Source: a virus. Taken from it: a stretch of 64,000 nucleotides of DNA. The DNA lies in the IMG/VR virus record IMGVR_UViG_3300020473_000020, positions 74,060 through 138,059 of that record; one strand, written 5' to 3'. Under the pieces are notes generated by a model that saw only the letters and a program-made list of their open reading frames with translations, ran no database searches and was not told the DNA's origin. The position numbers and the translations under genes are program-made. Below are positions 1-64,000 of the stretch, piece by piece; positions within the stretch are counted from its first letter, which is position 1, and every line of letters starts with the position of its first letter.

Positions 1-1908
1 AACAAGTACAAGACGTTTGCCTTCTTCTTGTGATTCGCGGATCGCGTCAAGCTGGTCTTGAAGCTGTTTGTTCGGGATGTAGCTCGTTGTCTGATGTGGT
101 ACATCGCCATTTTGTTTCACTTCGGCTTCAAATGCTTCAAACAGTGGTGATGTAACCGCCGCCATTTTTGCGTTCAGCGCATCTTCTTTCGAGGCAGCGC
201 CTTTCTCTTTAAAGCCAAAGCCAAATGCTTCGCGTAGGAATGGAGCAGGGCGTGGGAAACCACCCACGTTTACACGGTCAGTACTTGAAAGGTCAATGCG
301 GATGGCTTCGTCATCGTTTTTCTTAATGGCCTGATTGATACCAGCTGTTTTAGCGATACCCATACGGCCTAAAAGCATTAACGGTAGACCCGCACGATAA
401 GTGTGGTCAATGAAGCTTTCTGAATCCGTCGTCGTGATGTCAACTTCAATGCCTGAGCTTTCTAACCAGCGAAGTACGCCACCTGCTGTGGTTGCACCTA
501 GGATGCCAGAAATTACTTGTCGGTACGGTAGCTCGTTATTCTCAAGACACCATGCTAGATACGTCATTGTATCTTCCCAACCACGGAACGTAGGGAATTT
601 GCCGTCGCCATCCATCGCACTGATGTCGTGCAGTGATTGCTGGTCGAAACCAAAACGGGCTAGTTCTTGTAGCTGAGGGTGCTTTTGAACGGCCTCTAAT
701 TCAACGAGATAGTCGAAAGCGCCTTTTTGTATGCTTGGGTCACTAGAACTCACTACATACGGGATAAAGCGGTCTACTTTTGCAACGTCATCAACGTTTT
801 GAACTAGGTAGATTAGTTTTTCGTATTGCTCTGGGTCTAGCTCGTCGAGCTTATCCATTTCAACAGGTAAGTTCGCAGCGGCTAGCTTAGGCGCAATAGA
901 AATATCGTAGTCATTTAACGCGTGGCCATTGATCATAACCATTAACTGGTTCATCACTTCTTTAGGCGTACGGTTAATTTCATCGAAGAACATGACAGGC
1001 GTCTTCGCATATTCGCGTAGGCGCGCTTCAAATTCTTTGTCGCTTTCGCTTACGGTTACTTCACCCGAGTCGATACGTTGAACCATTGAACGGCATGACT
1101 CAACAAATGGCGTCGTACACGTCAGTAATTCAAGTTTAGGTGAGTCCGTCCAGCGCTCATTCATTTGAGAAAGCAATGAACCGTCTGAACCGTCAGTCTC
1201 TGAGGTCAGTGTGATCATACCCAGCATGTCCATCTTATCGAAGAACGCTGCACGGATGTCGACTAGACGGTAACCCCAATCGCCTGCTGCTTCGTTAGCG
1301 CTTGAGTTTAGCTCTTTAATAACAGACTTAACTGATGCAGATTTGGAAATACCTGAGTGACCAATTAGAAGTGGTGCCTTGTTCACTTTCTTGGCATCAA
1401 AGCCCACAATCGACGTCTTAATCACATTGCTGATATTCGAAACCGTACGGAAGCGGTTTAGCGGATTATCGGCGCGTGATTTAAGTGATTGTTTGTTTGA
1501 GGCGCGTGAGAAACGAGCTTCCATTAAATCTCCATCTTCTAATAACTCTTCTGCAACCGTCTCGGGCTGAGTCATCGAAGCGAGGGCTAACACCTCTTCT
1601 GGGTCGGCTCCAAATACGCTGATGGCACGCTCGCGAGCGGCTTCTTCGTCAGTATAGACTGACACTGCGTATTCAGTTGAAGGATTTAGCTTCATGTAGG
1701 CACAGTGGAATGGCAAATCTTGCGCTGCACCCATGATGTATACTTCACCGTCAAACATCGCCAGCTCAGGGCGGCGTGCATGCGGTTCGATAAACGCAGG
1801 TACTTCACCATAGTTCTTTACCATGGTAGTTGCAACCTGCATAAACTGTTCACTAACTACGCTGCGGTATTCTAACAGCGAAATAGTATCTCTAACAGAC
1901 TTAAACAT
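1..1908 (-). CDS. Tandem AAA+ ATPase (MoxR/midasin-like), 3' end beyond the window
   Basis: Not in the ORF track because it has no stop in the window. ATG at 1908 follows AGGGG. Manual translation gives APLLIGHSGISKS (Walker A), VMFFDEINR (Walker B) and AAAN, then a second P-loop PLMLLGRMGIAKT, ending ...GKRLVLV at the window edge. Confidence 0.8.
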   Translation of the reverse strand, partial: MFKSVRDTISLLEYRSVVSEQFMQVATTMVKNYGEVPAFIEPHARRPELAMFDGEVYIMGAAQDLPFHCAYMKLNPSTEYAVSVYTDEEAARERAISVFGADPEEVLALASMTQPETVAEELLEDGDLMEARFSRASNKQSLKSRADNPLNRFRTVSNISNVIKTSIVGFDAKKVNKAPLLIGHSGISKSASVKSVIKELNSSANEAAGDWGYRLVDIRAAFFDKMDMLGMITLTSETDGSDGSLLSQMNERWTDSPKLELLTCTTPFVESCRSMVQRIDSGEVTVSESDKEFEARLREYAKTPVMFFDEINRTPKEVMNQLMVMINGHALNDYDISIAPKLAAANLPVEMDKLDELDPEQYEKLIYLVQNVDDVAKVDRFIPYVVSSSDPSIQKGAFDYLVELEAVQKHPQLQELARFGFDQQSLHDISAMDGDGKFPTFRGWEDTMTYLAWCLENNELPYRQVISGILGATTAGGVLRWLESSGIEVDITTTDSESFIDHTYRAGLPLMLLGRMGIAKTAGINQAIKKNDDEAIRIDLSSTDRVNVGGFPRPAPFLREAFGFGFKEKGAASKEDALNAKMAAVTSPLFEAFEAEVKQNGDVPHQTTSYIPNKQLQDQLDAIRESQEEGKRLVLV

Positions 1909-1925
1909 TTATTTTCCCCTGCTTT

Positions 1926-2243
1926 TTACACCGCGCCTAACAGGTCGCGATAGTGTAGTTCTTCCACTTGGCCAAGTAGCGTTTTGGCTTCTTCAAGTGT
2001 TTTACCATTTAGGGCAAATTTACCCATTTCTGCACGGAAGTCGCGCTTATAAATCCAAGCCTTTTTGTAATCTAGGCTTAGTTTTACTTGGCATTCCAAC
2101 CGAATACTGGCTTGAACAGGCAGAGTGACGTTTGAAACTTTGCCAGCGACTACGCCTGCCTTAACTAGTTCCGCGCCTTCGCTTGGTTCTAGAAAAGTTA
2201 CGCCGTCGAAGGTAAGTCTCGAAAGCACCTCAATTGCGCTCAT
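1926..2243 (-). CDS. hypothetical protein
   Basis: ORF with GAGGA/GAG upstream, co-oriented with neighbours. Confidence 0.6.
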   Translation of the reverse strand: MSAIEVLSRLTFDGVTFLEPSEGAELVKAGVVAGKVSNVTLPVQASIRLECQVKLSLDYKKAWIYKRDFRAEMGKFALNGKTLEEAKTLLGQVEELHYRDLLGAV

Positions 2244-2280
2244 ATTCTCATCCTCGTACGCACCATTACAGTGCTTGTTA

Positions 2281-2499
2281 TTAATCGTTCAACAACATTT
2301 CTGCTGTCAGGTTAGTTAAAACTGGCTGTTCGACTTCCGAAGGCTGGGCAGCTTCTGCAAGTGCTGCGCGTTGTGTCGTCAACGACTCGACAACAGCTCT
2401 AGACTTAGTACGCATACGTTGGTCACGTTCCATAAAGCGCTGCTTCGCTGATCGTGGGGCGTGCGTTTCTTGCACGTTTAAGAGTGCTGATAGACTCAT
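2281..2499 (-). CDS. hypothetical protein
   Basis: Start reassigned to the ATG at 2499 (MSLSALLNVQE), preceded by GGAG. Confidence 0.55.
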   Translation of the reverse strand: MSLSALLNVQETHAPRSAKQRFMERDQRMRTKSRAVVESLTTQRAALAEAAQPSEVEQPVLTNLTAEMLLND

Positions 2500-2909
2500 A
2501 GCATTACTCCACAAGTAAATAAATTTACGTCTCTTGTACCTGCAAACAGGCACGGTTGTCTCAATCTCAATTCACTACCGTGATTGCAGGTAAAGCCCTA
2601 GAAAGTCACAGGTAAGTGAACTTATTGTACAACGCTACGGGGCAAAGAGAAAGCCAAAAGGGGTGGTGCGTGAGGTGGTGGGGTGCCAGATAAACGACAA
2701 CCCGCACACATACGTGTAGCGGGTTGTTAATATATAATAAGACTTTTAGTGTTAAAGCTAACCTTGTGCCCTTTAAGCCATTGTGACCTAAAGGTTTTGC
2801 TTATCTCGGTTTGCAGGAGCATAGTAGCAAAAACAGATCCCTGCTTCCACCCTTAATTCACTTATTTTCCTATGTTTTTGTACAATGCTTTCGAGGTCTT
2901 GTACACGAC

Positions 2910-3140
2910 CTAATTCGCGACATGCGGCTCGTGCATAAGGTAATCAGTGATCCATGTCGTGGCAGCCGTTAAAGTCTTAAACTTTAACCAATCACCGTCT
3001 GGCGTGACCGATGCGCAGCTATGCTCGCCAATTACTACAAAGTTGCCGTCTTCACCCCGAATACGGAAGATGCGTTCTTGCTTCGAGTACACATCCCAAT
3101 GATGTGTATTGCGATGATAAAAGCTAAATGATTTGTTCAT
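2910..3140 (-). CDS. hypothetical protein
   Basis: 76-aa ORF with AGGT upstream and protein-like composition. Confidence 0.55.
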   Translation of the reverse strand: MNKSFSFYHRNTHHWDVYSKQERIFRIRGEDGNFVVIGEHSCASVTPDGDWLKFKTLTAATTWITDYLMHEPHVAN

Positions 3141-3169
3141 GTATGTACCTGATTTTTTTGTCTAAAAAT

Positions 3170-3203
3170 AAAACCCCAGACACTTGAAAGTGCCTAGGGG
3201 TTT
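3170..3203 (-). terminator. intrinsic terminator downstream of the DNA polymerase gene
   Basis: AAACCCC-AGACACTT...AAGTGCCT-AGGGGTTT imperfect stem followed by a U-rich tract on the minus strand. Confidence 0.5.
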
Positions 3204-3244
3204 GCTTTGTTTGTTAGTGCTTATTTACGCTAAAGCCCTTTATT

Positions 3245-5848
3245 TTAGATGCCGCCCGAAATCTTGGCTCTCAGATTTGGTATAAAGTCAGCTGATGAGT
3301 ATTCACCAATAACTTCTTGGGCTGCCCAGTGTGGACCTGCTTCGGCTTCTACTAGTAACGGCACGTTAATGAAGTCAAATTCAGACAAGCACATTAGCTC
3401 GGCAACAAACTCCACCGTGTCGATAACTTCGTCTTCTGGGCAGTAGAACGTAATATCATCGTGAATGTTTACCGCAGGTTGAATACCTTCTTTAACCATG
3501 CGGTTCATTGCATCTACTACGATGTCTGACGCTGTGCCCTGTACTGGCGAGTTAACGAGCTGGTTGTAGGAGAGGGGACCATGGCGTTTACGGCCTGTCA
3601 TTGTTTGTACGTAACCATTGCGCTTATAGAAATCAACCATACGCTCTTGGTAACGCTTAACCCCTGCGAACGTGTCCCAGAACTCGTCGTATAGCGGTTG
3701 GATTACGTCTGTAGGGATTTGCAGTGTACGCGCACAACTAAACATACTTGAACCGAAGAACAGCGGGAATACCCATTGGTTTTTAACGTTACCACGGAAC
3801 GTTTTTAACGCTTTCGGGTCATTTAGCTTATCTTCGCCGCCGATAACTTTAGGGTAGGCTTGAGAGATTTTCTTAGCCCATTCCATGTGAACGTCGTAGT
3901 TATCCCAAAGTGCCTTACAGAAGTTGACGTCGTGACTGATCATACCCCACACACGTGCCTCTATTTGGCCATAATCCACTGACACAATGTGGTGCCCCTT
4001 CGGACAGTTAATACCCTCACGTACCTTCTTACCATCACCACGCTTAGGGAAGTTTTGTGCATTCGGATCCGAACTAGAAAGACGGCCAGTACCTGTACGA
4101 TAAAGGTTAAAGCTCGCGTGAAGCTTACCGTCATCATGGACTAGCCCCTTTCGCTTACCCTTCTTGTCAGTCTCTTCGTTAGAGTACGTCCACGCGTCAA
4201 CGTAAGTCGACATGATCTTCGTAAGCTTACGTAGTTTACGAATAATACCTGCGCTCTCTAAGCCTGCATTTTCAAGCTTTTCCATCACGGTGTCATCGGT
4301 TGATGGCTTACGATTACCGAAGTTATCTTCAACCATAACCTCTGGGCGTTGCAGCATATCTTTATACAAGGCTAGAAGGTCTGCTGGTGATGAGTGTTGC
4401 AGCTTACCCTTACGTCGTCCGTACTTCTTATTGTACTTCTCGATCTCGTAAACGTTTTCTAGGTCTTCTTCTAACTCCGCAATGTTAGTAACGCATTCTT
4501 TACGGAACTCGGCTAGCCACTCGTTGTTAATGTTTAGACCAACCTGCTGTGTACGGGCAAGTGTCGCGCAGCTTCGGATCAAGTGGCCATGAACCCATTC
4601 GGCGTCTTTGTCACCTTCAATCTTTGGCCACAGCTTTTGCTTCAACATGTATGTGTATTTGGTGTCCATACCGTTGTACAGTAGGAGCGTGCGCAGGTCG
4701 GCTTTTAGAACGTTACGCGTATCGACGTTAGTCAGTTCTTTTAAGCGGAAGCCTAAGTGTATTTGACACAGTGCATCTAGGTTTAGAACACCTTGGCGCA
4801 CGTCAAGAACATAACCCATGGCCATCGTGTCATCCCAAGGCGTATTCAAGATATTATCGCCGTAGAAGTAGCTTAGCCATTCTTGCTCAAACGGTAAGTT
4901 ATGGGCGATTTTGCTTGTCTTCTTGCGACGGAAGAAACGACGCAGTGCCTTCTCAATACGCTCGCGTTGGTTCGTGTTCCAACCCATAGGGTGGTAAACA
5001 GGAAAGGCAATGGTGTGCTTATCCGTTCCGATTGCGATAGTCACGACCTTACTTGCTTTTGAGTACGGACGTAGGCGAGTGGTCTCAATATCCACGCCGA
5101 CCTCTGGCCATGTGCCCATTTCTTCCAATACCTCTTCGACACGGTCAACCTCTGAGTCGGTTTGACCCATGATGATCTCAATATTGTCCTCATAGCCCGA
5201 GATAATCGGTTTAGGTGGGTTCTCAGCAAAGTCACCACGCTGAATGCCACGGCTAAAGCGCTTAATGTCCTGCAAGAATGCACGCTCATACTCGTTTATT
5301 TCTTTCTGTCGGTCACGACGTGTACTTGCAACATAATCGACTGAGTAAAGCGGGAAGTACCAGAAGCTATGGCCTTTGTAATGGCACAGAACCTGACGCC
5401 CGCGCCATGCTTGCACGTCGCCTTCACCTAAAAAGTGCTTTAGCGGCGCATAGCCTAAACCAAGTACATACGTTGGCTTTTGTTTAAGGAAGTCCTCATC
5501 AAAGCGCGAACGACAGGCAATACCTGCATTAGCAGCTTCGTCGTTATCTGGCGTAGCCCCTTGTACAAGCGCATGGATTGTGATCTTTTTCTTGAGCCAG
5601 CCTGACGGGAAGGCGCTCTTGAGTTGTTGCCACTTAGAGCCTGTTAGGAACTCACCTGAGCGTTCATCAGTTACTGATGGACGGTCAACAATTAAGGCAA
5701 TGTCGTTGTCTAGCTCGCCCGTGCAGGTCATCTGCTCGCACGTGTCTTTCAATGGGCATACATGACAGCCGCCCTTGCCTAGGGTGCGCATAGGTACTTT
5801 CTTGTCAATGCGCTTCTTCTTTCTTTGACCAAAAAATGAACCAGCCAC
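3245..5848 (-). CDS. polA: Family A DNA polymerase with N-terminal UDG-like (SPO1-type) domain and 3'-5' exonuclease
   Basis: Exo motifs GVDIETT, HNLPFE, YNGMD; TGTGRLSSSDPNAQN; motif A DYGQIEAR; NSPVQGTASD; motif C NIHDD; N-terminal CxxCxLxxxC cluster as in family-4 UDG. Confidence 0.93.
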   Translation of the reverse strand: MAGSFFGQRKKKRIDKKVPMRTLGKGGCHVCPLKDTCEQMTCTGELDNDIALIVDRPSVTDERSGEFLTGSKWQQLKSAFPSGWLKKKITIHALVQGATPDNDEAANAGIACRSRFDEDFLKQKPTYVLGLGYAPLKHFLGEGDVQAWRGRQVLCHYKGHSFWYFPLYSVDYVASTRRDRQKEINEYERAFLQDIKRFSRGIQRGDFAENPPKPIISGYEDNIEIIMGQTDSEVDRVEEVLEEMGTWPEVGVDIETTRLRPYSKASKVVTIAIGTDKHTIAFPVYHPMGWNTNQRERIEKALRRFFRRKKTSKIAHNLPFEQEWLSYFYGDNILNTPWDDTMAMGYVLDVRQGVLNLDALCQIHLGFRLKELTNVDTRNVLKADLRTLLLYNGMDTKYTYMLKQKLWPKIEGDKDAEWVHGHLIRSCATLARTQQVGLNINNEWLAEFRKECVTNIAELEEDLENVYEIEKYNKKYGRRKGKLQHSSPADLLALYKDMLQRPEVMVEDNFGNRKPSTDDTVMEKLENAGLESAGIIRKLRKLTKIMSTYVDAWTYSNEETDKKGKRKGLVHDDGKLHASFNLYRTGTGRLSSSDPNAQNFPKRGDGKKVREGINCPKGHHIVSVDYGQIEARVWGMISHDVNFCKALWDNYDVHMEWAKKISQAYPKVIGGEDKLNDPKALKTFRGNVKNQWVFPLFFGSSMFSCARTLQIPTDVIQPLYDEFWDTFAGVKRYQERMVDFYKRNGYVQTMTGRKRHGPLSYNQLVNSPVQGTASDIVVDAMNRMVKEGIQPAVNIHDDITFYCPEDEVIDTVEFVAELMCLSEFDFINVPLLVEAEAGPHWAAQEVIGEYSSADFIPNLRAKISGGI

Positions 5849-5851
5849 GAC

Positions 5852-6961
5852 TTACTCCACCGAAATAATGTGAGTGATGTAGTCGCCGTTTCTGAACACG
5901 ATAACATTACCGCTTGCCCAGTGGCCTTCTTCTAGGATCTTAGCTGCGCGAAGCACATAGTTAGGGTTCACCATGATTTCAACATCAGGGGCTAAGCCTC
6001 CCACCCAGCGGTCGCTCAAGTCTTGCTGCTGTGTATCTTGTGATAGTACTGCTTCACTTTCTTTAGAGCCTTCGCTAATGCTCAGTGTCTCTTGAGTCTG
6101 GTGCTTGTTAACTGCGATCTTGTGCACACCTGCGGCACGCGTGAAGATAGCGCGTAGGTCGTCATCAACCTCAAACCATTCATCTTCTTTCGTTTCAGGC
6201 ATTGCCTCGTCGAACACGTCTTCATAAGGCATGATGTCTGCGTCAGGTAGTTCTACCATTAACCAGCCGTAGTCCTCGCCGAAGTTACAGTGCAGGTAGG
6301 TCTCGCCGAAGCTCAGTTTTACCTTGCCGTTGTGGTCTTCAAAGAAGTGCTTGTACAACTTTAAGAACTGCTTACAGAAATCGTTGGGCAATAATACAAG
6401 GTCATTCTCGTAGTCGCCTTTCGGTGGACATTTCGCACCATTGATGACTGCACGTGTCAGCGTCTGGTCATCTGTACTATAAAGCGTTAGTGGCTCACCT
6501 TCGCGCATTGAAAGTGCAACCGAGCCAAACACATCAAAAAAGTATTGTGTGTCGATGCTCAGCATTGCTGAGGCGAGGGCTTCTGAGAAAGCCATATCGA
6601 CTTCCATGGTAAACACAGCATCGTCAGTTAGGCTATCAACAGTTAACACGAACTCTTCGGCAGGGTGGGTTACAAACGCCATCTTAGAGCGGCCATGCTT
6701 CAAAACTAGGTTGCCATCGTTCTCCACGAATGACACTTCCTCTGCTCGGATAGTGCTCACACATTTGTTAAGGGCGTTACCAGCTATTGCTGCTGAGAAA
6801 GAAGTATCAAGGGCTACGCCAATTGAAATGAAATCGTTATATGCAAAAACGCAGTCGCCAGTAAAGCAATAGCTTTGCATGATCGGAAGGATGTTATTCA
6901 GGCTTAGTGCAGGTTTTACCAGCTGCAAAGCCTCTTGCAGATCATCTGTTCTACAGGTCAT
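5852..6961 (-). CDS. DNA sliding clamp, beta-subunit-like
   Basis: N-terminus DLQEALQLVKPALSLNNILPIMQSYCF resembles DnaN; about 370 aa, acidic; adjacent to the polymerase; start moved to the ATG at 6961. Confidence 0.7.
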   Translation of the reverse strand: MTCRTDDLQEALQLVKPALSLNNILPIMQSYCFTGDCVFAYNDFISIGVALDTSFSAAIAGNALNKCVSTIRAEEVSFVENDGNLVLKHGRSKMAFVTHPAEEFVLTVDSLTDDAVFTMEVDMAFSEALASAMLSIDTQYFFDVFGSVALSMREGEPLTLYSTDDQTLTRAVINGAKCPPKGDYENDLVLLPNDFCKQFLKLYKHFFEDHNGKVKLSFGETYLHCNFGEDYGWLMVELPDADIMPYEDVFDEAMPETKEDEWFEVDDDLRAIFTRAAGVHKIAVNKHQTQETLSISEGSKESEAVLSQDTQQQDLSDRWVGGLAPDVEIMVNPNYVLRAAKILEEGHWASGNVIVFRNGDYITHIISVE

Positions 6962-7130
6962 ATTGTTTCTCTTTAGTATCAATAAATATGCTTCTAGCGC
7001 TTGTACGCTATAGCTTTCTTAGTCTCGTTTATTGGGTAGCCCGTCACTTGTGCACGTCTACCGCGAGGCATTCTATCAGAAGTGGTATTATTTAGAAATG
7101 TCTGTGTTGCAGTGATTTATGGATTTGTTG

Positions 7131-7164
7131 CAAAAAAAAAAATGGCCTCAAGATGAGACCATTT
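7131..7164 (-). terminator. intrinsic terminator
   Basis: Minus strand AAAATGGTCTCA-TCT-TGAGGCCATTTTTTTTTTT directly after the stop of 7184..8410. Confidence 0.75.
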
Positions 7165-7183
7165 TAATTTACTAGTTTACTCG

Positions 7184-8410
7184 TTACTTCTTCGACTTTA
7201 AGTGCTTCGCTACCGCAGCGGATAGCTTAGCCGTGTACTCTTCATCCATTGCTGGGTCGACCTTGGCTAAGTCTTCTACAGACTTAAACTTGTTTAGCTG
7301 TTCTTGGTTGAACATACCCATAGATTCGAAGAACTCATACGCGCCACGAAGGTCTGATAACTTCGGCGACCACGTGCCTTTCTTAGCCTCAACACCTAGC
7401 TCTTTCATGATTAAATAAATCTCATCAAAGCGGATTTCTTTATCAATCAGGAGCAAGCGGCGCATTGTACCTACAACGCCGTATGTGTTAGCGCTGATAC
7501 TAGTCGTACGGACAGAACGCTTTCGAGCCTTCTCTTCGGCTTTACGCTTCGCTTCCGCTTCGGCCTTAGCCTTGGCCTCGGCTTCTTTTTGTGCTTTCTC
7601 TTCGGCTTTACGCTTCGCTTCCGCTTCGGCCTTAGCCTTGGCCTCAGCTTCTTCTTGTGCTTTCTTCTTAGCGGCTTCTTTTGCAGCGGCTTCTTCTTTG
7701 GCTTTTTTATCAGCGTCTTCTTTCGCTTTTTTCTCGGCTTCGGCCTTTGCTGCTTGCGCTTCGGCATCATCGTTTAGGTCGGTGCTTACTGCATCGTCGC
7801 CATCGGGGTCGCCGACTAAGTCAGAAATATCAGCAAGGGCTGCCAGTGTTTGGTCAGTACTACTTAATGCTGGCTCAACTTTTCGGCGCTGACGACGCGA
7901 GCGTGCTGGCTTCTTCTCAGTGCCAAAATGTGACGCTAGTGTGCTTTCAACATTTTTTAGCACGGCGTTACCTTTCAGCTCCGCTGTAATTTCTTTAGGT
8001 AGTGCCACACCGTCTGGCCAGTTAGCTAGTGCGTAGGCAACCGTCAGGACATCGTCATCGTCACCAGCTTCATCAAGTGCTGGGAAATCTGCGAATAACT
8101 CAGCCTGAGCACCCATTGCATCAGGGTCAAGCTCGGCTTCGTGGTTGTCTGCAACCTCATCCGTCCATTCTTTTAGCTCGGCTAATGCCTTTGCACGCGA
8201 GGCTGACTTACGAGCACTCTCAACAAGTGCATTGTACTGGTCATCGTCTAATCCGTAGATGAACGCATCATAGATCTTACCGCTTACGACCTCAGCCGTG
8301 TCGGTGCTCTTGATGCAATAAGGTTCATTCTCGTCGGTAAGCATCGGTAGGACTTCCAACGCAGCTAATAAAACTGTGTTAAGTGTGTCGGTCATTTTTC
8401 GGTTATCCAT
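7184..8410 (-). CDS. hypothetical protein with Ala/Lys/Glu-rich helical repeat
   Basis: 408-aa ORF; internal 22-aa (66-bp) duplication KAQxEAEAKAKAEAEAKRKAEE. Confidence 0.75.
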   Translation of the reverse strand: MDNRKMTDTLNTVLLAALEVLPMLTDENEPYCIKSTDTAEVVSGKIYDAFIYGLDDDQYNALVESARKSASRAKALAELKEWTDEVADNHEAELDPDAMGAQAELFADFPALDEAGDDDDVLTVAYALANWPDGVALPKEITAELKGNAVLKNVESTLASHFGTEKKPARSRRQRRKVEPALSSTDQTLAALADISDLVGDPDGDDAVSTDLNDDAEAQAAKAEAEKKAKEDADKKAKEEAAAKEAAKKKAQEEAEAKAKAEAEAKRKAEEKAQKEAEAKAKAEAEAKRKAEEKARKRSVRTTSISANTYGVVGTMRRLLLIDKEIRFDEIYLIMKELGVEAKKGTWSPKLSDLRGAYEFFESMGMFNQEQLNKFKSVEDLAKVDPAMDEEYTAKLSAAVAKHLKSKK

Positions 8411-8531
8411 TTATCGGTGTAATCGTCTGCGGCGCAGCGATTTATTAAACATGGTTGTACAATACATTATTTTTTGCGGAAGTAAAACCTTTTTTATAAA
8501 AAGTTTGTACAACGCTTTACGAGGCAGTGCT

Positions 8532-9539
8532 CTAGTCTTCATAACGCTTGCGTAATATTTGCTTGGCTGAGGCCATGGCAGCATCGTATTTGCGACCTAG
8601 GATGCGCTCTACTTTGTGCTTGTTCTCTTTCGAGACAAGGTCTGCCATTGACTTAATACCAAAGTTGGCGAGCTTGCGAACAAGCATCACACCTAAGCCT
8701 TCAACTTCCGTTAGCTCAGCAACAGACTGCGAGGTACCGTTCTTATAGCGTGTTTCAAGTAGATGCCAGTAACCCTCTGGGCGTTCCCAGTCGCATGCCT
8801 TAGCTATTTGGCGTACAGCTTGGAATATACGTGAGCTGTCGTATTTAAACGCAGAGAGTCGCGTTGCTGGGACGACCTTGCCGTTGATGTGGTCATAGAT
8901 GTCCGCAGCGAGCGCCGTCGCACGTACACCACGGAGCTTCTTCGTCAACTCTGCTTCATAGGCTTCGACTTGCTTTGCTTGTCCTTTAGGGATGTAATCT
9001 AAGTTATAGCTCGGCGCACCTGCTACAACATGGGTCATGACGTAATCATTTTCCCATAGGTCATTATCTGCGACATCTTGAAGACCACGCCACCAGTGAA
9101 AAACATCCTCTGGTTTGTAGTACCATACCGCCGAAACGCGGCCAATATCTGTGATAAGTAGGCGACCCCCTGTCTCTAAGAGCATCTTAGTGACCAACAA
9201 GTCGCGCAAAACCTTGTCGACGATTTCCTGATTAACTTTACCCTGAACAAACGCAAGTGAGCGTTTGAACCACGTCTCAACGTCAGCTCGCGTTGTGATC
9301 ACACCTGAGTCAACCTCGGCCAAAATGTGAAACCCCAGTGTTGATTCATCAACTAACTGAGAGTCCACGTTTCTCGCTTCTTGGATGCGCTCTTGCCATC
9401 TAGTAGGGTTATCGCAAATAAGCAAGCAATGACCATGGTACTTATCAAGATAAGCTTGGTCGTTTTCGGCTAACCACGTTTTGGCGTCTTCAACGCTGTC
9501 AGCCTTAATAACTTTGTGGTGAGTCTTCAAAGCAGCCAT
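8532..9539 (-). CDS. C-terminal half of a Ski2/Hel308-like helicase (post-motif VI strand, winged helix, ratchet, HhH)
   Basis: YLDKYHGHCLLIC, NVDSQL, LGFHILAEVDSGVI, WFKRSLAF, ITDIGRVSAVWY and ELTEVEGLG match Hel308/Mer3 domains 2-5. Confidence 0.8.
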   Translation of the reverse strand: MAALKTHHKVIKADSVEDAKTWLAENDQAYLDKYHGHCLLICDNPTRWQERIQEARNVDSQLVDESTLGFHILAEVDSGVITTRADVETWFKRSLAFVQGKVNQEIVDKVLRDLLVTKMLLETGGRLLITDIGRVSAVWYYKPEDVFHWWRGLQDVADNDLWENDYVMTHVVAGAPSYNLDYIPKGQAKQVEAYEAELTKKLRGVRATALAADIYDHINGKVVPATRLSAFKYDSSRIFQAVRQIAKACDWERPEGYWHLLETRYKNGTSQSVAELTEVEGLGVMLVRKLANFGIKSMADLVSKENKHKVERILGRKYDAAMASAKQILRKRYED

Positions 9540-10477
9540 TAGTCTAACCCTCCGAAATCAGTTTTAGTCTGTAACTTCTTCACGTTCCAAGTGTTTGACT
9601 TACGGCTAACAAATAGCTGTGTCTCTGGCTCATCTGCCCACTTTTTCTTATCCTTTATGTTACGGCCAAATACCGTACGGAACGTGTAGGCCGTCACTGT
9701 TTTAACGCCTTTAGGCAGGCAAGACTCTCTAGCCTTCGGGTCACGCATCCCAACTGTCAGTGCCTCTTCTTCACCCGCTGATACGTAAGCACTAAAAGCT
9801 GAAACAAGCTTTAGCGCTAGGAATTGCTGCTTGCTCTCATACTCGTTTAAATCTCCCGACAAGGTTGCATCGCTCATGTTACCGACATGGGTCTGATACT
9901 CTTTAATTGTCTTAGAACGAAGCAGAAGCGGGATGGTCGTGTGATGTGTCATGACGCGGCTGAACTCACCGTCATCCGTTGGGATAATGATGGCTAAGGC
10001 ATTCTTATCAAGGTTTTCAGGTTTAACCATGACATTGCCCTCGGGACGATGAAAGTCGCTCAGAAGGGCATTCGTAACCGTCTTAACATGGTCTGCCGTG
10101 CGCATGTAAGTTACCATGAAGCTCGGTAAACGTACGCCATCATACTCAAAGTTAGCTGGAAGCGTGAAAACAAAGTTAGACATCGGAAAGTTGAAGCCCT
10201 TGGCGTCATCCACGTCGTAGTCAGCGTTTAGTAGATTCACGACATCTACCTCAGTTTCAGGGTAGATAACGTTACGCTTGGTTTTATTGAGCCAGTAGTG
10301 CTCTTCACTAAAGATATAATCATCCATTAGAGCACCATGTGGTAATCCTGCCCCAGCACGTTCGTCGACGATGGCATTCATCGCGCCTTTAAAGTCACCT
10401 TTTTTAAAGGTACGACCAAACGCCGCAAACATGTTCATGTGATTCGTTGTTAGTAGTTTTATTTTAGAATAGCGCAT
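9539..10477 (-). CDS. hypothetical protein lying between the two helicase halves
   Basis: 312-aa ORF with AAGGGAAG RBS; its TAA overlaps the ATG of 8532..9539; no recognisable nuclease motif. Confidence 0.75.
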   Translation of the reverse strand: MRYSKIKLLTTNHMNMFAAFGRTFKKGDFKGAMNAIVDERAGAGLPHGALMDDYIFSEEHYWLNKTKRNVIYPETEVDVVNLLNADYDVDDAKGFNFPMSNFVFTLPANFEYDGVRLPSFMVTYMRTADHVKTVTNALLSDFHRPEGNVMVKPENLDKNALAIIIPTDDGEFSRVMTHHTTIPLLLRSKTIKEYQTHVGNMSDATLSGDLNEYESKQQFLALKLVSAFSAYVSAGEEEALTVGMRDPKARESCLPKGVKTVTAYTFRTVFGRNIKDKKKWADEPETQLFVSRKSNTWNVKKLQTKTDFGGLD

Positions 10478-10492
10478 CTTAGCTTCCCTTTA

Positions 10493-12523
10493 TTATGACG
10501 TTGCTGTAGCGCGGCGATTACGCCCGCGACGTGACTTACGCTGAGACTGTAAGTCGTTTACAAGTGCGTCGACGTCTATGTCGATTTCACGACGCTGTCT
10601 ACGCTTACGGCGTGTTGCCGCAGGTTTTTCTGTTTTCGATTCTGTAGGTGTACTTTCCGTATAGTCATCGGTACGTATGTCTATCACTTGTGCCTGACCT
10701 AAAGACTTCTCATCAGTCGATAACAGACGGATTGATAAGCGGTCAAAGCTTGTCTGCGTATACACCTCAGCGTCTGGCGTTTGGATGTAATACTCAGGTG
10801 GTAGTGCACGGCCTGCACGACCTGCCATCTGGTGAATATCGGCCAAGTCGACTTGGTTGATACCTCGGGTTGTGCCTACGATGATTGCATTCTTTGCTGG
10901 AACGTTTACACCCCACGCAAGTGTACTGGTCGCCACAAGCACGCGGATTTTACCCATCGGATCCTTAAACTCACTCTCAATACGCTTACGCGTGTCCTTC
11001 GGTGCATCGGCATTATGGAACTCAGTAACAACCCCCTCACCGCGCAGTTGACGAACAAGTTCTTTACCCGTCGTTTTGTCATGGACGAAAAGCAAGCATT
11101 TCTCATGCTCGCGCTCGGGAGCCATTACTGCGTTCACGGCCTCTTGTATTTTGGCCTGTTGGTTACGACGGTAATCACCTTGCTCAATGTACTGCGGAAA
11201 GTGCCACGTTAGCGGTGTCGGTCTCCACGGTGAATTGATGACCTCTGTTTTCTTGCCGTTTAAGACTGTTAGCCACTTAGCAAAATCTTCAACGTTAGGC
11301 ATTGTCGCCGACATGAAGAGAATGCGCGCTTTCGAGTTAAGATTTGTAAAGCGCATCAAGCCTGCTTCAACAGCATGGCCACGGCTCGTGCCGATGATAT
11401 GTGATTCATCGACAACAACCAGTCTAATATCGTCGATCCATGCGCTTTTCTCTGAGCCGTACTTACGTGTACGCGAGTCAAGCATTTCAGACGTTACACA
11501 CAGAATGTCAGAGTTATTCACCTCACGGGCACGTGCCTCAGTCAACTGGTGGTCACCCGTCATGATACCGATGTCGTAGTCATCACCGAAAGTCTCTGAC
11601 CACTCTTCGTATTTTTCTTGGGTAAGTGCTCTTAGCGGCGAAACATAAACAACCTTATCGCCCTTGGCCAGTGTTCGCGCCATACAAAGCTCGGCACTGA
11701 CAGTCTTACCTGACGACGTCGCGGTACCAAGTACTAGGTTTACGTCATTTCGATGTATGTTATTCGCAAGTAGTGTACTTTGTACGCGGTTGAAATGACT
11801 AAACGGGTATTTCAAAAGCTTGTATTCGCTTGTTGGTATTACGTCGGCGTCATTCACTAAAGGAAGACCTATGCCAGATTGGCCATCGGTCTCTGACACA
11901 TCGCCAAAAGTTAGCGTACCATCTGCACTCGCCGCTTGCTTGTTGCCTTTCTCTGGTTGAAGCAGTGTATCAGGGAGCATCTGACCTTCTCGAAGAAAGT
12001 ATTGCTGACTCGGGGCATCTAAAACGCGAAGAGGGTGCACTTTCTCTGTTGCTAGCTCGCGGCCAGAACATACAAAGTAGTCACTGCACGACTTCATAGG
12101 GCGGCCTGCGTTCACGCGAATAGTTTTATGCGAACCACATTTAGGGCAGAAATCTATTTCTGCATAATCCATTGACTGGTTATCAGCGGCACGGTCGAGA
12201 GCTTCTAGCGTTCTTTTATCGAACGTCGATGATTTCAGTAACATCGGGTCGTACTCTCGAACCACCACGTTTGATTTAGGGTCGAAGGTTACGAGGCGCA
12301 CAGACGATGGGTTGTACTCCATATCTGTGTTGAAGCCTGTCACTAGCCAATTCTCAAGACGGCCATCAAGTGACTTAATTACAAGTTCGCGGTTGCCATC
12401 AAGGGCAAGGGCTACGTAACCCCATTTAGTCGATGCCCAATCTAGCTGAGCATGAAGCTGGTCTTTAATCTGTGACATAGTACTGCCTAAAAGTGAATAG
12501 GTTGTCTTCGGTCTATAGCGCAT
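10493..12523 (-). CDS. N-terminal half of a Ski2/Hel308-like DExH helicase with C4 zinc ribbon
   Basis: FNRVQ (Q motif), ATSSGKT, SPLRAL, DESH, MSAT, ATSTLAWGVN, QMAGRAGR; CPKCG...CSDYFVC ribbon. The start may be the ATG at 12478. Confidence 0.9.
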   Translation of the reverse strand: MRYRPKTTYSLLGSTMSQIKDQLHAQLDWASTKWGYVALALDGNRELVIKSLDGRLENWLVTGFNTDMEYNPSSVRLVTFDPKSNVVVREYDPMLLKSSTFDKRTLEALDRAADNQSMDYAEIDFCPKCGSHKTIRVNAGRPMKSCSDYFVCSGRELATEKVHPLRVLDAPSQQYFLREGQMLPDTLLQPEKGNKQAASADGTLTFGDVSETDGQSGIGLPLVNDADVIPTSEYKLLKYPFSHFNRVQSTLLANNIHRNDVNLVLGTATSSGKTVSAELCMARTLAKGDKVVYVSPLRALTQEKYEEWSETFGDDYDIGIMTGDHQLTEARAREVNNSDILCVTSEMLDSRTRKYGSEKSAWIDDIRLVVVDESHIIGTSRGHAVEAGLMRFTNLNSKARILFMSATMPNVEDFAKWLTVLNGKKTEVINSPWRPTPLTWHFPQYIEQGDYRRNQQAKIQEAVNAVMAPEREHEKCLLFVHDKTTGKELVRQLRGEGVVTEFHNADAPKDTRKRIESEFKDPMGKIRVLVATSTLAWGVNVPAKNAIIVGTTRGINQVDLADIHQMAGRAGRALPPEYYIQTPDAEVYTQTSFDRLSIRLLSTDEKSLGQAQVIDIRTDDYTESTPTESKTEKPAATRRKRRQRREIDIDVDALVNDLQSQRKSRRGRNRRATATS

Positions 12524-12543
12524 AGCGCTTTATCTATGGGTGT

Positions 12544-12572
12544 AAGATAGCAGCTAACCCGCTGCGCCGCAA
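12544..12572 (-). promoter_or_regulatory. sigma70-like promoter for the helicase operon
   Basis: TTGCGG-17 bp-TATCTT on the minus strand; TTGTACAA just upstream at 12578. Confidence 0.45.
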
Positions 12573-12811
12573 CTGTTTTGTACAACGATTTTGCAAGCGT
12601 AATCTGTGAGCAGGCCGTGCACGCACCATTGTGCATGCAATGGCTTTAGATGTTGACTGGCCATCACGCTAAGTCCTTGGGCTGTAGTCAAATATGCGCG
12701 CAATTCGGCGGTTAGTACTACACAAGTTGGACTGTTTCGTGTAGAGTGGCGCGATGCAAGGTGGCCTAAGTTGCTACCAACAAGAATTGAGACTTAGATA
12801 CTGGGCATTTT

Positions 12812-15001
12812 ATGATTAATCCTAAAGCGATTGATGGCTTTATCCGTGCCGACCGCGATGATTGGCGCTGGATTAAAAAGGCATCACTTGAAGAGCTAGA
12901 AGAGACGTTCGCCGACGTTCCTGTACACACCACACCTTATAAGCATCAATGGGCAAGTATTGCTCTTGGCGTTTCAAACCCAGCGTTCATGTACTTCCTA
13001 GACATGGGGCTTGGTAAAGCCTTGGAAGCATCACAGTTAGTACTAACGCCGACAGGTTGGAAAGCTATTGGGACGCTAATGGTCGGTGAAACTGTCGTCC
13101 ACCCATCGGGTGACCATTGTACTATCGAGGGGGTGTTCCCACAGGGTAATAAAGACTTATTCGAAGTTGCGTTCGATGACGGTACTAAGAGTATTTGCTG
13201 CAAAGAGCACTTATGGTCACTCTGTGATGAGGACGGTACTATTACCCAGACTCTTGAACTTCAAGAGTTCATGGGTGACATCAATAACCAAGAGCACCGA
13301 ATCCCACTCATTTCAAAGACAATCGACCTCAAAGGAAAATCACCAGAAATGGGGGCATATCATTCTCGCCGTGAGCTTCTTAATGAAACTACTTGTGATA
13401 ACGATGCGCTGTACCTCTCAAGGTCATTAGGCCAGTGGAGTGCATTGGACGAACACGGCAAGCTCATTACTAAAGATACTAAATACAAAACTATCACGAG
13501 TGTGACGCCTCACGGCTACGGCCAAGCTGTATGTATCAAGGTTGACCGTGACGACGGGCTATTCATCACAAATGACTTTATTGTTACGCACAACACTAAG
13601 CTACTTCTAGATTTGTTCATGTACCGCCGAAAGCTTGGCCAAGCGAAGCGTGCGCTGGTATTGGTACCAAACTTCACAAACATCCAATCATGGGTTGATG
13701 AAATCCAAGTACACCAGCCCGAACTTGTGGGCATCGGCCTTGAGGGCAGTGCGAAGCAGCGCAAGGAACTACTTGAAGCCGAAGGTGACGTCTGGATCAT
13801 CAACTACCAAGGCTTGCAATCACTTGTTACGAAGACTGAAAACCGTCGTCGCACTATTGACGAAGAGGCGCTTGAGTACACAGCAAGCTTATTTGACATG
13901 GTCGCGATGGATGAGATACACAAATGTAAAAACCCTGAGTCACTAACATTTGAAATCTGTGATGTCCTTTGTCAGGCCGCAAAGTTCCGCTATGGCCTGA
14001 CTGGTACGCCATTCGGCCGTAACCCTATGGACTTGTGGGCGCAGTTCTTCTTGATTGACCGTGGCGAATCATTGAGCCATCACCCTCAAATCTTTAAAGA
14101 AACATTCTTTGACCAGAAGGTTAACGGCGCAGGCTTTATGGACTGGGAGTTCAATAAGAAGAAAAAGCGCTTATTGAATCGCATGATCCAGCACCGCAGC
14201 ATACGCTACCGCGACTCGGAGTGTATGGACTTACCTAGCCAAAACTTCATTCCTGTGCGTGTTGGCATGGGCAAAGATGCCTTGAAGTATATGCGCGAAA
14301 TGCTTGACGAGATTCAGCAAAAGGCGATGGCTGGCGATGCGCTTGACGACCGTAAGAATGCTGAGAACGTCTTTATGAAGATGCGTACGCTAGCCTCGGG
14401 GTTTGTGCGTGTTTACGAGCTAGATGACGATGGCAAAAAGACGAAAAACTACGAAGACATCATCTTTAAAGACCAGCCTAAGCTCGATGCACTTACCGAC
14501 CTTATTGAGTCACTGCCAGAAGGTGAGAAAATCGTTATTTTCCACGAGTTCATCGCGACAGGTAATATGATTGAGGCTGCGCTCAAAAAGTCCAAGATTA
14601 AATACCTAGCGCTGAACGCACAAACCAAAGATAAAAAGGCGTTCTTACATGACTTCCGTGAAAATAAGTCTATTACAGCAGCCGTTGTAAACTCGAAGTC
14701 AGGTTCGACTGGTCTAAACCTACAGACAGCGAATCACATGGCCTTTTTTGAATCACCTGTTTCCCCGATTGAACGTCAGCAAGCAGAAAAGCGTACCCAC
14801 CGTGGCGGCCAGAAGAAGCCGTGCTTTTACTACGACCTGATTACGATCAACTCTGTCGATGAACGTATTCAAGAATTTATCAAAGAGGGTAAAGACTTGA
14901 TGACTGAAATCGTAGAGCAGAAGTCTAGCATGCTGCTTGGCATGATGGGCGAAATGGTAAGCGACGAGAAGTCGCGTACCAGCAAAAAGAAAAAGAAGTA
15001 A
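12812..15001 (+). CDS. SNF2-family helicase containing a mini-intein
   Basis: DMGLGK/T Walker A split by the intein; DEIH, LTGTP, DLWAQ, GSTGLNL, QAEKRTHRGGQ. Confidence 0.9.
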   Translation: MINPKAIDGFIRADRDDWRWIKKASLEELEETFADVPVHTTPYKHQWASIALGVSNPAFMYFLDMGLGKALEASQLVLTPTGWKAIGTLMVGETVVHPSGDHCTIEGVFPQGNKDLFEVAFDDGTKSICCKEHLWSLCDEDGTITQTLELQEFMGDINNQEHRIPLISKTIDLKGKSPEMGAYHSRRELLNETTCDNDALYLSRSLGQWSALDEHGKLITKDTKYKTITSVTPHGYGQAVCIKVDRDDGLFITNDFIVTHNTKLLLDLFMYRRKLGQAKRALVLVPNFTNIQSWVDEIQVHQPELVGIGLEGSAKQRKELLEAEGDVWIINYQGLQSLVTKTENRRRTIDEEALEYTASLFDMVAMDEIHKCKNPESLTFEICDVLCQAAKFRYGLTGTPFGRNPMDLWAQFFLIDRGESLSHHPQIFKETFFDQKVNGAGFMDWEFNKKKKRLLNRMIQHRSIRYRDSECMDLPSQNFIPVRVGMGKDALKYMREMLDEIQQKAMAGDALDDRKNAENVFMKMRTLASGFVRVYELDDDGKKTKNYEDIIFKDQPKLDALTDLIESLPEGEKIVIFHEFIATGNMIEAALKKSKIKYLALNAQTKDKKAFLHDFRENKSITAAVVNSKSGSTGLNLQTANHMAFFESPVSPIERQQAEKRTHRGGQKKPCFYYDLITINSVDERIQEFIKEGKDLMTEIVEQKSSMLLGMMGEMVSDEKSRTSKKKKK
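13019..13594 (+). mobile_element. 192-aa mini-intein (Ala1, class 3-like) in the SNF2 P-loop
   Basis: Starts ALEASQLVLTPTGWKAIG, block B CCKEHLW, block F QAVCIKV, ends IVTHN followed by Thr; no LAGLIDADG motif. Confidence 0.9.
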
Positions 15002-15043
15002 GTTGTTGTACAACGATTATTAATAAATGAGACTGAGATACTA

Positions 15044-15955
15044 ATGGGACTTTTAGATAAAGCACGTGCGCGTGCGAATGCCGACCGACCTGACGACTGG
15101 GTGAAAACCCTGATGCTGGTGGATTACTCAAGCTTGCTATACAAAGGCTTGAGCGTTAATGCTGAACTTATGTGCAAAGGTATGTACACGGGTGGCCTTG
15201 TTGGTTTGACCGACCAACTCGGCACCTTGGTTAGAGAGCATAAGCCTGAGCACATGATTGTGTGCGCTGATGGTAACCCATACTACCGTAAGACTCAGGT
15301 CTTCCCTGAGTACAAAGAAGACCGTAAGAAGCGAAAGCAACAGTTGCCCGATGAAGCCTTCGCGCACACGCGCATTTTAGGTGATGCGTTTTTAGAGGCA
15401 GCGGGTATTGACGTTTGGCGTGCTAAGGGATGGGAAGCTGATGACCTTTTCGCACTGGCTGTTGAACACTTTGCTAAGGACTATGACCGTATCGTCATTG
15501 CGTCAGCTGATGATGACCTTTACCAACTCTTCAATCACAAGAACGTGTACTTAGTCAAAAAGTCGGGTCTATATGGGCACAAGCGTTTCGAGGCCGATTA
15601 TCCTGACCTTACACCCGAAGACTGGGTGATCTTCAATGCTATCAAAGGCAGTCACAATAACTATAAGGGCGTTAAGGGTATCGGTGAGAAAAAGGCTCTT
15701 GAAGTCATGCGCGATGACGACTTGCTAGACAAAACCTACGAAGAGCATAAAGACGTGATCGACCTCGGCTTAAAAGTATGTGCACTGCCACTCCCGCTAA
15801 GTGCCTTGGAAGAGGGCATTAAATACCCAGAAGTGCCGAAACCCCGTGCGCCGCAGTACGATGAGCTTGCAGTTCGGGATTATTTAAGGCAACATGGCAT
15901 CCGCCCACGACCAACGCTAGGTCAGGCGCTTACGCACTTAGCAGGGTTTAAATAA
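15044..15955 (+). CDS. 5'-3' exonuclease / flap endonuclease (T4 RNase H / Pol I N-domain type)
   Basis: LVDYSS, YYRK..FPEYKEDR, WEADD, SADDDLYQL, GVKGIGEKKA (H3TH). Confidence 0.9.
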   Translation: MGLLDKARARANADRPDDWVKTLMLVDYSSLLYKGLSVNAELMCKGMYTGGLVGLTDQLGTLVREHKPEHMIVCADGNPYYRKTQVFPEYKEDRKKRKQQLPDEAFAHTRILGDAFLEAAGIDVWRAKGWEADDLFALAVEHFAKDYDRIVIASADDDLYQLFNHKNVYLVKKSGLYGHKRFEADYPDLTPEDWVIFNAIKGSHNNYKGVKGIGEKKALEVMRDDDLLDKTYEEHKDVIDLGLKVCALPLPLSALEEGIKYPEVPKPRAPQYDELAVRDYLRQHGIRPRPTLGQALTHLAGFK

Positions 15956-16079
15956 TCCTGCCAATGGGTACCGTACTAATAGAGGGCAGGTTTACAGCCA
16001 GCCCCTTGTACAATGAATTGTTGATACTAGCTTATAGAGTAAGCTAATGCGCTGATGGCGCTTAAATATAATTGAGACT

Positions 16080-17507
16080 TTGATGAGCACTAAAAAACTA
16101 TCTGATAACATGCAGGTAAATATCCTGTCTATGCTGATTTTCGACCACGAGCATAGCAGTACCATCCATTCACTGGTTGACCCTAACTACCTTGATAACC
16201 GCGTTATGCGTGAGATCTGCCGCGAGGCTCAAGCATACATTAACCGCTATAAGGCACCACCTTGCGAGCACATTGCTGACCTTCTTGAGGATAAGCTTAA
16301 AGGCGATAAAGCTTCAATCCGAAAGATGTACGAAGACATCTTGTATGACCTGTTTGAACAGCGCGATTCTATTAACGGTCAGTTCGTGATCAACCAGCTT
16401 CGCGGCTTTATCCGTGGGGCGCACCTAAAGCGTGAGCTAGCCAGTGCAGTAGAACATCTTCAAAACGGTGACATTGAGCGCGCCGAGCTGAGCGTTAACC
16501 AAGCACTTAGACTCCCCGACGCTTCTTTGGATTTGGGTATGTTCTTCGGTGAAGACATTGAACGTACTTTATCGTTCCTTGAAGAAATGACCGATTGTTT
16601 CCCTACGGGCATCCCTGAGTTTGATAAAGCGGGCATTGGTGCGGTACCAAAAGAACTTCTAATCGTAATGGCACCACCGAATACGGGTAAGACGTGGTGT
16701 CTACTTAACTACACCAAGTTTGCACTGCTAGCTCGTAAAAAAGTACTCCACCTAACCCTTGAAATGCACGAGGGTCGTACGGCTCAACGTTACTTGCAAA
16801 TGCTTTTCAGTATTTCGAAGCGTAACTCTGATGTACCTATCGTTGAAATGGAAAAGGACGACGATGGTAACTTACTTGGCATTGCGCCTTCGAATATTGA
16901 GCGTCCTGTGCTTGAGGGCAATGATGGCATCCGACATGAGCTGATCCACAAACTTAAATACCAAAAGCGTCTGCAACTGGTAATCAAGCAGTTCCCTACA
17001 GGTCAGCTGACAGTGCCTATGCTAGAGTCATACCTCGACCAGTTAGAGCGCCACAGCAATTTCGTACCAGACATGATCGTGATTGACTATGCTGACCTTA
17101 TGAAACTCGACGTATCTAAGATGCGTGAAAGCTTAGGCCAGTTGTACAAAGATTTACGTGGTATCGCGGTAGACCGTAACCTCGCCATGGTAACAGCAAC
17201 ACAGACAAACCGTGATGGTGCTGATGTCGGGGTAATCACTGAAAAGCACGTAGCTGAGGACTTCTCGAAGATAGCGATAGCCGATAATATTATCTCACTC
17301 AACCAAACAGAAGCTGAGCGAGCACTCGGCCTAATGCGAGCGTACGTCGTAAAAGCACGTAATGACGAGAAGGGTTGGCAAGTTCTTATGACACAGGCAT
17401 ACCAAGCAGGTCAGTTCGTACTCGACAGTGTCCGAATGAACGACAGTTACATTGACCATATCGAGTCCTTGAGCGAAACACAAAAGGCGATGGCCGACGT
17501 GGATTAA
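16080..17507 (+). CDS. dnaB: DnaB-like replicative helicase
   Basis: PTG..FD, APPNTGKT, LTLEM, IVIDYADLM, TATQTNR, KARN. Confidence 0.88.
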   Translation: MMSTKKLSDNMQVNILSMLIFDHEHSSTIHSLVDPNYLDNRVMREICREAQAYINRYKAPPCEHIADLLEDKLKGDKASIRKMYEDILYDLFEQRDSINGQFVINQLRGFIRGAHLKRELASAVEHLQNGDIERAELSVNQALRLPDASLDLGMFFGEDIERTLSFLEEMTDCFPTGIPEFDKAGIGAVPKELLIVMAPPNTGKTWCLLNYTKFALLARKKVLHLTLEMHEGRTAQRYLQMLFSISKRNSDVPIVEMEKDDDGNLLGIAPSNIERPVLEGNDGIRHELIHKLKYQKRLQLVIKQFPTGQLTVPMLESYLDQLERHSNFVPDMIVIDYADLMKLDVSKMRESLGQLYKDLRGIAVDRNLAMVTATQTNRDGADVGVITEKHVAEDFSKIAIADNIISLNQTEAERALGLMRAYVVKARNDEKGWQVLMTQAYQAGQFVLDSVRMNDSYIDHIESLSETQKAMADVD

Positions 17508-17529
17508 ACAGGCGACATCTAAAAAACCA

Positions 17530-17558
17530 AAAAGAGCTTTCATTAGCTCTTTTTTTTT
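17530..17558 (+). terminator. intrinsic terminator after dnaB
   Basis: AAAGAGCT-TTCATT-AGCTCTTTTTTTTT. Confidence 0.75.
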
Positions 17559-17924
17559 GCCTTGTTTTTAGGTTCTATAGGAAGCGCTGTAAGGTGTCGT
17601 AAAGCGCGTAGCGGTACATTGGCATCAAAATAGCGCGAACGCCGCGCACAGAAGCGCTGAGGTGGCCTAGAGGCGGTTTTAGGCCGCAGTTTTATCTTTA
17701 AGTTCAAGAAGTGAGACCGCTACAGCTACAAGTTACCTTTATTTATAGGATCCATAGTAGCGACCGTCATCAAGTGATCGTACAACTTCCAACAATACCA
17801 TGTTCTAGCTCACTCACACGTAACGTAGTGGAGTGGGAGTGTGGTAGGTTCACTTGTGAACCTACCCCCATCTGGTTGCATAATATGATTACGTTATGGG
17901 TTACGTTAGTTATCGTAATGTGTT

Positions 17925-17964
17925 CTTTCTAGATCTATCTTTCTAAATATACTTTCTAAATAAA
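17925..17964. repeat. three AT-rich 13-14-bp repeats, putative DNA-unwinding element of the origin
   Basis: CTTTCTAGATCTAT / CTTTCTAAATATA / CTTTCTAAATAAA at 17925, 17939 and 17952, about 60 bp from the iterons. Confidence 0.55.
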
Positions 17965-18024
17965 CTCTCCACCTTTTGAAATCGACCTACAGCCCTTGCA
18001 CTGTCTGCGTTCTCCACTTTTTCA

Positions 18025-18118
18025 TTAATATTCGATCACGCACTTTTTAATATTCGATCACGCACTTTAGAGGGTTCGTTAATATTCGATCACGCACCCT
18101 TAATATTCGATCACGCAC
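18025..18118 (+). repeat. four 19-bp iterons of a plasmid-type replication origin
   Basis: TTAATATTCGATCACGCAC at 18025, 18047, 18079 and 18100 (spacing 22/32/21 bp), upstream of the Rep gene. Confidence 0.85.
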
Positions 18119-18427
18119 TTTTTGCCAGAGAAACACCCTCCAAATTAGCGTTATCTTTTGACCGTTTTGCTACCAAGCTTTGTGGGCTTCATTTCGTGAG
18201 ATCCACAAGGAGTTGTACAATCCTTGACTAGCAGCCTGTATAACTATTGTGCTTTCTGCAAAGACCATCCATTTTTTACTGGAATTTTAGCGCGTTAGTG
18301 GCTATTATCGGCCAGCTTTGTGATCGACCTGATCGCTGAGCACTTAATGAGACTTGAGATACAAATTGGGCGAAGACCCAATAATGAGTGTTAAAGACCT
18401 TGAGGTCTTTTAATGTGAGACTATTAT

Positions 18428-19462
18428 ATGAGCTTAAAAACAAACAGCTCGGCTGTTGCACCGCTGGTGGCCTATGCTCCATTTAGTGAGAGTTATAGCA
18501 CCCCAACTAAGAAACGTAGTGCTAAGCCAAGCGTTGCCCAAACAAACATAAACTTCTTGGATAAGCCGTTGTTTATACCATCGCGTTCGCTAGAAGACCC
18601 CGTAACAGGAATAAAAACCAAGCTAGACCAATGCCGCTATTACAACGACGGTAATGGCTTTGAAATCCAAGCTATGGTTAATACCGAACTTAAAGCGCAA
18701 GGCTTTAAAGCATTCTTTGGACTGCCATCGTTCTTTGATAAAAAAGTGCTGTACATGCTCGCGTCACACCTGCCTGTATTTGATGTCAACCTAGCTGATG
18801 CTAAGAGTCTTCTAGATGACGACCATGAAGGTCTTATCCGAACAGTTGAGATTACAAACATTCGAGGGTTCCTGCGTAGCATCGGAACTTCGACATGTGG
18901 TAAGCAGGTCTTGCACCTGAAAGAGGCGCTGCTACGTTGGAAAAATCTAATACTAAGCTTTCACAACAATTCATTGACGGTGTCAGCTGGTGAAGACGGT
19001 GACGTCGTTCGAACTGTTGTCGAGTCAAAGCGTATTGAGGTTCTTGACCGCGTCGAGTTCGTTGAAGGTGCCACAGGTAAGATACAATCAATTAAGGTTA
19101 CCTTTAACCCCAACTTCCTGATCTGCAATAATGATAAGTTTTCTAGACGTGTGTCGCTGGATGTTTTTTGTAACCTAGCCAGACCCACAGCTGCTCGCCT
19201 CTATGAAATTCTTTCAAAGAACTTCTGGGGAACATCTGGCCGTAAGCTGTGCCGACGCACCCAAGCTCCAAAATGGAGCATAAACCTAGACAACCTTCTT
19301 GCTAAGATGGGGTCAAAATCTGATTACAATGCTAAGTCCACAATCCGTAAGGCGATAAAAGAGATTAACGAAAAGGACGAGTCTTACTTGTTCCGCGTTG
19401 ATTTTAGAACAGGTGTTGAAGGCCAAACGGTTGTTGATTTTGTTCGTCACAAAATGAGATAG
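18428..19462 (+). CDS. repA: plasmid-type replication initiator protein (winged-helix RepA)
   Basis: PLF, GLPSFFDKKVL, LKEALLRW, FNPNF, LARPTAARLYEIL, LDNLLAKMG and IRKAIKEIN follow the RepA/RPA-family pattern; iterons upstream. Confidence 0.75.
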   Translation: MSLKTNSSAVAPLVAYAPFSESYSTPTKKRSAKPSVAQTNINFLDKPLFIPSRSLEDPVTGIKTKLDQCRYYNDGNGFEIQAMVNTELKAQGFKAFFGLPSFFDKKVLYMLASHLPVFDVNLADAKSLLDDDHEGLIRTVEITNIRGFLRSIGTSTCGKQVLHLKEALLRWKNLILSFHNNSLTVSAGEDGDVVRTVVESKRIEVLDRVEFVEGATGKIQSIKVTFNPNFLICNNDKFSRRVSLDVFCNLARPTAARLYEILSKNFWGTSGRKLCRRTQAPKWSINLDNLLAKMGSKSDYNAKSTIRKAIKEINEKDESYLFRVDFRTGVEGQTVVDFVRHKMR

Positions 19463-19470
19463 GGCATAGC

Positions 19471-19767
19471 ATGAAAGACTTTTCACCGATCACCATCCCA
19501 AATTTTACGGGAATGGGAAGTATTAGTAATGACGGGCAGAATGGTGCCCCATACGAATTGATGCTCGTCATCAAGAACCCAATTACTGGGCAGCTTGAAG
19601 AGGCTCAGTATTCACTCAGGTTGAGTAAAGTCGACGCCTTTGTCCGTTGGTCATTGAAGTGGTTTGGCTGGCCGCAGGGTTATGTCGAGCCACAGAAATT
19701 CGTTGTACAAGAGTTGTGTGTAACTCAAGACAGCATCGACGCAGCGAAAGACACGGCTGCTTCTTAA
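19471..19767 (+). CDS. hypothetical protein
   Basis: ORF directly after repA with AGGG upstream. Confidence 0.55.
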   Translation: MKDFSPITIPNFTGMGSISNDGQNGAPYELMLVIKNPITGQLEEAQYSLRLSKVDAFVRWSLKWFGWPQGYVEPQKFVVQELCVTQDSIDAAKDTAAS

Positions 19768-19801
19768 AGTATTAACTGAACATTAAACAGGAGATTTTGA
19801 A

Positions 19802-20119
19802 ATGAGCAAAGTTATTGCTTGTACTGATGAAACGCTAAAGACTGAGTCGAGTGAGGGCTTAGTGCTGATCGACTTCATGGCCGACTGGTGTAACCCATGC
19901 CAGCAACTTATGCCAATTCTTGATGAGGTGGCACAGGAGCACGACGGTCAAGCTAAGATTGTTAAAGTTAACGTTGACCAATCACCAGCTTCTACAAAGG
20001 AGTACGGTGTCAGAGGTATTCCCGCACTGTTTATTGTCAAAAACGGTGAAATAGTGCAGCGCCTAGTGGGGCTACAAACAAAAGATGCGCTTACAAAAGC
20101 ACTTAATAGTCACGCGTAA
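19802..20119 (+). CDS. trxA: thioredoxin
   Basis: IDFMADWCNPC, KVNVD, YGVRGIP; AGGAG RBS. Confidence 0.93.
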   Translation: MSKVIACTDETLKTESSEGLVLIDFMADWCNPCQQLMPILDEVAQEHDGQAKIVKVNVDQSPASTKEYGVRGIPALFIVKNGEIVQRLVGLQTKDALTKALNSHA

Positions 20120-20146
20120 ACACGCGAGCGACGCGTAAGCGCTTGC

Positions 20147-20695
20147 TTACGCGTTTTTTGTAAATGTCATTTGTTCTTCGGCTTTTACTGAGTATAGACG
20201 TGCAGCCTTCTCAGTTAACTCAGCCTTCTCAAAGATTGCATCTAGTAACGGTATTAAGTGCTGTGATTTCATGTCATCGTCTAGACCAAGCATAAGGTCG
20301 AATAAACCACCTTCATTTACGAGCTTAGTCTCAACCTCACCGAGCAATTGAATTAGTAAGGTAGAGATCTTTACCTTTGGTAGTAGGCGCTTAACGTCTA
20401 CTTCTTCGAGATTAGCTGTTGTCGTACCTGCGTCAAATTTACCACCCTGAGCTTTAACGCTCGGTGTAATCGCAAGTGCAATCTGCTCTAGACGTGTATC
20501 TATTTTATTTTTTTCTTGAATGAGTCGTCCCGCTGCTTCTACAACGTTAGTAAGCTGACTGTTGCTAGCCACTTCCGTTTGATTTTCAGCAGAATCTTTG
20601 ATTGATGTGCCAAGGATCTTTGCAAACCTATTTGCAGAACTTGTACGAGTCTCAATGCTCGTCGATGTCGCGTTGTCTACTAAAGCGTTAACCAT
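20147..20695 (-). CDS. hypothetical protein
   Basis: Long ORF; likely start MVNALVDN at 20695 (the track extends to 20740). Confidence 0.6.
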   Translation of the reverse strand: MVNALVDNATSTSIETRTSSANRFAKILGTSIKDSAENQTEVASNSQLTNVVEAAGRLIQEKNKIDTRLEQIALAITPSVKAQGGKFDAGTTTANLEEVDVKRLLPKVKISTLLIQLLGEVETKLVNEGGLFDLMLGLDDDMKSQHLIPLLDAIFEKAELTEKAARLYSVKAEEQMTFTKNA

Positions 20696-21582
20696 GGTAT
20701 TGTTCTCTTTTTCATGTGCATCGCTTGTAACCACGTGCACCTCTTTAATAATCCGACAGAACCCATAAGGCGCTGTCCCATGAAAGTAATCCTAATGTCA
20801 AGTATAGTAAAACTTTATTATAGTCATATCCCTTATATACCGATTCAGAGTTTTTCAAGGAAGCTTTTTGTGAGTCTTAACACATTATTTACTTCTTTGG
20901 GATTTTTATGTCTCCGCTACCGATATGCGCACTTTACTTAATACATTAATAAAGTGCAACCCCTATTACACAGTGCCACAGGGGATTAGCGCAGATTTTA
21001 GGCCATAAAACCACGTAGGTTTGTAACAAAGTTGCGTAATATTAGAAACAGCTAATATGTCTGCGAACCCACGCATGGCGCACCCTAGAGAGGTTATTCG
21101 TTGTACAACAACTCGCTCACATTTTAAGCAAATATTTCCATGAAAATATTTATAAAAAATATTTATTTTTTGTAATGCGTAGAACGCTAAGTCCTACTTA
21201 ACTAGCCATTTAACCTATGTGCAGTAAGGGTTTTACCTTAACCTAGGCTGACTAGCTCGCAAACAAAAATGTTGTTATTTTGTCGACGGGGTACATGAGC
21301 ACGCTGCACATTAAATAGGCAAATCATTGTACAACGTTGTTGAGCTAGATGGGACGCTAAACTGATGCGTGAGCAGAGTATGGCACCCTTGGGTACTCGT
21401 GATTAACAATTAGCTAACACTGTGCTATTTAATGCAACTTTAGTTAGCAATTATCGCAACAAGCATATCACCTTGCATTTTTCTACTATACGCGTATTCT
21501 AGTCGCCCTATATTTTGCTGCAAGTTACTGTGCGGCAGTTATATTGCTTAAAACGATACTAAAGATACTAAATAGGATTAAC

Positions 21583-22545
21583 ATGACCGATCTTCATAAA
21601 GAACTTCGACCGTCAAAGCTAGCCGAAGTCATCGGACAAGACGCTGTCGCTACGTCGTTACAAAAATTAAAAGCAGAGAACCGTCTGCCGCACCTTTTCT
21701 TATTCACGGGCGGGTCAGGCATTGGTAAGACTACGTTTGCCCGTATTATTGGTAGTGAGCTTTTGGGTGTCACACCTAACAACCTTATTGAGGTCGATGC
21801 CGCCAGTAATTCAAAGGTTGAAGACGTTCGCGCATTGATGGCACAAGTCAAGAAGCGTGGTCTCGTTAAAGGCCAGAAAAAGATGGTTATTATAGATGAG
21901 TGTCACCGCCTTTCAGGTAATGCGTGGGATGCACTGCTAAAAGATACCGAAGAGCCGCCAGAGCATCTATACATCGCCCTTTGTACAACGGAAGTAGGCA
22001 AAGTACCAAAGACCATCAAGACCCGTGCGACAGATTACCATTTAAAAGACCTGTCTATCGACGACCTTATCGACGTAGGTGAGCTAGCTAATAGTCGTTT
22101 GGAAGCTGATTTGGACGAAAAGGTGCTCACTCGCCTTGCTAGAAAAGCCGAAGGTTCAGCACGTAACATGCTAACCCTTGTTGGTAAAGCCTCGACGGTG
22201 GAGAGTCGCGATGACCTGACAGACCTTCTTGAGGATGGTGCTGTGGCAAAACCAGAGTTCATAAAGCCAATGCGCTATCTCTGTACTAGCAGGTCTCCCA
22301 CGTTTAAAGGGGCTATGGAGCTTATCGTACCTCTTGTACAAGATGGGAACACGTCTGAATCAATCCGTTTGGCAACGATTAACTACGCAGCTAAAATGCT
22401 TAGAGGGTCAAAGACCTATTCAAGTGAGGGTAAGTCGGGTCAGTTACTCGCCTTAATCGACGCGTTCGGCGTACCAATGGTAGGTGTCGATGGCGAAGCT
22501 TTGTTGTACAAGGCTGTTGCTGATTTCGTCTATTCGGCTGAATAG
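21583..22545 (+). CDS. dnaX: clamp loader ATPase (DnaX gamma/tau-like)
   Basis: LRPSKLAEVIGQ, GGSGIGKTT, EVDAAS, IIDECH, ALLKDTEEPP, TIKTR; ATG at 21583 after AGGA. Confidence 0.88.
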   Translation: MTDLHKELRPSKLAEVIGQDAVATSLQKLKAENRLPHLFLFTGGSGIGKTTFARIIGSELLGVTPNNLIEVDAASNSKVEDVRALMAQVKKRGLVKGQKKMVIIDECHRLSGNAWDALLKDTEEPPEHLYIALCTTEVGKVPKTIKTRATDYHLKDLSIDDLIDVGELANSRLEADLDEKVLTRLARKAEGSARNMLTLVGKASTVESRDDLTDLLEDGAVAKPEFIKPMRYLCTSRSPTFKGAMELIVPLVQDGNTSESIRLATINYAAKMLRGSKTYSSEGKSGQLLALIDAFGVPMVGVDGEALLYKAVADFVYSAE

Positions 22546-22588
22546 TAGGCACTTAGGCGCAATTCGTTGATTTTTACTTAAAAATAAC

Positions 22589-22617
22589 TTGCTACAAATC
22601 ACGGACTGCGCTACATT
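22589..22617 (+). promoter_or_regulatory. sigma70-like promoter
   Basis: TTGCTA-17 bp-TACATT upstream of the UvsY-SSB-RecA cluster. Confidence 0.4.
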
Positions 22618-22735
22618 TCTGTGGCTGCTCATATAGAGCACCGAATCGAGACTCGTATCATAACCGAACACTGTATGATACACCCATTGTTAAGTACGTA
22701 GGCCAGATTTTGCCTGACGTGTATGAGGACATGAC

Positions 22736-23488
22736 GTGAAACTTTCTGAGATATTCGACAAGTACGACATTGACGCCTTTAGGGAGTCATTAAAAGTCGA
22801 TAAGCATAATCTTGACGCAATGTTGATGGAGCAGCCTATGCTACAGCAACACGTTTCAGAAATGGCAGCCGAAGTTAGCTCAATGCGCGATTCAGCAAAA
22901 GAACGCCTCTCACGTGTAGATGCGCAAGTCGCTAAGAAGCTCCGCAATCAGCTTATGATTGAAGAGGGCAAAGTTTCTGAGGCGCGTATAGACCGTGAGG
23001 TACCACTTACCAAAGAGCACAAAGAAGCATTCTTTATTTACAATGAGCTGGTAGCACTTTCAACAAAGTGGGACGCTCTAAAAGATACCTTCCGTAATCG
23101 TGCTTTTGTCATCCGCGACTTTGTAAGCCTGTATACTGCGAACTACTTCACAGACACAAGCTTTCGTTCAGCCTCTAACCCTGCATCCGTTAAAAACTTT
23201 GAGCATAGCTATGTTCGAAGCGCTATGGCCGATGGTCGTAAAGCTCGTAACCAACTATCAGGTATCGAGAATGAGGTTGAGCTACTTGCCGACGTGGATG
23301 ACCAATCGAAAGACTCTTCAACTAAGCCCGCGAAGTCACGCGCTGCCGCAAGTAATGCTAGTAACTCATCATCTTCATCTTCATCAGAAGATGATAGCCC
23401 ACGAGCACGTGCACGCAGAAGGCGCGCTAATCGTAGTGGTCGAAGAGTGACTGAGGCTTTGGGTAGCAATGGTGCAGAGTCGGAGTAA
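22736..23488 (+). CDS. UvsY-like recombination mediator with Ser/Arg-rich tail
   Basis: Helical protein (LDAMLMEQP...VSEARID...WDALKDTFRNR) immediately upstream of SSB and RecA; identity rests partly on synteny. Confidence 0.55.
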   Translation: MKLSEIFDKYDIDAFRESLKVDKHNLDAMLMEQPMLQQHVSEMAAEVSSMRDSAKERLSRVDAQVAKKLRNQLMIEEGKVSEARIDREVPLTKEHKEAFFIYNELVALSTKWDALKDTFRNRAFVIRDFVSLYTANYFTDTSFRSASNPASVKNFEHSYVRSAMADGRKARNQLSGIENEVELLADVDDQSKDSSTKPAKSRAAASNASNSSSSSSSEDDSPRARARRRRANRSGRRVTEALGSNGAESE

Positions 23489-23579
23489 GGTGCCTACTTG
23501 TACCAGCCAGAAAATAGATAGGTGACACGCCCGAAACGACGTGGACGCCGCCCAATTGATACTAAAGAGAATTTTAAAG

Positions 23580-24782
23580 ATGTCTAAAGACCGCAAATTT
23601 AAGTATAAGCGCCGTGGTGCTGATAACGTTAAGAAACGTATGAACCAATCTGCAACTAATCGTGATGGTTTCATCAACGAAGATGTAGATCTATATAAAG
23701 TGAAAGACGGCGATAACTTGCTTCGTATTCTTCCACCTACGTTTAATAACCTTAACGGTACAGAAGCCGAGCATTATGGCCTTGACGTATTTGTTCACTA
23801 CGATGTGGGTACTGATGGTAGCTCATTCTTATGCCTTGAGCAAAACTACAATGAACCTTGCCCAATCTGTCAGGCGCGTATTGAGGCTGAATCAGAAGGT
23901 GACAAAGACCTAGCTGATAAGCTTAAAGCTCGTAAACGCGTACTAATGTACGTAGTAGACCGTGACGCTGAGGACGCAGGTCCTATGGTGTGGTCAGCAC
24001 CTTGGACTGTCGACAAAGATCTGTCTATGCGTTCTTTCGATAAGCGCTCGGGTGACATCTTCTACCCTGATGACCCAGAAGAAGGTTACGACATCGAATT
24101 TGCCCGTACTGGTAAAGGCCGAAACACTAAGTATGAAGGTGTACAGCTTTCACGCCGTGCCTCACCATTGAGCGAAGACGAAGACCAGATGGACGAGTGG
24201 CTAGAAAAGATCGAGGACTCACCTCTAGATCAGCTTCTAATTAAGCCAGAAGCCGAGCACATGGAGCGTATTTTTAACGCTGGTATGGGCATGGCTGGTG
24301 CTGGTAAAGACGAAGACGAAGATGAAAAGCCATCACGTAGCCGTCGCTCACGTCGCGATGACGACGAAGATGAAAAGCCATCACGTAGCCGTCGTTCACG
24401 TCGCGATGAAGACGAAGACGAAGACGAAAAGCCATCACGTAGCCGTCGTTCACGTCGTGATGAAGACGAAGACGAAGATGAAAAGCCATCACGTAGCCGT
24501 CGTTCACGTCGTGATGAAGACGAAGACGAAGACGAAGACGAAGGTGGTTCGAATGACTCTTCGGAAGAAAAAGACATCAACGACCTAACCTATGACGAAG
24601 TGTTTGGGATGGATCGCGATGAGCTTGAGTCAGTAATTGATGAAGGCCAATTAGACATCCCTGATTTCGAAGATTTGGACGATGACGAGCTAGCTGGCGA
24701 AGTTTGTGCAGAGCTTGGCCTTAAAAAGCCACGTAAGCGTAACAGCGCTGTTCGCGACAAGCTTAACGAAATGCGTGACTAA
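23580..24782 (+). CDS. gp32-like single-stranded DNA-binding protein
   Basis: LLRILPP, VHY, FLCLE...CPIC zinc site, DPEEGYDI, GKGRNTKY, acidic C-terminus; ATG at 23580. Confidence 0.8.
   Translation: MSKDRKFKYKRRGADNVKKRMNQSATNRDGFINEDVDLYKVKDGDNLLRILPPTFNNLNGTEAEHYGLDVFVHYDVGTDGSSFLCLEQNYNEPCPICQARIEAESEGDKDLADKLKARKRVLMYVVDRDAEDAGPMVWSAPWTVDKDLSMRSFDKRSGDIFYPDDPEEGYDIEFARTGKGRNTKYEGVQLSRRASPLSEDEDQMDEWLEKIEDSPLDQLLIKPEAEHMERIFNAGMGMAGAGKDEDEDEKPSRSRRSRRDDDEDEKPSRSRRSRRDEDEDEDEKPSRSRRSRRDEDEDEDEKPSRSRRSRRDEDEDEDEDEGGSNDSSEEKDINDLTYDEVFGMDRDELESVIDEGQLDIPDFEDLDDDELAGEVCAELGLKKPRKRNSAVRDKLNEMRD
24309..24541 (+). repeat. coding tandem repeat (EDEDEKPSRSRRSRRD) x4 in the SSB tail
   Basis: GAAAAGCCATCACGTAGCCGTCGYTCACGTCG occurs four times, separated by GAAGAC runs. 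Confidence 0.9.
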
Positions 24783-24804
24783 TCACTGAATTAGTCATAA
24801 AGGC

Positions 24805-24838
24805 AAGGCCGCTACCGTACGTCGGTGCGGCCTTTTTT
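24805..24838 (+). terminator. intrinsic terminator
   Basis: AAGGCCGC...GCGGCCTTTTTT after the SSB stop. Confidence 0.7.
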
Positions 24839-24869
24839 ATCTATACCTATTTTTAGTCAGGGTAGTTCC

Positions 24870-26036
24870 ATGTCACAAACAGAAAAGAAAGCCAGCACGC
24901 CGAGTGCAGGCAGCCGTCTTAAACGTAAAACCGCAGCAGATAAAGCAGCTGATGCTGCGACAGAAGAAGCAAAAGTAGCCGATGCCGCGCAAGACGCCGA
25001 GGTAACTAGCTCGTACTTTACTTCGGACAAAAGTAATATCGACTTTATCCCTTCGGGTTCAACAACACTTGACGAAGTACTAGGCGGTGGCTGGGCAGTC
25101 GGCCGTATCGCTAACGTTGTAGGCGACCGTTCGGCTGGTAAAACACTTGTAGCTACAGAAGCAGCTGCAAACTTCCATGAGCTATGGCCAGATGAGCCTA
25201 TTTATTATTTAGAGGCCGAGGCGGCGTTCGATGCTGAATATGCAGCCGCAATGGGGATGCCTGTGGAGGCTGTGACCTTCGTTGAAATGTTTGATGACGA
25301 AGGTAATGCCGACAACACGGTTGAGTTCCTTTTTGAGCACTTGCAAGAGCTTATTAAGGCACGTACGAGTGGTGCTGCGAAGTTTAACAAGTGTCTTTAC
25401 GTTGTTGACTCGCTTGATGCCTTATCTGACCGTGCTGAGAAGGAACGCGATAACAACCAAGGCTCTTACGGGATGGGCAAGCAGAAGAAGATGTCTGAAA
25501 TGTTCCGCCGTATTGTAGCTGAGCTTGAAAAGGCGGGTATTACACTTCTTGTTATCAGTCAGATCCGTGAAAAGATTGGCGTTACATTTGGTGAGAAGTA
25601 CACACGTTCAGGTGGTAAAGCACTAGACTTCTACTGCTCTCAAATTGTTTGGCTTGCAGAAATTGGTAAAATCAAGCGTACAGTGCGTCGCCAAGAACGT
25701 GTAGCTGGTGTTAAAGTTAAAGCTAAGTGTAAGAAGAACAAGGTTGCGTTACCTTTCCGCGAGTGTGAGTACTCTATTGAGTTTGGCTACGGCATTGACA
25801 ACACAACATCTTGTTTAGAGTTCCTAAAGTCAATTGATGCACTAGGTGAACTCAAAACGATAGAAGTAAAAAAGACTGCGATAGCTAATGCGGTTAAAAA
25901 GATTAAGCGCATGGATGATGAAGAACATTTCAAAGTTATGGATGAGGTTACGGCTCTAGTTAAGAAGAGCTGGCGTGAGATCGACGACTCATTTTTGCCT
26001 GAGCGCAGTAAATATGGACGCAAGCGTCTAAAGTAA
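24870..26036 (+). CDS. recA: RecA/UvsX recombinase
   Basis: SGSTTLDEVLGGGWAVGRI, GDRSAGKT, VVDSLDAL, SQIREKIGVTFG, SGGKALDFY, KKNKV; ATG at 24870. Confidence 0.93.
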   Translation: MSQTEKKASTPSAGSRLKRKTAADKAADAATEEAKVADAAQDAEVTSSYFTSDKSNIDFIPSGSTTLDEVLGGGWAVGRIANVVGDRSAGKTLVATEAAANFHELWPDEPIYYLEAEAAFDAEYAAAMGMPVEAVTFVEMFDDEGNADNTVEFLFEHLQELIKARTSGAAKFNKCLYVVDSLDALSDRAEKERDNNQGSYGMGKQKKMSEMFRRIVAELEKAGITLLVISQIREKIGVTFGEKYTRSGGKALDFYCSQIVWLAEIGKIKRTVRRQERVAGVKVKAKCKKNKVALPFRECEYSIEFGYGIDNTTSCLEFLKSIDALGELKTIEVKKTAIANAVKKIKRMDDEEHFKVMDEVTALVKKSWREIDDSFLPERSKYGRKRLK

Positions 26037-26076
26037 GTATTGTACAAGGGTCGCCATAGGGCGGCCTTTTCCGTTT

Positions 26077-26361
26077 TTGGAGAACTTAATTGTGACTAAT
26101 GAAATGCAACAAGAGCAGCACATCCATAAGGTGCTGAAAAGCTTGTCTGAGGGCGACCCTGTAGACCTTGTTAAGGGTATTGTGATTGGCTACGACGCAA
26201 ATGGCAACTTACGCTTTTATAACGCAGATATGACAACCGAAGAGCTTGTCGTGGCTTGTGAACTTACTAAAGCAAAGGCACTGGGTTTACTATCTGCCAG
26301 TGAAGTGCCCGCAGCTGTAGCTCGTAATATGGCAGCTCAACAAGCTAAAGAAAAAGAGTAA
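26077..26361 (+). CDS. hypothetical protein
   Basis: ORF between recA and ruvC; likely GTG start at 26092 after GGAG. Confidence 0.55.
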   Translation: MENLIVTNEMQQEQHIHKVLKSLSEGDPVDLVKGIVIGYDANGNLRFYNADMTTEELVVACELTKAKALGLLSASEVPAAVARNMAAQQAKEKE

Positions 26362-26368
26362 TCGAGAC

Positions 26369-26932
26369 ATGAGTAGAACAATAAAAGTACTGGGTATTGA
26401 CCCATCAATGAGCAACTTTGGATTCGTACTTGCGGACGTCGACCCCGTTACGGGCGAGATCGTGGGTACGCCTTACTTGAGCCTTGTTCAGACAGCCCCA
26501 ACGAAAGACAAAAAGACTATCCGAAAGTCTAGTGACGACCTTCGCCGTTGCCGTGAGCTTTACACACCATTGAGTGCGCTGGTTGATCAGGCCGATATTG
26601 TGTGTTCTGAAATGCCACTAGGTAGTCAGAATGCGTCAGCTATGAAGTCTGTGGGGATTTGTATGGGTCTACTAAGCACAATAGATAAGCCTTTCATTCA
26701 GGTTATGCCAGAAGAAGTGAAACTAGCGGCCGTAGGAACAAAGACTGCGACTAAAGCTGAAATGATTGATTGGGCTTATGCGCGCCACCCCGATGCGAAT
26801 TGGCTGCGGAAAACTAAGAAACCTGACTCACCTTTGACTGCGAAGAACGAGCATATAGCCGATGCTGTTGCTGTGATTGCAGCCTCGGTTAAGACAGATA
26901 GCTTTAAGCTTATGGCTGTCGGGTTCAAGTAA
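26369..26932 (+). CDS. ruvC: RuvC-like Holliday junction resolvase
   Basis: VLGIDPS, SEMP, PEEVK, ATKAEM, EHIADA. Confidence 0.85.
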   Translation: MSRTIKVLGIDPSMSNFGFVLADVDPVTGEIVGTPYLSLVQTAPTKDKKTIRKSSDDLRRCRELYTPLSALVDQADIVCSEMPLGSQNASAMKSVGICMGLLSTIDKPFIQVMPEEVKLAAVGTKTATKAEMIDWAYARHPDANWLRKTKKPDSPLTAKNEHIADAVAVIAASVKTDSFKLMAVGFK

Positions 26933-27000
26933 CCATATTGGTTAGCTAGAAGGGAGCGCAGTGCTCCCTTTTCGTTATTGGCACTGATGAATGAGGAACA

Positions 27001-27387
27001 GTGATGATAGATTTAACGACACTAAGGATGCAGGTAAGCGGTTGGTTAGCCTACCGTAGAAGACAATTTGGCTTCTTCTTAATTAAGCTGGGCATCAGCT
27101 TATCTTTCTATAAGAAAGACCCCTACAGCCGTGAGGGTGGTTCGGTACTCGACGATGACGTACTAAATGCGCTCAAAGATGAGGCAAATCGTAGTACGTT
27201 ACTAGGGTCGCAGATAGAGACGGGCAATCATGCCCATGGCATTGTACAACCTATTTCGAATTATACAGCTGTGAGTATCGCATGTTCGTTACAAAATTTG
27301 GCAGATGCCATGCAAAAGACGGAAAACGAGCGCGTAACGGAAGATGACGAGCTATACAAGGGCTATGCTGAGAGGTGGAAGCACTAA
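27001..27387 (+). CDS. hypothetical protein
   Basis: GAGGA RBS, 128-aa ORF. Confidence 0.55.
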   Translation: MMIDLTTLRMQVSGWLAYRRRQFGFFLIKLGISLSFYKKDPYSREGGSVLDDDVLNALKDEANRSTLLGSQIETGNHAHGIVQPISNYTAVSIACSLQNLADAMQKTENERVTEDDELYKGYAERWKH

Positions 27388-27420
27388 CGTAGTACAACGT
27401 TTCCAACAGAGCCAAACAGC

Positions 27421-27449
27421 TTGCAGCTCAACCCAATACGGCGTATGCT
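27421..27449 (+). promoter_or_regulatory. sigma70-like promoter
   Basis: TTGCAG-17 bp-TATGCT upstream of sbcD. Confidence 0.45.
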
Positions 27450-27509
27450 ATGCGGGTTTATATTAATTGAGACTAAGGCTGTATGACAGCCATTGTAAAG
27501 GGCACATAA

Positions 27510-28544
27510 ATGGCATCATTACTACTTGCCGACCTGCACCTTACGGATAAAGCTAAAGACGAATATCGTTGGGCAATTTTTCCGTGGCTGAAAGAGCAGG
27601 TCAAAGCACATAATATCACTACAATTTACTTTTTAGGCGATGTGACCGACGTTAAAGACCGCCATAACTCTAAGTTTACAAATCGTATGGTTAACGAGCT
27701 AACTGACCTATCGCTTGAGGTCGAGAACTTGATTATTACGATGGGTAACCATGATTACTTAGACCCAACAGCACCGTTCTTTGGTTTCTTAGATGGTATT
27801 GCGAACATCACCTACGTTTCAGAAGCTATGGAGCATTACGATGCTGAGCTGGGTAAGTTGCTTCTTCTCCCGCATAGCAGAACACCAGAAGCCGACTTCG
27901 GCCATTTCAACTTTGCAGAGTATGAAGCCGTTATGGTTCATCAGAGCGTGATCGGAGCCGTGGCCTCAGAGTTTTATGAGATCTCTCATGGATTAAGTCA
28001 CCACTTTTTTGATGATTCAAAAAAGACATGGGCGGGAGACATACATTGTCCGCAAGTGCACGGTAAGTTAGAGTACATCGCTAGCCCATACCACGTACAC
28101 TTCGGGGACTTATTTGTACCGCGTGTGGTCATGCTAGATGGTGACGCTACAAACGCATCGGGTGAGTTACACTTCCCATCGCCACAGCGTGTTACCCTAA
28201 GAATCAATAGCGTGGAAGACCTAGAAGACTATGCCTTAAAAGAAGGCGACCAAGTTAAGGTTCATTTGACGCTTATGCAAAGCGACGTACACATGTGGGC
28301 TACCTATAAGAAACGCATTAGAGAACATTGTACAAAGCACGGGTGGCAGTTTCATGGCTGTCAGCTGACTGTTGAAAAACTAGCTGTTTCCCAGAAGAAT
28401 GAAGAAGGTGATGACAGCGTGCCTGTTGCGCAGAAGAAGGCCGTTGCTTCCCCAGAAGAAACTCTTATGCGCTTCGCTGAGACTCAGCAGATAGAGGGCG
28501 CACTCTTGGGTAAAGGCCAGAAATTGATGCAGGCCGTAGCCTAA
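27510..28544 (+). CDS. sbcD: SbcD/Mre11-like nuclease (metallophosphoesterase)
   Basis: ADLH, LGD, GNHD, VHQ, GDIH, SPY; SbcC gene nearby. Confidence 0.88.
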   Translation: MASLLLADLHLTDKAKDEYRWAIFPWLKEQVKAHNITTIYFLGDVTDVKDRHNSKFTNRMVNELTDLSLEVENLIITMGNHDYLDPTAPFFGFLDGIANITYVSEAMEHYDAELGKLLLLPHSRTPEADFGHFNFAEYEAVMVHQSVIGAVASEFYEISHGLSHHFFDDSKKTWAGDIHCPQVHGKLEYIASPYHVHFGDLFVPRVVMLDGDATNASGELHFPSPQRVTLRINSVEDLEDYALKEGDQVKVHLTLMQSDVHMWATYKKRIREHCTKHGWQFHGCQLTVEKLAVSQKNEEGDDSVPVAQKKAVASPEETLMRFAETQQIEGALLGKGQKLMQAVA

Positions 28545-28547
28545 AGC

Positions 28548-28913
28548 ATGGAACAGAGTAAGGTCATAAAAAGGCTTGATTGGGAGCGCGCTGACCTCTG
28601 TGCAGAGTGTGGTGTATATCTTTCGGAGAATGCACTATATACGCATTGGGATTCACTCTGCCCAAATTGTGGTGCAATCGACAACCTAGGCTGCCCTCAC
28701 GTAACGACTTCACGTCGTTTCTGTGTCACGTATGAACCGAATTTGTTTGCTCGCGTATTTAAACGCCGAGATACTGAGGGTTTTTACGAATGGAGTGGGA
28801 AGTCGACCGATGGTTCACAGCTAGGAGCTGTCTACTTTGGTAAGCATAAGCGAATACTAGCCAGTAATAGCACACTTATAGCGGCAACTGGCATTGCTTC
28901 TGGCCTTTTCTAG
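28548..28913 (+). CDS. zinc-ribbon hypothetical protein
   Basis: CAECG...CPNCG. Confidence 0.6.
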   Translation: MEQSKVIKRLDWERADLCAECGVYLSENALYTHWDSLCPNCGAIDNLGCPHVTTSRRFCVTYEPNLFARVFKRRDTEGFYEWSGKSTDGSQLGAVYFGKHKRILASNSTLIAATGIASGLF

Positions 28914-29010
28914 ATTAGTCATCTTGCCCTTTAATTGTACAAAACGGTCACATAAGTGGCCGTTTTTTCGTTAAGTAACTCAAAAGTCGACGCAGACCTT
29001 AAATAAAAAC

Positions 29011-29039
29011 TTGCGTATACCCCTGCGGCGTTGCATAAT
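29011..29039 (+). promoter_or_regulatory. sigma70-like promoter
   Basis: TTGCGT-17 bp-CATAAT upstream of the HU gene. Confidence 0.45.
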
Positions 29040-29161
29040 TGGTGCGTCCTGCGGCTCCCATGGAGCGTAGGCATAGAATGAGACTTCTACAAGCTAATTG
29101 CCAACGCTTATCCCTCGGATTACTGATTTTTAATTGAGACGAGAGATACAGGAACAAAAAA

Positions 29162-29482
29162 ATGGCAGTTTCTAAAAAAGATTTAGCAGAGATCATTAAG
29201 GCAGACTTCGCCGAAGATGGTGTAAATATCTCTGCGGCTAAATGCACCGACATGGTTAATACCGTACTTGGTGCTGTATGTGGCGCTTTAGCAAATGGTA
29301 ACGACGTACGTGTGCAAAACTTTGGTACTCTAAAAGTTATTCGCCGTAACGCTCGAATTGGCCGTAACCCTTCAACGGGCGAAGCCGTTCCGATTGCACC
29401 ACATTTAACAGTGAACTTCACACCAGCGGAAGTCTTGAAAGAAGACATTAACGCTAACAACGACGTTGCCAACTTTAATTAG
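29162..29482 (+). CDS. HU/IHF-family DNA-binding protein
   Basis: VRVQNFGTL, RNARIGRNPSTGE, VNFTP. Confidence 0.92.
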   Translation: MAVSKKDLAEIIKADFAEDGVNISAAKCTDMVNTVLGAVCGALANGNDVRVQNFGTLKVIRRNARIGRNPSTGEAVPIAPHLTVNFTPAEVLKEDINANNDVANFN

Positions 29483-29490
29483 GTACTAGC

Positions 29491-29955
29491 ATGACCCGCA
29501 CCACGCACTTAAACGAAGGTGTCAACGGTTATGCTGCATTAAAGCTGATGCCCGAGGACGCGAAGGTTGTAACTGAGCGTCTTCAAGCACTGGGCGTCAA
29601 AGATGCGATCTCCGCTGACAAGCTACACCTAACGCTTTTATACACTCATGCCGATGTTGAGGAAAAGCCTGCGCTCGCGCCAGAGGCCATCCACCTAGCA
29701 TTTGCAAAGGGAGAAGCCCGTATTATGGGTAACCCCCCGTATAAAGCCCTAGTACTTGAACTAGATGCACATTCAGCCGTACAGCGTAACCACGAGCTTT
29801 GTACAATACTTGGCGTGGAGCATAGTCATGCTGAATACATCCCGCATCTTAGTCTCAAATATGGAGCAACCGCAGGCGATTTAGATAGAGTCGCCGATGC
29901 CTTTGATGGCATGGCTTTGCGGTTCTCAGGTGAATACATCGAAGACACAAATTAA
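29491..29955 (+). CDS. acb1: Acb1-like 2H phosphodiesterase (T4 57B family, anti-CBASS)
   Basis: KLHLTLLY and HSHAEYIPHLSLKY (HxT/HxS pair); about 150 aa. Confidence 0.75.
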   Translation: MTRTTHLNEGVNGYAALKLMPEDAKVVTERLQALGVKDAISADKLHLTLLYTHADVEEKPALAPEAIHLAFAKGEARIMGNPPYKALVLELDAHSAVQRNHELCTILGVEHSHAEYIPHLSLKYGATAGDLDRVADAFDGMALRFSGEYIEDTN

Positions 29956-29983
29956 GCCTTAAAATTTAGTATCAACGCCAGTA

Positions 29984-30014
29984 ATGGGCATCCCGAAGGG
30001 GTTGCCCATTTTTT
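29984..30014 (+). terminator. intrinsic terminator
   Basis: AATGGGCA-TCCCGAAGGGGT-TGCCCATTTTTT. Confidence 0.7.
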
Positions 30015-30145
30015 GTTGTTCAGCCCTGAAAACAATGCGGGTAGCGCGCCAAAACGTTTGCGACGCAGCGTAAGTCTGGTACACTGTCCCAGCCTGCGGT
30101 CTTTTAAATTATGACCGCTATAAGTTGATACTAGAGAAAATTAAT

Positions 30146-32407
30146 ATGAAACTAAAATCCTTATTCTTAGAAGGGTTCAAAGTCTTTGCAGAGCCACAGA
30201 CCTTTGACTTCACAGAGTACCCAGAGGACGGTCTTTGTTTCGTTACAGGTAAGAACGAAGTAGACCCAGAGCTAGGTGCCAACGGCGTTGGTAAATCTAG
30301 TGTATTTGATGGATTATGCGTAGCGCTCTACGGTAAGACCTCACGCGGCCTAAAAGCAGGGGATGTTGCTAGCTGGCAAGTGGCACATGACCTTGAGGAC
30401 AAAGCAGTCGAGGCTGAGAAAGCTGGTAAGAAGCGCCCAAGTCAGAAGGCATTAACGCCAAGCGTAACAAACCGTGTGGTTTTCGAAAACTACAACGGCG
30501 ACCTTTGTACAATAAATCGTCGCTGGAATCCTAATGTACTGACCTTGCAGATCAATGATAAGAAGCCAAAGAACGTCGACCAAAAAGAGCTTGATGCACT
30601 AATTGGTTACAACTTCGATGAGTTTCTTCAAGCAGCCTACTTCTCTCAGTTCCAAGATCTCTTCTTGGATATGTCGAGTACTGAGCGTTCAGCCCTAATC
30701 GCAAAAGTTCTTAATCTAGATGTTTGGGATAAGTACTCCGAAGAAGCGAAAAGGGATGCAGATGGCATCAAAAAGCAAGTTGACGAAGGCCGTAGTGGTA
30801 TTGAGCGCATTAAGGGTCAAATAGAGGAACTTGAAGGTCAGGATTTCTCTGAACAGATACAGGAATGGGAAGCCGAGCACAAAGCTGAGCTGGAAGGCTT
30901 AAAGGCTGACCTCGCTGACCATGAAGGTCAGGAAGATGCGATTAAGGCCGCCATCGAAAAGGCTACCAAGACTGTCGAAAAGGCTCGTGTAGAGCTTGAA
31001 AAGCAGCAGCTTGAAGTCGAAGACCGCGTTGCTCAAGAAACCCAGCCGATTCGGGCTGAGCGCGCAGACGCATTGGCTAAACTTGAGCTGGTTCTCGATA
31101 ATGCTAATAATGCGCTAACTGACCTAGAAGACGATGAATCGGCTATCAATGAGCCAGAGGGCATGGCAGAGCTTGAGGATAATATCGCGTCCCTTGAGAA
31201 GCAGGTTATAAAGCACGAGAGCACCTACGACCGTAATGAGGATGATATTCAGGCTCTAGAGAAAAAAGAAGCGAAGGTTAAGAAGCTTGAAGGCGACTGC
31301 TCAGCTTGTGGCCAAGCGATTACCGAAGAACATGTAGATCATGAGCTAGAGCATCTAGAAAAGCAAATTATAGACTTAGAAGATGCTAACGAAGCCATCA
31401 ACGAAAAAATTCGAAAGGCGAACCGTGAGCTACGCGTGGCCAAGAAAGAGCTGAAAGGTCTTAAAGACAGCATCAAAGAAAGTGCTGACGCTCATAAGGC
31501 TAAAATGCGTAAGGCTCGTGAAGAAGTTAAGGCTGCTAATGACGATATTAAAGCTAAACAGCGCGAGTTTGATACGCGTATAACTAAAGCTGAGCAAGAA
31601 GCACGTAAGGCGTCACAAGAGGTTTTATCAGGTCTCAACAGTCGCGTCACAGAGGCTGAGAAGGCTTTAACAGAGGCAAACGCATCCGAGAAGTCGTGGA
31701 AACGCATCCGAAATGACTTGCGTGACGATGTCTTAGACTGTGAAGAGGCCGTAAACCCACATAAAGCCCAGCAGGAAAAGAATAAGAAGCGCTTGGCCTC
31801 GTTGAACACAGAACGCGAGACGGCGTTTTCTGAACTAGAAAAAGTAGTTGAAAGCGAAATGGCCAGCCGTTATTGGGTAAAGGGCTTTAAGAGTGTGAAG
31901 CTGTTTGCTGTCAGCTCGGCGCTTAACGAACTTGAGGCCGAGGTTAACAGTGCACTAGACGGCCTAGGCTTGGGTGGATGGTCAGTCGAGTTCGACGTAG
32001 ACAAAGAGACGAAGAAGGGCACCCTTTCAAAGGGCTTTTTCGCCTTTATTAATAGCGCCGACAACCTAGAGCCTGTGAAGTGGGAAGCTTGGTCTGGTGG
32101 TGAGTCTCAGCGTTTAAGACTTGCGGCCAGTTTAGGACTAGCTAACATGATCCGTGCTTCAAAGGGTTTAGAGTTACCGTTTGAGATATGGGATGAGCCG
32201 AGCCAATGGATGTCAGATAGTGGTATCACTGGTCTTCTCGACGTTCTACAGCGACGTGCTCGCCGCTTAAAGCGTCAGATTTGGTTAATTGACCACCGAG
32301 GGTTGGAGCATCCGTTTGATGCTGCTATCGAAATCACGAAGACGTATGAAGGGAGCACTATAAAGAATGTATCACAATCATTCAGTGGCGTCGGCACTCG
32401 TTACTAG
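30146..32407 (+). CDS. sbcC: SbcC/Rad50-like ATPase
   Basis: GANGVGKS, Q-loop FSQ, long coiled coil with CSACGQ zinc hook, WSGGE, WDEP, IDH; ATG at 30146. Confidence 0.92.
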   Translation: MKLKSLFLEGFKVFAEPQTFDFTEYPEDGLCFVTGKNEVDPELGANGVGKSSVFDGLCVALYGKTSRGLKAGDVASWQVAHDLEDKAVEAEKAGKKRPSQKALTPSVTNRVVFENYNGDLCTINRRWNPNVLTLQINDKKPKNVDQKELDALIGYNFDEFLQAAYFSQFQDLFLDMSSTERSALIAKVLNLDVWDKYSEEAKRDADGIKKQVDEGRSGIERIKGQIEELEGQDFSEQIQEWEAEHKAELEGLKADLADHEGQEDAIKAAIEKATKTVEKARVELEKQQLEVEDRVAQETQPIRAERADALAKLELVLDNANNALTDLEDDESAINEPEGMAELEDNIASLEKQVIKHESTYDRNEDDIQALEKKEAKVKKLEGDCSACGQAITEEHVDHELEHLEKQIIDLEDANEAINEKIRKANRELRVAKKELKGLKDSIKESADAHKAKMRKAREEVKAANDDIKAKQREFDTRITKAEQEARKASQEVLSGLNSRVTEAEKALTEANASEKSWKRIRNDLRDDVLDCEEAVNPHKAQQEKNKKRLASLNTERETAFSELEKVVESEMASRYWVKGFKSVKLFAVSSALNELEAEVNSALDGLGLGGWSVEFDVDKETKKGTLSKGFFAFINSADNLEPVKWEAWSGGESQRLRLAASLGLANMIRASKGLELPFEIWDEPSQWMSDSGITGLLDVLQRRARRLKRQIWLIDHRGLEHPFDAAIEITKTYEGSTIKNVSQSFSGVGTRY

Positions 32408-33185
32408 TGATGAAGACCTAGAGGCGACCATTGTGTCGCTTCTAGACCAGATCACAGAGTACAAACGTGAGTACGAACGTTTAGACAAGAAAAGCATTCA
32501 GGCTGGTGATGATCTTGCCGAACGCTACCCAGTGTACAATGACTTGTACACGGCTGCGGCTGCAAATTTTAATAGGGTTGCGGCTGACCTTGAGAAATTA
32601 TCACGAGCAGATGAGGGAACTCTTGATAGAGCTGGCAGTGGTCAAGACCACGAAAAGGCGAGCAACGACGATGTAGAGGGTTCTACTTGCCATGACCTTT
32701 CAGGAAAGGGCGATGATGCACCTATTTCAGTTAACAAGCTCTACCGCCGAATAGCCCAATTAGCACACCCCGATAAGACAAAAGACACGAAACTTCATGC
32801 ACTGTTCTTAAAAGCAAAGGACGCAAGGAAGACTAAGTCGCTATCAGAGCTTATTAGCATACTGGCTACCATCACGGGTGAAGACTCCATCGACAACTCT
32901 TCGATTATAAGTGAAGCTGACCTACGATCTGAGCACTTGGCTCGTATTGCATCCCTAAGACGAGAGCTTGAAATGGTACAGATGCAGTATAACCAGCTAC
33001 GTAGCTCACCCATGGCCAAAATGGTTGAGTTGCTATCCACTGGGAGTGTCATAGCACGCTCTAAAGCCGAATTAATGTATAAGACTAGTATACTTGACAG
33101 AGCTAAACAGTTAGAGACGCGAGCGGCAGGTATGATGCAAGATATTGCGTTTAAAGAAGCGCTACGTAAGGATAGTGCGGTCTAA
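32367..33185 (+). CDS. J-domain (HPD) coiled-coil protein
   Basis: KLYRRIAQLAHPDK motif. Confidence 0.7.
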   Translation: MYHNHSVASALVTSDEDLEATIVSLLDQITEYKREYERLDKKSIQAGDDLAERYPVYNDLYTAAAANFNRVAADLEKLSRADEGTLDRAGSGQDHEKASNDDVEGSTCHDLSGKGDDAPISVNKLYRRIAQLAHPDKTKDTKLHALFLKAKDARKTKSLSELISILATITGEDSIDNSSIISEADLRSEHLARIASLRRELEMVQMQYNQLRSSPMAKMVELLSTGSVIARSKAELMYKTSILDRAKQLETRAAGMMQDIAFKEALRKDSAV

Positions 33186-33224
33186 CAAGACCGCACATTG
33201 CGTATAAGCGATGGTCGCGGTTAA

Positions 33225-33695
33225 TTAAGCTTTTTCGTCAGCCGCATTAGCCTCGGCATCCTTAACGGCCTGCTCAAGCATTTCATCAAAGTTGACAGGG
33301 GCTAATAGCATTTGCGGGAAGCCACCATGAAGTGCCAGCTGCGAAATCTGATGACGTGCGTAAGGGTAAAGCTGTGAAGGGCAGTGTGACCCAAGTAAGC
33401 CCACGAGTTCTTGCTCATTATAGCCTGCAATGTCAAAGATACCTGCTTGTTCAACACTAGCAGTGAACAACACCTTTTCTTTATCGTCAATATCTGTAAC
33501 TTTTGCGAGCACTTCTACGACAACCTCATAGGTCGTATCACTGAGCTTATCAGCACGCGTTTTTAAGTCGATCTCAATAGCAGGTTTCCATTCATCTAAG
33601 AACACGGCTGGCGTGTTTTCAGTCGTGAAGTTAGTGCTTTTAAAGTAGATCTTCTGTAGCTCAAACTTATATTCAATTTGTTCATTGTCAGACAT
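33225..33695 (-). CDS. secB: SecB protein-export chaperone
   Basis: LQKIYFK, W.P.I..DL, YEVV, VEQAGIF, HCPSQLYPYAR, GGFPQMLLAPVNFD. Confidence 0.93.
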   Translation of the reverse strand: MSDNEQIEYKFELQKIYFKSTNFTTENTPAVFLDEWKPAIEIDLKTRADKLSDTTYEVVVEVLAKVTDIDDKEKVLFTASVEQAGIFDIAGYNEQELVGLLGSHCPSQLYPYARHQISQLALHGGFPQMLLAPVNFDEMLEQAVKDAEANAADEKA

Positions 33696-33712
33696 TTTAT
33701 TCTCTCTTGTGT

Positions 33713-33988
33713 TTAGGGTTGGTTTCGTTCGTACAGAGCGCCTAAGCAGGCTTCTCTAATCGCATTAAGCTCTTGCGTAAAGTTCAAGCGCATGTCCTTA
33801 TCGTCACCTGCAAGGTCAAGCGCAGTCTGGCTTGAGGTCGCTAAGGCAACTTCACGCTCAAAGCCTTCGAGGGGTTTACCCTCAAGTACGTAGTTCTCAA
33901 GCTCCATGGTGATAGCTTGTCCAAATATCGAAAGATTAGGCTTAACTCGGGCAAGTCGTTGTTCGAGTCTTTCTGTTAGATTGCTCAT
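33713..33988 (-). CDS. hypothetical protein
   Basis: Start overlaps the upstream stop (ATGA). Confidence 0.55.
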   Translation of the reverse strand: MSNLTERLEQRLARVKPNLSIFGQAITMELENYVLEGKPLEGFEREVALATSSQTALDLAGDDKDMRLNFTQELNAIREACLGALYERNQP

Positions 33989-34257
33989 GTTGCTACCCCA
34001 TAAAGAAGCAGCTGGCCTTGAGCGTCTATACGTAAGTCTAAAGAATCACGGCGCGCTAGTTCCTGCTCGGTTAGCGTACGCTGTAATTCCAGACTATGGG
34101 GTGCAGCTTCGGGTATCATTTCAATATTATCTAGTATACTTAGTAGGTCTTTTACCGCGCTACGAAGTAAGGTGACTTCACTTTCTAAACATTGTTGGTT
34201 GTTAGCAGCGAAAGCTAGCTCTTGCTGAGAGACCTTAGTCATAAAAGTGCTCTCCAT
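33985..34257 (-). CDS. hypothetical protein
   Basis: Operon context. Confidence 0.55.
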   Translation of the reverse strand: MESTFMTKVSQQELAFAANNQQCLESEVTLLRSAVKDLLSILDNIEMIPEAAPHSLELQRTLTEQELARRDSLDLRIDAQGQLLLYGVAT

Positions 34258-35026
34258 GGAATTTAACTAATTTTTCTTCAAAGGTTGCCCAAAGGTTCTT
34301 GTCCCAAAGGTCGACCTCAAATACTTGAGGCTTGCCCGTCATAACTGCCATCGCGATAACACCATGACGGATATTAGTTCCGTGTAATTCGTTATGTGCA
34401 AGCGCATAAAAAAGAAGCTGCACGAAGTAGTCGCCAATGTCCTCACGCTTTTTTGGGTTCCGTGAGGTTTTGTAATCCAGAATGACGGGTTTGCCTTTCC
34501 ACACGCCTACAACGTCTGTTCTACCTGCGATACGCAATGACTCGCTATAGAGTGGCACCTCAAGCGCCCACGTTTCTTCGAAGTTACCTTCAAGCTCGTG
34601 GCACAATTCTTTAACTGCACGTTTTGCCAGCGGGTGGAGCTTATCAGGATTGATAGTCTCGTGTTTTAGATAGGCTTCCATAGTGTCATGCACTAAGGTT
34701 CCGTAGATGCCAGATTCTTCAAGAGTAGCTTGCGCCTGTTCTTCGCCTACGGCATCCCGCCATTCTTGTAATATTTTTGCCTTACTCTCATCTTGAGTCT
34801 TACTAAGCATGGTAGTGATCGAAGCAAAGCGCCCCGCAGGTGTTTTGTAGACACGACCAGTTGGCGATGTCTTGGCTTCGAGTTCAGTGTATGTATATCG
34901 TTGTACAATAGGTGGCGGTTTCGGTAGTACGTACGCGCGTGCTTTATCACGTGTAGAACGTCTAAACCGCGCACGCTTCGCTTTATCTTCCACGTCGGCT
35001 ATCTCAAGTCTCAATTTGTTGCACAT
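34235..35026 (-). CDS. PD-(D/E)XK exonuclease (phage exonuclease / MGME1-like)
   Basis: GRVYKTP, SITTML, GTLVH, EVPLYS, AGRTD, ILDYKTS, YFVQL..YA; true start may lie slightly downstream. Confidence 0.85.
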   Translation of the reverse strand: MCNKLRLEIADVEDKAKRARFRRSTRDKARAYVLPKPPPIVQRYTYTELEAKTSPTGRVYKTPAGRFASITTMLSKTQDESKAKILQEWRDAVGEEQAQATLEESGIYGTLVHDTMEAYLKHETINPDKLHPLAKRAVKELCHELEGNFEETWALEVPLYSESLRIAGRTDVVGVWKGKPVILDYKTSRNPKKREDIGDYFVQLLFYALAHNELHGTNIRHGVIAMAVMTGKPQVFEVDLWDKNLWATFEEKLVKFHGEHFYD

Positions 35027-35124
35027 ATTAGCTGAGACCCATTGAATAATCTAGTCATTGGTGCTGGAAACCAATAAGCCCTTTATGCAATAATCGCTGC
35101 GTAACAAGACGATGAGACAATGAA

Positions 35125-35661
35125 ATGGATAATGGTAACGTGATGCCCGTCGAGGGCGCGCCTGAAAGTCAAACACGTGCGACGATGAAAGAAGCTTTAG
35201 AACTCATAAGGGGTGCAGATATTAGTGGTAAGGCTGAACGCTTTATGATGGCTCAGCAACCGAGGGATCTATACCAACTGGCTAAGTCCATTGTGGACAA
35301 TCATAGCCAAGCCGTTGATACGGCGACACGTGATTACGTTCGAAAATACGCACCTGAGCATTGTACAACGGTGAATGACACCGAAGCCGTACTAGACGCG
35401 GTGGCTGAGAGTATTGAGTACTCTTGGATTACAGGTAAGGTCGATGATCCTATCCCTAAGTGCCATGTCAGATCGCATCTAAACCCTAACTGGGAACCGC
35501 TATATTTATTCGGTATACAAATGTTGCCGATAGAGCATGCAGTCGAGCATGGACTCTCACCCTATACTGTAGAGGACATACCCGCATATAAGGAGCGCCA
35601 CGGCAATCTGACCCTTTGTCTATATTGCGATAGCCTAGTAGAAAGTCCAAAGCTTCATTAA
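35125..35661 (+). CDS. hypothetical protein
   Basis: 178-aa ORF. Confidence 0.6.
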   Translation: MDNGNVMPVEGAPESQTRATMKEALELIRGADISGKAERFMMAQQPRDLYQLAKSIVDNHSQAVDTATRDYVRKYAPEHCTTVNDTEAVLDAVAESIEYSWITGKVDDPIPKCHVRSHLNPNWEPLYLFGIQMLPIEHAVEHGLSPYTVEDIPAYKERHGNLTLCLYCDSLVESPKLH

Positions 35662-35707
35662 AGTGTTGTACAATGTTTAGGTCGAGACACTGAGATATTG
35701 AGGCCAT

Positions 35708-36142
35708 TTGATTATGCTAGATAAAACACCACGTTGCCCACATTGCCAAAACTTAACAGTTATAGGTACCGTGGCAGGAAAAGCCGTAGCCGTATGTACT
35801 TATTGTGATAATGGGTTTGCTGTCGCTCATAGTGACTACGCGTCATTGTTGCAGTTACCAGCACAGCAAATAACGCGTACGCAGTTGGATAAGGCAATAG
35901 CCCAAGGGCTTGAGCATATACAATCGGCTACGCAGAAGAAGCAGGATGAGGTTATAGCTGCCGAAGCTGCGTTAAATGAGACAATTGAAGACCGCACAGA
36001 TGAGGAAAATCAGACGGCGGCTAATCTGCATTCTCAGCGTATGATGTACGCAGGTGTTATACAGGGTGCAGCTTCTTACCGAAACGTCTTAGCGACGCTT
36101 GTAGGACTCCCTAATACCACTCTTGCGGCACAACCTGAGTAG
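35708..36142 (+). CDS. zinc-ribbon hypothetical protein
   Basis: CPHC...CTYC. Confidence 0.6.
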   Translation: MIMLDKTPRCPHCQNLTVIGTVAGKAVAVCTYCDNGFAVAHSDYASLLQLPAQQITRTQLDKAIAQGLEHIQSATQKKQDEVIAAEAALNETIEDRTDEENQTAANLHSQRMMYAGVIQGAASYRNVLATLVGLPNTTLAAQPE

Positions 36143-36344
36143 CTGAAACCCCCTAGATAAGAGCCTATTGCGAAAAGACCCTGCCAGTGGTAAGGTCTTG
36201 CAGCGTAGGCTTTTTCTTTCATTTAAGTCTTGACTAAACCATTCGAAAAAGTAAAACTACGCCCCACGAATCGAATCAGCTATAGAGAGCTGAATAATTC
36301 GTCAGATTCTTATATTGATACTAAAGATAAAAAGGAAGCGTTCA

Positions 36345-38501
36345 ATGCTTGTACTTAAACGCGATGGTTCTAAAGAACCGTTTGACCTTGCTAAAATTAA
36401 GCAGGTTATCGGCTGGGCTAGTCAAGGTTTAGAAGTAAACCCATTACAGCTTGAGTCTAAAATCTCTGCTATTTTCAATGATGGTGTTGAAACCGATGCT
36501 ATCCAAGAAAACCTAACCTATGCAGCCCTATCTATGACGACGGCCGAAGAGCCTCATTGGTCATACGTAGCAGGCCGTTTACTTATGATGCGTCACTGGA
36601 AAGAGACTGACGAGACGCGACAAGGTCAAGGTTTCGCGAAATTCGTACGTACTCAGGTGGAAAAAGGTCTTTACTCTACGGCCATCCTTGATAACTACAC
36701 CGACGACGAGCTTAACACAGCAGGCCGTCTATTAGCCCCAGAGCGTGACCTTGACTACGACTTTGCAGGTGCCGATAAATTAATCAAAGGCTACCTAGTT
36801 AAGAACGAAACACCTCAAATTGCATACCTAATGTGTGCGCTACTGATTAATTCAGCTGCTAAAGAGAAGTCTTTTGACTTTGTACAAGACCTGTACGACG
36901 GTCTTAGCCTTCGCCGCTTATCACTAGCTACACCATTCTTGCGTAACCTGCGCCGTCCAGAGGGCAACTTATCGAGCTGCTTTATTATCTCGATGAATGA
37001 TGACCTTGACTCAATCTTTGATAATGTGAAGAACTTTGCGCGCATTTCTAAAGAAGGTGGCGGCTGTGGCGTATTGCTATCTAATATCCGCGCATCAGGC
37101 TCGTGGGTACGCGGTCGTAAAGACACGTCTAAGGGTGTTATCCCAGTAGCTAAGCTATTCAATGACACAGCCACTTACGTTGACCAAGGCGGTACGCGCC
37201 AAGGTGCTGTAACACTGGCTTTAGACGTTTGGCATGCAGACATTCACGCGTTTTTAGAAATGCAAACAGAAGTTGGCGACCACCGTGCTAAGGCGTTCGA
37301 TGTGTTCCCACAGGTTGTTATGCCTGACCACTTCTGGAACGTTGATAAAGAGAACGGCGACTGGCACTTATTCGACCCGTATGAGCTACGTACAAAGCTT
37401 GGCATCAACTTAGTTGATTGCTACGGCGACGAGTTCGTATCGCGTTATCAAGAAGCTGTGAAAGCCTACGAGAATGGTCAGCTTGAAATTGTTCACGTTG
37501 TTAAGGCTCGTGAGATCCTAAAAGACATCATTAAGCTGCACGTTGAGTCGGGTCTACCATACCTTTTCAATAAGTGTACTGTTAACCGTCTTAATCCTAA
37601 TAAACACGAAGGCATTATCCCATGTGGTAACCTTTGCGTTGAGTCATACTCAAACGTACTGGCAGATGAAGAAGCACACACGTGTAACCTGATCTCTGTT
37701 AACTTAGCGAATCAGCCTGACTTCTTCGCATTAGAAGTATCGTGTCGTACAGCTGTTCGTGCACTAGACTACGCGATTGACTTAACGACTACGCCTATCC
37801 GTGAATCAAACGTACATAATAACAAGTATCGCACCATTGGCGTAGGCGCTATGGGTCTAAACGATTTCTTAGCAGCACGTAATACAAACTACGAAGCTGG
37901 TATGGATCTGATTAATGAGCTGTTCGAAGAGTTCGCCTATGCGTGTATCTCTGAGAGTATCAAGTTATCAAGTGAGCTTGCACCATTCACAGCCTTCAAA
38001 GGTTCAATGTGGGACACTGGTGAGCGTATTGAAGAATTTGCTAAGCACTCATCAGACCCTGCTCGTTGGGAAGCTCTACAAGTAGACATCAACAAGCATG
38101 GTATTCGTAATAGCCAGATCATGGCAATTGCGCCGAATACATCTAGCTCAGTGATCCATGGCTGTGTTGCATCAATCTTACCAGTATGGTCAGCGTTGTT
38201 CTACGATGAGAGTAACAACCGTGCAGTACCAATTGTGCCACCATATCTGCAAGAGAACCCAATGGGCTACAAGCCTTATAAGCACTACTCTAAGATGACG
38301 ATGAATGACATCGTATCGACGGTACAACGTTGGATTGATACTGGTATTTCGTACGAAATGACGTTCGACTTAAACAACCAATCAGAAGATGCGTTTTACC
38401 GTTATCAAGCGCTACGTGATGCTTGGGAGAAGGGCATTAAGTGTATCTATTACACACGAAATGTAGACCTTGACTCTTCTTGCACAGCTTGTGCGAACTA
38501 A
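36345..38501 (+). CDS. nrdA: class Ia ribonucleotide reductase alpha subunit with ATP cone
   Basis: VLKRDGSKEPFD, ATP, NLSSC, GNLCVE, TCNL, IAPN, IYY, terminal CTAC; ATG at 36345. Confidence 0.96.
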   Translation: MLVLKRDGSKEPFDLAKIKQVIGWASQGLEVNPLQLESKISAIFNDGVETDAIQENLTYAALSMTTAEEPHWSYVAGRLLMMRHWKETDETRQGQGFAKFVRTQVEKGLYSTAILDNYTDDELNTAGRLLAPERDLDYDFAGADKLIKGYLVKNETPQIAYLMCALLINSAAKEKSFDFVQDLYDGLSLRRLSLATPFLRNLRRPEGNLSSCFIISMNDDLDSIFDNVKNFARISKEGGGCGVLLSNIRASGSWVRGRKDTSKGVIPVAKLFNDTATYVDQGGTRQGAVTLALDVWHADIHAFLEMQTEVGDHRAKAFDVFPQVVMPDHFWNVDKENGDWHLFDPYELRTKLGINLVDCYGDEFVSRYQEAVKAYENGQLEIVHVVKAREILKDIIKLHVESGLPYLFNKCTVNRLNPNKHEGIIPCGNLCVESYSNVLADEEAHTCNLISVNLANQPDFFALEVSCRTAVRALDYAIDLTTTPIRESNVHNNKYRTIGVGAMGLNDFLAARNTNYEAGMDLINELFEEFAYACISESIKLSSELAPFTAFKGSMWDTGERIEEFAKHSSDPARWEALQVDINKHGIRNSQIMAIAPNTSSSVIHGCVASILPVWSALFYDESNNRAVPIVPPYLQENPMGYKPYKHYSKMTMNDIVSTVQRWIDTGISYEMTFDLNNQSEDAFYRYQALRDAWEKGIKCIYYTRNVDLDSSCTACAN

Positions 38502-38585
38502 GCGCTACCCAGCGATATAAAAAGGGGGCATAGCCCCCTTTTTAACCTAAGAATTATATTAATCGAGACTTTGAGAATAAAAAGC

Positions 38586-39698
38586 ATGAGCGAAAGTATT
38601 ATTGACACAGTAGCCTTAAAAGAAGCAGAAGCATCAGCAGTGGCGTCACGCGGACTCGCACCAAGTGAAACACCCGTTGAAGAATTTAAAAAGGCAAGAC
38701 TGTTCAACCCAGAGGGTACTGACGAACTAACCGAGCGTAAGCTTATAGGCGGTAACTCAACAAACCTAATTCAGCTAAATAACACGCGTTATAAGTGGGC
38801 GACTTCTCTTAAAAAGACGATGTACGCTAACTTCTGGATCCCAGAAAAGAACAGCCTTCAAAATGACCGTTTCGATCAACTTTCTGATGACCAAAAAGAG
38901 ACGTTTACGGGGATCTTGAGCTTCCTGATCTTCTTAGACTCAATACAAACGGCGAACGTACCGAACATTGCTGACTACATCACAGCACCAGAAGTGAAGA
39001 TGCTACTTGCAATCCAGACATTCCAAGAAGCCATTCATGCTGATTCGTACCAGTACATCATCGAGTCGGTTATCCCTCGTGACCTACGCGACGGTATCTA
39101 TGATCGCTGGCGCGACGACAAGGTGTTATTTGAGCGTAACAAGCTCATCGCAGGTGAGTTCCAGTCATTCTTAGATAACCCGACGGAGCAAGGCTTTAAG
39201 CGAGTACTTATTGCAAACTACCTGCTTGAGGGGCTTTACTTCTATAATGGCTTCCAGTTCTTCTACCTACTAGCAGCACAAGGCGCAATGACTGGCGCTT
39301 CACGTATTATCAAGCTGATTAACAAAGATGAGCTAACGCACGTAACGTTGTTCCGTAACATCATTCTGGACATCTTTACCGAAGATGACCACGAGTGGGT
39401 TGTCGAAATGACGAAGAAAGCCGTTGAGCAAGAAGTGACATGGGCGCATCATATTATCGGTGACCGTATCTTAGGTATGGATAAAAAGTCATGTGAGCAC
39501 TATACGAAACACTTGGCCAACCGTCGTTTAATTGGTATCAAGATTGACCCAATCTATGAGGGCGTGGATGAGAACCCATACCGCCACCTAGAGGAACGTG
39601 CTGACATGCACGGCGAGGGCAACGCAAAGGGTGGATTCTTTACTGACAGCGCAGCCTATAACCAGTCAAACGCTGTAGGCGGTTTTGACAAGTTCTAA
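38586..39698 (+). CDS. nrdB: class Ia ribonucleotide reductase beta subunit
   Basis: NFWIPE, FLDSIQ, EAIHADSY, EGLYFYNGF, DELTH; ATG at 38586. Confidence 0.96.
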   Translation: MSESIIDTVALKEAEASAVASRGLAPSETPVEEFKKARLFNPEGTDELTERKLIGGNSTNLIQLNNTRYKWATSLKKTMYANFWIPEKNSLQNDRFDQLSDDQKETFTGILSFLIFLDSIQTANVPNIADYITAPEVKMLLAIQTFQEAIHADSYQYIIESVIPRDLRDGIYDRWRDDKVLFERNKLIAGEFQSFLDNPTEQGFKRVLIANYLLEGLYFYNGFQFFYLLAAQGAMTGASRIIKLINKDELTHVTLFRNIILDIFTEDDHEWVVEMTKKAVEQEVTWAHHIIGDRILGMDKKSCEHYTKHLANRRLIGIKIDPIYEGVDENPYRHLEERADMHGEGNAKGGFFTDSAAYNQSNAVGGFDKF

Positions 39699-39758
39699 GC
39701 CAGCAACTCCAAATATAAGCCAGCGCCTTGCTGGCTTTTTTCGTTAAGGAATTTCAAT

Positions 39759-40247
39759 ATGAAGCAACTAAATACGGGTGTTGGTATTCTGGGTCTACAA
39801 GGGTTACGCTTGCATGACACTGCCGACCCCAACACACCTAGAACGACACCTGAGCCACATAGCAACGAAGTTCTATCAAAGTACACTGTGGTTCCACTTG
39901 AGGCTGTTAAACAGCTTTTAAGCGCCTCTCAGTATGTATGCCAGTCAGGGGGCACAGCCCTGTCACACCGAAACCTCAAGAGAGCAGGCCAAGCCTTCGA
40001 CAAAGCAAGCCGTCCATTTGGTGACCCAAACAAGATGACGCATGAAGGGGCACACTTGCGTGATATAGGCGCTCAACTGGATGAAGCTATTGACGTCATG
40101 TACCATAAGGGAGAGTGCAACCCTTACAATACGGGTATGCTTAATGGTATGCTGTTTGTTAGGCAGATGCTTACGGGCATTGAAGAGCCGCAAATAAAGC
40201 CAATGAGCTGTAAACTACTAAGAAGTGAGACTGACGATGACGACTAA
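39759..40247 (+). CDS. hypothetical protein
   Basis: AAGGA RBS; YNTGMLNGM motif. Confidence 0.6.
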   Translation: MKQLNTGVGILGLQGLRLHDTADPNTPRTTPEPHSNEVLSKYTVVPLEAVKQLLSASQYVCQSGGTALSHRNLKRAGQAFDKASRPFGDPNKMTHEGAHLRDIGAQLDEAIDVMYHKGECNPYNTGMLNGMLFVRQMLTGIEEPQIKPMSCKLLRSETDDDD

Positions 40248-40467
40248 GCGAACAAGACCCGCTAAAGCACAAGACATCCGTGTAGGGCACATTTACTATG
40301 CACCGTTTGACGGAGAGTACAAAGCAACATCTTTGAAGGCTCAGCCCGTTATTCAATTAGTCGTCCAAGACAAGCTGATTCAGCGCGCCGTTAAAGGTAT
40401 GGTTACGTCAGGTGAACGATTGTACCGTTCAAAAGCGAAAGCGAAACGTATTAGTTTTAATACCTAG
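40237..40467 (+). CDS. hypothetical basic protein
   Basis: ATG at 40237 overlaps the end of the previous gene. Confidence 0.45.
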   Translation: MTTKRTRPAKAQDIRVGHIYYAPFDGEYKATSLKAQPVIQLVVQDKLIQRAVKGMVTSGERLYRSKAKAKRISFNT

Positions 40468-40477
40468 GGAGAATGCC

Positions 40478-40711
40478 ATGGATTATTTTGCTAATATGAA
40501 TACGATGCTGATCTGTATGAGCAATAATGCTCGCAAGCAGGGTGGTAAAGCGTGGGACAACGCCAAGCGTAAGAACCGTCGCAGACATTTACCACGCGGG
40601 AAAACTTATGAAAATTTCGAGAAGAGGTCTCGTAAGGTTTTTTGGGCTGAAATGAAAGCACAGATAGACCAAGACTTTAAGGCATTAGGTAAAGAGCCAC
40701 CCAAGCTCTAA
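40478..40711 (+). CDS. hypothetical basic protein
   Basis: GGGAG RBS before MDYFANM. Confidence 0.55.
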   Translation: MDYFANMNTMLICMSNNARKQGGKAWDNAKRKNRRRHLPRGKTYENFEKRSRKVFWAEMKAQIDQDFKALGKEPPKL

Positions 40712-40739
40712 ACGTTGTACAATAAAAGTTTGTAAAGGG

Positions 40740-40768
40740 TTGCGTTGCAGCCCTTTTGCGTTTATAGT
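40740..40768 (+). promoter_or_regulatory. sigma70-like promoter flanked by TTGTACAA sites
   Basis: TTGCGT-17 bp-TATAGT; TTGTACAA at 40715 and 40780. Confidence 0.55.
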
Positions 40769-40823
40769 CTCGATTGTAATTGTACAAAGCTTTATGAGCT
40801 TTATTAAAAACCGAGATAATCTT

Positions 40824-41180
40824 ATGACCGATATTCATAACGCCACCCTAGGCGACGGCCGCCGTATTCGCGTACGACTTGGAAAGCACATCGAAGATAC
40901 TGGGGAAGTTGACGAGTTCGTCACATATCACCGTACCTTTTCCGATGTTATGGCCAAAGTTAAAGAGCATTACGCGGCAGGCGAAAATATTTTCTTACGT
41001 AAGTTAGAAAGCCCCCCAAGCTCCAAAATACCATCTTTGTTTGAGTTAGATACACATGAAGGTAACGCCAGAAAAAGGCAGGGAAGTGACCCGCACCCCA
41101 GAGAAATAACGTACCTAACCTTAGTCAGGGAAGGGCTTACAGAAGAAGAAGCTAGACAATTTAGCCGAAACTACAATTAA
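40824..41180 (+). CDS. hypothetical protein
   Basis: Start reassigned to MTDIHNA, downstream of the promoter. Confidence 0.55.
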   Translation: MTDIHNATLGDGRRIRVRLGKHIEDTGEVDEFVTYHRTFSDVMAKVKEHYAAGENIFLRKLESPPSSKIPSLFELDTHEGNARKRQGSDPHPREITYLTLVREGLTEEEARQFSRNYN

Positions 41181-41190
41181 CAGGGGTTTT

Positions 41191-41844
41191 ATGAAAGCTT
41201 TAACGGTCGTTATTTCTGATAATAACGAAAAAGCAGTATCTGAGTGGAATGTAAGGGATTGGTACTTATCACTTAACGATGGCGACACTGCCTTTGTGGC
41301 GACGCCAACTATGCTCAGTGCTCTACAGTTAGGCGTCCGCCTAAAAGAACTTGAGACATTCACGTTCACATTCCATGGGCAAGATATTACTTGCGGGGAA
41401 AACGGTGACCTAGACCAGTGGCCAGTCGGCTTCATGGATCAGCAGGCTGTCTACCTAAAAGCGCTGATCAAGGGTAGTACCTACGATGATGAAAAGGCCA
41501 GCTTTGCTGAAATGAAGAAGAAGCGTGCGCAAGGTAACCCATTTTACACAGAAAAGCGTAGCGTAGAGCGCATATACGACTATGAAAAACTAAAAAGTCA
41601 CGTTAATGAGTACTTGTGTGAGAATACGATTAACTATGAACGCTTCGAATGTACAGGTGTCGAGCTATCGACGAGCGATTGTATGGAAGTTAGCCTAAAG
41701 CGCGTGGGTGAAGACCTGTACAACGACGGCGAGATCGATGAAGATTTCGAGGACGATGAGCAATGGGAAACTTTTTGTGCGGGAATGGCGGCGCAACTTG
41801 GTGTCCGCATATTTGGCGCGCCTTGGCATTACTATACTAGGTAA
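41191..41844 (+). CDS. hypothetical protein
   Basis: 217-aa ORF with AGGGG RBS; GDLDQWPVGFMDQ motif. Confidence 0.65.
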   Translation: MKALTVVISDNNEKAVSEWNVRDWYLSLNDGDTAFVATPTMLSALQLGVRLKELETFTFTFHGQDITCGENGDLDQWPVGFMDQQAVYLKALIKGSTYDDEKASFAEMKKKRAQGNPFYTEKRSVERIYDYEKLKSHVNEYLCENTINYERFECTGVELSTSDCMEVSLKRVGEDLYNDGEIDEDFEDDEQWETFCAGMAAQLGVRIFGAPWHYYTR

Positions 41845-41907
41845 GTCTTGCAAGGCTAATAAGTGCTCGCTAATATTCAGTCTCAAGTATGAGACTGAGA
41901 CATTAAG

Positions 41908-42132
41908 ATGAGTGATACAATCAAGGCTTGCCCTTATTGCACGAGCCAACCCGTAGCTTTTAAAACAAGTGTTAGCGCGAACGGCTGTTCGTTCCCTGCA
42001 TATATCATAGAGTGCGACAACACAGACGACGAGTCAAAGCTGCCCTTTATAGAGCACAGGCTCTCTGTGTATGGCGCAAATCGAGAAGAAGCACTAAAGC
42101 GTTGGAACGAAGTCGTCCCAGACATAAAATAG
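41908..42132 (+). CDS. Lar-like (restriction alleviation) zinc-ribbon protein
   Basis: IKACPYC...IECDN...REEALKRWN pattern typical of the Lar family. Confidence 0.55.
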   Translation: MSDTIKACPYCTSQPVAFKTSVSANGCSFPAYIIECDNTDDESKLPFIEHRLSVYGANREEALKRWNEVVPDIK

Positions 42133-42145
42133 AATTAGGAACACT

Positions 42146-42421
42146 ATGAGTAATGAGATCAGGCCAGTTGATGCAGTCTTCGACGACGGAGCTGAGTGGC
42201 TATTAGCTTGTCCGCACTGTGGCAAAATACGCGGTATAGATAAAGAAGGTTCACTCTCCAATCTTAGAGGCGAAATGTACCAAGATAACCTCTGCTCAGG
42301 CTGGTACGAGTTAAGCCAAGACTGCCGTGCTTCGATCAAGACAGTTGACCAGCTCTATGCGATTGGCGAGGCCAAAGAGCGTGAATTGGAAGAGGCCGCG
42401 TGTGAAGCCGAAGAGAGCTAG
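42146..42421 (+). CDS. zinc-ribbon hypothetical protein
   Basis: CPHCGK; AGGA RBS. Confidence 0.55.
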   Translation: MSNEIRPVDAVFDDGAEWLLACPHCGKIRGIDKEGSLSNLRGEMYQDNLCSGWYELSQDCRASIKTVDQLYAIGEAKERELEEAACEAEES

Positions 42422-42435
42422 CATCGCTGAACACA

Positions 42436-42461
42436 AAAAAGCCGAGTATACACTCGGCTTT
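42436..42461. terminator. bidirectional intrinsic terminator
   Basis: AAAAAGCCGAGT-ATAC-ACTCGGCTTTT between convergent genes. Confidence 0.75.
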
Positions 42462-42486
42462 TCTATCGCTAGCTTTTTTTTAAGGC

Positions 42487-43311
42487 TTAGTAGCCTGCAA
42501 AGTCAGCCCAAACGCCGATGTCACGGCTATTCACTTTATGGTCTTTGGTACCACTCAGCTTAACTTTAGACTGCCAGAAAAGTTCGTACTGTTGAAGCAT
42601 TTCAAGGCCAAAGCGGATGTGAGCACAGAAACCTGCATCGTCTTCTGGGTTAATCTCATCGTCGCCATCGAACTTAGGGAAGTTCTTAACACGGCCGAAG
42701 TGAGCGCCTTTCTTCTTGTTAGCTTTCGCAAACGTATGATTGTAGTCAAGACACGTACAACGTACTGCAATTTCAGTCTTACTTGTTAACGGGTCAACGT
42801 AGTAAAGGTCAAAAAGGTTAGCAGCAGCTGCTTCCATTTCTTCTGGTGTCTCGAACTTATCTTCGTTGTCGATGTACCATTTTTCAACGTCAAGGTTAGC
42901 ATCTTTAGGTAGGCGAATAGGGATCATATTCGCGTACTTTGAGCGTACCGTCTTGCGTTGTGACTTCGGGTCAACGCGTTGGATGCCGATGTTAACAAAC
43001 TTAATTTGCGGCGTATGCTGAGCTTTTAAGTCATGTGAGACTAAGTCGTTTTCCGAGTCGTCAATCGCTTTCATGTTGAAAGTAATCGTTAACTCTTTGC
43101 CAGCTTCATCAATGTCCCAAATAGGGTCATCCGAGTTACGCATGTCGATGAAGTTATCTTTTGGCGAACGGAAGTCGTTAGCTGAATCAACAAGCTGCTT
43201 GATGTTAAGACCTTCGAAAAGCATAAAGTCTGGCTTAGCATTTTTTAGAAGCTCGTGTAGCGCGTTTTCGCTTTCAAATAAGGCATTGCCTACAGGTGAT
43301 AAACGGTTCAT
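42487..43311 (-). CDS. SWIM-type zinc-finger protein
   Basis: VRCTCLDY...GFCAHI (CxC...CxH). Confidence 0.65.
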   Translation of the reverse strand: MNRLSPVGNALFESENALHELLKNAKPDFMLFEGLNIKQLVDSANDFRSPKDNFIDMRNSDDPIWDIDEAGKELTITFNMKAIDDSENDLVSHDLKAQHTPQIKFVNIGIQRVDPKSQRKTVRSKYANMIPIRLPKDANLDVEKWYIDNEDKFETPEEMEAAAANLFDLYYVDPLTSKTEIAVRCTCLDYNHTFAKANKKKGAHFGRVKNFPKFDGDDEINPEDDAGFCAHIRFGLEMLQQYELFWQSKVKLSGTKDHKVNSRDIGVWADFAGY

Positions 43312-43324
43312 TTGTGTAGGTTCC

Positions 43325-43720
43325 TTATTTCTTCTTACGCTTGCTGTCAGCCGCTGCTTTAAGCTTAGCGTGACCAGCCATTACCTTGCCATCATGGCAA
43401 CGAATATCTAAGCCTTTCTTGCGCGCGGCACGGCCACATATTTGCGGACCAGCTGGGCTTTTAGTTGGTTTGATCTTCGCGGTCTTACCACCCATGCGCT
43501 CGTTATCCTTCCAGCCGTCAACTTTTACACGTTGTTGAGAGCCAGCTTTTAAAGCGTTCGTACGTTTTGAAGCAGTAACAGCCTTGTCTGCCGAAACAAA
43601 CTTACCGCCTTTGCCGTGATAAGGGTTACCAACACCATTAGATGGCACTGGGTTAATATGTTTAGTCGATTTCTCTACCAGTTCTTGGTAGCGCTCGACA
43701 ATACTAGAAGCTCTTGTCAT
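43325..43720 (-). CDS. basic hypothetical protein, possibly virion-associated
   Basis: NPYHGKGGKF motif; GAGGA RBS. Confidence 0.6.
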   Translation of the reverse strand: MTRASSIVERYQELVEKSTKHINPVPSNGVGNPYHGKGGKFVSADKAVTASKRTNALKAGSQQRVKVDGWKDNERMGGKTAKIKPTKSPAGPQICGRAARKKGLDIRCHDGKVMAGHAKLKAAADSKRKKK

Positions 43721-43913
43721 TAGAAGTTCCTCAATCGTCTCATTTTACTAGTAAGTTGAAGTATATACTCAAAACAATTGTACAACGCTGTACATAAGAA
43801 AGCCACGGCGCTTTGGTTGTACAATGGTGCGAGGGTTGAGTAGGCAGCTGCACAGGCGGTCTTACGTGCCAGCATTAAGCAAGCTATGGATGTTAAATAA
43901 TTAGCAAAAACGG

Positions 43914-43942
43914 TTGCGGCGCAGTGCTTTATAGAGTATTGT
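43914..43942 (+). promoter_or_regulatory. sigma70-like promoter with TTGTACAA over the -10
   Basis: TTGCGG-17 bp-TATTGT(ACAA). Confidence 0.55.
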
Positions 43943-43988
43943 ACAAAAGAATGTTTTTAGATAAACGTAAACTTGGAAGAGGTTACCT

Positions 43989-44501
43989 ATGGTTAAAAAT
44001 GCTGTAGCACTACCGTATAATTTGTTCTTCGTTGGCACGTCAGCTGACCCTCAAGAAGGGGAGCTAACGGAGTTCGCTATGTTGTTTCCCAACAACAAGC
44101 TACTATTCTTTCCATGGGAAGATTGCTTCGCATGGGACAAGATGAAAAAGCGCTTTAGAAAAGAGGGCTTACACATCTTCCGTGATGTAGACGGTGCAGA
44201 AGAACACTTGACAATAGAAGTTTTTGAGTCAAAATGGCTGCGCGCCAACGAGCACGAGCTTAAACTAGACCCGCTCATTAACCGTGGCTTAGACGGTTGG
44301 TATGATGCTGAGGGGTACTGCTTCGTACGTGACGCAGATGAGGCACAGACGTCCAGAATCAAGTCTAAGACAGCTTCCGAGAAGCTTACCGACTCTGAAA
44401 ATGACATGGCTCTTGTTGAAGGCTATCAAAGTCGTCGCCAAGAGAAGCGTCTGGCAGCTATTAGCCAACGAGCGCCACGAAGACGGCGAAGAAAAAACTG
44501 A
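43989..44501 (+). CDS. hypothetical protein with Arg-rich tail
   Basis: GAGG RBS, 170 aa. Confidence 0.6.
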   Translation: MVKNAVALPYNLFFVGTSADPQEGELTEFAMLFPNNKLLFFPWEDCFAWDKMKKRFRKEGLHIFRDVDGAEEHLTIEVFESKWLRANEHELKLDPLINRGLDGWYDAEGYCFVRDADEAQTSRIKSKTASEKLTDSENDMALVEGYQSRRQEKRLAAISQRAPRRRRRKN

Positions 44502-44555
44502 CACTGCTCACGAGGCAGTGTTTTCATTTAATCGAGACTTATGAGTTAGAAAAAC

Positions 44556-45569
44556 ATGAAAAATATCTTGGATGCGAATGCTAAAAAAGCAACGTTGTTT
44601 CATATCCGCACAGCTAAGGACATTGATTGGTCGCAGTTGAACGCCATGGCTTATAACCCTGAGCAGGCGCTCGATGTGAATAATAAACGCATCGGTTTTG
44701 TGCACCCGCTAGAAACCTTAGAAATTGCACCAGAAGGTGAAATTTTCGAACAATACGAAGGCGGTCTGATCGGTGCTCTCCGCACGGACAAGTCTGTCGT
44801 AACTTCTACCGCAATTAAGCAAGCAGCAGCCGTTCAAATCAAACAGCGACTTGAGGAACTACCAGAAGACGCACGCTTGAGCAAAGAAGAACGCGAGTCT
44901 ATTACAATCGCTGTACGTCAAAAGCTGCTTAAAGATTCTACTGAGGTTTCTAGCTACGTCCCATTCATTATCGACGAGAAGAACTCAAGACTTATCATTT
45001 TCAGCACGACGTCTGATATTTTAGAAGCGGTAAAGGTACGCCTTAATAATATGTTTGCTGGTGACCTTGAATTGATTGACTACTCATCATTCGCAGTCAA
45101 AGCTGAGATCAACAATATAGCTGCAAAATTCCTTTCTAAGCTTCAAACATACCATACGGCTCATGCTGCCGATGCACATGATATGGTTTTCGAGGGCTGT
45201 GATGGCCTTAGCTTCGGCACAGGTGTGAAGCTATCATCATTCGACGATACGAGTGGTAACGATGGCGGGTTCCCGTCGATTGATGTCACCGACGAGCGCC
45301 TTTTACAGCTAATTGAAAGTGCTACGGGCATTGAGAAAATTGGACTGTTTCTTGTCCACTCGACAAGTGATATTGACTTCACACTTAACTCTAAGTTGCA
45401 GTTCGATAAGCTTGGGTTAGACAGTGTTCTGATTCATGGGTTGCAGGAAGATGACCTGCAAGACCCAACAGGTGAGATCCGCGCGACTGCTCAAATTCTA
45501 GCCGACTGTGTAGACATTATGCAGAAAAACGTAACGAATTGGCTTGGAATGTCTGAGCACATCGGATAG
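44556..45569 (+). CDS. rdgC: RdgC-like recombination-associated protein
   Basis: IGFVHP, LRTDKSV, LSKEERESI...VRQKLL, IDFTLNSKLQF follow the RdgC pattern. Confidence 0.7.
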   Translation: MKNILDANAKKATLFHIRTAKDIDWSQLNAMAYNPEQALDVNNKRIGFVHPLETLEIAPEGEIFEQYEGGLIGALRTDKSVVTSTAIKQAAAVQIKQRLEELPEDARLSKEERESITIAVRQKLLKDSTEVSSYVPFIIDEKNSRLIIFSTTSDILEAVKVRLNNMFAGDLELIDYSSFAVKAEINNIAAKFLSKLQTYHTAHAADAHDMVFEGCDGLSFGTGVKLSSFDDTSGNDGGFPSIDVTDERLLQLIESATGIEKIGLFLVHSTSDIDFTLNSKLQFDKLGLDSVLIHGLQEDDLQDPTGEIRATAQILADCVDIMQKNVTNWLGMSEHIG

Positions 45570-45584
45570 AATCATTACGACTTT

Positions 45585-45620
45585 GAAGCCTAAACCACTA
45601 CAACATAGTGGTTTAGGCTT
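45585..45620. terminator. 15-bp stem-loop after rdgC
   Basis: AAGCCTAAACCACTA-CAACA-TAGTGGTTTAGGCTT. Confidence 0.6.
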
Positions 45621-45709
45621 AGAACGAATTAAGATGTTATGCAATCATAATTAAACGTAGTATCTGGTTAAGGTTTATTGCATTGATTACTTAACCAGTT
45701 GATAACAAG

Positions 45710-46396
45710 ATGCTTACTATAAGCAGAGGTCGGTTTGGTCTATGGCCAAACATAAAGCAAGAGCGCCGAAAATTGAATAATAAAGACAACTCCACTGATA
45801 AAAACGCATCCCCCAGCGTCCGAACCCAAGCAACCACACCACTTTTCCAAGGTATAGCTGCCTGCGACATTTTTCAACAATCGTTAGAAAGTGGGAAGCT
45901 AGTTAAAGTCGTAGAAGGTACCCCCGTAGATGAACGTGTGCTTGAGTTGCACGACGACTTGAATAAAGCGTTTCAATTAAATGCAATCCAAGCAGACCAG
46001 CTCGTTACGACTGAACGTGAGCTAACCGAACGCAATTTAGAAGTTGCTGAATTACAACAAGAACTGGCTGCGGCCAAAAAGCAACTAGGTATTAGCCCAA
46101 CGACTAAAGTGGTAGATGGTACCCAAGCGCACAACCCAGACTTAATTAAGCGCCAGCGTGAGGTTATCGACGTAATAAACGGACTGGTTCAGGACAGTAA
46201 TAGAGACTTCGTAGAAATCCATGAGATAGTCGAACCATTAAAGAACATGCTTGAAGATGGCCATTCAGTGATCCTTAGCAGTGGTACTAAACTGGGTGAC
46301 GACATTGCACGTATCATCACGATGATTGAAGATTATTTCCACACATTCAATCTAAGACATATCGAAGTCAGGGGTAAGCTCTCGCCGAGTCAATAA
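45710..46396 (+). CDS. coiled-coil hypothetical protein, paralogue of 47881..48285
   Basis: C-terminal region aligns by eye with the 47881 ORF; start uncertain. Confidence 0.65.
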   Translation: MLTISRGRFGLWPNIKQERRKLNNKDNSTDKNASPSVRTQATTPLFQGIAACDIFQQSLESGKLVKVVEGTPVDERVLELHDDLNKAFQLNAIQADQLVTTERELTERNLEVAELQQELAAAKKQLGISPTTKVVDGTQAHNPDLIKRQREVIDVINGLVQDSNRDFVEIHEIVEPLKNMLEDGHSVILSSGTKLGDDIARIITMIEDYFHTFNLRHIEVRGKLSPSQ

Positions 46397-46443
46397 TAAG
46401 AACGCACTGCACATCCCGACCGTATAAACATTCTTAATAACAT

Positions 46444-46470
46444 AAAAATGCCGCTATAAGCGGCATTTTT
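46444..46470. terminator. bidirectional intrinsic terminator
   Basis: AAAAATGCCGCT-ATA-AGCGGCATTTTT. Confidence 0.8.
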
Positions 46471-46522
46471 GTTACACACAATCTCAAATAAAACAGACCT
46501 ATTATGGTCGTGGTTCGGGAAC

Positions 46523-46651
46523 CTATTTCACTGGGCGCTGGAAAGGTGACATGTCAGGCTCTCGCTCGATCTTCGGGTCACCACCTTGGTTACCGCCGCC
46601 AGCTACACCACCAGTCACTTTGGCTAAATCACTCTTCGATAGTTCTTTCAT
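46523..46651 (-). CDS. 42-aa double-glycine-leader peptide precursor
   Basis: Below the ORF-track cutoff. MKELSKSDLAKVTGG/VAGGGNQGGDPKIEREPDMSPFQRPVK; GAGGA RBS 9 nt upstream; the leader fits the LSxxE/DLxxV/IxGG consensus. Confidence 0.8.
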   Translation of the reverse strand: MKELSKSDLAKVTGGVAGGGNQGGDPKIEREPDMSPFQRPVK

Positions 46652-46679
46652 CGTGTGTCATCCTCTAAAATTAGGCTAA

Positions 46680-47294
46680 TCACCCATTGTTAAACGGGTC
46701 TACTTTTAAACGCCTACCTACAAGACCATCTAGTGTCATTGTCAGTAGCGCAAAAGTTAAAGCAATAATTAGGCCAAGCTTAAAAGATGGGTACGTGTTG
46801 TATATAAACATTGGTTTCTCAGCAAGTATGCCTGAGTGGCGTACTACGTATTCGGCAACTAGCGTGAGATTCGCTGCTATAGAAAACCCAAATATTAAAC
46901 GGATAAAATACTCTTGGCGGGCATAACCGAGGTCATTAAAAGCACGGTATATATAGCTAGTCGTGTCGTGAACACAAAGAAAGTTTGATAGCTTATGGCC
47001 AACACGTAGGCGGTATTTTAGAAGCAGTATTGCAGTCAAATCTGATAAAGAGTAGCAAATTTGATGAACTATTAGTGAATTTGGCAAGTATGGTTGAAAT
47101 ACAAACAGGTCAACCATGGATAGTGTGAACAGGATTCCCACTATCCATATACGCAATGCGTCCCTGATGTTTAAGCCCACTACAATAACCATCGCCAAAA
47201 AGTAAGCCGTTACGATGTAGGTCGAAGGCTTACTGTAGTCCAGATTATTAAAAGTGTTAACGAGTAAGTCATACATTATTCTTGTGTCCCTCAT
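46680..47294 (-). CDS. polytopic membrane protein (about 5 TM), candidate peptide receptor or immunity protein
   Basis: Five hydrophobic segments; lies between the HTH gene and the peptide gene; alternative start at 47276. Confidence 0.75.
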   Translation of the reverse strand: MRDTRIMYDLLVNTFNNLDYSKPSTYIVTAYFLAMVIVVGLNIRDALRIWIVGILFTLSMVDLFVFQPYLPNSLIVHQICYSLSDLTAILLLKYRLRVGHKLSNFLCVHDTTSYIYRAFNDLGYARQEYFIRLIFGFSIAANLTLVAEYVVRHSGILAEKPMFIYNTYPSFKLGLIIALTFALLTMTLDGLVGRRLKVDPFNNG

Positions 47295-47610
47295 CCTTTA
47301 GTGCTTGTAGTACTACGTCCTTGTCTGCCAGTGAGAGCTGACTAAATAGCTTAACAAAGAAGAGTACAGTGTGTTTTGCGAAACTAACACCGCCACCCTT
47401 TTTCCTTTGCGCTTCTAGCAGCATTTCATACTGCGAAACATTTGGCTCACTGGTAGACTCTTCGTCTTCCCAGTTCCTAACAGTCGGCGCAGTTACGTCA
47501 ACGAGTGCGCCAAAGTTCGTTAAATTCATTCCCAAGTTTTTGCGCATAGCTGCAACGTTTCTTGAGACTTGTCGAGTGCGTGTCGTCGGCACTCGCTTCG
47601 CGGCCACCAT
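47269..47610 (-). CDS. XRE-family HTH regulator
   Basis: MRKNLGMNLTNFGALVDVTAPTVRNWE...EP; GAGGA RBS. Confidence 0.85.
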   Translation of the reverse strand: MVAAKRVPTTRTRQVSRNVAAMRKNLGMNLTNFGALVDVTAPTVRNWEDEESTSEPNVSQYEMLLEAQRKKGGGVSFAKHTVLFFVKLFSQLSLADKDVVLQALKDEGHKNNV

Positions 47611-47880
47611 AAGCGGTTCCTCAGCGGTAAAACTTTTTTATTAATCGGTATTTTTTAAATTTTTTTAAAATCCCCTGTGCTACAGTCGTTTGCATCAAAG
47701 GAATCACCGCATTTTAATGAAGAAGTTCGAGTGGTCAAACGAAAAGCGTAGGAATTTATAAAAATCAGCCTTTTACATTAGTAATTGGGCTTGTTGCGCC
47801 TGTTTTTTAAGCGACGCTACTGGCGGCGCACGTTAGAACAATTGTTTATTTAAGGCTCAGTAGTTAACTGGCCTTGTCAC

Positions 47881-48285
47881 ATGGAAAGACCGATGGAAAG
47901 CACGATCGAAAAATATAAAACGACCCATGACTCAGATTCACAGCATTGTGATTGCTCGGAGAACGTTGTGGGTTTTAGCAGGGGTGAATGCGCGAGTGAG
48001 ATTCAGGCTCTACAAAGAACGGTAGATGCCTATAAAGATTTAGCGCAAAGACAGGGGAGTGTTATTGAACTACTCAATGAGCTTCTTGTCGAAGCAAATA
48101 CCGTTATAATTGAGGCGCAGGCTGCGGTTAAGCCTGTGGCCAGTCATATAACAGATGGTAACTCTTTAATTGTAAGTCCTACTAACACCATGGGAGCGGG
48201 GCTAGCAAGCCTTATCGAAACAGTCGAGCAGTATGAAAAAGAGTACCGCCGAGGTCTTTCAGCGGTTCAGGGTAAACTTGCTTAA
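47881..48285 (+). CDS. hypothetical protein, paralogue of 45710..46396
   Basis: Divergent from the XRE gene; shares the DL..RQ..VI...N.L and DG.S motifs. Confidence 0.65.
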   Translation: MERPMESTIEKYKTTHDSDSQHCDCSENVVGFSRGECASEIQALQRTVDAYKDLAQRQGSVIELLNELLVEANTVIIEAQAAVKPVASHITDGNSLIVSPTNTMGAGLASLIETVEQYEKEYRRGLSAVQGKLA

Positions 48286-48847
48286 TGTACTAGCCCCACC
48301 AGTTACCATACGCACACATACCCAATAAAGCTGAACGGGTAACTCCCCCATCCGTTCAGCGTTACTAAAGTTGCTATAACAGCAGAACCCCCTAACTCTT
48401 CTGATGGTCACCTGAGCCATACCTAGTATAAGCACCCTGCTTGTCATGCTGGTTCTTAATCTGTTGTACAACCGTGTTATTTCAGCCCCTGATAAAGCAC
48501 TAAATGCAAACCTGCGCTATACGTTAATCATCCCTCAATCGCCTTGTGCTTTCGGAAAAAAGAATTTGAGAGCGCTAAAATCCATTATTAAATTGTAGCA
48601 ATGACCTTTAATTTATGGGTCTACATGCCACTTTGCAGTTTTTGTTTTGGTATTTTTGGATCACATTGAGTTTCTTTATTAGTAATAAAGAAACTTTTAA
48701 TGATCCTATATGTATCTATTATCGGTGGCGCGAGATTTTCGATGACCGAGCATCTTAATGGTGCAGAGTTCGGTTATTGTTGTACAACGATCATTAATGT
48801 GGTGACTGCTTGCTAAGAACTTTTTCGTGCTTTGTGGCTCAAAACCC

Positions 48848-48876
48848 TTGCAGTGCAGGTATTTATGGCATATTGT
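48848..48876 (+). promoter_or_regulatory. sigma70-like promoter with TTGTACAA over the -10
   Basis: TTGCAG-17 bp-TATTGT(ACAA). Confidence 0.55.
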
Positions 48877-48908
48877 ACAAGGGAACTTAATTACAGGAGT
48901 ATTACGAC

Positions 48909-51086
48909 ATGGCCGAACTTGAACTAAACAGTGGCATGTTAGACGGTGAAATGGGTAACGCCATTAAGAAGCTAATCACATCAGCAATGGTTGACGATTA
49001 CGATGGGTGTATCAAAGAACAAAACTCAGCTATCGCAATTCGTGGCCACATGATCAGTGACTTCACTAATGATGATGCCCCAATGGGATTCCCTACCTTT
49101 GATGACGTAGGGAACTTGAACTTATTGCAGTACCTAGATAAACACAAGATCATCAGCTTTGACGACCAAGTTGCTTTAGCGCTTGAGGTTCTGACTGATA
49201 AGGGCGGTAGGTTAAACTCGGCAGCACGTAAGCGTATTGCTAAGGAATGGTCGGGTAAATATGATGGTCACTCCCGCGAGCTTGAATTGGTATTAACGCA
49301 AGTACTACTTCACCCTAATGCGCGACTAGCTATTGTGGGCGGGATCCAAGATCAGAAGAACTGGCGAAGAGACCCTGTCGTAAAAATGCTTAGAGCTGGG
49401 CATAGTTGGTTAGGTTTAGATAGCAATATCGAGACTGTTAAGGGCTTCATAGAAAGCTATAAAACGGATGAACGCTACTGGCCGCTTGAGCTTTGGGAGA
49501 TTGCGGCCGTTGATGAATACGGTAGATCTGACAGCTTCGCAGCAAGTATAACTAATGCTTGTGAGGGGTATCTAAATACTTTGCTTGTAAAGGCTCGCAT
49601 TTTTAGCGACCTTACTGCAACACAGAAAAAAGGTCTGATCCTCGCACTTTACGCGATTAGTTCACTTCTATCGACACGAACTGTTATTGCCCCGTTCGAC
49701 GCTGCAATCCCTAAGCTAGATAGCTACATTAATTTTGGCCGCTTGCGTCACCATGGGTTATGCGACGCACAAGGAAAGGCTTCACCGATTTATGAAATTG
49801 CGAAAGGCGTAGCCTTGAACTTGGGGGAGTCCGTCGGCAGTAGTAAGGGTGAAATAATTTATGCAGGTATCAAGTCGATCATTGAAACTGTTGGTTATGA
49901 TATAAGCAAACTTGACGATTTGAAGGGGTCGATGCGTGCCTATTACGCTAGATTACTCACGGATCGCGTGGTTAAACTTGTGATGGAGATCGAGGACATC
50001 ATAGAGATTCTAGAGTCTCCCGACTGCCATTATGTCTTTTCCGACGAAGGGAAAACGTTCTTAAATGACCTCAGAGAAGACTTATTTACGTGGCTTAAAT
50101 ACTTACGGTCTGATGACATTAAAGAAGGTAATGACATCAGCAAGCTAAGCGTCGATGAGGCTGCGACTTACGATTACTGGGTCGGAAAATTCCGAGGTAT
50201 TCTTGCGGATAACCCGTATACAGAAACGTTTGCCGACCATCTTGCTTCTAGGAACCTCAACATTGAGAAGCTACAGCGTCAGGCACAAGAGGCCATAGTT
50301 GAAATGGACACTGAAACTCTTATGTCAGTAACTAAGCAACTAAACGAAGCTAAGACGGCCGCGCAGAGTATATTAATAGAGTTGTACAATCCTTTACGGC
50401 TTACTGAGGCAATGAAAGACGGCGCGCCAAAGAAAGAAGCCAGTCCCAAAAAAGGCAATGATGGCCATGACCAGCTACTGGATGACTTAGAGCATACGAT
50501 AGACACTCTTGAGGGTAAGCTTGCTGATGAGACAGAGAGCCGTAGTGCTTTAGGGAAAGAATTGGCCGAGGCAAAGCGTAATATAAAAGCGATGGAAAAG
50601 GCGTTGGCCGATGCCAGCGAAGATAGCAGCGATGCTTTCGTAGCACTACTTCGAGGCAGTACACCGCATGCGGTTGTCTCGTCATTCAAGGCACTCGCGG
50701 GTAATCACGTAGTCGTTTTAGATTCAGCTTTGGAATCTGCTAGTAAAAGTACGTTCAAAAACACAGCAAAGCTAATGGAAGCGCTGTCTATACTTTCTGA
50801 TGACTATTACAACCAGATCGTAGTCGAAGGTAAGCCCGATTCTGTTGCGAAGAATGTACTCGGTTTTGCTTACCGTGCGGGTGAGTCCGACACGACTATC
50901 GCAGTTCCTAAGCTACGTGCACAGCGTGAGTTCAAGTATGAAGGCGAAAATTACCTGTTCGTTCAGCACCTGACGCTAGGTACAAAGCGTGGTAACCAAA
51001 CGTCGATTCAAGTCCATTTCAAGATCATTGACAAGAAGCTTGTAATTGCGCGTGTTGGAACCCACTTAGAAGTATCGAGCAGCTAG
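48909..51086 (+). CDS. large helical/coiled-coil protein with possible RelE-like C-terminal domain
   Basis: 725 aa, AGGAG RBS; C-terminus QHLTLG...QVHF...LVIARVGTHL. Confidence 0.7.
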   Translation: MAELELNSGMLDGEMGNAIKKLITSAMVDDYDGCIKEQNSAIAIRGHMISDFTNDDAPMGFPTFDDVGNLNLLQYLDKHKIISFDDQVALALEVLTDKGGRLNSAARKRIAKEWSGKYDGHSRELELVLTQVLLHPNARLAIVGGIQDQKNWRRDPVVKMLRAGHSWLGLDSNIETVKGFIESYKTDERYWPLELWEIAAVDEYGRSDSFAASITNACEGYLNTLLVKARIFSDLTATQKKGLILALYAISSLLSTRTVIAPFDAAIPKLDSYINFGRLRHHGLCDAQGKASPIYEIAKGVALNLGESVGSSKGEIIYAGIKSIIETVGYDISKLDDLKGSMRAYYARLLTDRVVKLVMEIEDIIEILESPDCHYVFSDEGKTFLNDLREDLFTWLKYLRSDDIKEGNDISKLSVDEAATYDYWVGKFRGILADNPYTETFADHLASRNLNIEKLQRQAQEAIVEMDTETLMSVTKQLNEAKTAAQSILIELYNPLRLTEAMKDGAPKKEASPKKGNDGHDQLLDDLEHTIDTLEGKLADETESRSALGKELAEAKRNIKAMEKALADASEDSSDAFVALLRGSTPHAVVSSFKALAGNHVVVLDSALESASKSTFKNTAKLMEALSILSDDYYNQIVVEGKPDSVAKNVLGFAYRAGESDTTIAVPKLRAQREFKYEGENYLFVQHLTLGTKRGNQTSIQVHFKIIDKKLVIARVGTHLEVSSS

Positions 51087-51164
51087 TATTTCCCCGCTAT
51101 TAATAACAATACGTCGACCCCCACTGGTCGGCGTATTCACCTACCTTCAAACCTTACAATACGC

Positions 51165-51193
51165 TTGCAATAGTTGCCCTAAATCCCTAGAAT
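51165..51193 (+). promoter_or_regulatory. sigma70-like promoter
   Basis: TTGCAA-17 bp-TAGAAT. Confidence 0.5.
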
Positions 51194-51251
51194 AGCAGTC
51201 GATTTGAGACAAGACGTGTTAATTCGTCTGTAGATAAATTAGGAACTTAGT

Positions 51252-51452
51252 ATGGCGAAAACGCAAGGCACCAGCCTGCTTCATATTAACACCCTACGGT
51301 CATGGTCGACATCAGTATCAATTGAGGTCAACGGCGCGACTAAGTGGGTACATAAAAGACCAAAGGGACTAACCAGTTTTAGGGAACGTCTTAGCATTGC
51401 ATTTAAGGTATTCAAAGGGGAAGCTGATGCTGTCGTATGGGAACAACAATAA
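51252..51452 (+). CDS. hypothetical phage protein
   Basis: AGGA RBS; WV..RP...RL..AF.VF.G.ADA.W pattern. Confidence 0.6.
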   Translation: MAKTQGTSLLHINTLRSWSTSVSIEVNGATKWVHKRPKGLTSFRERLSIAFKVFKGEADAVVWEQQ

Positions 51453-51620
51453 CAATAACAATAACTATAATAACATAGTCGATGGTGTTGCTCGTATCTT
51501 CCTCGATAATCGCGATGACGACGACGTAAAAATCATTACAAAAATAAAAACAAAATTTCCTATGCTTTCGCATGAAGAAAGGCTAAAGGTTATGCGCCAA
51601 GTGGCTGAGAGGTTTTCGTA

Positions 51621-52076
51621 ATGGCAAAGAATTTCTCAAACTTTAGGCTAGTAAGGACGCAGGATTACCCTCTAGGTGCGCAAGCCCTTATAGACATAAC
51701 CAACCACGGCCAAACTCAGACAATTTTAATCAGGCAAGATACTTTAACGCTAAACTGGCACTATCTTTCTGGAAGTTCCAAAGAACTCCACCCATCGGTA
51801 CTTAATCAGCTTGAAATCCCCGACGACTTAACGAAGCCATTCTGGTATGATGCGCACGACGCTGACCTAGCTGGGTTCGCTAAATGGGTCTCAGACGCGA
51901 CTGCATCTTTGGCACGTCAACTAGAGGCCAATGAAGAGAATCTTGCTGGGTTACGCCGTATCGGGTCTGATGACCTAAATAAGCGCATTCTTGAGTTAGT
52001 AGCAGAAAGAGAACTACTGAGAGGTGCAGTACGTGAATTAATGGGAGCACTGTCGCAGGTAAGCTACCCACTATAG
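51621..52076 (+). CDS. hypothetical protein
   Basis: GAGG RBS. Confidence 0.6.
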   Translation: MAKNFSNFRLVRTQDYPLGAQALIDITNHGQTQTILIRQDTLTLNWHYLSGSSKELHPSVLNQLEIPDDLTKPFWYDAHDADLAGFAKWVSDATASLARQLEANEENLAGLRRIGSDDLNKRILELVAERELLRGAVRELMGALSQVSYPL

Positions 52077-52081
52077 GATGT

Positions 52082-52315
52082 ATGAGAAATATCGAGCTTA
52101 TGCCTGATTCGAAGTCGGGCACTCGTGTTGTATTCACACACCCCACGTTCGCTTTTATTGACCAGCACTTACAAAACGGACGTGAGTACCTAAAGCGTGA
52201 TGGTGTGTATACAGTACACACGATAGACGGTGATGATGCCACCGCAGCTGTAGAGCTAAAAGAGTTCATCGGAGTCAAATTCGCGCTTACGCAATTTGAT
52301 GAATTAGAGACTTAA
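52082..52315 (+). CDS. hypothetical protein
   Basis: AGGA RBS, operon context. Confidence 0.55.
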   Translation: MRNIELMPDSKSGTRVVFTHPTFAFIDQHLQNGREYLKRDGVYTVHTIDGDDATAAVELKEFIGVKFALTQFDELET

Positions 52316-52328
52316 TCGAGACTGAGAT

Positions 52329-53183
52329 ATGAAACCAATACTGTGTATCTACCATGATCACTGTACCGATGGGTATGGCGCTGCATGGGTTGTACAACGC
52401 AAGTTCGGTGTTGAGAATGTGGAGCTTTACGGTGGAACGTACATGCGCCCAGCACCGCCTGTAGAGTTATACAAAGACCGCACTGTCTACCTTGTAGACT
52501 TCTCGTATAAACGCGATGTTCTGAAAAAGATTGCCGAGCAAGCCAAAGAAGTAATTATATTAGACCACCATGCAACGGCCGAAGCTGATATTGCACCATT
52601 GATTGCTGATGGAACCGTAACAGGCTGTTTCGCTAAAGAAGAGTCAGGTGCCCTGCTAACTTGGAATTATCTATTTGCGGGCTTCCCAGCGCCTCGGCTT
52701 ATTCAGCACCTGTCGGATCGTGACTTGTGGACTTTCAAACTCCCGAACACAAAGGTAATTGTAGAAGCCGTAATGTCATACGATTATGACTACGACACTT
52801 GGACAGACCTAATGCACGAACCGTTATCTAACCTTATAGAGATCGGCGAACGGTTATACGCAATGAAGCTTAAAAATGCGAAGGACATCATTGATTCTAA
52901 TACGCTTCTTGTTGAGTTCGAAGGCTCATTGGTGCCGTGTGTAAACATGCCTTACCAGTGGGTTTCAGACGGTGCCGAGTTTCTAAAGGATGACTACGAT
53001 TTCGTCGTATTGTTTACGGTCGAGCGAGAGCATGTGAAGTTCTCATTAAGGTCAGCCAAAGGTAAAACTGATGTTAGTGAGATAGCATTGAAGTACGGCG
53101 GCGGTGGCCATAGAGAGGCCGCTAGCTTTAGCCTAGCTAAAGACGACTACTTAGTTCGTCGTCTAGTGCTGGGCAGCTATTAG
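52329..53183 (+). CDS. DHH/DHHA1 phosphoesterase
   Basis: YHDHCTDG, VDFS, LDHH, SGA, DRDLW, FSLRS, GGGGH. Confidence 0.9.
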   Translation: MKPILCIYHDHCTDGYGAAWVVQRKFGVENVELYGGTYMRPAPPVELYKDRTVYLVDFSYKRDVLKKIAEQAKEVIILDHHATAEADIAPLIADGTVTGCFAKEESGALLTWNYLFAGFPAPRLIQHLSDRDLWTFKLPNTKVIVEAVMSYDYDYDTWTDLMHEPLSNLIEIGERLYAMKLKNAKDIIDSNTLLVEFEGSLVPCVNMPYQWVSDGAEFLKDDYDFVVLFTVEREHVKFSLRSAKGKTDVSEIALKYGGGGHREAASFSLAKDDYLVRRLVLGSY

Positions 53184-53184
53184 G

Positions 53185-53478
53185 CTAGTCTTTAACGAGC
53201 TTAGCGATTAGGTCAGACTCGACAATGATTATGGCCTCTTCGCCATCTATGGTCTCTTTATGAGGTCTGTATGGCTCGTGAAAGACTACAGTATCGCCTT
53301 CCTGCACGCACACAGGGCGAACGTTACCATTATCAAGTAACTTGCCAGCGCCGACGGCAAGAACAACACCACGGTTTGATACAGTCTGCATAGCTTGCGG
53401 TAGGATTAGATTTGATTTCTGAGGGTCGACAGTTAGTCGCTTTATTAAAATTTGGTCGTGTAACGGTATGACTTTCAT
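53185..53478 (-). CDS. groES: GroES-like co-chaperonin
   Basis: PLHDQILIK, LILP, GVVLAVGAG, V.EGD.V, IDGEE, ESDLIA; ATG at 53478. Confidence 0.9.
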   Translation of the reverse strand: MKVIPLHDQILIKRLTVDPQKSNLILPQAMQTVSNRGVVLAVGAGKLLDNGNVRPVCVQEGDTVVFHEPYRPHKETIDGEEAIIIVESDLIAKLVKD

Positions 53479-53525
53479 GCGCGTTGTCTCAATTAGGTAT
53501 TTAACGCGCATTGTACAATGGTTTT

Positions 53526-54146
53526 CTAGTTGGCGGAAGTCTGCCTCGCTTTCTCTTCCTCAATAACGGCTTTAATGCCTTTTCGATAGATGTGCCCCAT
53601 TACGTCAAGCTCAACGGCAGAGAATACATCTTCATCGCGCTTAACAAAATAAAAGCTACTCGAAGGACAGGCACCACCCTTTTCTATGTCAATCCCCTCG
53701 ACCTTATACAAGCCGTGGCTAGTACGGCCATTGGGGTCTATAAGCCCTGTTAGCCTTGTAATAGTGCTATCTTTCGTCGGAATACAACAGACCATAAACG
53801 TTTCTTCTGTACCACATCGTTGAGTCTTTATATTGCCATATATATCTATCACTGCTCCATCAGCGTCCAAGTATGAAGTGATTTCTAGGTCTTCTAGGTA
53901 AGCGCCTTTCACTACGTGCGGTGCATGTAACGGTACCGCATATTTGTTGATATAGTTCAGCACAATCGCTTTATCATCAGAGTCTAATCCTTTTGTGTAG
54001 GATGACTCTGTCGGCATGCCAGCGGGTGGCATTGCTACGGCTTTAGTGAATTGAACGGTTGGTTCATCATTACGGTCGTCATCAGTGAAGTCGCAGGCCG
54101 TCAGCGCGAAGGCTGACAGGCAAAGTAATACGGCTTTTTTCATCAT
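53526..54146 (-). CDS. putative lipoprotein
   Basis: MKKAVLLCLSAFALTAC lipobox. Confidence 0.7.
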   Translation of the reverse strand: MMKKAVLLCLSAFALTACDFTDDDRNDEPTVQFTKAVAMPPAGMPTESSYTKGLDSDDKAIVLNYINKYAVPLHAPHVVKGAYLEDLEITSYLDADGAVIDIYGNIKTQRCGTEETFMVCCIPTKDSTITRLTGLIDPNGRTSHGLYKVEGIDIEKGGACPSSSFYFVKRDEDVFSAVELDVMGHIYRKGIKAVIEEEKARQTSAN

Positions 54147-55030
54147 TAAATCTTCTCTTTCCGTTGTTGGATTATTTGTTTAATTCTTGGGTCGTCTAGG
54201 ATCCTGTGTACTGGAAGACCCAAGCCCTTATAACTGTCGATCTGCTTGCCCTGCTTGCCTTGGCCTGTACGACTCTTGAAAACAACTTTGTAGGGCTTGT
54301 CATAATAGTCATCTACAGACATGTCACCTGAAAGTGTCTTCATAACGATGTAATTAACAAGCTTGTCGCCCATATCACGCCAGTACTCACCGTCACTATC
54401 GTAGGCAGCTTGCCATTCTACAGCGACCTCACCGTTAATGACAACCTGACGCCACTGTTCAGCGATTAGAGTGCGGTACTTGGCGGCTGCTTTCTCTTCA
54501 CGCTCGGCTTTACGTGCTGCTTTCTCTTCATCGGCTTTCGCTTTTTCGGCTAGCTTGGCGTCACGCTCGGCTTTTTTCCGTGCTTTTTCTTCGGCGGCCT
54601 CTTTAATCAAGTCCACCTCGTAAGTTTCGCCCAGTGACCAGCCTTCCTTTCGTTCTTTTAGGCGATTAATTTCTGTCGGAATAGCGTGCTCGATCTGACT
54701 TTCAATACTACTAACACGGCGACGAGCACTACGTAACTCACGCACAGAAGCGCTATCATCATTTTCAAGGCGAGAAACCTCCGACAAGGCTTCCTCAAGT
54801 ATGCGGGGCATCGTTACTTCTAGGTATTGGATAAGTTGGCCAATGGTCTGTTGGATTAAGGCAGGAGCGTCTTCATGACCGTAGTGCACATTATCTGACC
54901 CTGCACAAGCGCCGTTGAATTGTTGCCAATCGACGGTGTACCCATGCTTGGCCATTAGGTTACCACGAACAGCTTGGTCTCTTCCGCAAATAGCGCAGGT
55001 TCCTCGGTGTTGTATTCTAGTATCGGTCAT
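54146..55030 (-). CDS. zinc-finger/coiled-coil hypothetical phage protein
   Basis: GTCAICGR...KHGYTV...GACAGS followed by a charged helix. Confidence 0.7.
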   Translation of the reverse strand: MTDTRIQHRGTCAICGRDQAVRGNLMAKHGYTVDWQQFNGACAGSDNVHYGHEDAPALIQQTIGQLIQYLEVTMPRILEEALSEVSRLENDDSASVRELRSARRRVSSIESQIEHAIPTEINRLKERKEGWSLGETYEVDLIKEAAEEKARKKAERDAKLAEKAKADEEKAARKAEREEKAAAKYRTLIAEQWRQVVINGEVAVEWQAAYDSDGEYWRDMGDKLVNYIVMKTLSGDMSVDDYYDKPYKVVFKSRTGQGKQGKQIDSYKGLGLPVHRILDDPRIKQIIQQRKEKI

Positions 55031-55215
55031 TTTGTTCTCACATAGTGATTTATCGGTTAGTTGTACTTTAACGTATCGTGGTACACGATGTCAAACGTTG
55101 TACAATAAAAGATGTCTAACCAGTTACCCTGTAGGGTATTAGCCATTAAAGCTATACCACTGCCATGCGTCTTTAAAGTGTTTCGCGAACTCATGCTAAC
55201 TATTCCACCTAAAAA

Positions 55216-55245
55216 AAGACCTCATACCTGAAAGGCATGAGGTCT
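55216..55245 (-). terminator. intrinsic terminator after the lysis/structural cluster
   Basis: AGACCTCAT...ATGAGGTCT with a T-tract on the minus strand. Confidence 0.65.
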
Positions 55246-55267
55246 CATTCACAAGAGGTTCGAGCTA

Positions 55268-55816
55268 TTACGCTGCGCGAACGGCCTCGTAACAAAGGTG
55301 GATCTTATCACCTGCCTGTGGGGCATCAGTGAAGGTCACCGTCTGTGAGGCTTCATTGACAGTGATGTCTGGGTTGAAGTCGGCCACACCGTTCTTGTAA
55401 ACCATCACAGAGCCTACTCGCGGCTCATTCGCAATAGTGAACACCGTGTTAGCTCCGTCAGTTGCACCGCCTGCTAGCTCGCCTCGAACTAGGTCAACTT
55501 CCTTGATAAAACCCGTGTCGCTTTCAATTGCTGAAATACGAGTGTCATGGTTGGTTAACTGGTTAGTTACTGTAGAAGCGAAGTTAGCATCGTCAGCAAG
55601 GGCTGCTGCGAGTTCGTTTAGCGTATTAAGCGCGTCAGGTGCACCGCCGACTAAGTCAGTAATTTGTTGGTCAACATAAGTGATGTCGGCCTTATTAGTA
55701 TTTAGTGCTGTAATATCTGTAGCAAACTTTACTAAATCGGCCTCAAAAGATGAGTCAACAAGAGAACGGTTAATCGTAGCTGGGATAACCTGCGTATTCG
55801 CGCGAATTTTAGACAT
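55268..55816 (-). CDS. tail-fibre-like virion protein
   Basis: LVGGAPDALNTLNELAAALADDANFASTVT tail-fibre motif; C-terminal DG..TVFT...VYKNGV...VTF..AP..GD beta domain. Confidence 0.7.
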   Translation of the reverse strand: MSKIRANTQVIPATINRSLVDSSFEADLVKFATDITALNTNKADITYVDQQITDLVGGAPDALNTLNELAAALADDANFASTVTNQLTNHDTRISAIESDTGFIKEVDLVRGELAGGATDGANTVFTIANEPRVGSVMVYKNGVADFNPDITVNEASQTVTFTDAPQAGDKIHLCYEAVRAA

Positions 55817-55918
55817 ATATGAGTCTCCATAAAAATTTTAGGAATCCACTCAGTCTCAATGTCTCAAGGAATGAGGCTGTACAAAGCGCGAGCCTTGTAC
55901 AACCATTAGGTAATAATA

Positions 55919-56224
55919 CTATGCGGTGAGAATTGCATCAATGACGATTTCATCGCCAGCCGTCAAATCTGTTCGAGGTAGCTTAGTCACAAAGGTTACA
56001 CTTCCCTGTAGGACAGGGAGTGCATAGTCTTTTACAGGTGTCATACGCAACCCGTTTAAAGTTGCAACGACCCCCGCGTCTTTTTGCAAAAGACCACCAA
56101 GCGGTATTTGTATTTCGGCAGAGTCATCGTCACTGACCGTGTGTTTTAGCTGCACGGTCTTTAGTGACTGGCCATCACCACCACCCGAACCGTAGAACTG
56201 TTGTGCGATGTTATTTGAAAGCAT
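55919..56224 (-). CDS. hypothetical (putative virion) protein
   Basis: LNGLR...DY...L..GDEI beta-domain pattern resembling the adjacent gene. Confidence 0.55.
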   Translation of the reverse strand: MLSNNIAQQFYGSGGGDGQSLKTVQLKHTVSDDDSAEIQIPLGGLLQKDAGVVATLNGLRMTPVKDYALPVLQGSVTFVTKLPRTDLTAGDEIVIDAILTA

Positions 56225-56235
56225 ACGACCCCCAG

Positions 56236-56658
56236 TTATTGGATTAAGCCACTAACAGGCTGATAAGCATTTAGTGACACCCAAAATGATAGACTGTCAG
56301 CATTACCTTCCCCATCATCAGTACCGTCAAGTAGTTCAGCCTGTACTGTGATCATTCGCTCGTTAGAGGCAACTGGTACAGGGATTCTAAAAGCCCCTGC
56401 AAGAGCAACGTCGATCACCATAGGGACAACAGTAGCGCCGTTCATGGTTGACATTACGAAGGGCTTACCATCGTTTACGGAAGGGTCAGACATAAGCATG
56501 GTCAGTTTCACGCTTGCGCTAGGTGATACCTTCTTAAAATCCACGTAGACCATCAGCTGTTCTTTACCGTGGGTATCGGCTTGGATGCTAAGCTTAGGGT
56601 CAGTCGTCGTCGTCTCGTCAAATTTACCTGAGCTGTTCAGAGTGTGAGCTGTAATCAT
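56236..56658 (-). CDS. hypothetical beta-rich (putative virion) protein
   Basis: Operon context. Confidence 0.55.
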   Translation of the reverse strand: MITAHTLNSSGKFDETTTTDPKLSIQADTHGKEQLMVYVDFKKVSPSASVKLTMLMSDPSVNDGKPFVMSTMNGATVVPMVIDVALAGAFRIPVPVASNERMITVQAELLDGTDDGEGNADSLSFWVSLNAYQPVSGLIQ

Positions 56659-56685
56659 AGTTCAGTTCTCAACCTTATAGTTTAG

Positions 56686-57060
56686 TTACACGTCGGTTAC
56701 GTCGTCTGCTAAGTAGGGCTTAGACATAAGCGGCTGCTTCTTGCTTATACGTACAAACACTACGTCAGTGAACGGGTAACGCTGTTCGCTGTCAGATAGT
56801 GATACCCAAACGTTTCCTGATGGGAATACACTGTCGATCACACCACCATCAGCTAGCTTAATGTCGTGTACGAGCGCCGCCGTTGTTTCGCTATTACACG
56901 AACTCGCGGAGACCCAACCGAATAAGTAATGTGCCATTGGGGCATGCTGTGATATTAAATCTTCGTAAATCGCTGAGGAATTATCAAAGTCTGTCTCAGT
57001 GATGCTGCTAATATTATACGCTGTTTTCATGGTTAAAGTCGTCCATTTATTTCTTGTCAA
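56686..57060 (-). CDS. hypothetical protein
   Basis: Follows the endolysin; start likely at 57030 (MKTAYN). Confidence 0.55.
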   Translation of the reverse strand: MTRNKWTTLTMKTAYNISSITETDFDNSSAIYEDLISQHAPMAHYLFGWVSASSCNSETTAALVHDIKLADGGVIDSVFPSGNVWVSLSDSEQRYPFTDVVFVRISKKQPLMSKPYLADDVTDV

Positions 57061-57574
57061 GGTTCAAGACAAATTGCTGTAGTCGGTACGTGCGGCGAAG
57101 CCAGCCACGTAAATATTTTTGTTGCGAAGGTTTGAGCCGAGCCAGACGGCTATAGAACATGGCGCGATAAGATAAGTAATCGAGTACTAGTCGCTGCTCA
57201 CCATGGTAGGCCAAGTGTTTTTTCAGTGCAGCGTGTGAGCCTCGGCCAAAGATGCCGTCGGCAGATGTCTTAATTGTGCGCTGTAAGAATCGGGTAGCAC
57301 GCGAGACACCCATATTCACGGCTGAATCAAATACGTGACAGGCCAGCTCAGTAGGCATTTCGTTACATTTTGCTTTGAGGAAGTAGTCTTCGTAGTAGAT
57401 GTGTTTTGCGTCGTCGACGGTTAGCGACTTAATGTCTAACGTAGGATAGGCTCGTTGGGAAATTCCGTATTTTGTTAGACCGCCCGAATCATGAGCGTCG
57501 TTGCTAAGATAGCCTTCAAATTCAAGCAATACCTTGAAGACATCATCAAAGACCTTGGGGTAAGATCGCGTCAT
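57047..57574 (-). CDS. GH108 lysozyme (endolysin) with peptidoglycan-binding C-terminus
   Basis: EGY.ND.HD.GG.TKYGI, IY...Y, FDSAVNMG, ADG.FG, GW..R. Confidence 0.92.
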   Translation of the reverse strand: MTRSYPKVFDDVFKVLLEFEGYLSNDAHDSGGLTKYGISQRAYPTLDIKSLTVDDAKHIYYEDYFLKAKCNEMPTELACHVFDSAVNMGVSRATRFLQRTIKTSADGIFGRGSHAALKKHLAYHGEQRLVLDYLSYRAMFYSRLARLKPSQQKYLRGWLRRTYRLQQFVLNLDKK

Positions 57575-57730
57575 AGTGACCTCTCTTGAATGTTAACGTT
57601 ACATAGCGCGAGGCTACGGGTACCGCAGTCAACATAAAGCTTTTAAGCTTACTCAGGTCACAGAACTAAATAGTATGAGTTCGTCTCATTACTGAATTGT
57701 ACAATGAATACGAACTCATTGGAAACTGTC

Positions 57731-58222
57731 TTAGGCGTTAGGGTTGGGCTTTATTTGTCCCGCTTTGCGTAACGCCCATAAATGACGCTCTTTTTGTTCA
57801 TATAATTTTTTTGCTTGCACCTCAATTTTTCGAACTGACCAGCCACGCTCTCGCCACTTTTCAAAGACCTCAAGTGTTATGCCGAATGCCTCGGCTAATT
57901 GGCTGGCCTCGTGTAAGCCCCGCTTGTACTTTAACCAGACAAGCGGCTTATGGCTGTTAACGCGCCGCGATGAAATCCAATACACGTTAGACCAGACATA
58001 GCCCAACTCGGGCTTCCTGAGTACGATCTGGTAACCAGTAGGCATGGGTGGCTCGCCAACATCAGCTTTGAACTGTTCAAATGAGTCACGCCATGAACGC
58101 TGAAAGGGGATCCCCTCTTTCTCTGCCTTACGCTTTAAGTGGTACCAAGCCCGATACTCAGGGGTATGTGATAATGGCACGGATTTACCTAAATCCATGT
58201 CTGCCAGCACATTTAATCGCAT
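57731..58222 (-). CDS. degenerate HNH-endonuclease-like protein
   Basis: PEYRAW..LK, W.DSFEQF.AD.G..P and GY...NV.W scaffold, but the usual DRID core reads VLRK; C-terminal HTH-like segment. Confidence 0.55.
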   Translation of the reverse strand: MRLNVLADMDLGKSVPLSHTPEYRAWYHLKRKAEKEGIPFQRSWRDSFEQFKADVGEPPMPTGYQIVLRKPELGYVWSNVYWISSRRVNSHKPLVWLKYKRGLHEASQLAEAFGITLEVFEKWRERGWSVRKIEVQAKKLYEQKERHLWALRKAGQIKPNPNA

Positions 58223-58383
58223 ATTTATTACTCAAATCACCGTTTCGATTAAAAATATTTTACATTAATTTTTGGCTATTAAAAAGCTCGCAATCCCGCG
58301 TGTATCAAGGGTTTTGGATGCACGCACTTTTGTGCGCGCACATGGGGTGGTCTGTTTGTGTTGTTATTTTTTGTGGATTGGGG

Positions 58384-58412
58384 TTGCGCGTCGTCGCTGC
58401 ATACACTAGTAT
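58384..58412 (+). promoter_or_regulatory. sigma70-like promoter of the par operon
   Basis: TTGCGC-17 bp-TAGTAT. Confidence 0.45.
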
Positions 58413-58494
58413 GAAAACTACTGGGGTGCAGGTACTTTGAGTTAATTGGTGCAAGCTCCCGTTAAAATAACAATTCTCTATGGGAAGCTAAAAT

Positions 58495-59673
58495 ATGTCG
58501 AATTTCGCAAAGAAGTTTCTGTCGGACGAGGTCTACAAGGCTCTCGTGTCTCGCGACAACCGAGCTGCTATCTGCATGCTATCTAACCGTAAGGGTGGTA
58601 CAGGTAAGACTACTCTAACATTAAACATCGGTGAAGGGTTTGCTATTTTAGCAGGTAAGCGTGTACTGCTTATTGACGTCGACCGTCAAGGTAACCTTTC
58701 AACGGCTTTTGGCCTATCTGAGCGCAAAGCTGCGCAGTCAGCTCACGCATTCTCTGAATCAGGCTTACGCCATGATGAATGGCTTATTCCGCCTGTTCAC
58801 CCAGAATATGAAGAAGGTGATAACTTTGCTGCGCGTAGTTCTTCGGCAGAAGTCATGGAAGTCGACGGACAGGCCGTACTACCTTATGGCACCTTTATTG
58901 ACGAGAGCACAGAATGCCTTCGCGAAATTAACCCACTAGGTGGCTCAGTCGATGTACTTCCTGCTGACGGCGAGCGCTTAAAATACATTCAAACACACGC
59001 TGAAACTTATGACGCTAAGAAGCTATACAAGAGCTGGGCTACTTGGTTAAAAGAGTCTAATGCACTGTATGACTACGACATGATTATCTTTGACGCGCCC
59101 CCACTAGACAGTGAGCTTCATGAGGCGCTATATCAGCTTTGTGACCACATGATCGTACCTGTACAGCCTTCTAATGATACGCTTTCAGCTGCGTCAGCCG
59201 TTGCGTACTCTTGTTTTGCTGCGGCAAACTCTGATGAGCGCCCACGTGCCATGACTACGGTTATTAATCCATTAAAAGGTAACCGTCTTACTAATGAGCA
59301 AAAGGAGTGGTTGCAAAATGTTGTGTGGAATAATCAGTTTTTAGGGGCACTTCCTGAGTCTAAAGAGTTCCCCTACTCACCAATGATCGATACCCGACGC
59401 AATACACCACTAGAGCCTTACAACGACGAAAATTATGCAGAAATGGATGAGGCCGAGCGTCAAAAAGCTGAGACTGCCTATGTGCGTGATATTCGCAAGC
59501 TACTACTATCAGCGCGCATAACTAAAGGACACCGTCAAATACGTGAACGTTACATAGCAGTACTTGACCACCTGCATCAAAAATTCTTCCATCAGCCGTT
59601 ACCAGACGACCCGTTCTTAACGGCTAAGGGTGAGCCTCGGGTAAAACGTTTAAAGGCAGCTGCACAAGCGTAA
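58495..59673 (+). CDS. parA: ParA-family ATPase
   Basis: NRKGGTGKTT, VLLIDVDRQGNLS, YDMIIFDAPP, IVPV. Confidence 0.92.
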   Translation: MSNFAKKFLSDEVYKALVSRDNRAAICMLSNRKGGTGKTTLTLNIGEGFAILAGKRVLLIDVDRQGNLSTAFGLSERKAAQSAHAFSESGLRHDEWLIPPVHPEYEEGDNFAARSSSAEVMEVDGQAVLPYGTFIDESTECLREINPLGGSVDVLPADGERLKYIQTHAETYDAKKLYKSWATWLKESNALYDYDMIIFDAPPLDSELHEALYQLCDHMIVPVQPSNDTLSAASAVAYSCFAAANSDERPRAMTTVINPLKGNRLTNEQKEWLQNVVWNNQFLGALPESKEFPYSPMIDTRRNTPLEPYNDENYAEMDEAERQKAETAYVRDIRKLLLSARITKGHRQIRERYIAVLDHLHQKFFHQPLPDDPFLTAKGEPRVKRLKAAAQA

Positions 59674-59682
59674 GGACGAACA

Positions 59683-61680
59683 ATGAGCGATAAAACAAAT
59701 TCTACTAAGCGTAGCCGCAAGAAAGCGGCATTAGCTGGCCAACAAAAAGCACAGTTGGGTACGGGTGCCCAACAAAAAGCTGTTGAAAGTGTTGCGGGTG
59801 CTATGGGCAACCTAAACGCACTCTTCGCGCAGCAAAACTCTGATACAGCGCCTACTACGGCAGGTGCTACTTCAAGTGATGCTACCCCTGTTGCTCAGGA
59901 AGAATCTAGAGCAACAACTGTGACTACCGAAGTACCACCAGAGCCTAAAGACGAGCAGCTTAAAGACGTTGAGGCATCCGCTGAAACGAGTGTTACCCTT
60001 GATGACAGCGTCTCACAAAAAGAGTCTGTTGTGGCGGAAGCCGTTGAAAGCAAAGAACCGTCAAGCCCTTCAAACGTGGAAGTGCCGAGTGCCGACCAAG
60101 CTGAGACGGTAGCGGTAGAGCCTTCAAAAGTTGAGGACAATGCTGCCCGAGCACTACAGTCAAATGACCATGGATTACCTACACCGCTTTCTAAAGAAGG
60201 TATGAAGTACGCTGCCAACGTTGAGGAAATACATCAAGAGTTAGCCTCGGCTGAGGGAGCTATGTACCTCGTGGTTAACGTAAAAGACGTCTATGGTAGC
60301 AAGGGGAACCACCGTAAGTTTGGTATCTCTTTTGAAAAGTACCTTGAGCTTTTACCACCCTTACCTGATAACTGGGAACAGCTAACAGGTATTACTTACG
60401 TTGATCAAGTTTGGTCTGACATCATCATTGAGCTATCAGACAATGGTGATATTGATGATGCTCAAGCGCGTAAAATGCGTGAAACACTCATTGACATATT
60501 CGACCTTGGCTACAGCATTCAAAACAAGGGACAGATACACTCACCACTAGGCTACCTAGTATATGATGACAACACTGGCCGCCCGCTTCGCGTTGAGCTA
60601 GTGTCAGGCGAAAAGCGTATGCGCTCTCACTACATGTTTGGCCGTAAGACGGTCGTCATGCAGTTCACCGAGAACAGTACAGCGATTAAACCGTCAGCCC
60701 TTGAAGAGTACAGCCGTAAAGAACTTCGCCTTGCAGAAAATACCAAGTCTAAAAAGCCTGATGATTCTGAGGTTTTAGAGGGGATCCGTGACTTACATGA
60801 AGCACACAAAAATGTTGAGGGCGCAGCTAAAGTTGAGGAAATGAGTGACGCTGAGTTAGTACGTAAGTACACATCGGCATTACCTTGTACTGAGGCAAAC
60901 TTAGCTGCCCTTGAAGACGGCAAAGACGTACCGCGCCAGCTACGTCGATGGGTATCAATAGCAAGACATAGTCAGGCGGCAGCTTTCCAGCGCATCATGC
61001 GCATGACCCCAGCAAGCATCAAGCGTATGGAGCCGCTTCGTACGGCCGCTAACAAGTATGCCTCAGAATTAGATGTTAAGCTATCACCTGAGCTTGTCTA
61101 TGCAATTGCCCTTGAGGATGATGACCTAGATTTTAGCCCAGACTATGTACCAGAGGTTCTACGTGAGAAAGTTCTGGCAATGCGTGAATCTCTGCGAACT
61201 CTTAGTAGTTCGGCTTCTCACGGAGAAGAGGAAGACGACTTGCCCGATACACTGCTAGGAGAGCGAGCAGGCAACGCCAAGCGAAGAGCTGCGCGTATGG
61301 CTCGCGATTCGCGCACGGCACTTGGCGTCTACGGCACAACAGTTATGAAAGGCAAAAATGCGGCTGAGTCACGCCAGTATGCCTTTGCTCAGATATTCTC
61401 AATGACAGTACTAGTTAAAGGTGGACTTGACCAAGCTGATACTGAGCGTATGCACCGCTTGAATGCACTCAGGGGCGAGGCCATCAGTGACGATAAACTG
61501 ATTGAATATCGTCAGCTATTACTAGAGGGCTACAAGGCCATTGAGGACGCGCTTAACACGATGACAAGCCGATCTCATGAGACAAGTCAGTTGATAAACC
61601 GCATGTCATCATCGGCTGATCCTCTTAGCGTATTAAAAGAGTTTCAGAAAGAACATAACACTGATGGGGGCGCGAATTAA
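59683..61680 (+). CDS. parB: large ParB-like partition protein
   Basis: Follows parA; SIQNKGQIHSP...ELVSGEKRMRS (GxRRxRA-like) and LAEN; long disordered N-terminus. Confidence 0.7.
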   Translation: MSDKTNSTKRSRKKAALAGQQKAQLGTGAQQKAVESVAGAMGNLNALFAQQNSDTAPTTAGATSSDATPVAQEESRATTVTTEVPPEPKDEQLKDVEASAETSVTLDDSVSQKESVVAEAVESKEPSSPSNVEVPSADQAETVAVEPSKVEDNAARALQSNDHGLPTPLSKEGMKYAANVEEIHQELASAEGAMYLVVNVKDVYGSKGNHRKFGISFEKYLELLPPLPDNWEQLTGITYVDQVWSDIIIELSDNGDIDDAQARKMRETLIDIFDLGYSIQNKGQIHSPLGYLVYDDNTGRPLRVELVSGEKRMRSHYMFGRKTVVMQFTENSTAIKPSALEEYSRKELRLAENTKSKKPDDSEVLEGIRDLHEAHKNVEGAAKVEEMSDAELVRKYTSALPCTEANLAALEDGKDVPRQLRRWVSIARHSQAAAFQRIMRMTPASIKRMEPLRTAANKYASELDVKLSPELVYAIALEDDDLDFSPDYVPEVLREKVLAMRESLRTLSSSASHGEEEDDLPDTLLGERAGNAKRRAARMARDSRTALGVYGTTVMKGKNAAESRQYAFAQIFSMTVLVKGGLDQADTERMHRLNALRGEAISDDKLIEYRQLLLEGYKAIEDALNTMTSRSHETSQLINRMSSSADPLSVLKEFQKEHNTDGGAN

Positions 61681-62270
61681 TGGCAACACCAACAAAGCGT
61701 AGCCGCAAACACATGCTAGCGCAGCAAAGCCCAAAAGCCGAGGCTATTAGCCAAAGGCTAACCGTGCGTATACCTAAGAAATTGCACAAGCTCATGACGG
61801 AGGCCGTTGAATCATCAAATCCTAAGATAAGCCGTAACAAATGGGTTTCTGACTCTATCATAAGGCTGAGAGAGCGCCACGTACTCTCTAGGCTAGAGTT
61901 GCCTATCTTGGACACAGAGGGTAAGCCTGATATGACGGCCGATGAGCGAAAGGCCGTTATCAGTGTTAACAATGGCCTAGCCATTTTGGTGTCTGATACC
62001 AAGCTCTTTAGTGGTGAGAGTGTGTCACTGCCAATCCGTTTCACTGAACAAGGTGTGGACGCCCTGCAAGACCTTATTAGTCGAGTACGAGCACACCAAA
62101 GGTTTGTAGAAAGTCCTGAGCGTGAGACACTTGGTTATAAGGCCGACGAACTTAGTGACGTTGACGACAAGGTTTTCGAAAAGATTAAGACCATTTTCGT
62201 CCACATCGCCCTTTGGGGCAAGGTGATGGATGGTAAAACTATGGAAGACTTAAACGAAGCGCGTCTTTAA
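61680..62270 (+). CDS. ribbon-helix-helix DNA-binding protein
   Basis: RLTVRIPKKLHKLM...ISRNKWV..SI; ATG overlaps the parB stop. Confidence 0.65.
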   Translation: MATPTKRSRKHMLAQQSPKAEAISQRLTVRIPKKLHKLMTEAVESSNPKISRNKWVSDSIIRLRERHVLSRLELPILDTEGKPDMTADERKAVISVNNGLAILVSDTKLFSGESVSLPIRFTEQGVDALQDLISRVRAHQRFVESPERETLGYKADELSDVDDKVFEKIKTIFVHIALWGKVMDGKTMEDLNEARL

Positions 62271-62435
62271 GCATGCACCATTGTGACCCGAGGGCAGACA
62301 GCTTTCGGGTCTGTTTCTCATCCCACACTAGCCTCACCGTCAACAAAACAGCTAATCAAACCACTTGCATAGCAACGCTTTTCAGGTAATACTTACCGTA
62401 TTGTACAACGATATAACCGAATAGAACACGAGACT

Positions 62436-62861
62436 ATGCTCCCAATTTTAAAAACTATTAAGAAGCCTCGAAAGCTAAAGTCAGGCCGTTTCGATAGCCG
62501 CCAAGAGCTTATCGAATTTATAAGCGAGAAGTACTTCCACACAGCAATGCAACAAGCTGAAATAGCACGCCTTTGTCAGGTTTCAGAGACAACTGTCGCA
62601 AATCTTATAGAAAGCCAAGAACTCAAGGATTACCGACGTCTCAAAGACCTTGAGACGAGTGAGCGTCCATTTGCCTTTATCTGGCCTACACGTGAACTAG
62701 AAGATCGCCTAACATGCCAGTCTTTGGCTGATTTCGTTGCTTTGCTTGAGGCGCAAGAGGCCGCTATTTTTAAGGTAGAACGTATCTCCGAGGGTGGTCA
62801 TCCCCTTGTACAAGCGCCAAAGCAAGCGTTTGACCTGTACACTGAGGGTGCCAACGGATGA
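62436..62861 (+). CDS. HTH-containing protein
   Basis: MQQAEIARLCQVSETTVANL. Confidence 0.7.
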   Translation: MLPILKTIKKPRKLKSGRFDSRQELIEFISEKYFHTAMQQAEIARLCQVSETTVANLIESQELKDYRRLKDLETSERPFAFIWPTRELEDRLTCQSLADFVALLEAQEAAIFKVERISEGGHPLVQAPKQAFDLYTEGANG

Positions 62862-63181
62862 CGGCCGAACCTATTTACTTTTTTGCAGCCGCTTTCCCAA
62901 ATGTAGAGGGAACCAGTGCATATTCACGTCAATTTAAGGATCAACTTCCGCGTAGTGTGGAGGTCGTCACAGATTCAAGGGGCACTCCCTATAGATACCT
63001 AGATGAAATGACGGCGAGACGTGCTCATAACTTGGCAAAGCATCACAGCGGATTGTATCGCCTTGACCCAAAAGAAGAGCGTGCCGAGCTGGTTGACCCC
63101 TCGCACGACCTATACCTAACGCCTGAGTCTATTCTGCTTAGTCCACGAAACTTGAAGATATTGGAGTTCCCTGCCCTATAG
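62858..63181 (+). CDS. hypothetical protein
   Basis: ATGA overlap with the upstream gene. Confidence 0.55.
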   Translation: MTAEPIYFFAAAFPNVEGTSAYSRQFKDQLPRSVEVVTDSRGTPYRYLDEMTARRAHNLAKHHSGLYRLDPKEERAELVDPSHDLYLTPESILLSPRNLKILEFPAL

Positions 63182-63337
63182 TTAGTTGTACAATTATTTG
63201 TGAATATTTCGAATAAAAGGGTTGTACAATGAATTTATTAGTTATACTATGACCTTGTTCCCAACGTAAACCCCTGCGGCGCACCGAGGGAGCACTAACT
63301 AACCGATACTATTACAAATAGAATATAGGACATAGCT

Positions 63338-63703
63338 ATGACTGATATGACTATGAATGCTGGTACGATTCCGATCAGCTCCCCACAAGCTACGCCTCGT
63401 CGAGCGGTAGCCTTTGTACAACCATTAACCGAAGCATCGGTACGATATGCTATCAAGGTAACTGAGTTTAAGCTTGTAGCTTATAGTTTAGTTAAGTTTA
63501 TGCTTATCTGTGCTTTCCTAGCAGCTGGGTATGATGTCGCAGCGGCCTATAAAGGCTTCTCTACTTTTTATTTTACGCAGTCGATGGCTACCGTTGTGTT
63601 AATTGTATCTGCTGTTGCCTTTACAGGTTTTCAATTCGTAACGACTCAATTAGAGAATCTGCTTGAAAACCACTACGACGACTTAGAGCAGTTTGAGGAC
63701 TAG
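63338..63703 (+). CDS. hypothetical membrane protein (2 TM)
   Basis: Two hydrophobic segments; AGGA RBS. Confidence 0.6.
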   Translation: MTDMTMNAGTIPISSPQATPRRAVAFVQPLTEASVRYAIKVTEFKLVAYSLVKFMLICAFLAAGYDVAAAYKGFSTFYFTQSMATVVLIVSAVAFTGFQFVTTQLENLLENHYDDLEQFED

Positions 63704-63912
63704 CCGTCAGGCTTCCTGAGCGCCCCTGTGCGGTGCCCGTTCAGTATTTTAGTTACATTGTACTACGATGCTGCGGCAGGCACCTCATAGAGCTTCCCAC
63801 GGGCGCTCATCATTACATTAGCCCACTTTGGGGCTATATAGTAATAACCCTTATTAACCTTCACTCATTAACCTATGCTCATACGACCTTTTGTACTCAC
63901 TCCGACTATGAG

Positions 63913-64000
63913 CCACTGACCTACTGACCTACTGACCATTGACCTACTGACCATTGACCTACTGACCATTGACCTACTGACCATTGACCTACTGACCATT
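63913..64000. repeat. tandem repeat of CCTACTGA/CCATTGA (15-bp unit) running off the window
   Basis: CCACTGA CCTACTGA CCTACTGA, then (CCATTGA CCTACTGA) x4 and CCATT at the edge. Confidence 0.9.

What the first reader, a model, noticed from the sequence alone, without database searches (positions are those of the whole stretch)
46444..47610. Candidate peptide communication system: XRE regulator - membrane protein - double-glycine-leader peptide
Seen: a compact minus-strand operon of an XRE-HTH gene overlapping a ~5-TM protein gene, then an unannotated 42-aa ORF (46523..46651, good RBS) and a terminator. The peptide MKELSKSDLAKVTGG/VAGGGNQGGDPKIEREPDMSPFQRPVK has a typical GG leader. Known: such leaders are cleaved and exported by C39-peptidase ABC transporters and mark bacteriocins and pheromones such as ComC; phage peptide signalling (arbitrium) is described for Bacillus phages with intracellular RRNPP receptors. 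The 27-aa core is hydrophilic and Gly/Pro-rich, unlike pore-forming bacteriocins, and no kinase, transporter or modifying enzyme is adjacent. Inference: a three-gene, kinase-free signalling module in a Gram-negative phage-plasmid, where a secreted peptide is sensed by the membrane protein and relayed to the XRE protein, possibly governing lysis versus plasmid state or superinfection. A microcin/immunity pair is the main alternative.
Basis: partly seen in the sequence, partly recalled or inferred. Interest (0 to 1): 0.88.

Follow-up and report, generated by a model that had tools for sequence, protein, structure and literature searches.

The report
Phage-borne peptide, membrane sensor, regulator cassette
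A giant marine phage carries a three-gene cassette (small DNA-binding regulator, five-helix membrane protein, exported-type peptide) from a large undescribed Pseudoalteromonas gene family that looks like a peptide-sensing switch, though no function has been tested.

Summary
Window 46444-47610 (minus strand) encodes an XRE regulator, an overlapping 198-aa five-helix membrane (TM) protein, a 42-aa peptide and a terminator.

The peptide gene is real:
- Its leader passes NCBIfam TIGR01847.
- A variant strain shows 6 of 7 substitutions synonymous in its frame.
- RNA-library contigs cover it.

The trio is conserved. The TM family matches no Pfam family and no specific solved fold. In the samples searched it is nearly confined to Pseudoalteromonas: 63 of 140 genomes, up to 13 copies each.
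- 43 of 47 unfused TM genes have a same-strand XRE gene nearby. Eight more are fused XRE::TM proteins.
- 40 of 55 TM genes have a neighbouring double-glycine peptide sharing a Gly-rich ...D-P motif right after the cut site.
- Cassette-bearing genomes hold C39 exporters elsewhere (63 of 63, against 39 of 77 without the cassette).
- In one array, three fused paralogues have identical DNA-binding domains but diverged membrane domains.

Best reading (about 0.45): an exported peptide is sensed by a split transmembrane transcription regulator that the phage acquired from its host. Secretion, binding and the regulated genes are untested. A microcin/immunity pair now looks less likely.

Earlier scan notes describe analogous cassettes in other phages. 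I did not test whether they are related.

The parts
47269..47610 (-). XRE-type helix-turn-helix regulator, 113 aa. First gene of the cassette. Its C-terminal helical tail is conserved among cassette relatives.
   Evidence: ORF. PHROG 7950 transcriptional repressor, E 2e-5. Pfam HTH_3 only E 0.06. Aligns with the cassette XREs of Pseudoalteromonas, of which 18 of 19 match HTH_3. The family-specific HMM gives E 6e-21 and is the only hit in the 138-kb record. 7 of 7 substitutions are synonymous in the variant contig.
46680..47276 (-). 198-aa membrane protein of an undescribed family: 5 TM helices and an N-terminal amphipathic helix. The inferred topology is N-out, C-in. R89 and E142 are invariant. 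It is the candidate sensor half of a split transmembrane regulator.
   Evidence: Start fixed by homologues. AlphaFold2 model with 36 sequences: pLDDT 89.5, pTM 0.82. Positive-inside count. No meaningful Pfam family in 36 of 36 members. No PDB sequence match. No specific fold match. 10 of 11 substitutions synonymous.
46523..46651 (-). 42-aa precursor peptide. A double-glycine leader (residues 1-15) is followed by a 27-aa hydrophilic core rich in Gly and Pro. The core starts with the family motif V-x-G-G-G-x-x-G-G-D-P.
   Evidence: TIGR01847: 18.2 bits against a cut-off of 15.7. The strict leader pattern occurs once, against 0.03 in shuffles. Aligns with 15 peptides from relatives; G18, G20 and P26 are invariant. 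6 synonymous substitutions plus I28V in the variant. An RNA-library contig covers 46537-46818.
46444..46470 (-). Intrinsic-terminator-like hairpin that ends the cassette. It lies between convergent genes and is probably bidirectional.
   Evidence: 12-bp stem, 5 G-C pairs, 3-nt loop and a T-run.
47711..47738 (-). Sigma-70-like promoter candidate (TTGACC, 16 nt, TAAAAT), about 100 nt upstream of the XRE start.
   Evidence: 10 of 12 consensus match. The scan found 4 such sites where 3.7 are expected, so this is only a candidate.
46660..46666 (-). Shine-Dalgarno-like AGAGGA in front of the peptide ATG.
   Evidence: Read directly from the sequence.

Best explanation
The cassette is a self-contained peptide-responsive regulatory module of a Pseudoalteromonas-specific family, carried by a jumbo phage.

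Proposed mechanism:
1. The 42-aa precursor is cut after its GG leader and exported by a C39-peptidase ABC exporter supplied in trans by the host.
2. The mature hydrophilic peptide begins with the conserved V-x-GGG-xx-GG-D-P motif. It is bound at the outer face of the five-helix membrane protein, near the conserved E-x3-R motif at the end of TM4.
3. The membrane protein controls the small XRE regulator at its cytoplasmic face. Together the two act as a split transmembrane transcription regulator.
4. In the phage, this lets infected or lysogenic cells emit and/or read a peptide cue in the dialect of the host genus.

Shown here: the genes are real, the trio is conserved, XRE and TM occur fused, exporters co-occur, and the phage copy sits inside the bacterial family.

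Inferred, not shown: export, cleavage, binding, the direction of signalling and the regulated genes.
For: 1. The peptide gene is real: leader above the TIGR01847 cut-off; pattern 1 observed against 0.03 by chance; 6 of 7 substitutions synonymous; RNA-library contigs, 100% identical, bridge the 3' end of the TM gene and the peptide (46537-46818) and cover the XRE gene (47304-47471).

2. The trio is conserved. All six strong Pseudoalteromonas loci and six loci of a distant subfamily carry XRE + GG peptide(s) + TM on one strand. L012 has the phage's order, XRE/TM/peptide/terminator, and a similar MKELSK... leader.

3. Census of 55 distinct TM frames: 43 of 47 unfused ones have a same-strand XRE within 1.3 kb, and 8 are fused. 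40 of 55 have a GG-core peptide within 900 bp. The pattern hits 37 of 1443 nearby same-strand small frames (2.6%), against 39 of 5334 other small frames (0.7%). Six further loci have GG peptides by eye.

4. Rosetta-stone fusions exist: XRE::TM proteins of 287-302 aa in L028, L034, L039 and L083. In L083, three fused paralogues share 93 of 93 residues of HTH plus linker, but only 53-61 of 122 in the membrane domain. That is the pattern of one output with diverged inputs.

5. Conserved polar residues sit at both membrane faces.

6. Exporters co-occur. A C39 domain is found in 63 of 63 cassette-positive genomes against 39 of 77 negative ones. For strong hits the figures are 62 of 63 against 18 of 77.

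7. The phage TM protein nests inside the Pseudoalteromonas family (support 100/99).
Against: - There is no direct evidence of cleavage, export or binding.
- No exporter lies in the held third of the phage or next to any host cassette. The two PCAT genes inspected (L084) are each followed by a roughly 415-aa ORF and sit among other large ORFs, none of which I annotated.
- A 27-aa peptide would have to cross the Gram-negative outer membrane twice.
- The most conserved part of the peptide sits directly after the cut site, while the tails vary. This is unusual for pheromones and would also fit an intracellular partner of the membrane protein.
- Some relatives have poor GG leaders, for example L003.
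- The exporter co-occurrence is not corrected for phylogeny. Cassette-positive genomes may form one clade.
- RNA-library contigs can derive from DNA.
- The window's own XRE is a weak HTH match.
- The regulated targets are unknown.
Confidence: 0.45

Rival explanations
1. Bacteriocin or microcin with immunity. The peptide is an exported antimicrobial, the membrane protein protects the producer, and the XRE protein regulates the operon.
For: The leader is of the bacteriocin type. One relative peptide carries the automatic UniRef name 'Bacteriocin'. Gly-rich cores occur in class II microcins (recalled). A peptide next to a membrane protein is the classic toxin-immunity layout. Several copies per genome and exporters in trans are also seen for bacteriocins.
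Against: The cores are short, hydrophilic and roughly charge-balanced, with no amphipathic or hydrophobic stretch. An immunity protein fused to a DNA-binding domain, in arrays of up to four without a peptide of their own, is hard to explain. The membrane protein is large and has conserved polar motifs on both faces, unlike small, fast-evolving immunity proteins.
Confidence: 0.15
2. Non-exported small protein. The peptide stays in the cell or membrane and modulates the TM-XRE pair as an inhibitor, chaperone or anti-regulator. The GG-type N-terminus is a family trait that is not used for export.
For: The conserved block spans the supposed cut site and the residues just after it. Some leaders are poor. 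No exporter is adjacent. Earlier scan notes describe XRE + floppy small protein + 6-TM cassettes in P1-like phages with no clear export signal (unchecked).
Against: The phage leader passes the curated TIGR01847 cut-off. Multi-unit precursors repeat 'hydrophobic-x-GG + core' two or three times (L026, L027, L067, L048), as expected for serial cleavage. There is strong co-occurrence with C39 exporters.
Confidence: 0.17
3. AgrB/AgrD-like pair. The membrane protein is the enzyme that processes and/or exports the neighbouring precursor, and the sensor is elsewhere.
For: The size (about 190-230 aa, 5-6 TM) and the adjacency to a roughly 40-65-aa precursor resemble AgrB-AgrD (recalled). There are conserved polar residues in the membrane.
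Against: None of the 36 members matches any processing-enzyme family in Pfam. Only R89 and E142 are invariant; no conserved Cys/His or His/His/Glu set is present. Fusion to an HTH domain, and arrays of fused paralogues lacking peptides, fit receptors better than maturases.
Confidence: 0.08
4. Conflict module. The cassette is a toxin-antitoxin, abortive-infection or superinfection-exclusion system in which the membrane protein damages or guards the membrane and the XRE protein is its antitoxin or repressor.
For: The gene order is antitoxin-like: XRE first, overlapping the next gene by 8 nt. There are weak XRE matches to the MqsA and HipB antitoxin families. The cassettes sit in variable or mobile contexts, for example next to an integrase-like gene in L003. 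The cassette is carried by a phage.
Against: There are no PADLOC hits for TM or peptide, and only E 0.011 for XRE. A covalent XRE::TM fusion does not suit a toxin-antitoxin pair. This reading does not explain the conserved exported-type peptide or the exporter co-occurrence.
Confidence: 0.07

Closest known systems
Double-glycine peptide pheromone circuits of streptococci (ComC/ComAB/ComDE, BlpC/BlpAB/BlpRH)
   Same: A small precursor with a GG leader of the type cleaved by C39-peptidase ABC exporters. The mature peptide is presumably read at the membrane. The genes form an autoregulated-looking operon with paralogous 'dialects'. PMC7595303 was seen in a search listing and abstract only.
   Different: There is no histidine kinase and no response regulator. 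The receptor candidate is a 5-6-TM protein of a new family paired with, or fused to, an XRE domain. The exporter is not in the locus. The host is Gram-negative. The module is carried by a phage.
Transmembrane transcription regulators, especially BcrR of Enterococcus (a membrane-bound HTH sensor of the peptide antibiotic bacitracin)
   Same: The fused relatives have an N-terminal HTH followed by several TM helices, and they sit beside a peptide gene. This is the one-component logic listed for BcrR, ToxR and CadC in Table 1 of PMC10269533 (passages read).
   Different: The phage version is split into two overlapping genes. The presumed ligand is encoded in the same cassette. I did not test sequence relatedness to BcrR. 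No Pfam family covers the TM part.
Arbitrium (AimP/AimR/AimX) of Bacillus phages
   Same: Both are phage-encoded short peptides next to a regulator, which raises the idea of phage-phage communication.
   Different: AimR is a cytoplasmic TPR receptor, and AimP uses a Sec signal and Opp re-import (recalled). Here there is no TPR domain. The leader is of the GG type, the receptor candidate is in the membrane, and the module is shared with the host genus and is not private to the phage.
Class II microcins with their immunity proteins (for example MccV/Cvi)
   Same: A GG leader in a Gram-negative organism, a Gly-rich start of the core, and a neighbouring membrane protein.
   Different: The cores are much shorter and hydrophilic. 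No dedicated exporter pair is in the locus. The membrane protein is about 200 aa, conserved, and sometimes fused to an HTH domain.
AgrB/AgrD
   Same: A polytopic membrane protein of about 190 aa encoded next to a precursor of about 45 aa.
   Different: There is no Pfam match and no catalytic Cys/His pair among the invariant residues. An XRE takes the place of AgrC/AgrA.

Membership tests
Bacteriocin-type double-glycine leader peptides (NCBIfam TIGR01847) | N-terminal leader scores above the curated cut-off | tested here: met
   18.2 bits against a cut-off of 15.7, residues 1-15 on profile positions 1-15.
Bacteriocin-type double-glycine leader peptides (NCBIfam TIGR01847) | Hydrophobic residues at -4, -7 and -12, an acidic residue at -8, and G-G at -2/-1 | tested here: met
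   L-S-K-S-D-L-A-K-V-T-G-G read from the sequence. The strict pattern hits once in 138 kb, against 0.03 in shuffles. The consensus itself is recalled.
Bacteriocin-type double-glycine leader peptides (NCBIfam TIGR01847) | A C39-peptidase ABC exporter is available to cleave and export the peptide | tested here: inconclusive
   None in the 138-kb record, which is only 33% of the phage. None is adjacent in the host loci. A C39 domain is present elsewhere in 63 of 63 cassette-positive genomes.
Bacteriocin-type double-glycine leader peptides (NCBIfam TIGR01847) | Cleavage after GG and release of the core | not testable with these tools
   Needs mass spectrometry of supernatants.
XRE / Cro-C1 HTH regulators (Pfam HTH_3, PF01381) | HTH_3 match over the gathering score | tested here: inconclusive
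   The window protein gives E 0.06 and 13.8 bits against a cut-off of 23. PHROG 7950 repressor gives E 2e-5. 18 of 19 aligned relatives match HTH_3 at E <= 0.01, best 2e-10.
Transmembrane transcription regulators (BcrR-like one-component systems) | DNA-binding domain and TM domain in one polypeptide | tested here: not met
   In the window these are two genes overlapping by 8 nt. Relatives in L028, L034, L039 and L083 are fused. The phage form therefore works like a split version and is not a member as defined.
Transmembrane transcription regulators (BcrR-like one-component systems) | Sequence relatedness to BcrR or another characterised member | not tested
   No BcrR sequence was fetched. There is no PDB sequence match for the TM profile.
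Arbitrium / RRNPP peptide systems | Cytoplasmic TPR-type receptor fused to an HTH domain | tested here: not met
   The XRE protein is 113 aa and has no TPR match. No TPR family appears among the 19 relatives.
Arbitrium / RRNPP peptide systems | Sec-type signal peptide on the propeptide | tested here: not met
   The N-terminus is a GG leader with no hydrophobic h-region.
Class II microcin plus immunity pair | A hydrophobic or amphipathic core able to act on membranes or on a membrane target | tested here: not met
   The 27-aa core has 6 Gly, 4 Pro, 4 acidic and 4 basic residues and no hydrophobic run (read). The relatives' cores are alike. This is a judgement from the sequence, not an activity test.
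Class II microcin plus immunity pair | Antimicrobial activity, and protection by the neighbouring gene | not testable with these tools
   Needs killing and immunity assays.
AgrB (Pfam PF04647) and CPBP/Abi (PF02517) membrane peptidases | Match to the family profile | tested here: not met
   0 of 36 family members match either profile at E <= 0.01. The fold searches list neither family, which on its own is inconclusive.

The most novel reading that the evidence does not exclude
This is the first peptide cell-cell signalling system of a Gram-negative genus that uses double-glycine peptides read by a kinase-free, split or fused transmembrane XRE receptor of a new fold family. It has expanded to as many as 13 receptor copies per genome, as if to 'eavesdrop' on many dialects. 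A jumbo phage has captured one emitter-receptor set to talk to, or listen in on, its host population when taking infection decisions.
Probability: 0.3. Interest if true: 0.9.

Novelty: new variant of a known kind. Interest (0 to 1): 0.72.

Why it matters
Peptide quorum sensing is textbook for Gram-positive bacteria and almost unknown in Gram-negative ones. Phage peptide communication (arbitrium) is so far described for Bacillus phages.

This work defines a testable module in culturable marine bacteria. It gives a conserved peptide motif, a modelled receptor candidate with named residues (R89, E142/R146), natural fused and split forms, and a phage-borne copy.

If the module signals, it opens three things: a new receptor class, a route by which jumbo phages tap host communication, and a reason for the many orphan GG peptides in Gram-negative genomes.

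If it turns out to be a toxin-immunity or exclusion system, it is still an unannotated family present in 63 of 140 Pseudoalteromonas species genomes.

Tried and rejected
Searches for DNA of close relatives found nothing:
- Single-protein scans of viral contigs with the TM and XRE proteins.
- Alignment A1 in genome, viral and metagenome contigs.
- megablast of the region against plasmids and phages.
- tblastn of the window TM protein against phages and plasmids.
- tblastn of a wide-subfamily TM protein (from L029) against phages. Against plasmids it hit only 3 Pseudoalteromonas replicons.

The neighbourhoods of the closest homologues, P0002-P0007 (50-62% identity), were therefore never seen.

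The single-peptide search found only the peptide's own cluster.

Structure:
- The first AlphaFold2 model, from 7 sequences, was too poor to use (pLDDT 54).
- The good model gave no Foldseek match below E 0.88.
- VIA-align gave only generic helical bundles, best Z 9.4 to de novo designed proteins. This is no evidence for or against a new fold.
- ESM Atlas returned only unnamed Pseudomonadota clusters.

Complex prediction of the TM protein with the peptide returned 'no answer' (score 0.02). It says nothing either way.

Other results:
- PADLOC gave nothing for the TM protein or the peptide.
- No clear palindromic operator lies upstream of the XRE gene.
- I dropped a CPBP-type metalloprotease idea (QExxxR and HxxxN/H-like strings) because the His positions are not conserved; only R89 and E142 are invariant.
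- L023 and L040 were at first set aside as false hits. L040 is a spurious hit. L023 is a truncated TM frame at a contig edge (E 3.4e-37, edge-flagged) and was counted among the 55.
- No depth or coverage gap is used as evidence.

Literature: six full-text searches found no paper describing this cassette, the TM family or GG-peptide sensing in Pseudoalteromonas. Subscription journals are not covered. PMC11798529 was read as outline and abstract only. For PMC10269533 I read passages around 'BcrR'. All other papers were seen as listings only.
Full report
**What is there**

On the minus strand of window 46444-47610 lie four features:
- An XRE-type gene, 47269-47610, 113 aa.
- A membrane-protein gene.
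- A 42-codon ORF, 46523-46651.
- A strong hairpin terminator, 46470-46444.

Homologues and the public gene call show that the membrane protein starts at the ATG at 47276 (198 aa). It therefore overlaps the XRE stop codon by 8 nt. The peptide ORF has an AGAGGA box 9 nt before its ATG.

The window is the last 64 kb of a 138-kb IMG/VR virus record rated 33% complete. Identical proteins occur on contigs of 416-420 kb. The record encodes:
- A head-maturation protease, a large terminase and a weak major-head match.
- PolA, DnaB, UvsX, SbcC and ribonucleotide reductase homologues, and a ParA-like protein.

Its PolA is at most 37% identical to any phage in the INPHARED collection. So this is a novel jumbo phage, possibly with plasmid-like maintenance.

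**The peptide gene is real**

- Residues 1-15 pass the curated cut-off of NCBIfam TIGR01847 (18.2 against 15.7 bits).
- A strict leader pattern occurs once in the 138-kb record, against 0.03 in 30 shuffles.
- A contig from another sample (X5, about 2% diverged) carries 7 substitutions in the ORF. Six are third-position and synonymous, and one gives I28V. That is the same variant as the second cluster member, P0008.
- By my own binomial arithmetic, six or more of seven substitutions falling on one codon position has a chance of about 0.007.
- The two neighbouring genes behave alike: 10 of 11 substitutions are synonymous in the TM gene and 7 of 7 in the XRE gene.
- Contigs from two metatranscriptome libraries of one sample, 100% identical, cover 46537-46818 (peptide plus the TM 3' end) and 47304-47471 (XRE). 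Such libraries can contain DNA, so this is only a hint of transcription.
- The ORF is already on record as an unnamed predicted protein, so 'unannotated' is not quite right.

**The trio is conserved**

The membrane protein has six homologues at 50-62% identity. One is from Pseudoalteromonas sp. Of7M-16.

An exhaustive profile search of 1.84 billion representatives found only 14 proteins at E <= 0.001. Every named one is from Pseudoalteromonas.

Three chromosomal loci could be fetched, and more came from a genus-wide genome search. Every strong locus shows an XRE gene, one to three small GG-type peptide genes and the membrane gene on one strand. These loci are L002, L003, L004, L012, L014 and L015.

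L012 has exactly the phage's order (XRE overlapping TM, then peptide, then terminator) and an MKELSK... leader. A distant subfamily (L016-L021, E about 1e-12 to 1e-16) keeps the same trio.

Sixteen peptides from 13 loci align on a block that straddles the cut site, roughly GG / V-x-G-G-G-x-x-(G-G)-D-P. G18, G20 and P26 are invariant, and the tails are variable, hydrophilic and Pro-rich.

**A much larger family**

Weak hits of the first profile turned out to be the same kind of module. I rebuilt the profile from 36 sequences (A5) and searched again:
- 63 of 140 Pseudoalteromonas species genomes are positive at E <= 1e-5, with up to 13 copies each. There are 150 listed matches plus 264 more.
- Only 4 of 401 genomes sampled across the order are positive, and three of those belong to the genus set.
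- tblastn in plasmids hit only Pseudoalteromonas replicons, and in phages nothing.

A census of 55 distinct TM frames in 68 loci, some of which overlap, gave:
- 43 of 47 unfused frames have a same-strand XRE gene within 1.3 kb. The four exceptions are two frames at contig edges and a split gene.
- 8 frames are fused XRE::TM proteins.
- 40 of 55 have a GG-core peptide frame within 900 bp on the same strand. The pattern hits 37 of 1443 nearby same-strand small frames (2.6%), against 39 of 5334 other small frames (0.7%).
- Six loci missed by the pattern have GG peptides by eye.

Some precursors carry two or three 'hydrophobic-x-GG + core' units in a row (L026, L027, L048, L067).

The peptide profile found 13 clusters in 5.8 billion proteins. 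All named ones are Pseudoalteromonas 'hypothetical protein', and one also carries the automatic name 'Bacteriocin'.

**What the membrane protein looks like**

- None of the 36 members matches a Pfam family in any meaningful way.
- No PDB sequence matches the profile.
- With the 36-row alignment AlphaFold2 gives pLDDT 89.5 and pTM 0.82. The model has an N-terminal amphipathic helix and five long helices.
- Neither Foldseek nor VIA-align finds anything beyond generic helical bundles.
- Lys and Arg counts over the alignment put loop 1, loop 3 and the C-terminus inside, and the N-terminus, loop 2 and loop 4 outside.
- Only R89 (inner end of TM3) and E142 (outer end of TM4, in the motif E-x-x-x-R followed by a conserved loop) are invariant across all 36 sequences.

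Conserved polar residues on both faces suit a transducer. The lack of a conserved His/Cys set argues against a protease.

**The link to the regulator**

The XRE proteins of the cassettes are homologous to one another, and 18 of 19 match HTH_3.

In L028, L034, L039 and L083, the same HTH domain is fused to the same membrane domain in proteins of 287-302 aa.

One array (L083) reads: fused, XRE, peptide, TM, fused, fused, fused. Its last three fused paralogues are identical over all 93 residues of HTH and linker. They share only 53-61 of 122 residues in the following membrane part.

This is the pattern expected of one output domain coupled to diversified input domains. It is the strongest argument here that the membrane protein is a sensor acting through the XRE domain, and not an immunity protein or a maturase.

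**The exporter**

No C39 domain lies in the held third of the phage, and none is adjacent to any host cassette. The genomes of L002 and L003 each hold several C39 ABC exporters of about 710-750 aa elsewhere.

Across the genus:

| C39 threshold | Cassette-positive genomes | Cassette-negative genomes | Fisher p |
|---|---|---|---|
| Any hit (E <= 1e-5) | 63 of 63 | 39 of 77 | 6e-13 |
| Strong hit (E <= 1e-20) | 62 of 63 | 18 of 77 | 7e-22 |

These p-values ignore shared ancestry.

**Origin of the phage copy**

In a maximum-likelihood tree of the 36 proteins, the phage protein is sister (support 100/99) to the clade that holds the Of7M-16 protein. That group sits inside a 20-row clade of Pseudoalteromonas sequences. 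The phage most likely took the cassette from a Pseudoalteromonas host, which also suggests the host genus. The tree is unrooted, so the direction of transfer is an inference from nesting.

**Reading and rivals**

The best-supported model is a peptide-responsive, split transmembrane transcription regulator with its own exported ligand (confidence about 0.45).

Rivals:
- Microcin plus immunity (0.15).
- A non-exported small partner protein (0.17).
- An AgrBD-like maturase pair (0.08).
- A toxin-antitoxin or exclusion module (0.07).

Open points are export across two membranes, the regulated genes, and what the phage gains.

**Compared with what is known**

The module works like the streptococcal GG-pheromone circuits but lacks a kinase. 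It resembles BcrR-type transmembrane regulators (Table 1 of PMC10269533, passages read), but it is split and encodes its own ligand. It is not arbitrium-like in its parts.

Six full-text searches found no description of it.

**Earlier scan notes**

Notes from this scan report analogous XRE + small protein + 6-TM cassettes in P1-like and other phages. They are unchecked, and I could not compare the sequences.

**Verdict**

This is a new variant of a known kind, built on an unannotated receptor-like family. Interest 0.72.

Noticed in passing
L083 (G055:C2:420500-427500), 875-6039: An array of four fused XRE::TM genes surrounds one XRE-peptide-TM unit. Three of the fused paralogues have 93 of 93 identical HTH and linker residues but only 43-50% identical membrane domains. 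This suggests gene conversion of the output domain or rapid diversification of the sensor.
   Followed up: partly
L026 611-850; L027 2097-2630 (minus); L067 2238-2831 (minus); L048 2142-2483 (minus): Precursors with two or three tandem 'leader-like segment + GG + short core ending ...D-P-[RK]' units, as if several peptides are cut from one protein.
   Followed up: no
window 48909-51086 (+): A 725-aa coiled-coil protein lies two genes from the cassette, beyond the 134-aa ORF that is divergent from the XRE promoter. Its C-terminal 200 aa match PADLOC candidate defence families HEC-07 (E 1.6e-6) and NsnC (E 6e-5).
   Followed up: no
window 44556-45569 (+): An RdgC-like recombination-associated protein (Pfam E 5e-10; PHROG 724 E 2e-17) lies just upstream of the cassette's convergent neighbour.
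   Followed up: no
L016-L021, about 2620-3100 (+): The distant subfamily loci carry a second XRE gene of 95-131 aa, divergently transcribed from the cassette. It adds a further regulator to the trio.
   Followed up: no
L079 768-2387 and 18022-19194 (own record, outside the window): The phage encodes a nicotinamide phosphoribosyl transferase (PHROG 448, E 8e-182) and a glutathionylspermidine synthase (PHROG 6215, E 1e-114). Both are auxiliary metabolic genes.
   Followed up: no
L084 (G001:C1:3875000-3893000): Two C39 ABC exporter genes lie 8 kb apart. Each is followed by a roughly 415-aa ORF and sits among other large ORFs that I did not annotate. No cassette-type peptide lies near them.
   Followed up: no
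G107, G067, G108, G138: In the four genomes of the distant subfamily, the cassette and a C39 exporter gene lie on the same contig, 30-46 kb apart. This is a loose but repeated linkage.
   Followed up: no
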